The notes under the pieces were generated by a model. The model was not told the DNA's origin and did no database searches. It saw only the letters and a list, made by a program, of their open reading frames with translations. Shown in pieces: positions 1-24,094 of a stretch of DNA of 24,094 nucleotides. The first letter of the stretch is position 1. Each line of letters begins with the position of its first letter. This DNA is from an uncultured virus (IMG/VR IMGVR_UViG_3300032214_001084) (lineage: Duplodnaviria; Heunggongvirae; Uroviricota; Caudoviricetes): IMG/VR virus record IMGVR_UViG_3300032214_001084; one strand, written 5' to 3'. The position numbers and the translations under genes are program-made.

Positions 1-410
1 AAGACGGCGGTGATTTTGTCGGTAACCAGGTCGATGGCTCCGGTGATGTGCAGTTGTTCGATCAAACTGTTCCGCTCGATCTTGGCAATCTTGAGCTTGC
101 GCTCCAGATCAGCAATCTTTTCGTTCAGCTTCTCGATCTTGGCGTGCGGCGTGGGCAAACGATCTATCCGAACAACGATGTTCGTACGGAACTCAGGAAA
201 CTTGAATAAAGAATCGTCGCCACGGAAAACATCCAGGTCGATACCGCTGTTGTCTGCTTTGACAAGCATCGAAGTTAGGTTGCTGCGAGCAGACTCATAC
301 TCGGCACCGAATCCTTCGTTAAGTTGAGCGAGGGCAGTGTCACAGGAGTCGTACCGCTCGGCGCTGATGCGTCCCTGTTCGATCAGGGACTGTTTAGTGA
401 CCTTAATCAT
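1..410 (-). CDS. hypothetical phage protein with C-terminal coiled coil (runs off window start; not in ORF track)
   Basis: ATG at 410 opens MIKVTKQSLIEQGRISAERYDSCD...KIEKLNEKIADLERKLKIAKIER with no stop to the window edge; sigma70-type promoter upstream. Confidence 0.8.
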   Translation of the reverse strand, partial: MIKVTKQSLIEQGRISAERYDSCDTALAQLNEGFGAEYESARSNLTSMLVKADNSGIDLDVFRGDDSLFKFPEFRTNIVVRIDRLPTPHAKIEKLNEKIADLERKLKIAKIERNSLIEQLHITGAIDLVTDKITAV

Positions 411-467
411 GTGATGTGATGCGAAGGGAACGCACCGCGTTAAGGGCCGGTGCCGCCCATGCAGAGC

Positions 468-496
468 AATGTACATTCTCCTGAGCACCTTGTCAA
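468..496 (-). promoter_or_regulatory. sigma70-type promoter TTGACA-N17-TACATT
   Basis: Perfect -35 (491-496), 17-nt spacer, -10 TACATT (468-473), ~55 nt upstream of the ATG at 410. Confidence 0.75.
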
Positions 497-667
497 CCCC
501 TGCGCAGGGATTTATATTTGGTGACACGAGAGCACAGTTGTTACAACTTTTGTTAATAAGAAAACTTTTTCTAAGTAAAACACTAGCAACAAAACTGGAT
601 TAACTATGAAGTATTTACCTTTCTCATTTGCGTCTTAGTCTGTTGCGAGGCATCGAAGCCTCAGGAC

Positions 668-1183
668 TTACAGGAGCCCCTTGCTACGCGAGACCTTTGC
701 ATCGTTGTTATACCTCCCAGTGTATCTGTAGCTAGCTTGAGGAGCCTCAGTCATCTCAGTGAAGACAATCTGCCCGCACCGCATACCGGGCCAGAGCGGG
801 AAGGCTGAGAACTGCTTAGCGTTCTTGAACTCCAGAGTCAACACCGAGTTGTTGAATCCAGGGTCGATGTAGCCAGCGAGCAAATGCTCCAAACCCGCAC
901 GAGCCAGCGAAGACTTAAGCACGAACTGCGCCGAGATGTAGTCGGGAATGTTAAAGGTCTCAGCTGTTTCAGCCAAGATAAATTCGTTAGGCAGCAGCAG
1001 GTAGGGGTTTTCTCTGGTGTGCTCTGAAATGTTTTTAGGCAACATGCCACCAGCCTCAACCTCAACGTAGAGGTTAGTGCCGAGCGTGACGTCTAGACTG
1101 GCTGGATTGATCAGCGTGGGGTTGAAAGGCTCAATCATGCCCCCCTCGCAGAGAGCTTTAATCCGCCAATCAGGTAAGACCAC
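668..1183 (-). CDS. dcd: dCTP deaminase (trimeric dUTPase/dCTP deaminase fold)
   Basis: INPASLDVTLG, KSSLARAG, AGYIDPGF, GMRCGQIVF and C-terminal YxGRY motifs typical of Dcd. Confidence 0.93.
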   Translation of the reverse strand: MVLPDWRIKALCEGGMIEPFNPTLINPASLDVTLGTNLYVEVEAGGMLPKNISEHTRENPYLLLPNEFILAETAETFNIPDYISAQFVLKSSLARAGLEHLLAGYIDPGFNNSVLTLEFKNAKQFSAFPLWPGMRCGQIVFTEMTEAPQASYRYTGRYNNDAKVSRSKGLL

Positions 1184-1207
1184 AGGAGTAACGAGACTCC
1201 AGTGAGA

Positions 1208-1525
1208 TTAACCTAAGTGGCTGTGAATTTCATCAAAGAGTTCACGACCTTTAGCCGTAAGTCTTACGAGCTTGATTCTTTGATCTGCGTGCCAAGGTTC
1301 TCGACTCACTAGACCCATGCCAGGCTCGCCTTTCTGAGTTTGTGAATCGAGAATGCCGCAGTTACGAGAGACGGAACTCTTAGGGATACCAAGCTTGCGA
1401 GCAATGTCTGTTTGAAGGAGCCCCTCACGAGACTCCCCTACAGCTAGAAAGATAAAGAGTGTTGTACAGGAAACTTCGCGGGGATTGAACTTTGCGAAGG
1501 GTTCTATTGCTTTTGAGAGGAGCAT
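1208..1525 (-). CDS. MarR-type winged-helix DNA-binding protein
   Basis: QTDIARKLGIPKSSVSR helix-turn-helix and D.RIKLVRLTAKG wing motif. Confidence 0.85.
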   Translation of the reverse strand: MLLSKAIEPFAKFNPREVSCTTLFIFLAVGESREGLLQTDIARKLGIPKSSVSRNCGILDSQTQKGEPGMGLVSREPWHADQRIKLVRLTAKGRELFDEIHSHLG

Positions 1526-1701
1526 GGAGTTAATTGTAGTAGCTTAATGTCTATTTGATTGAGTTTGTTTAAGGTAGCTTCGATCTCTTCTTTCATCGAC
1601 GGAGACGCCGAAAGTAAATTGAGCTGCTGCCTGGTCATTAAAGAGTTAAGAGCCCTACGCAGCGTAAGGATCTCATCTTTTGTGAAGTTTACTTCTGACA
1701 T
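1504..1701 (-). CDS. hypothetical protein
   Basis: 65-aa ORF, ATG preceded by an ATCAC-rich leader like other genes in the array. Confidence 0.6.
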   Translation of the reverse strand: MSEVNFTKDEILTLRRALNSLMTRQQLNLLSASPSMKEEIEATLNKLNQIDIKLLQLTPCSSQKQ

Positions 1702-1807
1702 TGTTCTTGGGTGATCTCGTGATGTGATCCAGTGTGATGAGCGTGGACTACCACAGGGCTTAACAGGACAATGCTAGTAAGAACGAGGGTGAGGCTCAGG
1801 GTCGATT

Positions 1808-1978
1808 TCATTTAGACAGGTCTTCCAAGATGGGGATGAGGCGGTTAGCTAGTTCTTTAGCTTGTTTAGACTTCGAGCCTTTTACAACTGCTAGAAGTGT
1901 TGAAGGAGAGACGTTTGTGTATTCAATATGCTTTTGTGAAATTTGTGATTGTAGTGTGATGGTGATTGGATAAGTCAC
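1808..1978 (-). CDS. hypothetical protein (likely GTG start at 1978)
   Basis: 3' part of track ORF 1808..2104; a GTG start avoids overlap with the 2001..2165 gene. Confidence 0.5.
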   Translation of the reverse strand: MTYPITITLQSQISQKHIEYTNVSPSTLLAVVKGSKSKQAKELANRLIPILEDLSK

Positions 1979-2000
1979 AAGAGTTTGGCAGCATTGAAGT

Positions 2001-2165
2001 TTAGCAGCCTGGGGCAAAATAAGGTTTGCCGTTTGGGGAAAATGGACATTGAATGCTGTGTGACTTCTGTGTGTCCCCTGTCCTGATAGCCGCAGCAAGC
2101 ACAATTGTTGCAGCGAGCAGAATCGCAGTTTCGGTGAATCGACGCTTGGAAAAGGGTGTTTTCAT
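2001..2165 (-). CDS. small membrane/secreted protein, 54 aa (not in ORF track)
   Basis: MKTPFSKRRFTETAILLAATIVLAAAIRTG...; ATGA overlap with the upstream stop; basic N-terminus plus hydrophobic helix. Confidence 0.6.
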   Translation of the reverse strand: MKTPFSKRRFTETAILLAATIVLAAAIRTGDTQKSHSIQCPFSPNGKPYFAPGC

Positions 2166-2905
2166 GATTGAACGATTAATTTTGTGACTCCGAAGTGTTT
2201 GATCCAGGTGACGAGTTTCACCGTTGCGTCAGTGTTCTCTAAGCCGATGCAGCCTGATGTACCTGACTCGCCGTTGAGTTTGCCGAGAGAAGGATCGACG
2301 TGAAAGCCGAGATCCGATCGCCCCGTGGAGAACATCGGAGTGATCGGAATCCAGAAACCGCGACCTAATTCAGGGTCGGGGAACGGCCCGCGCTCAATAC
2401 CCATCGTGTCAATCCGATAGTCTCCTTTCGGAAGTGGTGCTTTTGTGCCAGCCGTGTGACGGTCTGCAGTTTGTCGGGACGCTCTGCCTGTCACAGCAAT
2501 CAGGCTGTCGAGCACCACACCATCTTTACTGATGAGGCTTAGTCGCCAGACAGGATCTTTTGTCTTGGGGATTGTTTCGTTTGTTTTACGAAGCGTAAGG
2601 AATGCTGAGCTAGCGATCCGAGGTAGCGGCGGAACAGGATGCGAAAACTCGATTGATGACCGTTGAGAACCGGGCTCCGGTGAGAATCCTGGCTCAGGTA
2701 CAGCATCAAGAGGTAGGACACCATCGGGAGCTAACCGTGTCGGATTGTCGCCCAACTCTAGAGGTTGTTCCATGGCAAGCATCATCTCTTGGTGATACTC
2801 ACTCACTTGCTGTTTTGATTCGAAGAAGCGCTGCCCGTGGTGAACACCAAGGGCAACAACTAAACCGCCAACTGTTCCAACTAAAGCGTACATTCTGAGA
2901 TTCAT
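2162..2905 (-). CDS. membrane-anchored L,D-transpeptidase-like (YkuD / DUF2778-Tlde1-like) protein
   Basis: N-terminal TM helix; AVTG..., APLPKGDY, GFH...GTSGCIG (His...SxGC catalytic motif). Confidence 0.75.
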   Translation of the reverse strand: MNLRMYALVGTVGGLVVALGVHHGQRFFESKQQVSEYHQEMMLAMEQPLELGDNPTRLAPDGVLPLDAVPEPGFSPEPGSQRSSIEFSHPVPPLPRIASSAFLTLRKTNETIPKTKDPVWRLSLISKDGVVLDSLIAVTGRASRQTADRHTAGTKAPLPKGDYRIDTMGIERGPFPDPELGRGFWIPITPMFSTGRSDLGFHVDPSLGKLNGESGTSGCIGLENTDATVKLVTWIKHFGVTKLIVQS

Positions 2906-2911
2906 GATGAG

Positions 2912-3337
2912 TTACATGTTTCCTGGGCCGGTGTTTGTTACAGGAGGAGCTGGGGGAGCTGGGGGTGCATCGTAGTTGCCCGGCCCTACTGTAGGTGCTG
3001 GCGGCACTTTGACTGGCATTTGAGGGACACGGTTAGGTTGCTGAAACACGGGAGCTGGTTCAGCTGCTGGTTGAGTTTCGGGCTGCGGTTCCGTTGTTTC
3101 TTCAACCCTTGTCTCTGTTTTAGTCTCTTTAGTCTCAGCTGGGCCGCCCCCTTCTAGTTGTTGGAGCCACTCAGCTTTTGACTTCTGTTGTGGGTCTGGT
3201 TCGAGCTTGCCATCAGGATCTGATTTGTTTGGGTTAGGAATTAGGACGTTGACGAAAGAGCTGATGACACTTGAGGCGGTGATTGCAAAGATAAAAGCAA
3301 CACCAGCGATGATGATGTACTTAAGATTTGCTCGCAC
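2912..3337 (-). CDS. membrane-anchored Pro/Glu/Thr-rich protein
   Basis: Hydrophobic N-terminal helix then low-complexity PAP/PEP-rich tail. Confidence 0.75.
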   Translation of the reverse strand: MRANLKYIIIAGVAFIFAITASSVISSFVNVLIPNPNKSDPDGKLEPDPQQKSKAEWLQQLEGGGPAETKETKTETRVEETTEPQPETQPAAEPAPVFQQPNRVPQMPVKVPPAPTVGPGNYDAPPAPPAPPVTNTGPGNM

Positions 3338-3343
3338 GATGTA

Positions 3344-3622
3344 TCAACGGCAAAGGTAATCAGAACGCATCCAACCTACGAGGCCGTTGTATTCAGTTTT
3401 CCACCAACGCATTTTGTCCGCACCCCACACCCAGGTGAGTGCACGAACATAACTTTCGTTAGGGATTGAAGCGATCACGGTTGCTCGTGTTGATGGTTGA
3501 TTGCGGAGATTTACTGAGCTGTTGTACTCGCGAGTGCAAGTCATTGCCCACTGAGCTTGAGCTGGCGTGGTGATAAGTAAGGAAGTAAGGGAAGTGAACA
3601 GGAAGGCTGTAAGTTTGCTCAT
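3344..3622 (-). CDS. secreted SH3b-domain protein
   Basis: Signal peptide ending AQA; VNLRNQPST...VIASIP...WWKTEYNGLVGWMRSDYL matches the bacterial SH3 pattern. Confidence 0.85.
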   Translation of the reverse strand: MSKLTAFLFTSLTSLLITTPAQAQWAMTCTREYNSSVNLRNQPSTRATVIASIPNESYVRALTWVWGADKMRWWKTEYNGLVGWMRSDYLCR

Positions 3623-3624
3623 GG

Positions 3625-3879
3625 TTAAGCTGGGAGGATTTGGTCAACTGGAATGAGTAGTTTAATCTTCCAAGCCTGGAAGTTTGAGCCGACTCGTTCT
3701 ATCTCGATGAGTTGTCTTTCTTCGAGTGAGCCAACTGCTTTGAGGAAAACATTGCGGCGGCTGGCTGTAACTTTGCCGAGGTAACAAGGCTCACCAGGAT
3801 TACGTTGTTCGTGTTGTGCAACTAAGCGAAGGATGTTTCGTTGATTAGTTCTCAGGCTTGGTAGCTTGAGATCATTCAT
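3625..3879 (-). CDS. hypothetical protein, possible winged helix
   Basis: 84-aa ORF, LxxxQRNILR...LEERQLIEIER pattern. Confidence 0.65.
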   Translation of the reverse strand: MNDLKLPSLRTNQRNILRLVAQHEQRNPGEPCYLGKVTASRRNVFLKAVGSLEERQLIEIERVGSNFQAWKIKLLIPVDQILPA

Positions 3880-4231
3880 CGAGCTGCTCCAGTGCGCGAC
3901 GAATAGTGTTTAAGTCTTGGAATTGCTCTCGCATATCGTTTGCACCTACTGCCACAGCGTGGAGTGCAATTAGCGCTTGTTTCTTCAAGCTTGGCGGGTT
4001 TGGACGACGTTGCTCGCGCAACTTTCTAACCAAGATACTGCGTTGAAATTTAGTGCCGCAGCATGGATCGACAAGAGCTAAAGCGCAGCACGCTTCAAGT
4101 TCTTGATCCGCGCCAGCTTGGAAAGCTTGAATGAGTAGTACATCGGGATGTTCTTCCTCATCGAACCATTGATCTTCCCACTTCTTAAGTAGTTCTAAGG
4201 GAGGGGTGACGGGGTGTTGCTGGTCTTTCAT
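3872..4231 (-). CDS. conserved cyanophage-type hypothetical protein
   Basis: P.PPLEL...AFQAGADQELEAC...PPSLKKQAL...IRRALEQL pattern recalled from cyanophage small proteins. Confidence 0.75.
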   Translation of the reverse strand: MKDQQHPVTPPLELLKKWEDQWFDEEEHPDVLLIQAFQAGADQELEACCALALVDPCCGTKFQRSILVRKLREQRRPNPPSLKKQALIALHAVAVGANDMREQFQDLNTIRRALEQLDE

Positions 4232-4279
4232 GGTCTAATTAACTTCTAGTTTGAATCAAATTAGAAATTGGTCAGGAGC

Positions 4280-4645
4280 TTAGTGGAGGGGGACGCGTTC
4301 AACAGTGTAATCTTGCCTGTCCTCCATGTGGATCACGTTGTCACGAGTAGTTAGAAACCACTCAAAATTAGATTGTGACACTGAAGCTCCGCAGAACTCA
4401 CGCAACAAAACGTGAAGACGTGATTTAGTTATGTTGGTTCGATAGCCGCAGTTGTTACAGATCACGCTATCTGGTGTGATTGTTGCAATCAGATTCCCGT
4501 GGAGATAGACATTCGTTCTGTCTATAATTCGATCGCCTTTGTCTACGGGATGAGGCAAGTAGATGTTCTCAACCTTGGTGTTGGCGAGACTGAGATTCTT
4601 GCGCTCGATGATGGCGCTGAGCATCTTCTTTTCGATTGTTCGCAT
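4280..4645 (-). CDS. conserved phage hypothetical protein
   Basis: MRTIEKKML.AI...VYLHGNLIA...TKSRL...Q.NFEWF pattern recalled from cyanophage early genes. Confidence 0.8.
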   Translation of the reverse strand: MRTIEKKMLSAIIERKNLSLANTKVENIYLPHPVDKGDRIIDRTNVYLHGNLIATITPDSVICNNCGYRTNITKSRLHVLLREFCGASVSQSNFEWFLTTRDNVIHMEDRQDYTVERVPLH

Positions 4646-4716
4646 GATTTAAACTGTTGTGAGGGGTTAATGAACTTGTGGACGTTTCTAGTCAGTTAAT
4701 TCGGGAAGGTTTGCGT

Positions 4717-4989
4717 ATGGCTGGAGATGCCAGACTCCCTGATGAGTTGGAGACAGTTAAGAACCTCTTACTCAAAGGTGCAATTGAGGATGCAACAGGG
4801 CGAGTAACCATAACGCCTCAAGGTGGTGTTGAGATCCAACCTGCTAACTCACCGTTTATGGTGAGAGCCTCTGCTGGATTTGATCCTTCTGTTTATGTCG
4901 GTTATCAATCCAGAAAGCCGATTGTGGAAGGTCGCGCACCTGAGTTTGCACTTGATGAAGCACTGCGTGTGTTAGAGCAGGAGTATTGA
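4717..4989 (+). CDS. hypothetical protein (lone plus-strand gene)
   Basis: ATG at 4717 (MAGDARLPDE...) fills a gap in the minus-strand array. Confidence 0.6.
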   Translation: MAGDARLPDELETVKNLLLKGAIEDATGRVTITPQGGVEIQPANSPFMVRASAGFDPSVYVGYQSRKPIVEGRAPEFALDEALRVLEQEY

Positions 4990-5119
4990 ATTTCTGCCCT
5001 GTGACACACAACAGCACCAGATTGAGTTAGCGCAGCGTACGAGTTGGAGTTGTGTATGTAAGCTGGAGAGACACCAGTAAACATCTGCACGCAGGTTACA
5101 GTTGAGCACATAAAGCTAG

Positions 5120-5494
5120 TCATAATAGGTGATTGTATTTAGCCACTACCGCTTCCCACGAATCGGGTGATGCGATAGGTTCAATCCCATCGAGTTGGCG
5201 CTTCCAATCATCCTTACGCAACCATTCTTTAGCGTTAGGGTCAGCGCCGGGAAGTTCATCACGAAAGGTGAGATCCCAGTACTTAGCTAGTTGGATAGCG
5301 TCGCGCATCGGACCATCAAACCAACCTGCAGCCAAACCTGAACCTAGGTGCGTGATTGTCCAGCGCTTTGGTTCTTTGCTTAGTTTGTTGAAACCAACGA
5401 TGGGGCGGTGGACTGCAAGGGCTTCGCCTACATACTTTGCCGGCACTTTGAGTGTACCGTGACTTGTGTTTACAGTGATCATCTTCTTACTCAT
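5120..5494 (-). CDS. hypothetical protein
   Basis: 124 aa, WTITHLGSGLA motif, tightly packed with neighbours. Confidence 0.75.
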   Translation of the reverse strand: MSKKMITVNTSHGTLKVPAKYVGEALAVHRPIVGFNKLSKEPKRWTITHLGSGLAAGWFDGPMRDAIQLAKYWDLTFRDELPGADPNAKEWLRKDDWKRQLDGIEPIASPDSWEAVVAKYNHLL

Positions 5495-5678
5495 ACTCCG
5501 CGATGGATTGTTTCAGTTGGTCGATGGCACACATAAGGTAATTTGCACGGGCTGAAGTTACACAGTCTTCTAGAGAACACTCCAGCTGGTTTAGTGCGTC
5601 TTTAGCATCGTCGATAGTTAGAAAAGTGTCGATGGCGAAAGGAACGCCGAACTCATCGTCAACAATTAGCTGAATCAT
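5487..5678 (-). CDS. hypothetical acidic protein
   Basis: 63 aa, TGATG overlap with upstream gene. Confidence 0.7.
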   Translation of the reverse strand: MIQLIVDDEFGVPFAIDTFLTIDDAKDALNQLECSLEDCVTSARANYLMCAIDQLKQSIAEYE

Positions 5679-5899
5679 CAGAACATACCTCGTGATTCGA
5701 TGTGAGCTTGAATTTGTGCATCAGTTGGTTCCCATCCGTCGATGTATTCGAGTGCAGGGATGATGTTGTCTTCGATCTGCTCGGCAATGTCTGGTGGCAT
5801 CATCATGTCGCGCTGCAACAGTTGTTTAAACCGTGCGAGCGTGTGGTAAGCAAGACTGTGATAACCAAGTTGGTAAATGTCGTAAGGAATGTTGTCCAT
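5678..5899 (-). CDS. hypothetical protein
   Basis: 73 aa, ATCAC leader, promoter upstream. Confidence 0.7.
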   Translation of the reverse strand: MDNIPYDIYQLGYHSLAYHTLARFKQLLQRDMMMPPDIAEQIEDNIIPALEYIDGWEPTDAQIQAHIESRGMF

Positions 5900-5952
5900 G
5901 GTGATTAGAAAGTGATGACCGTAGAAAAGATTGTGAGAGATGAGGCCAGCAC

Positions 5953-5961
5953 ACTATACCA
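5953..5961 (-). promoter_or_regulatory. extended -10 promoter TGgTATAGT
   Basis: TGnTATAGT in the intergenic gap ~55 nt upstream of the ATG at 5899. Confidence 0.5.
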
Positions 5962-5998
5962 TGCCTGTCGGAACAGTGAGGGTGCTGGGTGCATCAGA

Positions 5999-6316
5999 TC
6001 AGTAACTGATTGAAACGGTTGCGATACCGTCAATCGGAACGCCTAGCCTGTAGGCTGCCCCGGCTGACAAATCTATAGAGTTGCAATCACAACGATCTGT
6101 GATGGGCACAGTAAGCGTTCTACCCTTGTGTGTTACACGAACTTGTGTGCCGCAGGGTAGCCACGGGTGCGCAGCAGATACACCCCAGTGCTGATAGGTT
6201 TGTCCGCAGTATGTTTCTCTTGAGTGATACCACTCGTGGTAGACAGTCGCAGTTACTGGGCGAGCATTAACTGGGTTGATAAACATCAAAGGAAAAAACA
6301 GAAGTAGTCGTTTCAT
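5999..6316 (-). CDS. RlpA-like double-psi beta-barrel protein (lytic transglycosylase-like), secreted
   Basis: Start MKRLLLFFPL (signal peptide); SAAHPWLPCGTQVRVT...V.ITDR...IDLSAGAA..LG is the RlpA DPBB signature. Confidence 0.85.
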   Translation of the reverse strand: MKRLLLFFPLMFINPVNARPVTATVYHEWYHSRETYCGQTYQHWGVSAAHPWLPCGTQVRVTHKGRTLTVPITDRCDCNSIDLSAGAAYRLGVPIDGIATVSISY

Positions 6317-6326
6317 GTGATGCTGA

Positions 6327-6358
6327 TGTGATTGTGTGAGTTGGCCCCGCGTTAGCGG
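6327..6358. repeat. intergenic repeat copy 1 (30/32 identical to 7340-7371)
   Basis: tgtgattgtgtgagttggccccgcgttagcgg. Confidence 0.9.
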
Positions 6359-6365
6359 GTAAGAG

Positions 6366-6536
6366 TCATGATTCGCGCCAAGCTTTGCAGCATCGTGAGC
6401 TGATGTAGTAGTGAGCCGAATAGTCACAGATCTGATACTCGTGCAGCGTGGTACTAGCCTCCTTGTGAGACTCGAACTCATCCACAGTTTCTAAGTAGTT
6501 GTGATTGATTGATCGGCGTTGAATGTAGTAGGTCAT
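6366..6536 (-). CDS. small cyanophage-type hypothetical protein, 56 aa (not in ORF track)
   Basis: MTYYIQRRSINHNYLETVDEFESHKEA...YYISSRCCKAWRES; ATGA overlap with upstream gene. Confidence 0.75.
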   Translation of the reverse strand: MTYYIQRRSINHNYLETVDEFESHKEASTTLHEYQICDYSAHYYISSRCCKAWRES

Positions 6537-6739
6537 GGTTCGTACTCTGATTGTTGTTCGAGTTGATGTTCGATTGCGGTTTGATAAGTCTCAACGATCT
6601 TCATAAGATCGCCGATGCGTTGATACATACGAGGGTAAAGATACGCGTTGTTGACTACAAGTTGTTCTGCGTCATGCAACAGTGTCCACAGATCAATCGC
6701 TTGTGAATGTTCACGCTGGAGGGAGGGTGATTGTCTCAT
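6533..6739 (-). CDS. hypothetical protein
   Basis: 68 aa, ATGA-coupled on both sides. Confidence 0.7.
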   Translation of the reverse strand: MRQSPSLQREHSQAIDLWTLLHDAEQLVVNNAYLYPRMYQRIGDLMKIVETYQTAIEHQLEQQSEYEP

Positions 6740-6924
6740 ACTGATAGTGCAAAGATCTGGAATGAATCAAGCAAGTTAGTGAAGTCTTCCTGCTCCATAG
6801 GATCAACCTGGCCAGACTCAGCCATAAGTTGTAGTGAAGCGAGAATGTAGTCAATCTCCCTGCGATTAACAAAGTTGAAAGAAGGGATCGGTTTGAGTGG
6901 TTGATTGCGTGTCTTGAATGTCAT
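6736..6924 (-). CDS. hypothetical protein
   Basis: 62 aa, packed operon. Confidence 0.7.
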   Translation of the reverse strand: MTFKTRNQPLKPIPSFNFVNRREIDYILASLQLMAESGQVDPMEQEDFTNLLDSFQIFALSV

Positions 6925-6926
6925 GA

Positions 6927-7121
6927 TCAGAAGCTGATAGTTTGATCGAACTTAGAGAAAGTCTTGGTGCGTAGATCTTCAAGCATGGAGAGATGTTCCA
7001 CAGCCCAATCACCACCGGGATGGTCTGGGGTTTCGTTAACTAGCTGCAGGAGATCTTGCTCGTATGCACGAATCATTCTGCGCATAAATTCGCGGTCGAG
7101 TTTGGTGTTGGTGTCGTACAT
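6927..7121 (-). CDS. hypothetical protein
   Basis: 64 aa, ACACAATCACACCAACATCATG leader. Confidence 0.7.
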   Translation of the reverse strand: MYDTNTKLDREFMRRMIRAYEQDLLQLVNETPDHPGGDWAVEHLSMLEDLRTKTFSKFDQTISF

Positions 7122-7139
7122 GATGTTGGTGTGATTGTG

Positions 7140-7331
7140 TTAGATAAATACGTTGCAAGACATTCCATTTTGCAGGCTTCGTGTCAGCTTGCCTCGCAGA
7201 CGGTGATAAGCCATAGATAGGTTGTCTTTAGTCTCTTGATTAAGTGTCGAGACTTTGCCCGGTTCTAATAACTTAAGTGCAGCCAAGATTGCTACAGCTT
7301 GAGGCTCTGTGAGTTCGTAGATAACAGACAT
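7140..7331 (-). CDS. hypothetical protein
   Basis: 63 aa, ACACAATCACACCAAGATCATG leader. Confidence 0.7.
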   Translation of the reverse strand: MSVIYELTEPQAVAILAALKLLEPGKVSTLNQETKDNLSMAYHRLRGKLTRSLQNGMSCNVFI

Positions 7332-7339
7332 GATCTTGG

Positions 7340-7371
7340 TGTGATTGTGTGAATCGGCCCCGCGTTAGCGG
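7340..7371. repeat. intergenic repeat copy 2
   Basis: tgtgattgtgtgaatcggccccgcgttagcgg. Confidence 0.9.
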
Positions 7372-7372
7372 A

Positions 7373-7627
7373 TTACTTAAAGTTGTCAGGGATAGAGTGT
7401 GCGAGTGTTGACCAGAAGCTGATACGTTCGCGCTTCCAACGCTCTACAGCTTGTTTGTAGTCATCATCTGCATAATAACCACTAAAGTGTGCAAGTTGCA
7501 TACGTTGCCTTGCGCATTGTGCGATGTTGTAACGCCTGAGGCTACACAATCCGGCTGGAGGTTCGTACTCATAAGTACAACCGTCAGTGTCTGTGTAGTG
7601 GGGAAGATCAGTAGACATAGCGATCAC
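7373..7627 (-). CDS. hypothetical protein
   Basis: 84 aa, GTGA overlap with upstream gene (alternative ATG at 7618). Confidence 0.65.
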   Translation of the reverse strand: MIAMSTDLPHYTDTDGCTYEYEPPAGLCSLRRYNIAQCARQRMQLAHFSGYYADDDYKQAVERWKRERISFWSTLAHSIPDNFK

Positions 7628-7935
7628 CAGAAGTTACCTAGACGAAACTCAGAAACGAAGGCGTGGGCAATAGATTCTGCGGCCACAAGTCTCTCGGGCT
7701 TGGGAAACATTTGGTTCCATGATGTAGACATAGAACCGTTGCACAGTTTGTAGTCTTTAGCTGCGGGGACTAACAGATAACGTTCGATGTATGCAATCGC
7801 ACGATCCAAACTGAACGTGCCTTTCTGATAGAACTTAGATAGAGTCTTGCCCACTGTGTTGTAGTGAGAGCCTGAGAAGTTGAGAGCGTACAGTTCTAGT
7901 TCGCGAACTGCATCTGCGTCGATTGTGTGTGCCAT
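7624..7935 (-). CDS. conserved phage hypothetical protein
   Basis: RELELYA.N...KG.F....A...AAKDY...F.K.ER..AA pattern of phage early proteins. Confidence 0.75.
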   Translation of the reverse strand: MAHTIDADAVRELELYALNFSGSHYNTVGKTLSKFYQKGTFSLDRAIAYIERYLLVPAAKDYKLCNGSMSTSWNQMFPKPERLVAAESIAHAFVSEFRLGNFW

Positions 7936-7954
7936 GGTGATGATTGTGTCGGTG

Positions 7955-8194
7955 TTAGTTGTTAACGAGGAGAGAATCTACGTCCCAGTCATCTACATCT
8001 AGGAAGTCATCTACGCTGGGATCGTATGCAACTAGATGGAAGTTGTAAGGTACATCTTCGTCAGTTGTGATCCATACATAATCACCAGTGTGATTGTTAA
8101 CGCAATCTTTGAACGCGAAGCTAACATAGTTTGTCGGGAAGTCACCCATAAGGTGATAAGTTCCGTGAGACGTACGGCGATGAAGATAGTACAT
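7955..8194 (-). CDS. hypothetical acidic protein
   Basis: ATCATG start at 8194 (GTG at 8200 is an alternative). Confidence 0.65.
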   Translation of the reverse strand: MYYLHRRTSHGTYHLMGDFPTNYVSFAFKDCVNNHTGDYVWITTDEDVPYNFHLVAYDPSVDDFLDVDDWDVDSLLVNN

Positions 8195-8196
8195 GA

Positions 8197-8382
8197 TCAC
8201 TTAAACATTGCGTTCCAAAGTGCGTTAACGATGTGATCACGCACATCCTCTCGCTGTGTGTCACGAACAGTCAGCCGGCAAGTTTCAGCAAACTGATTGT
8301 TCTTGCTGTGCAAAACTACAACCTGCGTGGGCGACAGCTTCATCACGCAAGTTTCAAAGGAAAGGCGTTGCAGTTCAGTCAT
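8197..8382 (-). CDS. hypothetical protein
   Basis: 61 aa, ATCATG start. Confidence 0.65.
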   Translation of the reverse strand: MTELQRLSFETCVMKLSPTQVVVLHSKNNQFAETCRLTVRDTQREDVRDHIVNALWNAMFK

Positions 8383-8410
8383 GATCAGATTGCGATGGCG
8401 TTAGATAGTT

Positions 8411-8653
8411 TCAGACGTAAGTAAGAAGCTTACCGATAGGCATCTTTGAGAAGGCAGACTTAGCCTCCATAACTGTTAGGAACTCACCTACAGTTTCATT
8501 GACAATCTTGCTGCCAACAGATCTGTACACTGTGAGCTTGTACTTATCATCGAGGTTGACATTCTTAGCGATGTAACCGAGAGGAACTGTGCCAACTTTG
8601 ATAGAGAGCCAGTAGATAGTGGGCACGTCATTCCACAGTTCGAAGCTAATCAT
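8411..8653 (-). CDS. hypothetical protein
   Basis: 80 aa, long ATCAC/ATC-repeat leader. Confidence 0.7.
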   Translation of the reverse strand: MISFELWNDVPTIYWLSIKVGTVPLGYIAKNVNLDDKYKLTVYRSVGSKIVNETVGEFLTVMEAKSAFSKMPIGKLLTYV

Positions 8654-8692
8654 GATGATGATGTGATTGTGATGGGATTGTGTTAGTTAAGC

Positions 8693-8998
8693 TCAGCAGT
8701 AGTAACGGCCAACGATGACATCATCGCCGCACAGTTTGACTAACATTCCGCTGAAGTAGGTGTCGCTGCTGATACCGTGCCAACCCTTAAACATACCGTC
8801 AGGGTTAGTGTTAGTCAGGAAGTCGGCGAGATTGTGATACTCACCGCGATACTTAAAGAATGAACAATTAGAGTCAAACTCTTCATCGCTCATCCAATCA
8901 AACTGTTTGCGGAGTTTGGCACGCTCAGCGCCAGAGAATTCGCAAGTGAACAACAGCCGGCGTGGCTGATTGTTGGTCTTAATTGTCAATTCAGTCAT
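8693..8998 (-). CDS. conserved phage hypothetical protein (first gene of leftward array)
   Basis: IKTNNQPR.L...FFKYRG..Y.L.DF...W.G..SD.YFSG.LVK...VIVGRY pattern of phage early genes. Confidence 0.8.
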   Translation of the reverse strand: MTELTIKTNNQPRRLLFTCEFSGAERAKLRKQFDWMSDEEFDSNCSFFKYRGEYHNLADFLTNTNPDGMFKGWHGISSDTYFSGMLVKLCGDDVIVGRYYC

Positions 8999-9091
8999 GA
9001 TGATTGTTCACCTGTTAATTGATGTGAATTGTGAGGGTAGAGACCCTCAGAGAATCACGCTAAGCTAGCGGGACTCTATGAGAGATTCTAG

Positions 9092-9574
9092 GTGAAGGCC
9101 AAGCCAATCCCTGCCACTATAGGGAATAAGTTTACAGTGTGTGAGCACTGTGAATCGGGCTTATGGGATAAGGCTAAAGGTAAACCAGCTGGCGTCTTAA
9201 ATAAAGATGGTTACTGGCATGTGTGCTACGAGAGCAAGAGATACCCAGCACACAGAATCGTGTGGTTCCTAGTTAATAACAAGGATCCGGGAGAGTTAGA
9301 AGTAGATCACATAGATAGAGATAAGAGTAATAACAAGATTAGTAATCTTAGAGCGATTACATCAGCTAAAAATAAAGCGAATCGTAACCTTAATAAGTTA
9401 CGCGAAAAGAGTAAGAAAGATCCGTTTAAGATATATAAAAGAAAGAGAGCGAAAGGGTATAAGTATCAAGTCGTTAGGTACATAGACCGAAGACAGATTT
9501 ACTTAGGCACTTTCGACACATTTGAAGAAGCTAATAACTACCAGAACTCTCTAAAACGAGCTGATCATAACTGA
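9092..9574 (+). CDS. HNH homing endonuclease (HNH_3-type with AP2-like C-terminal DNA-binding domain)
   Basis: AHRIVW...EVDHIDRDKSNNKISNLR...N..N; C-terminal YLGTFDTFEEA; AT-rich. Confidence 0.9.
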   Translation: MKAKPIPATIGNKFTVCEHCESGLWDKAKGKPAGVLNKDGYWHVCYESKRYPAHRIVWFLVNNKDPGELEVDHIDRDKSNNKISNLRAITSAKNKANRNLNKLREKSKKDPFKIYKRKRAKGYKYQVVRYIDRRQIYLGTFDTFEEANNYQNSLKRADHN

Positions 9575-10290
9575 TCACGTTTGAAGAGAACCCACACCCA
9601 AATAGAGACCAGGTACGGAATACCTGGCCCCTACAGGATGCAATTCTGGGAAACTGACCCGAAATTAAAGTCAGTTAGGGTGCGCATATAACGCACAAAG
9701 GTTATTAAATTGTGCCCGCAGGATGATGACCGTAGAAGATAACTTCTACAGGCTCTGTCCAGCGTACCTGCATTAAGGACAGATACTCTGGACAGAACAA
9801 TTCTGCGGATTGGAAAGATAAAAAGTGCCCGAGCTTGGTAGGACGGGCTATTGCGTCAGTCAGCACAAACGTATAAAGGTCGCAGCGATACATACATCCG
9901 GGATCTGAGTCTCACTGGGATGCAGCGTGAACGGCGAGCACTATAGTTTGAGCATCTTAACTAACGACAACCTGCCAAAGATAAATACTTTGAGCATGGG
10001 ACCAAGGGCCTCTCGGGCAAGCTACTAGCTCCGGGCCTCCCTTAACGTGACACGCAGGCCATCGTCGGGTGAGCGGGAGATTCTAGTAGGGGCAGGAAGG
10101 GCTTAGGCTCGCGAGAGCTTGTGGGCACACTTCGCCTCTGGCTACTAGCCTCTGAGGGTATCGGTCCCCGTACGCCTAACTGCCAGCCACTACTACCACG
10201 TGCGATCCCTGATGGATCCGCTCTCGCCGTGATGGGCGTCAGTCTTGACGGACGGAAGTCCTATGTCGTCGGACCTCTCGGCCCGTTGCT
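9541..10290 (-). ncRNA. candidate large (~750 nt) structured non-coding RNA / 5' leader
   Basis: No credible ORF; many 7-13 bp helices whose G-U pairs mostly work on the minus strand; GAGA tetraloop; 8-bp long-range helix 9931-9938/10223-10230; promoter just upstream. Confidence 0.6.
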
Positions 10291-10293
10291 GGA

Positions 10294-10353
10294 ATCCTAC
10301 AGCAGGGTACGCAGCTTGTCGGATCAGTAGGGTGACGGTTTGAAGATTGGCAC
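10294..10353 (-). promoter_or_regulatory. leftward promoter P2 (CCGACA-N17-TAGGAT) with upstream GTGMC-N12-GGCAC palindrome
   Basis: -10 at 10294-10299, -35 at 10317-10322, palindrome at 10332-10353, 32 nt from the -10. Confidence 0.6.
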
Positions 10354-10433
10354 AGAGGGGAGCGCATAGGCTCGCAGGCTCTGGCCGATCGACCGCCGGC
10401 TGATCCGGATGGGCGACGCGTGGCGCTGTTGGA

Positions 10434-10466
10434 TTTTCCAGGTTCCGCCTTGCGGGGCTGAGCCCC
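10434..10466 (-). promoter_or_regulatory. boxB/boxA-like antitermination element
   Basis: Minus strand: GC hairpins (GGGGCT-C-AGCCCC / CCGC-AAG-GCGG) then GAACCTGGAAAA, one mismatch from cyanobacterial rrn boxA GAACCTTGAAAA. Confidence 0.5.
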
Positions 10467-10480
10467 ATCGGCTTGACGCC

Positions 10481-10540
10481 AGTATGGCCACACGATCGAC
10501 CCTAGCGATACCGACCTTGTGCCGCTATGTCGATTGGCAC
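10481..10540 (-). promoter_or_regulatory. leftward promoter P1 (-10 CATACT) with upstream GTGCC-N12-GGCAC palindrome
   Basis: -10 at 10481-10486, palindrome at 10519-10540, same 32-nt spacing as P2; -35 is weak. Confidence 0.55.
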
Positions 10541-10580
10541 ACTAGGTGAGCCCAGTGAGCTCAGTGATCAGGGAGAGGAG

Positions 10581-10712
10581 ACGCGCGACGCGCACACCCA
10601 CGCGTAGAAAACGCGCACCCCCGCGCACATGCGCATCATGCGCACGCACACACGCACGCACATACACGCGCACGCACACACGCACACACGCACGCGCATA
10701 CGCGCACGCGCG
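10581..10712. repeat. alternating purine/pyrimidine (CA/CG) tract
   Basis: 76 uninterrupted YR-alternating bases at 10637-10712, with shorter runs from 10581. Confidence 0.9.
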
Positions 10713-10862
10713 AGGTTTGTGTTACATAGTGGGCGCAATCTGCCCGCAATCCGGCCTTTTTTTTATATATACAGCTGCGGTGACGACGATGGCGAGAAGG
10801 GTATGTGTTTCGGCGGGGTAAATTGAGGTTTAAAGGTCGAGTACCAGTATACTGATAGCGCT

Positions 10863-10935
10863 GGGGGTCTAGCTATCTGGTGAAAGCGGTCGACTCATAA
10901 TCGATTTCAGGCGAGTTCGATCCTCGCGACCCTCA
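10863..10935 (+). tRNA. tRNA with CAT anticodon (Ile2-lysidine or elongator Met)
   Basis: GGGGGTC/GACCCTC acceptor, GTCGA-CTCATAA-TCGAT anticodon arm, GCGAG-TTCGATC-CTCGC T arm; no encoded CCA. Confidence 0.9.
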
Positions 10936-11015
10936 TTAAAAAAATTTTTCGCCGCGTGGACACTGTGTAAAACCTTTTTCCGCACTTAAGCTTGTATATA
11001 CGTTCGTGCAATCGA

Positions 11016-11333
11016 ATGCTTTCCCCGAATGTGCGGCAAAAAGTCGAATTTATTTGCCAGCGGATTGCTAAAGGAGAGGAAGTTCAGTTCAAAGAGATGG
11101 AATGGGTTCAAAAATGGGCCAAATCGAACCATTCTGTCGACGCTATGCTTAGAAAAGCACGTCGTGAAGCTATAAGTGGCGGTTTTGAGGAAGGAAGTCT
11201 CGATGACTTCATGCAAAAAATGGATTTGGGTGACCCTGATCCGTCAAATCACCTGCAAGGTGCCCAAGATCCATTGACTTTGGCCGAGTGGTTTTCCGAA
11301 AAGCGGAAATGGTTTAGAGGGACAGCCGAGTAA
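11016..11333 (+). CDS. conserved cyanophage hypothetical protein
   Basis: MLS...IC.RIA.GEEV...EM.W..K.AK...DDFM..MDLGDPDPSNH pattern recalled from cyanophages; ATG at 11016. Confidence 0.85.
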   Translation: MLSPNVRQKVEFICQRIAKGEEVQFKEMEWVQKWAKSNHSVDAMLRKARREAISGGFEEGSLDDFMQKMDLGDPDPSNHLQGAQDPLTLAEWFSEKRKWFRGTAE

Positions 11334-11401
11334 TCTGCTACGGAATGCCTTATTTTTTATAGGCTTACCTTAGACTTTTAAAACACATCAGAATCACAGC
11401 T

Positions 11402-11884
11402 GTGAGGCCAAGGCAAAACCTAGTCCAGGCGCTCGAATTCAATCGTCACGCTCAAACTCTTGTCAGTTTGACTGAAACTGAGCGTGTAACTTCTGAAGAT
11501 ATCTTCTTAGTACTTGATCTAAACGAATTTCAGGCTGTATCACAACCAAAACGCATCAGTTTGAATAACTTAAAAGCCTCCCTCGGCTCTTTACCAGTTA
11601 CTTACTCAACCACTTTTGTAGATTCATCAAGTTATAACGTCACGGATACTGATTACTACATTGGAGTTAATTACTCCGGTGTCGTTACCGTGGTCATGCC
11701 GCCCGCTCCCGCCACGGGGCGTGTAATCATGGTAAAAGATGAAAGTGGAAACGCAGGTTCTGGAGTCAACAGAAACATACGTATCTCAGGGTCCGCACAA
11801 ATAGATGGAGAGGATGAAGCTATTATTAGTTATGACGATGGGTCTTTGACTCTTATTTATCGCGACGGTTGGAGAATCATCTAA
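11402..11884 (+). CDS. probable virion structural / tail-fibre-associated protein
   Basis: DYYIGVNYSG.VTV..P....GR...VKDESG...I.G beta-repeat typical of cyanophage fibre proteins. Confidence 0.65.
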   Translation: MRPRQNLVQALEFNRHAQTLVSLTETERVTSEDIFLVLDLNEFQAVSQPKRISLNNLKASLGSLPVTYSTTFVDSSSYNVTDTDYYIGVNYSGVVTVVMPPAPATGRVIMVKDESGNAGSGVNRNIRISGSAQIDGEDEAIISYDDGSLTLIYRDGWRII

Positions 11885-13098
11885 TGTCTCATTTATTTAA
11901 ACAATCTCGTGATACTTGGACCAGTAAAGATCAGCAGAAAGTTGTCGATCAAGATGTTGTTTTTTTCAACACCTTTCAATACGGTTTAGAAACTGATGTC
12001 TGGGATCAGTCGACTTCTACTGGTGGAGCTGCTGCACACGATCCTGATAACAGCGGCGTCGTACTAACAGTTACTAATGCTCTTGGCTCTCAGGTTATCC
12101 GCCAAACTCGGAATGTTATTCGTTACGTTCCTGGTAGATCGGCTAGTGTAAGTTTTTCAGTTCGGTTTGGTTCTCCTGTAACTGGTATTAGGCGACGTAT
12201 AGGTCTATTTAACGGCGCAGATGGGTTTTATTTTGAAGATGGTGGGGATGGTGATTACTATTGTTGCGTCATCAATTCATCCGGGGAGGGAGGATTACCT
12301 ACCTTAGAGCGTATTCCACGCTCGCAGTGGAATGGAGATAAGTTAGATGGTACTGGTCCTAGTGGTATTACAGCTGATCCAACAGCGCAACAGCTGGTTA
12401 ACTTTGAGTATGAGTGGTACGGATCAGGATCTGTTCAATTTGGTTTCATAATCGAGGGTGAGCTTCGGGTCATTCACACTATCAACAGTGCCAACAGACT
12501 AAAGACAGTGTGGTGCCGTACGCCTTTCGTCCCAATACGAATCGAGATAACTAATACGACTGGAGGTCAGTCGGGTAGTAACACTCTCTATCAAGGTTCT
12601 AATTCTGTTGCGCTTGACGGTTCCCTGACCCAAAAACTTGGAATCTCGCAAAGCGCACAAACAGCTACAACAGGCATTTCTTTATTGGATCCTGGCGTTT
12701 ATTACCCCTTGTTGTCGATTAGGTTAAAAAGTACAGCATTGCAAGCAATTGTATTACCTACGTTTTTTCAGGTAGCTACTACAGATAATACTAATATATT
12801 CTATAAAGTTGTACGTAATGCAACTCTTAATGGTACTTGGGTTGATGTACCAGACTCTAATTCTTTTACACAGTATAATATTACTTCGACTGGCGCGGTA
12901 ACAACCGGCGTGGTAATTGACTCAGGTTTTGTTATTCAAGGAGGAGGGGGTACTGGAGTTCGTATAGATAAAGACGTTGTATATCAAATGGGACGTTCCA
13001 GTATGGGCACTGTTAGCGATACTCTTACGATTGCAGCAGCTACTAACGGCAGCAATAAAAGTGGCATAGCCTCCTTAACTTGGATTGAGCAGCGGTAG
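11884..13098 (+). CDS. probable virion structural protein (beta-sandwich)
   Basis: TAATG coupling; RQT....YVPG...RIGLF...DGFYFE...WNGDKLDG.G.SG...YEWYG.G...PLLSIRL...W.E pattern of cyanophage structural proteins. Confidence 0.75.
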   Translation: MSHLFKQSRDTWTSKDQQKVVDQDVVFFNTFQYGLETDVWDQSTSTGGAAAHDPDNSGVVLTVTNALGSQVIRQTRNVIRYVPGRSASVSFSVRFGSPVTGIRRRIGLFNGADGFYFEDGGDGDYYCCVINSSGEGGLPTLERIPRSQWNGDKLDGTGPSGITADPTAQQLVNFEYEWYGSGSVQFGFIIEGELRVIHTINSANRLKTVWCRTPFVPIRIEITNTTGGQSGSNTLYQGSNSVALDGSLTQKLGISQSAQTATTGISLLDPGVYYPLLSIRLKSTALQAIVLPTFFQVATTDNTNIFYKVVRNATLNGTWVDVPDSNSFTQYNITSTGAVTTGVVIDSGFVIQGGGGTGVRIDKDVVYQMGRSSMGTVSDTLTIAAATNGSNKSGIASLTWIEQR

Positions 13099-13112
13099 TT
13101 TATCTAACGCTT

Positions 13113-13304
13113 TTATTCTTGCTCTAGCTCGATAATCAAATTTTTTACGTAAATTACGTACTCTCTAAGTAGATGTGCAGCTACAAGATGTTTATAGTTG
13201 TTTGTTTTTATATAATGTTCGTTATGCCTATCTATCGAATCAAGTGAAGCCTTGATCATCCCATTCCACGGCTGACGCGTGGGGGTGTTCCACTCCCGTG
13301 CCAC
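13113..13304 (-). CDS. conserved cyanophage hypothetical protein
   Basis: MAREWNTP.R.PWN..I...L..IDRHN...LREYV..K. Confidence 0.75.
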   Translation of the reverse strand: MAREWNTPTRQPWNGMIKASLDSIDRHNEHYIKTNNYKHLVAAHLLREYVIYVKNLIIELEQE

Positions 13305-13388
13305 GGGGAGAAAGCAAAGTACAAGAAAATTCTAGGTCTTAGGTGTTGGTTTTACATCTAACTATGTGTTTTGTATAGCAGTAATACA

Positions 13389-13415
13389 GTATCAATCGCT
13401 ACCGTTTCCTATACT
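13389..13415 (+). promoter_or_regulatory. NtcA box (GTA-N8-TAC) overlapping the -35 region of a TATACT promoter
   Basis: GTA TCAATCGC TAC at 13389-13402; TATACT at 13410-13415; ATG at 13438. Confidence 0.6.
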
Positions 13416-13437
13416 TTAGATAGTTACAGATACTCTC

Positions 13438-13599
13438 ATGACTGTTTTAACGTATCGCGGCAAACAGTATGACACTGTTCAGCACCAAAAAGAGGTGCAC
13501 GAGTGGCAGAAACTGACCCGTGAGGCAGGCCATCGGTGTGTTTATCGCGGCGTGGAGATCGATCCTCGTTATGCCCACGAGAGTCTTGTGATAGATTGA
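13438..13599 (+). CDS. DUF4278-like small protein, 53 aa (not in ORF track)
   Basis: MTVLTYRGKQY...CVYRGVE: double YRG motif. Confidence 0.8.
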   Translation: MTVLTYRGKQYDTVQHQKEVHEWQKLTREAGHRCVYRGVEIDPRYAHESLVID

Positions 13600-13667
13600 G
13601 GGCGTTCCCGCTCTGTTTCGGCATCGGGCTCCGGTTCAGGAGGCGTCCGATAACGTCTCCCCTCAAT
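13595..13667 (+). other. three-way-junction RNA structure
   Basis: ATTGAGG/CCTCAAT, CCCG..TGT-TTCG-GCA..CGGG, GGAGGCGT/ACGTCTCC. Confidence 0.45.
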
Positions 13668-13679
13668 AACAGGCGCCTT

Positions 13680-13754
13680 TCGTGAGTAGTTCAGAAGGCA
13701 AGAACGCTAGGCAAACAGCCTAGAGACGGAAGGTTCGATGCCTTCCCTCGCGAT
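13680..13754 (+). tRNA. atypical tRNA-like RNA (nominal anticodon AAC)
   Basis: TCGTGAG/CTCGCGA acceptor, GTTC/GAAC D stem, CTAGG-CAAACAG-CCTAG, GGAAGG-TTCGATG-CCTTCC. Confidence 0.7.
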
Positions 13755-13781
13755 TGACAGTTTCATTTACCGCGTTAAACT
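13754..13781 (+). promoter_or_regulatory. sigma70-type promoter TTGACA-N16-TAAACT
   Basis: -35 at 13754-13759, -10 at 13776-13781. Confidence 0.65.
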
Positions 13782-13786
13782 TGATC

Positions 13787-13842
13787 TGTTCCGTCTTGGG
13801 ACGTTGGACAAGGGGACCAGGGGGCCAATAGGCCCTTTTTTA
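13787..13842 (+). ncRNA. candidate ~55-nt small RNA
   Basis: Own promoter, 5' hairpin TGTTC-CGTC-TTGG-GACG-TT-GGACA, intrinsic terminator, no ORF. Confidence 0.55.
13819..13842 (+). terminator. intrinsic terminator
   Basis: GGGCC-AATA-GGCCC followed by a T6 run. Confidence 0.75.
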
Positions 13843-13893
13843 TTGCGCTTATGTACGGCTTATAATTAAAACCAGGGCATAATTCAGCTAAAA

Positions 13894-14781
13894 ATGGGCT
13901 GGTTTGAAGATCTTAGAAATACTGTAGGTCGAGCTGTCACACAGAACCCCGTGGTACGCGCTGTGACACAGTCCGCCCCTGTACGTATGGCTGGTCGTGC
14001 CTTAGGAAGTAGTTATGTAAGACCCATGATTGGGTTTAGACCTGAAATTGGTGGAATTATTGCTAGTGAGCTCTTACCTAAAGGGAATCCCGTCAAACAG
14101 TTAGTCGATACTGGTTTGTATCTGGCGTCTGGTCCTCTCAATATGACTCTTGGTCTGGGGGGAAGTACTCCACAAGGCGATACTTCTACCTCTAATTGGA
14201 GAGCTCTTGGATACAGCTCTGAGCAAGATATGAAAAATCGGATAGCTGCTCAGATGCAAAAAGATGCTGAGGCTCAGACTCTGGCGACCGCTTTGAGTAA
14301 TAGACCGCCTGGTGTGTATATCGCTGATGATTATGGTCCACCACGCCCGGTTCGTTATCAAGATGGTGGTGTGATGATTGGTGATTATGCAGTTACTCGT
14401 TTTGATACTCCGGCTCAGCGTGAACTAGAGGCTGTGCAACCTCAGCGGAATGTAGTGCCGCCTTCAGTTAGGCGTCCTGTCGAGGAGCAACGCCCCCCAG
14501 TTAGTCGTGTAGTTCCGCCTAGCGTAACGACTCCATCGGGTGAGACAACCCGAGCAGCCGTGGAGAATGAGCTGCTTAAGAAAGCTGCAGATCAAGAACG
14601 CACTGCTGAGCTTATGCGACGGATGATTGAACTCGATGTGACTGGCGGCATGACTGCCGATAACATGCGTTCTTGGGTTTCTCAGAATCCTGCATTAGCT
14701 GAGCGTCTCATTACTGATCGCATGGGTCGTAAAGAACGACTAGCTAAAGAGTTCGAGGGTTTTGCTGAGTACGCTCAATGA
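13894..14781 (+). CDS. hypothetical protein (possible virion protein)
   Basis: 295-aa ORF; TATAAT at 13861 upstream. Confidence 0.8.
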   Translation: MGWFEDLRNTVGRAVTQNPVVRAVTQSAPVRMAGRALGSSYVRPMIGFRPEIGGIIASELLPKGNPVKQLVDTGLYLASGPLNMTLGLGGSTPQGDTSTSNWRALGYSSEQDMKNRIAAQMQKDAEAQTLATALSNRPPGVYIADDYGPPRPVRYQDGGVMIGDYAVTRFDTPAQRELEAVQPQRNVVPPSVRRPVEEQRPPVSRVVPPSVTTPSGETTRAAVENELLKKAADQERTAELMRRMIELDVTGGMTADNMRSWVSQNPALAERLITDRMGRKERLAKEFEGFAEYAQ

Positions 14782-14879
14782 CCTCTGTAGTTTGGCCAGT
14801 CATTATTATGATGGCTGTTATTTTTGTTTTATTAATACTCGTTGTAGCTGCGGTTATTCTTGAAGCGAATGATCTTTAA
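14778..14879 (+). CDS. small single-pass membrane protein, 33 aa (not in ORF track)
   Basis: MTSVVWPVIIMMAVIFVLLILVVAAVILEANDL; ATGA overlap. Confidence 0.6.
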   Translation: MTSVVWPVIIMMAVIFVLLILVVAAVILEANDL

Positions 14880-15003
14880 ACGTGCTTCATCGAGAAGCAT
14901 AATCACGCTGCCGATAGCCCACAGCAGCACAATAACTCCGATTGTGCGTTTGATTCCTTTCGGAGGTTCTAAAATAGATTGAGGTTTATTGCCGAAGAGC
15001 AGC

Positions 15004-15471
15004 ATGTACCGGGACCTTGTATATCGACCTGGTGAAGATTCTTACAATACACGAGATCTTCTGTTTCGTCCTGGTGTAGACACTACCATTGTTGAAACTT
15101 TGCCTTATCGCCGAGGTCCCGGTTCAGGCGGCGGCATTGTCGCTGATACGCCTACTGATTACGGCATCAGTGAGCGCCCCTATTCCGCCGAGGTTCCTAA
15201 TTTAGATAACTTGGTGCGGGCTAGTGAAGACGCAACCAGGAAAGCTCAGTTACTTCTAGAACTTTACATGCGCGGTATGGGCGGCGACCTTGTGGCTGCT
15301 TTACCCGAACCTATGTCGCAGGAAGAGTTCCAGCACGAGGTAACTAAGCGCATGGACCGCAATAAGCCCTCTGTCCAGGATGTGCTGCGCAGCAAGTTTG
15401 GGGTAGGCAGCATCCGCGAAGGCATCGGTCGAGGTATTTTCCCCGCGCCTCCCAGGCTGCCCGGCATTTAA
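15004..15471 (+). CDS. hypothetical protein
   Basis: ATG at 15004; internal RDL(V/L)(Y/F)RPG duplication. Confidence 0.7.
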   Translation: MYRDLVYRPGEDSYNTRDLLFRPGVDTTIVETLPYRRGPGSGGGIVADTPTDYGISERPYSAEVPNLDNLVRASEDATRKAQLLLELYMRGMGGDLVAALPEPMSQEEFQHEVTKRMDRNKPSVQDVLRSKFGVGSIREGIGRGIFPAPPRLPGI

Positions 15472-15485
15472 CATAATAATTTTTA

Positions 15486-15735
15486 AGTTACGAGATCCCT
15501 TGCGGCGCAAAGGTTCCTAGAGTAAGGGACACGCAAAAGCACCGTGGGGGATCCCTGTAAAGCGTTCGATCGAATTTCGACGCAGATCGGCAAGCTGCTG
15601 GCTTTATCGCCGGTTAATGCGCCTGGTCGGGCTTCAAATGTCGCCACGCGCAAAGCACAGACACCTCCATATCATTTAATGCACAGTATGACCTGGAATG
15701 AGGACGGCGAATTGGATATTCGCTGACTTGTAACT
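15486..15735 (+). ncRNA. candidate ~250-nt structured RNA
   Basis: 9-bp closing helix AGTTACGAG/CTTGTAACT enclosing several helices with plus-strand G-U pairs; intergenic. Confidence 0.55.
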
Positions 15736-15766
15736 CATTAGACTAGGTTTGGATTTAGATGAGTAA

Positions 15767-15946
15767 GTGCGTCGCAGGCAGAAAGCGTTCAAGCTCTGGG
15801 CCAATGCACTCGGACCCAAAGCCGCAGAGTGTCCAAAAGTTGCAGATCGAGTGGCGTGGATACGGACTGTGATTTTCGTCACGTACTTTGTCACCAACTG
15901 CTTTATCATTGCCGGTGTTGTACGCCACTGGAACGATGCCCTGTGA
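15767..15946 (+). CDS. conserved cyanophage small membrane protein, 59 aa (not in ORF track)
   Basis: LWANALGPKA.EC..ADRVAWIRTVIFVTYFVTNCFIIAGVVRHWN, a pattern recalled from cyanophages. Confidence 0.85.
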   Translation: MRRRQKAFKLWANALGPKAAECPKVADRVAWIRTVIFVTYFVTNCFIIAGVVRHWNDAL

Positions 15947-16154
15947 CGCCTGGCCCACGTACGAAGATTCTATGTACAAGAGGCTTGAGGAGAGTCTTTT
16001 GGAATATTCGGATGAAGATACGCTCGGTGCACTTATTCCTGCGATTAAAAAAGCTATGTGCGCCGAGTTAGCTCGCCGTCGCGATGAAGTCAGCAGGTTT
16101 GAAGCTGTTATGGCTCAGCTGTTTCCCGGTGAGGGTTATGAAAAAGCTAACTAA
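15936..16154 (+). CDS. hypothetical protein
   Basis: ATG at 15936 (MPCDAWPTYEDSMYKRLEE...). Confidence 0.65.
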   Translation: MPCDAWPTYEDSMYKRLEESLLEYSDEDTLGALIPAIKKAMCAELARRRDEVSRFEAVMAQLFPGEGYEKAN

Positions 16155-16386
16155 AGAGGAGAAGAGGCTACTTAAAAAGCTACAGGACGCGTATGTTGTT
16201 TGTAGCGAATGTGGCGATAAGTTCGGGGTGTACTCAGTTGGGTGCAGCTCTATTTGGATGGATAAGTGTGATGTGTGTGAACAAAAGAAACCTGTGACTG
16301 AAGCACGAGATTACGCGTATTTGATAACAGGTATTCGTAAGTTGTGTATGGAACCCACTAAATCACCGACCGTGGCACCTGCCTAA
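16138..16386 (+). CDS. small Zn-finger-like protein
   Basis: CSECGDKFG...CDVC...VTEARDYAYL. Confidence 0.7.
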   Translation: MKKLTKEEKRLLKKLQDAYVVCSECGDKFGVYSVGCSSIWMDKCDVCEQKKPVTEARDYAYLITGIRKLCMEPTKSPTVAPA

Positions 16387-17203
16387 AGCTGCTGAGTCCG
16401 AGGGCGGCAGCTTGAGCGCCGCCTAAGTTTTGGCCTAATTGAGGGGCTTGGGGCTTCTCTTCTTGGCGAGCTGCCTGGTCGAGCATCAGCTCAAGCATTG
16501 TGTTTTCGAGCTGAGTGCGGCGCTGACGGAAATCGTCTTCGGTTGGGCCAGCGTAGCTCGGGCGGAATTCGGCAGGTTTAGGCTGCATTATGCGTGCAAT
16601 CGCTTCATTCAAAACGTCTTCAGCAGATTTACCTGTCGTTTGCGCGGTCTGAGTTTGTTGCGGCGCTTGTCCTTCGACGACAACTTCTGTTTCGGCTTCA
16701 GGGCGGTTGATGTCGCCGTGCCCCACACGAAACACCACACGCCCTGTGGGATCAAGGGCCTCGCTGTAGTATCCGTAGTCGCCGGCAACATTTCGCCGAA
16801 TCTTGCCTCCGGGAACACCGGGGATGTAAATGGAGGCACCTTCGACTGAACCGGGTTCGAAGCGATCCTTTGCCTTGGCGAACGGTACGTAAAAGTCGTA
16901 GGAATCCCAGCCACTACGCGGCGCGTGAGCTTTAGCGGCTAGTTCTAGTAAGTTAACTTTTTCTTCTATGGGCGCGTTTGGGTTCCAGCGACGACCAGAT
17001 ACGGCTTGGTTGGAGAATTCAATTTCGCGCCCAATAGATCTGTATTGGTTGGCAAGCGAATCCATGGCTTGGATCCGTTGCTGTAGGGGTAAAGTTTGGA
17101 GAACTTTAAGGTCGATGTGATACGGGGATGAGCCGCCGATGCGCTCGCTAGGGCCGGTAAATCCAGAGCGGTATGTTGGCAGGTATGGATTTGTGTTAGC
17201 CAC
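16358..17203 (-). CDS. hypothetical protein, possible divergent M23-like peptidase fold
   Basis: H....YDFYVP...GASIY...GDYGYY....GRVVFRVGHG loosely parallels the M23 H..D / GYG...H layout. Confidence 0.6.
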   Translation of the reverse strand: MANTNPYLPTYRSGFTGPSERIGGSSPYHIDLKVLQTLPLQQRIQAMDSLANQYRSIGREIEFSNQAVSGRRWNPNAPIEEKVNLLELAAKAHAPRSGWDSYDFYVPFAKAKDRFEPGSVEGASIYIPGVPGGKIRRNVAGDYGYYSEALDPTGRVVFRVGHGDINRPEAETEVVVEGQAPQQTQTAQTTGKSAEDVLNEAIARIMQPKPAEFRPSYAGPTEDDFRQRRTQLENTMLELMLDQAARQEEKPQAPQLGQNLGGAQAAALGLSSFRQVPRSVI

Positions 17204-17250
17204 CGTGGCCCTTTCGTTTTAAGGGTGTAATATCACTCTAGCATTTATGT

Positions 17251-17481
17251 TTGTTTGGGGAGGTTATACGCTGTATGGATTGTGTAGGATTTGATGAGGG
17301 TGATTTTGAGGTTGTAGGGGTCGATGCGTACGGGATCTTAGTGAAGGCAGCGTGGGGTGAACAGAGTTTTGTGAGTAGCTGGCATCTGGTGGATGAGCGG
17401 AAGGTTCAGTTGACCCGAAGGACAAAACCAAAGGATTGGGACGCAAGAAAAAAGGACGGTGAGCAGGCTGTAGAAGGATAA
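17251..17481 (+). CDS. hypothetical protein
   Basis: 76-aa ORF in a gap, TTG start. Confidence 0.5.
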   Translation: MFGEVIRCMDCVGFDEGDFEVVGVDAYGILVKAAWGEQSFVSSWHLVDERKVQLTRRTKPKDWDARKKDGEQAVEG

Positions 17482-17582
17482 AGGGGTGCAGGTGTAAATA
17501 AAAACTACGTGAGTGCGAAGCTACTGGTGGGGAGAAGTGTGGGGCACGCGCCGAAACCCCATAAGCGCCAGTCTCATGCGTC

Positions 17583-17789
17583 TCATTTGGGATTTGGTTT
17601 GACGGGTTTGAACTGCCCACACCAATCTTTGTCCGCGTTGACCTGTGGCCATTGAGCCCGTGGGAGCAACGCAGATTGAATATAGACGGGCACAGGCGAA
17701 AACCGTCGACATTGTCCTGTCGCGTTGACTTCCGCCTCGTGCGTCATCTGAAAATACCGGCAGTTCCGGCAGGTGTCTCCGGTAGTCAT
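17583..17789 (-). CDS. Cys-rich small phage protein
   Basis: CRNCRYF...GQCRRFSP...WP.V...DWCGQF; ATGA coupled to the methyltransferase. Confidence 0.75.
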   Translation of the reverse strand: MTTGDTCRNCRYFQMTHEAEVNATGQCRRFSPVPVYIQSALLPRAQWPQVNADKDWCGQFKPVKPNPK

Positions 17790-18499
17790 GCGACCTTTGT
17801 TACTAGCTGCCAGCCGGTAAACACAGCAAGTTTCATTGAGGCAAAGGCGTTCAGAGCCATGTCGACACCTCGCTGGACGTCTGGGTGGCCATAGTCATCA
17901 AAAATCACGACACCACCACTCTTCACCATGGGCACGTACAGGGTTGTGTCGCGAGCTACCGAGGTCGGATCGTGGGCACCATCGATATAGAGGAGGTCAA
18001 TCCAGGGTTCGCCGTCGTTTCGTCGGTTTAGTTCAGGGAAAACATCCCAACTGCAAGCTTTGATGATCTCAATTTTGGCTGCGTTGTCAGATTTTGCAAT
18101 ATTTCCGCGTGCAATCAGCTCGATGTTCGCGAGTTCGGGGTAATTAGCTGGATTTTCGTGGTGCTCCGAGCTTCCGGTGAAAGGATCGATTGAAATTAGA
18201 CGCGATTCGGGGTGAGAAAGATAAAAATCAGACCAAAAACAGCTCGAAGCACCCTCATAAACCCCGATTTCGACAATCTGGCGCTTTTCAGCAGGCTCTA
18301 ATTTCAGTTCTGCAGCCTCGTCACGAGTGCAGAGAACCATATCAGTATTAAGGAGAGCGTCATACCAGCTTTGGTTGAAGCTGTACCTATCGCTCAGCTT
18401 CTTTTTGCCCTGAATCTGGACCACGGGGGCTACGGCTGCTGTCTCCTCACCCAACTGAGCCATCAGCTCCTTGAAGCTGGGTTTGCTCGTCGTGGTCAT
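17786..18499 (-). CDS. class I SAM-dependent methyltransferase (Methyltransf_24-like)
   Basis: VEIGVYEGAS, SIDPF, DLLYIDGAH, GGVVIFDDY motifs. Confidence 0.9.
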   Translation of the reverse strand: MTTTSKPSFKELMAQLGEETAAVAPVVQIQGKKKLSDRYSFNQSWYDALLNTDMVLCTRDEAAELKLEPAEKRQIVEIGVYEGASSCFWSDFYLSHPESRLISIDPFTGSSEHHENPANYPELANIELIARGNIAKSDNAAKIEIIKACSWDVFPELNRRNDGEPWIDLLYIDGAHDPTSVARDTTLYVPMVKSGGVVIFDDYGHPDVQRGVDMALNAFASMKLAVFTGWQLVTKVA

Positions 18500-18522
18500 G
18501 GCTCAGGTTTTGATGTGTCAGC

Positions 18523-18568
18523 ATCGTAGCAGGATTTTCTTGACAGGGTCCAGTTTGGTGTGTATGCT
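18523..18568. promoter_or_regulatory. divergent promoters: plus TTGACA-N17-TATGCT; minus TGcTACGAT
   Basis: TTGACA at 18540-18545, TATGCT at 18563-18568; minus-strand extended -10 at 18523-18531. Confidence 0.65.
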
Positions 18569-18591
18569 TGTCATGTCACTCGGTGACTCAC

Positions 18592-18864
18592 ATGACTACC
18601 AACATCAACATTGATTCCAAGCACGCTGTCCAGGCTGCGATCGCCTGGAAAGGTCCGACCTACTATGTTTTGATCTTTTTAACTTTTTTCTTTCTTGCTT
18701 GCGTTCCTGGGTTTATTAAGAAAAGTAAGATTCAACAGGAGCGGAGACAAGAGTACACGGCGATCAAGGCAACGTGTATGCAGTCACAGCTGGAAAAGTA
18801 TGGTCAGTACGATTCTTGGCAGTGCTCACGAATCGCTAACGCTTACGTACCTATCTATCGTTGA
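18592..18864 (+). CDS. single-pass membrane protein
   Basis: YYVLIFLTFFFLACVPGFI TM segment; ATG at 18592. Confidence 0.7.
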   Translation: MTTNINIDSKHAVQAAIAWKGPTYYVLIFLTFFFLACVPGFIKKSKIQQERRQEYTAIKATCMQSQLEKYGQYDSWQCSRIANAYVPIYR

Positions 18865-18866
18865 TC

Positions 18867-19082
18867 ATGACTACCCCTGACGAACTAACACCTGAAGAGC
18901 AGGAACTCCTGTCTCAAGCTATAGCTAATCTTCAAGGGTTTATTGAGAGTGAAACTACACACTATGTGTTAGTTGAAGATCCTCGCAATGACGAAGATTA
19001 CGACACCTACGAGTACGGAACTGAGCCGCTGCCCCACGATGAAACGTGGAAAAAAGGTGAGTCGGGCGCTTCTGAGGCTTGA
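18867..19082 (+). CDS. acidic hypothetical protein
   Basis: EDYDTYEYGTEPLP motif. Confidence 0.7.
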   Translation: MTTPDELTPEEQELLSQAIANLQGFIESETTHYVLVEDPRNDEDYDTYEYGTEPLPHDETWKKGESGASEA

Positions 19083-19105
19083 CTTGTTGCTATAGTCCCT
19101 TTGCC

Positions 19106-19187
19106 GCTGCAGTGGCGGAATGGTAGACGTTGCGCACTTAAAATGCGCTGAGTTAATCTCGTGTGGGTTCGAGTCCCACCTGCAGCA
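19106..19187 (+). tRNA. tRNA-Leu(TAA)
   Basis: GCTGCAG/CTGCAGC acceptor, GCGCA-CTTAAAA-TGCGC, long variable arm, GTGGG-TTCGAGT-CCCAC; TGcTATAGT extended -10 at 19088-19096. Confidence 0.95.
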
Positions 19188-19202
19188 TCACATCACTTCA
19201 AC

Positions 19203-19643
19203 ATGGCCGCACAACGCAAAAAACACACCGAAACTCAGCTAAGCGGGTTTTACAGTTTTAACCAGATCAAAGACTGCCCAGCCTGCAATAAACGTAGTTT
19301 TAAGGTTATTGAAAGCAGGAAGACTTTTGACGGCACCCGCAGGAGGTACGAGTGCACATCGTGCGATTTTAGGCAAACTATGTATGAAATCCCTTCTGAG
19401 TGTTATGAAGAGTTAAGGGTGCTTCGTTCAAAGTTTGCTCTTATACGCAACGCTGTCTTTGAAGCTGAACCTAAGCCTCAAACACCTCTTAAGTCAGATG
19501 GAGCGACTGTTGTAAGCGTGGAGGTTGACGAGATCCCTTGCTGTGATTGTGTTCATCTGACTACTAACGGTTGTTCTTTTGATATCCCAGAAGCGCAAAC
19601 AGAGGATGCCAAAGGGTGCAATCTGTTTCAGGCTTTAGTCTGA
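19203..19643 (+). CDS. NrdR-like zinc-ribbon protein without ATP cone
   Basis: CPAC...KVIESR...TRRRYECTSC..RQTMYE; C-terminal Cys cluster; track start lies inside the tRNA, so ATG 19203 is used. Confidence 0.75.
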   Translation: MAAQRKKHTETQLSGFYSFNQIKDCPACNKRSFKVIESRKTFDGTRRRYECTSCDFRQTMYEIPSECYEELRVLRSKFALIRNAVFEAEPKPQTPLKSDGATVVSVEVDEIPCCDCVHLTTNGCSFDIPEAQTEDAKGCNLFQALV

Positions 19644-19671
19644 TAATATACTGACATAAGCTGGGCTCAAC

Positions 19672-20442
19672 ATGTCAGAGTCGATTCCCGTACTAGGTAC
19701 TGCAATCGTTAATAATCCATACTGGCTACACAGGCTCTTTATGAGCATAGATTATCCTGTTGATAATTTTGTTGTATTTAATAACAACGGCAGAGGTCAG
19801 ATTACTGAGGCCGTCGACAGCGTTCGCAAGCTGTCTAATCCGTTTGTTAAGCGGGTCCATGTCACTCATATGCCGGCGAATGTCGGGTGCTCTGGCGCTT
19901 GGAACCTGATCATTAAGTGCTTTATGAAAGCACCTTATTGGGTTATATCAAATCACGACATTATGTTTGAGCCTGGTTTCTTGGCTGAGATGAATGAAAA
20001 GGCTCAGGACGTAGAGACTGGGATAATTCACGGATCTGGCGGTGGTTGGGATATCTTTCTTCTCAAAGATTGGGTTGTCACTAAATATGGTTTGTTTGAC
20101 GAAAATCTATACCCTGGTTATTGCGAAGATATGGATTACGGTATGCGTTTTATACACGATGACTTAAAGCGCATCCTCAGCTTGGATCACGAGTACTATC
20201 ACGGAACTCGCAAAGATTATTCAGACGGCTCACAAACTTGGCGATCTGAGCCCCGATTACAGACGGCTGTTCACGTAGCTCACGAACTTAATAAACGATA
20301 TCTTCATATGAAGTGGAGTGAAGCGTGGCAAGCTCATGTTGATGGGGAGACGTATAAAACGCCTTTTAATGTTCCTGAGCTTCCTGTTGATTTCACAACG
20401 TATGATTTAGAGTTTGTTCGCCGTAAGCACTTAGGTTTTTAG
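19672..20442 (+). CDS. glycosyltransferase family 2-like protein
   Basis: N.G.SGAWN, ISNHD (DxD-like), GLFDENLYPGYCEDMDY. Confidence 0.8.
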   Translation: MSESIPVLGTAIVNNPYWLHRLFMSIDYPVDNFVVFNNNGRGQITEAVDSVRKLSNPFVKRVHVTHMPANVGCSGAWNLIIKCFMKAPYWVISNHDIMFEPGFLAEMNEKAQDVETGIIHGSGGGWDIFLLKDWVVTKYGLFDENLYPGYCEDMDYGMRFIHDDLKRILSLDHEYYHGTRKDYSDGSQTWRSEPRLQTAVHVAHELNKRYLHMKWSEAWQAHVDGETYKTPFNVPELPVDFTTYDLEFVRRKHLGF

Positions 20443-20453
20443 GGATTCCTGCG

Positions 20454-20810
20454 ATGTTCAATGGTGAGTTCCCTTGTACAGGTTGTTCTCTTTGTTGTTT
20501 AAGTCTTAGCAGCATCCACGCTGGTGCTCTTACTTATCCTCAAGGCTCCGTGATGTACCAGGCTGCAGCTTCTTTCCCCTACTCCTGGGATGATACTGGT
20601 GCTTGCATCATGCTTAGTGAAGGCAAGTGCTCGGTTTACGCCAGCCGACCTCTGTTGTGTAACGTGAAAGAGATAAGCTCAAAACTTAGTGCAGAGTTAA
20701 ATATAAGCCCAAGCGCAGTTTATGCTTTAACTGCTAATGCTTGTAACTCCTTGATATCCTCTCACGGCCTTGATCCTCGTTTTATGATTGACCCAGGTCA
20801 GTTTAATTAG
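20454..20810 (+). CDS. YkgJ-family CxxCxxCC cysteine-cluster protein
   Basis: FPCTGCSLCC...C..L...CSVYASRPLLC. Confidence 0.85.
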   Translation: MFNGEFPCTGCSLCCLSLSSIHAGALTYPQGSVMYQAAASFPYSWDDTGACIMLSEGKCSVYASRPLLCNVKEISSKLSAELNISPSAVYALTANACNSLISSHGLDPRFMIDPGQFN

Positions 20811-20811
20811 G

Positions 20812-21084
20812 ATGCCTTTTTATTCATCGCGTACCGCTGGAGGCAGATTAGTAAATAACCTAAAGTCGATACTTGATTCCAAAAGAATTTCTTCTTTTGG
20901 GCTTAGCAAGATCGCTGACCTCTCGCCAACGACAACCCGTAAGATTTACACAGATCCTGTATACATACCATCACCTGATGTGCTTGAGAAGCTTTGTACT
21001 TCTCTTAGTTGTGATCCTGGCGATCTATTAAAAATACAAGGTAAGATAGAAGAACTAGCCGTGGTGGGTTCCGGTGTTTTCTAA
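20812..21084 (+). CDS. Cro/C1-type HTH DNA-binding protein
   Basis: NNLKSILDSK.IS...LSK...LS.TT...LEKLC.SL.C.PGDLL. Confidence 0.8.
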   Translation: MPFYSSRTAGGRLVNNLKSILDSKRISSFGLSKIADLSPTTTRKIYTDPVYIPSPDVLEKLCTSLSCDPGDLLKIQGKIEELAVVGSGVF

Positions 21085-21571
21085 AGCCGATTACGAATTA
21101 GCTGCTCGTATTCTTGGCCTCCCTGTGCCGCAAACTCCGGCAGAAATGGCTGCCGCTACGCCTGCTACGGCTCAGATTGTTCGCCGCTTTGCCCAGGGTC
21201 TCCCTCCGATGCCGGGAATGGAGGCAGATGGTATTTATACCGGTGCTACGCGTTCATTGAACACGTACCCAGATAACACCATGCCTATGCAAAAGGCTCA
21301 ATTAGCTTCTCGGTTACGGACTGAGCCTGAGCGACCTCACGAGGACGCCTACCTCATGGAGTTGATAGCGTCTTTAGATCCTGAGGAGTTTGATCTTATT
21401 CTTATGCTGCTAGAGCAGCTTGCCGAGCAGGAAGATGAGGAGTCAGATCGGTTGTCCTCTCAGCGTCCTCTGGAGTACGACACTCCTAATCTTGGGTCTA
21501 ATTACAGCGTATTAAATGCTCCGTCTTCGAACGGCATCGAGCCTTCTCGCGCTTACCAGCAGTTGAGCTGA
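21074..21571 (+). CDS. hypothetical protein
   Basis: 165-aa ORF in a packed operon. Confidence 0.75.
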   Translation: MFSKADYELAARILGLPVPQTPAEMAAATPATAQIVRRFAQGLPPMPGMEADGIYTGATRSLNTYPDNTMPMQKAQLASRLRTEPERPHEDAYLMELIASLDPEEFDLILMLLEQLAEQEDEESDRLSSQRPLEYDTPNLGSNYSVLNAPSSNGIEPSRAYQQLS

Positions 21572-21810
21572 TGGAACTGAGTGAACGTCAGAGGCAGCTG
21601 AGAGAGCGCGATGTTCGCCGACTCTCTCCTCAGCAAGACCCGGCTACGTTTATGCGTCTGTATATAGAAAGCAACTTCCCACAGACACTTGCATATCCTT
21701 CGCCGCAACAGTCTGAGCGTGGTTTGAGTACAGATAACCAACAAGATGCTTTAAAATTAACCAAGAAACCCCTTAGTGGGACTAAGTACGACAATCCGGG
21801 GGGTTATTAA
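21571..21810 (+). CDS. hypothetical protein
   Basis: TGATG coupling. Confidence 0.7.
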   Translation: MELSERQRQLRERDVRRLSPQQDPATFMRLYIESNFPQTLAYPSPQQSERGLSTDNQQDALKLTKKPLSGTKYDNPGGY

Positions 21811-21813
21811 TCG

Positions 21814-22335
21814 ATGGCGCCACAAATCCCTGCAGCTGCTGTAGGTAAGCTCGGCGGTTTAACTCCCGGCGGTTTACTTCAGGAAGTCCTCGGCAGCCTC
21901 CTTGTTTCGGGCGGCATGGGCCTCGCGCAAGCTGTCACTGGCGGCTTGGAGCCTCCAGCTCCTCAAGGGAGCTCTGGAAGCAAATACATGATCACCTTGC
22001 AAGATGTCAAGGAGATCGAGAAATTTGTCGCTGGTGAAAACATGCGGCGTCAAGTCCTCAATATGCTTCCTGGCGGAGAGGATTTACCGATGCTGGACGC
22101 TCAAGATATTATCAACGAGCGCGAGGCTCAGCTTCGCATCTCCGCTGATGAAGCAGGTGCTCGTGAACTTGCAAAAGCTCAGGTCGCTATTCCTGTGGCA
22201 GCTATTCCCGCCCTTGCTCAGGCAGCGGGAACAGGTTCTCAGGCTGCCTCAAATGTAGCTCAACAGTTTCTCCAAAGTTACCTGTCTCGTCCTAATATTG
22301 ATCCATCGCTTCAAACTGTCGCTCAGGGGATGTGA
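21814..22335 (+). CDS. Gly/Ala-rich probable virion protein
   Basis: N-terminal glycine-zipper-like segment. Confidence 0.7.
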   Translation: MAPQIPAAAVGKLGGLTPGGLLQEVLGSLLVSGGMGLAQAVTGGLEPPAPQGSSGSKYMITLQDVKEIEKFVAGENMRRQVLNMLPGGEDLPMLDAQDIINEREAQLRISADEAGARELAKAQVAIPVAAIPALAQAAGTGSQAASNVAQQFLQSYLSRPNIDPSLQTVAQGM

Positions 22336-22338
22336 TAA

Positions 22339-22959
22339 ATGGCTCTTAATCCCTTGGTTCTGAATGCCCTAAAAGGTCTCGGTGTATTCGGCTTAGGTGC
22401 TGCTGGCACTGCTGCGGGTTCAGCTTTATTTGGTGAGTCCCCTGAACAAAGGACCACTAAACGCGCTGAAGAAGAAGCTGTACGGGAAGCTCAGTTTCGA
22501 CGGGATCTTGCTCTTGAGCGGGAGAAGCAAAAGTACGCGTTAGAGCAGATTCGCTTACAGACTGGGGCTAGTGAAGCCCAGTCAGCTGCTCTGTTGGCGC
22601 AGTTACAAGGATCTAACGAGCTTCAAGCAAAGATTGCTCTCGCTAATTTAGATCCGAGTCTTTACGCAAGCCGGGCTGCGATTGATCAAGCTAACTGGGA
22701 ACGTTCTCAGGAGCTTAATCGCATTGCGGGCATGGAGCAGACCCGTGAGTTAACTCGCCGGAAGATTGAAGGAGACACAATCGCTGCTTGGCGTGGGATT
22801 ACTGAAGCGCAGATTAATCGTGACGCCACGCTTGGGTTAGGCATGATGCAATTGGCTTATACCGCTGGTATGCCTAACCCTAATGTTCTTCAGGGTGGCG
22901 CGGCTCTAGCTGCTCAAGGCCGGTCGAGCTTTGGTACCCCTACTTCCGTTATTAGCTGA
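22339..22959 (+). CDS. Gly/Ala-rich coiled-coil probable virion (ejection-type) protein
   Basis: GLGVFGLGAAGTAAGSALFG followed by a charged coiled coil. Confidence 0.7.
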   Translation: MALNPLVLNALKGLGVFGLGAAGTAAGSALFGESPEQRTTKRAEEEAVREAQFRRDLALEREKQKYALEQIRLQTGASEAQSAALLAQLQGSNELQAKIALANLDPSLYASRAAIDQANWERSQELNRIAGMEQTRELTRRKIEGDTIAAWRGITEAQINRDATLGLGMMQLAYTAGMPNPNVLQGGAALAAQGRSSFGTPTSVIS

Positions 22960-22961
22960 CC

Positions 22962-23783
22962 ATGGCGTTACCAGCAATTCTTGCACCTGTTGCCGGGGCT
23001 GCCACCTCGTGGGGCTTAGGTAAATTATTTGGCGGCGAAGATGGCAGCAGTAGTCAGTCGTCTGATCCGTATGTCCAATTCGCGGCTCAGATGGCCGCTC
23101 AAAACAACCCTTTAACTGCCACTTATCAAGGGTTAAGTCTCCTGCAGGGCGCATTAGCAGGCGCTCTTGGTCAGGAGGCTACGACTAAAGCTTCGGCTCA
23201 GCTGAGTATTCTTACCGAAGCTCTACAGCGGGCTCAAAAGGACGCTACTTTGCAAGCCTCTGTAGCAGGTTATGCTTCCGGTAAAGGTCTTGATACTCTA
23301 TACAATTTAGGACAAGCAAAACTGGGAACTGAACTGCAGTCTCCCCAATTCTTGGCTCAAGCTGGTTCCGCTGCTCTTGCCGGCGAGAACCAATTAGCGA
23401 ATCAAGTAGGCAGCACAAACCTGGGTGTTCGTGCCTACCAGGAGCAACTCCGTGGCGACATCGCCAAGAATCAAGCAGAAACTTTAAGCAGTATCGCATC
23501 TACTAGGGCGGACAACGAAGGTCGACTTGCTCTGGGTGCGCAACAGTTTGAATCTGGTTTTAACTTAGCTGAGCAGCAGTTCCGGCAATCTTCGCAATTA
23601 GGCGAACAGCAATTCCGGCAGGCCGCTCAGTTGGGGGCTCAGCAGTATCAACAAGCCGCTCAGTTAGATAAAGTACGGACACTTGGTGACTTAGCACGAA
23701 CTAGAGCAAATACCAAAGCTCAGATAGCTATAAAAGAGTGGGGAGCTAACAAAGCTCTTGCAGGTGTACGACTTTTTACATGA
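22962..23783 (+). CDS. Ala/Gln-rich probable virion (DNA pilot/ejection-type) protein with 11-aa repeats
   Basis: MALPAILAPVAGAA..GLGKLFGG; L(G/A)(A/E)QQ(F/Y) repeats every 11 aa. Confidence 0.7.
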   Translation: MALPAILAPVAGAATSWGLGKLFGGEDGSSSQSSDPYVQFAAQMAAQNNPLTATYQGLSLLQGALAGALGQEATTKASAQLSILTEALQRAQKDATLQASVAGYASGKGLDTLYNLGQAKLGTELQSPQFLAQAGSAALAGENQLANQVGSTNLGVRAYQEQLRGDIAKNQAETLSSIASTRADNEGRLALGAQQFESGFNLAEQQFRQSSQLGEQQFRQAAQLGAQQYQQAAQLDKVRTLGDLARTRANTKAQIAIKEWGANKALAGVRLFT

Positions 23784-24094
23784 TTAAGTCAACTATCGGT
23801 GATTCAACTTCTGTTGGGGCTTGGCTAGGTTCTCTAGAAAAGTCCCAGCAGGACGCATTTAAACACTACGCAAAAAACTCCACGAGCGACATCGAGGCTT
23901 ATCTCTACGCTCGTTTTTTAAAACCAAGTTATACCGGTTCAATATCCGATTTAACAGCGTGGATTCAAGAGAAGTACCCCAAAGAAGATCTACGAAAGGT
24001 TTTGCTTATTGAGATTGATTCATTAAAAACTGACTTGCATAACGTAAGGCAAATGACCCTTACCGGCATGTTGGATCATGCAACTGCCGCCACG
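23780..24094 (+). CDS. hypothetical protein (runs off window end)
   Basis: ATGA overlap; MIKSTIGDSTSVGAWLGSLEKSQQDAFKHYAKN... open to the edge. Confidence 0.8.
   Translation, partial: MIKSTIGDSTSVGAWLGSLEKSQQDAFKHYAKNSTSDIEAYLYARFLKPSYTGSISDLTAWIQEKYPKEDLRKVLLIEIDSLKTDLHNVRQMTLTGMLDHATAAT

Follow-up and report, generated by a model that had tools for sequence, protein, structure and literature searches.

Well-covarying large structured RNAs are rare, and each new class so far has led to new biochemistry, such as ribozymes, riboswitch-like leaders and RNA-only cages. GOLLD is found in a phage or prophage setting, often beside tRNA genes. For GOLLD and ROOL, a cryo-EM study describes RNA-only multimeric assembly (10.1101/2024.12.08.627333). 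The RNA that we describe here may be compared with both: it is several hundred nucleotides long, multi-domain, phage-borne, next to a tRNA gene and supported by covariation without a protein partner. Unlike either of them, it stands directly ahead of a long operon that runs in its own orientation, and it occurs in one small lineage. By analogy it may also be compared with HK022 put and lambda nut, with which it would share a promoter-proximal leader position, a long phage operon and the use of host polymerase; the whole leader would, however, be ~10 times larger than HK022 put, and its domains D1-D4 are dispensable in related phages. Structured-RNA candidates showing covariation in intergenic regions of viral contigs have been collected from the same source, IMG/VR, by Fremin, Bhatt and Kyrpides (2023; PMC10690425). 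Those candidates are 29-151 nt long, so that at most single hairpins of the present RNA could be among them, and its supplementary table mmc7 holds none of the six sample numbers of our homologous contigs.

We analyzed a window of 24,094 nt from an uncultured virus (IMG/VR IMGVR_UViG_3300032214_001084; Caudoviricetes), whose largest non-coding region is flanked on either side by divergent gene blocks. The candidate RNA unit is 9562-10322 on the minus strand, a non-coding segment conserved in 15 distinct sequences of uncultured ~85-kb phages. We regard it as a previously undescribed, lineage-restricted, multi-domain structured RNA and, because its conserved multi-domain fold has no catalogued family, as probably a new phage RNA. 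That a genuine structured RNA is made from the minus strand we consider very likely; the start, end and strand given for it here are predictions from the DNA sequence. An earlier note had proposed an unassigned large minus-strand phage RNA at 9541..10290, either a free RNA of GOLLD/ROOL size or a giant structured leader of the leftward genes, and this reading gains support from the lack of an Rfam match, covariation, strand preference and non-coding character. Of its observation, the non-coding structured stretch stands; two of its helices and its exact domain coordinates do not, and neither does the 3' end of its interval, since 9541-9574 is the end of an HNH endonuclease ORF, inside an insertion missing from relatives. 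From the 5' end, a promoter-like block is followed by a GNRA hairpin (D1), by D2, D3 and the variable D4, and then by a 3' hairpin module:

10862..10936, plus strand: tRNA-Met, the right-hand limit of the non-coding region, on the opposite strand and ~570 nt from the RNA.
10532-10541: second copy of the upstream motif TGTGCCAATC.
10345..10354, minus strand: upstream motif TGTGCCAATC, 23 nt before the -35-like hexamer, belonging to a repeat family.
10317..10322, minus strand: -35-like hexamer CCGACA, the left edge of the conserved unit (CCGAC in 16/16 loci).
10289..10304, minus strand: invariant 16-mer with a -10-like TAGGAT (10294-10299), identical in 16/16 loci.
10270..10285, minus strand: D1, a covarying hairpin of 6 bp capped by a GNRA loop (GAGA, with GAAA in one relative).
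10169..10253, minus strand: D2, a long irregular hairpin (~100 nt in clade A, ~120 nt in clade B).
9998..10168, minus strand: D3, a multibranch domain closed by 10161-10168/9998-10005.
Parts of D3: P4 at 10091-10136; P5/P5a/P5b at 10022-10089; a small GNRA-type hairpin at 10008-10018.
9799..9997, minus strand: D4, a variable region (~207 nt in clade A, ~157 nt in clade B).
9752..9798, minus strand: H1, a long hairpin whose arms hardly vary and which opens the 3' module, one copy per genome.
9730..9751, minus strand: H2, a short hairpin with A-U to G-U changes only (helix 25).
9680-9696, minus strand: H3, 6 pairs, all cells paired, 1 compensatory.
9652-9676, minus strand: H4, a hairpin.
9589..9647, minus strand: H5, a long hairpin, followed in relatives by a U-rich stretch.
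9562..9587, minus strand: H6, two GATCA motifs (TGATCA-N-TGATCA), the last conserved element before the insertion.
9051..9561, plus strand: phage-specific insertion with an HNH endonuclease ORF that runs antisense to the RNA (9092-9574, plus strand).
9035..9052, minus strand: small hairpin UGAGGG-N6-CCCUCA, just before the first gene.
8693..8998, minus strand: first gene of the leftward block (101 aa), used to fetch related loci.

Searches with known RNA families leave the interval unassigned. A cmscan run with all 4227 Rfam families returns only tRNAs and low-complexity chance matches, all outside 9541-10322, and the GOLLD (RF01998) and ROOL (RF03087) models have no match in 8900-11500 at E values up to 10. 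Rfam, again including these two families, gives no match to the RNA in four homologous loci (E up to 1), and only repeat-driven chance matches in five loci of distant relatives. ARAGORN reports no tmRNA, which together with the Rfam models agrees with the earlier statement that no group I or group II intron, RNase P or tmRNA is present.

We fetched 21 related loci via the first leftward gene, and five loci align over 1437-1835 nt with 69.5-75.7% identity. True homologues make up 7 of the 22 viral pattern matches in a scan with the 16-mer and 12 of the 30 metagenome pattern matches; the remaining 15 and 18, respectively, are non-homologous. A genome pattern scan gives 14 stretches, none of them credible (the best, at 15.2 bits and E 0.015, is driven by the 20-mer itself), and a 21-mer pattern from D3 has no match in viral contigs. 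Neither does blastn find a match to the RNA in 50,697 phage records, and the nearest record (G001) lacks the region. After removal of duplicates, 15 sequences remain, forming two clades that are 64-75% alike, plus mosaics in which modules are reshuffled between the clades (e.g., L060 and L082). The RNA is confined to one small phage lineage, with 7 IMG/VR contigs. A covariance model of D3 (R1) scores 147-212 bits in 17 sources (window included), all of them known homologues, and finds no D3 in distant relatives; the model and alignments A3, A5, and A6 can serve as seeds for a wider search. The 3' hairpin module H1-H6 is shared with more distant relatives that have no D1-D4. D1-D4 are absent from 9 related loci that retain the operon and the 3' module, and are therefore not needed for the operon as such. 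Related phages have another conserved non-coding block in the corresponding place, and leader RNAs may therefore be interchangeable within the lineage.

With homologues in hand, the predicted helices are found to covary across the 15 sequences. The whole RNA has 214 predicted pairs with 94.1% of cells paired, and 44 pairs are compensatory, compared with 21.4 +/- 2.8 in shuffles (0/500) and at most 7 in slid controls, the consensus structures having been predicted on the same alignments that were used for these counts (15 sequences, two clades plus mosaics). An alignment-level column-shuffle null gives z-scores of -5.5 to -7.6. The GNRA hairpin claimed for the 5' end (D1) holds up, as pairs 19/30 and 20/29 of alignment A5 occur as GU 10, AU 4, GC 1 and as CG 6, GU 5, GC 4. 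The D2 hairpin shape recurs in 15/15 single-sequence folds even though its sequence differs between clades; 11 of the 24 pairs in helices 4-8 of alignment A3 change on both sides, and within the clades such changes number 3/31 and 1/33 pairs. The multibranch domain proposed at 10083-10196 is real and lies at 9998-10168 (D3), where 96.4% of cells in 51 pairs are paired and 16 pairs are compensatory, compared with 9.6 +/- 1.5 in shuffles (0/500) and at most 4 in slid controls; against column shuffles, its energy is -48.4 vs. -27.5 +/- 3.8, and its compensatory count 16 vs. 3.1 +/- 1.8 (0/200). Two alternative D3 pairings seen by eye, one joining 10141-10149 to the region of the GNRA hairpin and the other the first CUAG segment to 10083-10089, were set aside, having no covariation support. 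D4 contains one covarying hairpin (9976-9992), written CAAAG/CUUUG, GUAGG/CCUAC or GCAGG/CCUGC depending on the relative, and its other helices (18-23) are weakly supported. The RNA has three GNRA-type loops and a conserved CCUAAG internal loop, which may recall a tetraloop receptor.

Conservation of the 3' module takes a different form in its different hairpins. H1 is 84-100% identical over 38-44 nt in L002, L004, L015, and L021-L027, and its helix (24) has no compensatory pairs, the arms being conserved in sequence. The two GATCA motifs of H6 are invariant in 15/15 rows of alignment A4, distant relatives included, and helix 30 never varies. The apical 13 bp of H5 show UA/GC, AU/UA, and AU/UG exchanges. 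Four helices listed in the earlier note are retained in relatives: 9754-9762/9788-9796 in H1 (109/125 cells paired), 9732-9738/9743-9749 in H2 (70/84), 9652-9660/9668-9676 in H4 (79/81), and 9603-9615/9621-9633 in H5 (117/117). Two others are not: an 8-bp long-range helix (9931-9938/10223-10230), paired in 58/119 cells, is intact in no sequence but the window and its closest relative, and 9716-9723/9801-9808 is rejected at 54/87 cells.

Conservation stops exactly at the -35-like hexamer, beyond which we find three otherwise unalignable upstream variants, all with a GCCRAT/CCGGAT core 23-24 nt upstream of CCGACA. TAGGAT follows CCGACA after 17 nt, which would place the transcription start at ~10286-10288. 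We read the block as a promoter because of the invariant 16-mer, the conservation edge at the hexamer and the fixed upstream motif. It agrees with the sigma-70 consensus at 4/6 + 4/6 = 8/12 positions, below the cut-off of our promoter scan, in which it is unlisted; with this qualification, the minus-strand promoter previously claimed just upstream corresponds to a conserved -35/-10-like block. The scan of 8900-11100 lists three sites, all on the minus strand, and no plus-strand promoter-like site. An equally good reading of the invariance of the 16-mer would make it part of a longer RNA begun further upstream, where relatives, though not the window, carry a TTGACC-18-GATGAT site. That the phage reuses the 16-mer as a promoter elsewhere was rejected: each window and each complete genome has a single exact copy.

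The RNA shares its strand with a long gene block and lies directly ahead of it; in a complete relative this block extends over ~25 kb and includes small ORFs, a dCTP deaminase, MoxR/VWA, DNA polymerase A, and a D5-type primase-helicase; the labels “cyanophage” and “early” follow from gene content only. None of the 70 larger ORFs scanned with Pfam matches a phage RNA polymerase, and in such a phage the head of an early/replication block is a telling position. Our preferred reading, which we hold tentatively, is that the RNA works as a cis-acting leader of this ~25-kb operon. It is based on the lack of any gene between the RNA and the first gene in 8/8 relatives, on retention of the 3' module even where D1-D4 are missing, and on the ~25-kb same-strand block together with the result for phage RNA polymerase. 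The first gene itself has no Pfam or PHROG match and no usable ESM Atlas match.

According to the cis-acting leader reading, host RNA polymerase would start at ~10287 from the CCGACA-17 nt-TAGGAT block, transcribe D1-D4 and then H1-H6, and continue into the first gene, which would make the RNA the 5' leader of the operon. Its length would be ~860 nt in relatives and ~1.29 kb in the window, the difference being due to the antisense HNH insertion (Pfam HNH_3, E 5e-13), which is missing from 8/8 junction-spanning relatives, where 9562 joins 9050 via ~61 nt. The leader may act in cis by terminator read-through in the manner of HK022 put, or by 5' stabilization, fitting the polymerase or the transcript for a long operon; alternatively, the hairpins ahead of the first gene might be where it controls access to the operon. 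H1 and H2 (9730-9798, 69 nt) are two adjacent stem-loops within the predicted leader, and HK022 put is of about the same size, a likeness of size only. A cis-acting leader would provide a handle on how a phage commits host polymerase to a very long operon. We think it quite unlikely that the RNA goes further and represents a new class of large ornate phage RNAs, at least 500 nt and four domains in extent and folded at the transcript's 5' end into a defined three-dimensional body, that works in cis as an RNA-only processive antiterminator ~10 times the size of HK022 put and carries transcription from one promoter through the whole ~25-kb block. The lambda PR'-tR' leader (6S RNA, Q-gated) is similar in being a non-coding transcript ahead of a ~25-kb operon, with a terminator-like hairpin in relatives; unlike that system, the operon here is the early/replication block and not the late genes, and the leader would exceed it by far in length and in structure. 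No protein resembling Q turned up.

The small hairpin between the RNA and the gene block also counts against a leader, since in relatives it is terminator-like (with a tail of CCTTTTA in L013 and L016) and would fit a discrete RNA as well. The main rival, possible if somewhat doubtful, is a stand-alone large ncRNA that is trans-acting or self-assembling in the manner of GOLLD and ROOL, with its own promoter, a length of ~500-850 nt, an end at H5 or at the pre-gene hairpin, and targets in host or phage other than its own operon. D1-D4 behave like a self-contained module with its own conserved promoter-like block, present in a subgroup only, and the reshuffling of modules between clades suits such a unit, as do the terminator-like hairpins downstream. 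By analogy, the size, the phage setting, the adjacent tRNA, and the several GNRA loops may also recall large ornate RNAs: the window is phage-like, and tRNA-Met adjoins the RNA in L041, L054, and L060 as well. Set against a stand-alone RNA are the absence of any GOLLD, ROOL or other Rfam match, the opposite strand and distance of the tRNA, and the weakness of the terminator-like sites, one of which was found by scan at H5 (9619-9591), while the window's tail after 9035-9052 is not U-rich. A free RNA would be one more among the few giant phage RNAs of unknown function.

Very unlikely, in our view, is control at the DNA level only, in which operators, promoters or recombination sites are what is conserved and the structure is a by-product of G+C-rich palindromic DNA. 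The arms of H1 and H6, conserved by sequence and not by covariation, would fit such a role, and recombination break-points cluster at the edges of the unit. Folding energies speak on both sides. The whole 750 nt folds at -293.4 kcal/mol on the minus strand (z -5.8, 0/20 shuffles as good) and at -260 on the plus strand (z -3.0), so that a comparison with shuffled sequence supports structure for the whole stretch, and it does not for D1-D3 alone (9998-10287), whose energy is ordinary (z -0.77, 44/200 shuffles as good). The 500 nt upstream of H1 in nine relatives give fold z-scores of -1.0 to -3.5 with so little strand difference as to be uninformative. Between the strands, RNAalifold favors minus for D1-D3 (-96.3 vs. 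-82.9) and for the 3' part (-101.0 vs. -53.3), as does the column-shuffle z-score for D1-D3 (-7.6 minus, -4.0 plus); for D3 alone the strands score alike (-48.4 minus, -48.8 plus). In D1-D3, however, 29 of 96 pairs change on both sides and stay paired, compared with 9.5 +/- 2.3 in column shuffles (0/100), and the energy is -94.9 vs. -59.8 +/- 4.6 (0/100). Many of the kept pairs are G.U on the minus strand only, as had been claimed for the wobble pairs, with 201 G.U cells vs. 23 A.C cells, a count with a bias toward the minus strand, on which the structure was predicted. The GNRA reading of the loops, which exchange among GAGA, GAAA, and GGAA, is likewise specific to the minus strand. Retention of the D2 shape despite replacement of its sequence argues in the same direction, and sequence-specific protein sites extending over ~500 nt would be unprecedented.

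We hold it highly improbable that the RNA is made at a replication origin, like ColE1 RNA II or the transcripts of the T4/T7 origin promoters, and that its hybrid with A+T-richer downstream DNA primes the family-A polymerase. ColE1 RNA II is likewise a structured non-coding transcript of ~500-700 nt, and the phages of this group have genes for DNA polymerase A and a D5-type primase-helicase. The locus is the largest non-coding region and lies between divergent gene blocks; G+C content is 0.57-0.63 over the RNA and drops to 0.35-0.47 at 9301-9900; and there are conserved GATC-containing repeats (H6) and repeated motifs. Unlike ColE1 RNA II, the locus shows no origin signature, and neither an antisense partner nor an antisense promoter was found. 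No iteron array was seen, the cumulative GC skew of the complete genome G002, a weak guide in phages, has no turn at the RNA locus (~19.9-20.7 kb), and the hairpins H1-H6 downstream show covariation as RNA of the minus strand.

A hidden or decayed protein-coding gene, or an unusual genetic code, has next to no chance of explaining the region, as the 87-aa ORF over the 3' module in L033 and L044 and the 62-aa ORF at 9705-9893 in the window are set against at least two stops in each of the six frames in 15/15 homologues (over the first 520 nt, or the whole sequence where shorter), 1- and 2-nt gaps in the alignments, and 3'-module ORFs of at least 40 aa that are unshared among six sequences (none in the window or L073, pieces of 43-52 aa in L064 and L054). 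The stretch from 9575 to 10860 contains short ORFs only, three of which were tested and have no Pfam match, in line with the earlier statement that it has no convincing ORF; neither the frames nor the 3'-module ORFs across relatives reveal a conserved protein-coding signal. A decayed copy of the gene for a 991-aa protein that lies near the locus in some relatives was also considered and discarded, there being no similarity (best tblastn E-value 0.64), and four 160-aa ORFs of the window are not paralogues. Among sequencing runs, no RNA run was found to contain the stretch; two runs match 0.06 and 0.20 of sampled words, and the RNA-labeled run is probably DNA (contigs only).

Some contigs end at the locus. 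A genome terminus is an unlikely cause, since two complete genomes with terminal repeats have the locus in their interior. H1 is found in several sequence contexts within one sample, which fits an assembly break at a shared repeat.

At the head of its leftward gene block the window carries a conserved, non-coding, structured element on the minus strand (9562-10322, hereafter the RNA), with these parts in 5' to 3' order:

10322-10317, minus strand: -35-like hexamer CCGACA, 17 nt before TAGGAT
10299-10294, minus strand: TAGGAT, within a 16-mer identical in 16/16 loci
10285-10270, minus strand: D1, a GNRA hairpin
about 10253-10169, minus strand: D2, a long irregular hairpin
10168-9998, minus strand: D3, a multibranch domain with an 8-bp closing helix, branches P4 and P5/5a/5b and a small GNRA hairpin
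9997-9799, minus strand: D4, variable
9798-9562, minus strand: 3' module, hairpins H1-H6

Conservation ends exactly at CCGACA, upstream of which there are three variants whose one common element is a GCCRAT/CCGGAT core at a distance of 23-24 nt; these variants do not track the RNA clades described below. A single copy of the invariant 16-mer is found per window, and the same holds for three complete genomes. The motif TGTGCCAATC occurs twice on the minus strand of the window (10345-10354 and 10532-10541), and in relatives its second copy lies ~22 nt upstream of a -35-like hexamer, TTGACC, which is listed as a promoter in the scan of one relative (L013) and is lost in the window. TGTGCCAATC could be a common activator or repressor site of two leftward promoters.

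We fetched 21 viral loci with the first leftward gene (8693..8998, minus strand) as anchor; five align with the window from 9562 to past the tRNA (1437-1835 nt, 69.5-75.7% identity), and three more align up to their contig ends. Of 22 viral stretches matching the invariant 16-mer, 7 are homologous; of 30 metagenome stretches matching a D3 motif, 12 are; and a second D3 pattern recovered the same 7 viral contigs. With duplicates removed, the homologues comprise 15 distinct sequences in two clades that are 64-75% alike. Mosaics in alignment A5 include L060, a mixture of both clades, and L082, which combines a clade-B D1-D3 with a window-like 3' part. Recombination at module borders between co-occurring phages seems to be frequent. 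The RNA region had no blastn match among 50,697 deposited phage records, and a search of one genome per prokaryote species gave no credible homologue.

The earlier note had seen no convincing ORF here, and the homologues agree: each of the six frames contains at least two stops in 15/15 sequences, counted over the first 520 nt or the full length of shorter sequences. Among six sequences examined for ORFs in the 3' module, one of 87 aa is found only in the near-identical pair L033/L044 and pieces of 43-52 aa only in L064 and L054, with none of 40 aa or more in the window or L073. The homologue alignments have many gaps of 1 and 2 nt, and it is scarcely conceivable that the region codes. The Rfam search that the note had proposed gave only tRNAs at gathering score and no match within 9541-10322 at E up to 10; the RNA in four homologous loci likewise had no match (E up to 1). 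The RNA belongs neither to GOLLD (RF01998) nor to ROOL (RF03087), whose family models did not match, and is probably no member of put, nut or the PR'-tR' leader either. At most it may work like those two large ornate RNAs or like such lambdoid cis-acting leader elements. A full-text literature search found no description of it. The candidates of a large IMG/VR structured-RNA survey measure 29-151 nt (PMC10690425), and one table of that paper contains none of six sample numbers of the homologous contigs; single hairpins of the RNA may be among its candidates. A 2026 preprint on a phage RNA concerns, in the passages checked, a different one.

Comparison with shuffled controls gave a divided answer. 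The 750 nt of the interval originally proposed (9541-10290) fold on the minus strand at -293.4 kcal/mol (z -5.8, 0/20 shuffles as good) and on the plus strand at -260 (z -3.0), but D1-D3 alone (9998-10287) do not stand out (z -0.77, 44/200 shuffles as good; plus strand, z +1.39). Most of the energy excess is due to near-perfect hairpins in the 3' part, and with D1-D3 at only -0.77 single-sequence energy is by itself insufficient for claiming a structured RNA.

Conserved structure shows in covariation among the homologues, which the note had suggested collecting. RNAalifold on six full-length sequences yields 214 pairs, with 94.1% of 1262 cells (one pair in one sequence) paired and 44 pairs compensatory (both sides changed, pairing kept), against 21.4 +/- 2.8 in shuffles (0/500) and at most 7 when 3' partners are slid by 1-3 columns. 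For D3, 11 sequences give 51 pairs, 96.4% paired, of which 16 are compensatory (shuffles 9.6 +/- 1.5, 0/500; slid controls at most 4). Because these counts were made on the same alignments from which the structures were predicted, we added a null in which columns are permuted only among those of the same gap-content and conservation class, with each permuted alignment folded again. Against it, D3 has a consensus energy of -48.4 vs -27.5 +/- 3.8 (0/200) and 16 compensatory pairs vs 3.1 +/- 1.8 (maximum 9), and D1-D3 have -94.9 vs -59.8 +/- 4.6 (0/100) and 29 vs 9.5 +/- 2.3 (maximum 16). By eye, the predicted folds make D2 the clearest case of conserved structure: its sequence is replaced between clades, and one long irregular hairpin recurs in 15/15 single-sequence folds; within clades there is little variation, with 3/31 and 1/33 pairs compensatory. 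Four local helices and the 5' hairpin drawn from the single sequence hold in relatives, and two other proposals fail there, the 8-bp long-range helix 9931-9938/10223-10230 pairing in only 58/119 cells and the helix 9716-9723/9801-9808 in only 54/87.

The evidence leans to the minus strand. Terminal loops are GNRA on that strand, exchanging among GAGA, GAAA and GGAA, and consensus energies, minus vs plus, are -96.3 vs -82.9 for D1-D3 and -101.0 vs -53.3 for the 3' part, with D3 alone equal on both strands. Scored against the column-shuffle null, D1-D3 reach z -7.6 as minus strand and z -4.0 as plus strand. There are 201 G.U cells vs 23 A.C cells, a count biased to the strand used for structure prediction.

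In distant relatives the conservation separates into two layers. In nine distant loci (named as L002, L004, L015, L021-L027) a sequence profile of the whole RNA matched H1 to H6 alone, the last ~270 positions, and a covariance model of D3 found no match in them. Over 38-44 nt, H1 shows 84-100% identity between otherwise diverged phages; both of its arms keep their sequence, with 0 compensatory pairs. H1 (9752-9798) occurs in several sequence contexts in one sample, with loose ends at 9752, 9756 and 9794, and the contigs of five homologues (L045, L060, L066, L069, L082) stop shortly after it; H1 probably breaks assemblies. The slot of D1-D4 is taken in distant relatives by another conserved non-coding block, which is ~450 nt long, adjoins H1 on its upstream side and is 76-90% identical in alignment A7 (L002, L004, L015, L021, L022, L026). 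It has 138 predicted pairs, 23 of them changed on both sides, but an unfavourable covariation term (+5.8); it may or may not be a second leader RNA.

The window appears to come from a tailed-phage genome, with small leftward genes from 8998 to past 668, rightward genes starting at a tRNA-Met (10862), and recognised products that include dCTP deaminase, a YkuD-like protein, a DPBB lytic transglycosylase, a methyltransferase, an NrdR-type zinc ribbon and a glycosyltransferase. The best database relatives of its 409-aa virion protein are an uncultured Caudoviricetes record (55%) and Synechococcus phages (about 50%), and 129 of 172 records are named Synechococcus. Only short ORFs occupy the ~1.3 kb between an HNH ORF (9092-9574, plus strand) and the tRNA, where G+C is 0.57-0.63 vs roughly 0.42-0.55 elsewhere. 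Since the equivalents of 9562 and 9050 are joined through ~61 nt in 8/8 relatives, 9051-9561 is an insertion peculiar to the window phage; it is missing from all eight, one of them 89-94% identical. It lies between H6 and the first leftward gene and carries the HNH ORF, antisense to the RNA, which looks like a free-standing homing endonuclease gene in an intergenic site. A small hairpin (9052-9035) precedes the first leftward gene; its counterparts in L013 and L016 have the tail CCTTTTA and are listed as terminator-like, and in the window its tail is not U-rich. In a complete relative (G002, 84,285 bp) the conserved block starts at 19868 and same-strand genes extend from 20753 to about 45666 (small ORFs, dCTP deaminase, MoxR AAA+, VWA proteins, DNA polymerase A, a D5-type primase-helicase). 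Pfam identified no phage RNA polymerase among 70 larger ORFs scanned.

A small uncultured phage lineage very probably carries a genuine large structured RNA, apparently undescribed so far; the covariation is solid, the position suggestive, the RNA family small and the mechanism a guess. Our tentative choice is a cis-acting leader: host polymerase would start at about 10287, and the RNA would lead the operon over about 860 nt in relatives and about 1.29 kb in the window, acting by terminator read-through, 5' protection or gating at downstream hairpins. Its position and unbroken operon linkage make this attractive, as does the about 25 kb that a phage apparently without its own polymerase must transcribe. 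Three features count against a leader and would suit a free RNA just as well, a reading that we hold somewhat less likely: D1-D4 are dispensable in related phages, they resemble an independent module that brings its own promoter-like block, and the terminator-like hairpins come after the RNA. A control region acting purely as DNA is improbable, since it would hardly explain the compensatory changes or the features specific to one strand. GC skew, which makes no turn at the locus, lends no support to an origin or primer RNA, likewise improbable.

Several smaller features lie nearby. A long alternating purine-pyrimidine tract of CGCA/CACG units (10580-10715), which draws spurious mir-297-type Rfam matches, has counterparts in the same place in several relatives, including the distant L024 and L027, and a T-rich replacement in L013 and L018. 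An ORF of 787-1003 aa without a Pfam family stands beside the intergenic region in some relatives (L024:154-3135, L027:196-3207, L002:2449-5424, L016:697-3060) and is missing from the window, L013 and L018. With its start as listed, the NrdR-like zinc-ribbon ORF (19161-19643) overlaps the 3' end of tRNA-Leu (19106-19187) by 27 nt, so it probably begins further downstream. A T8 run with ATATATA (10756-10773), ~90 nt upstream of tRNA-Met, is kept in 6/6 full-length relatives of alignment A1 and may be a rightward promoter or a terminator tail.
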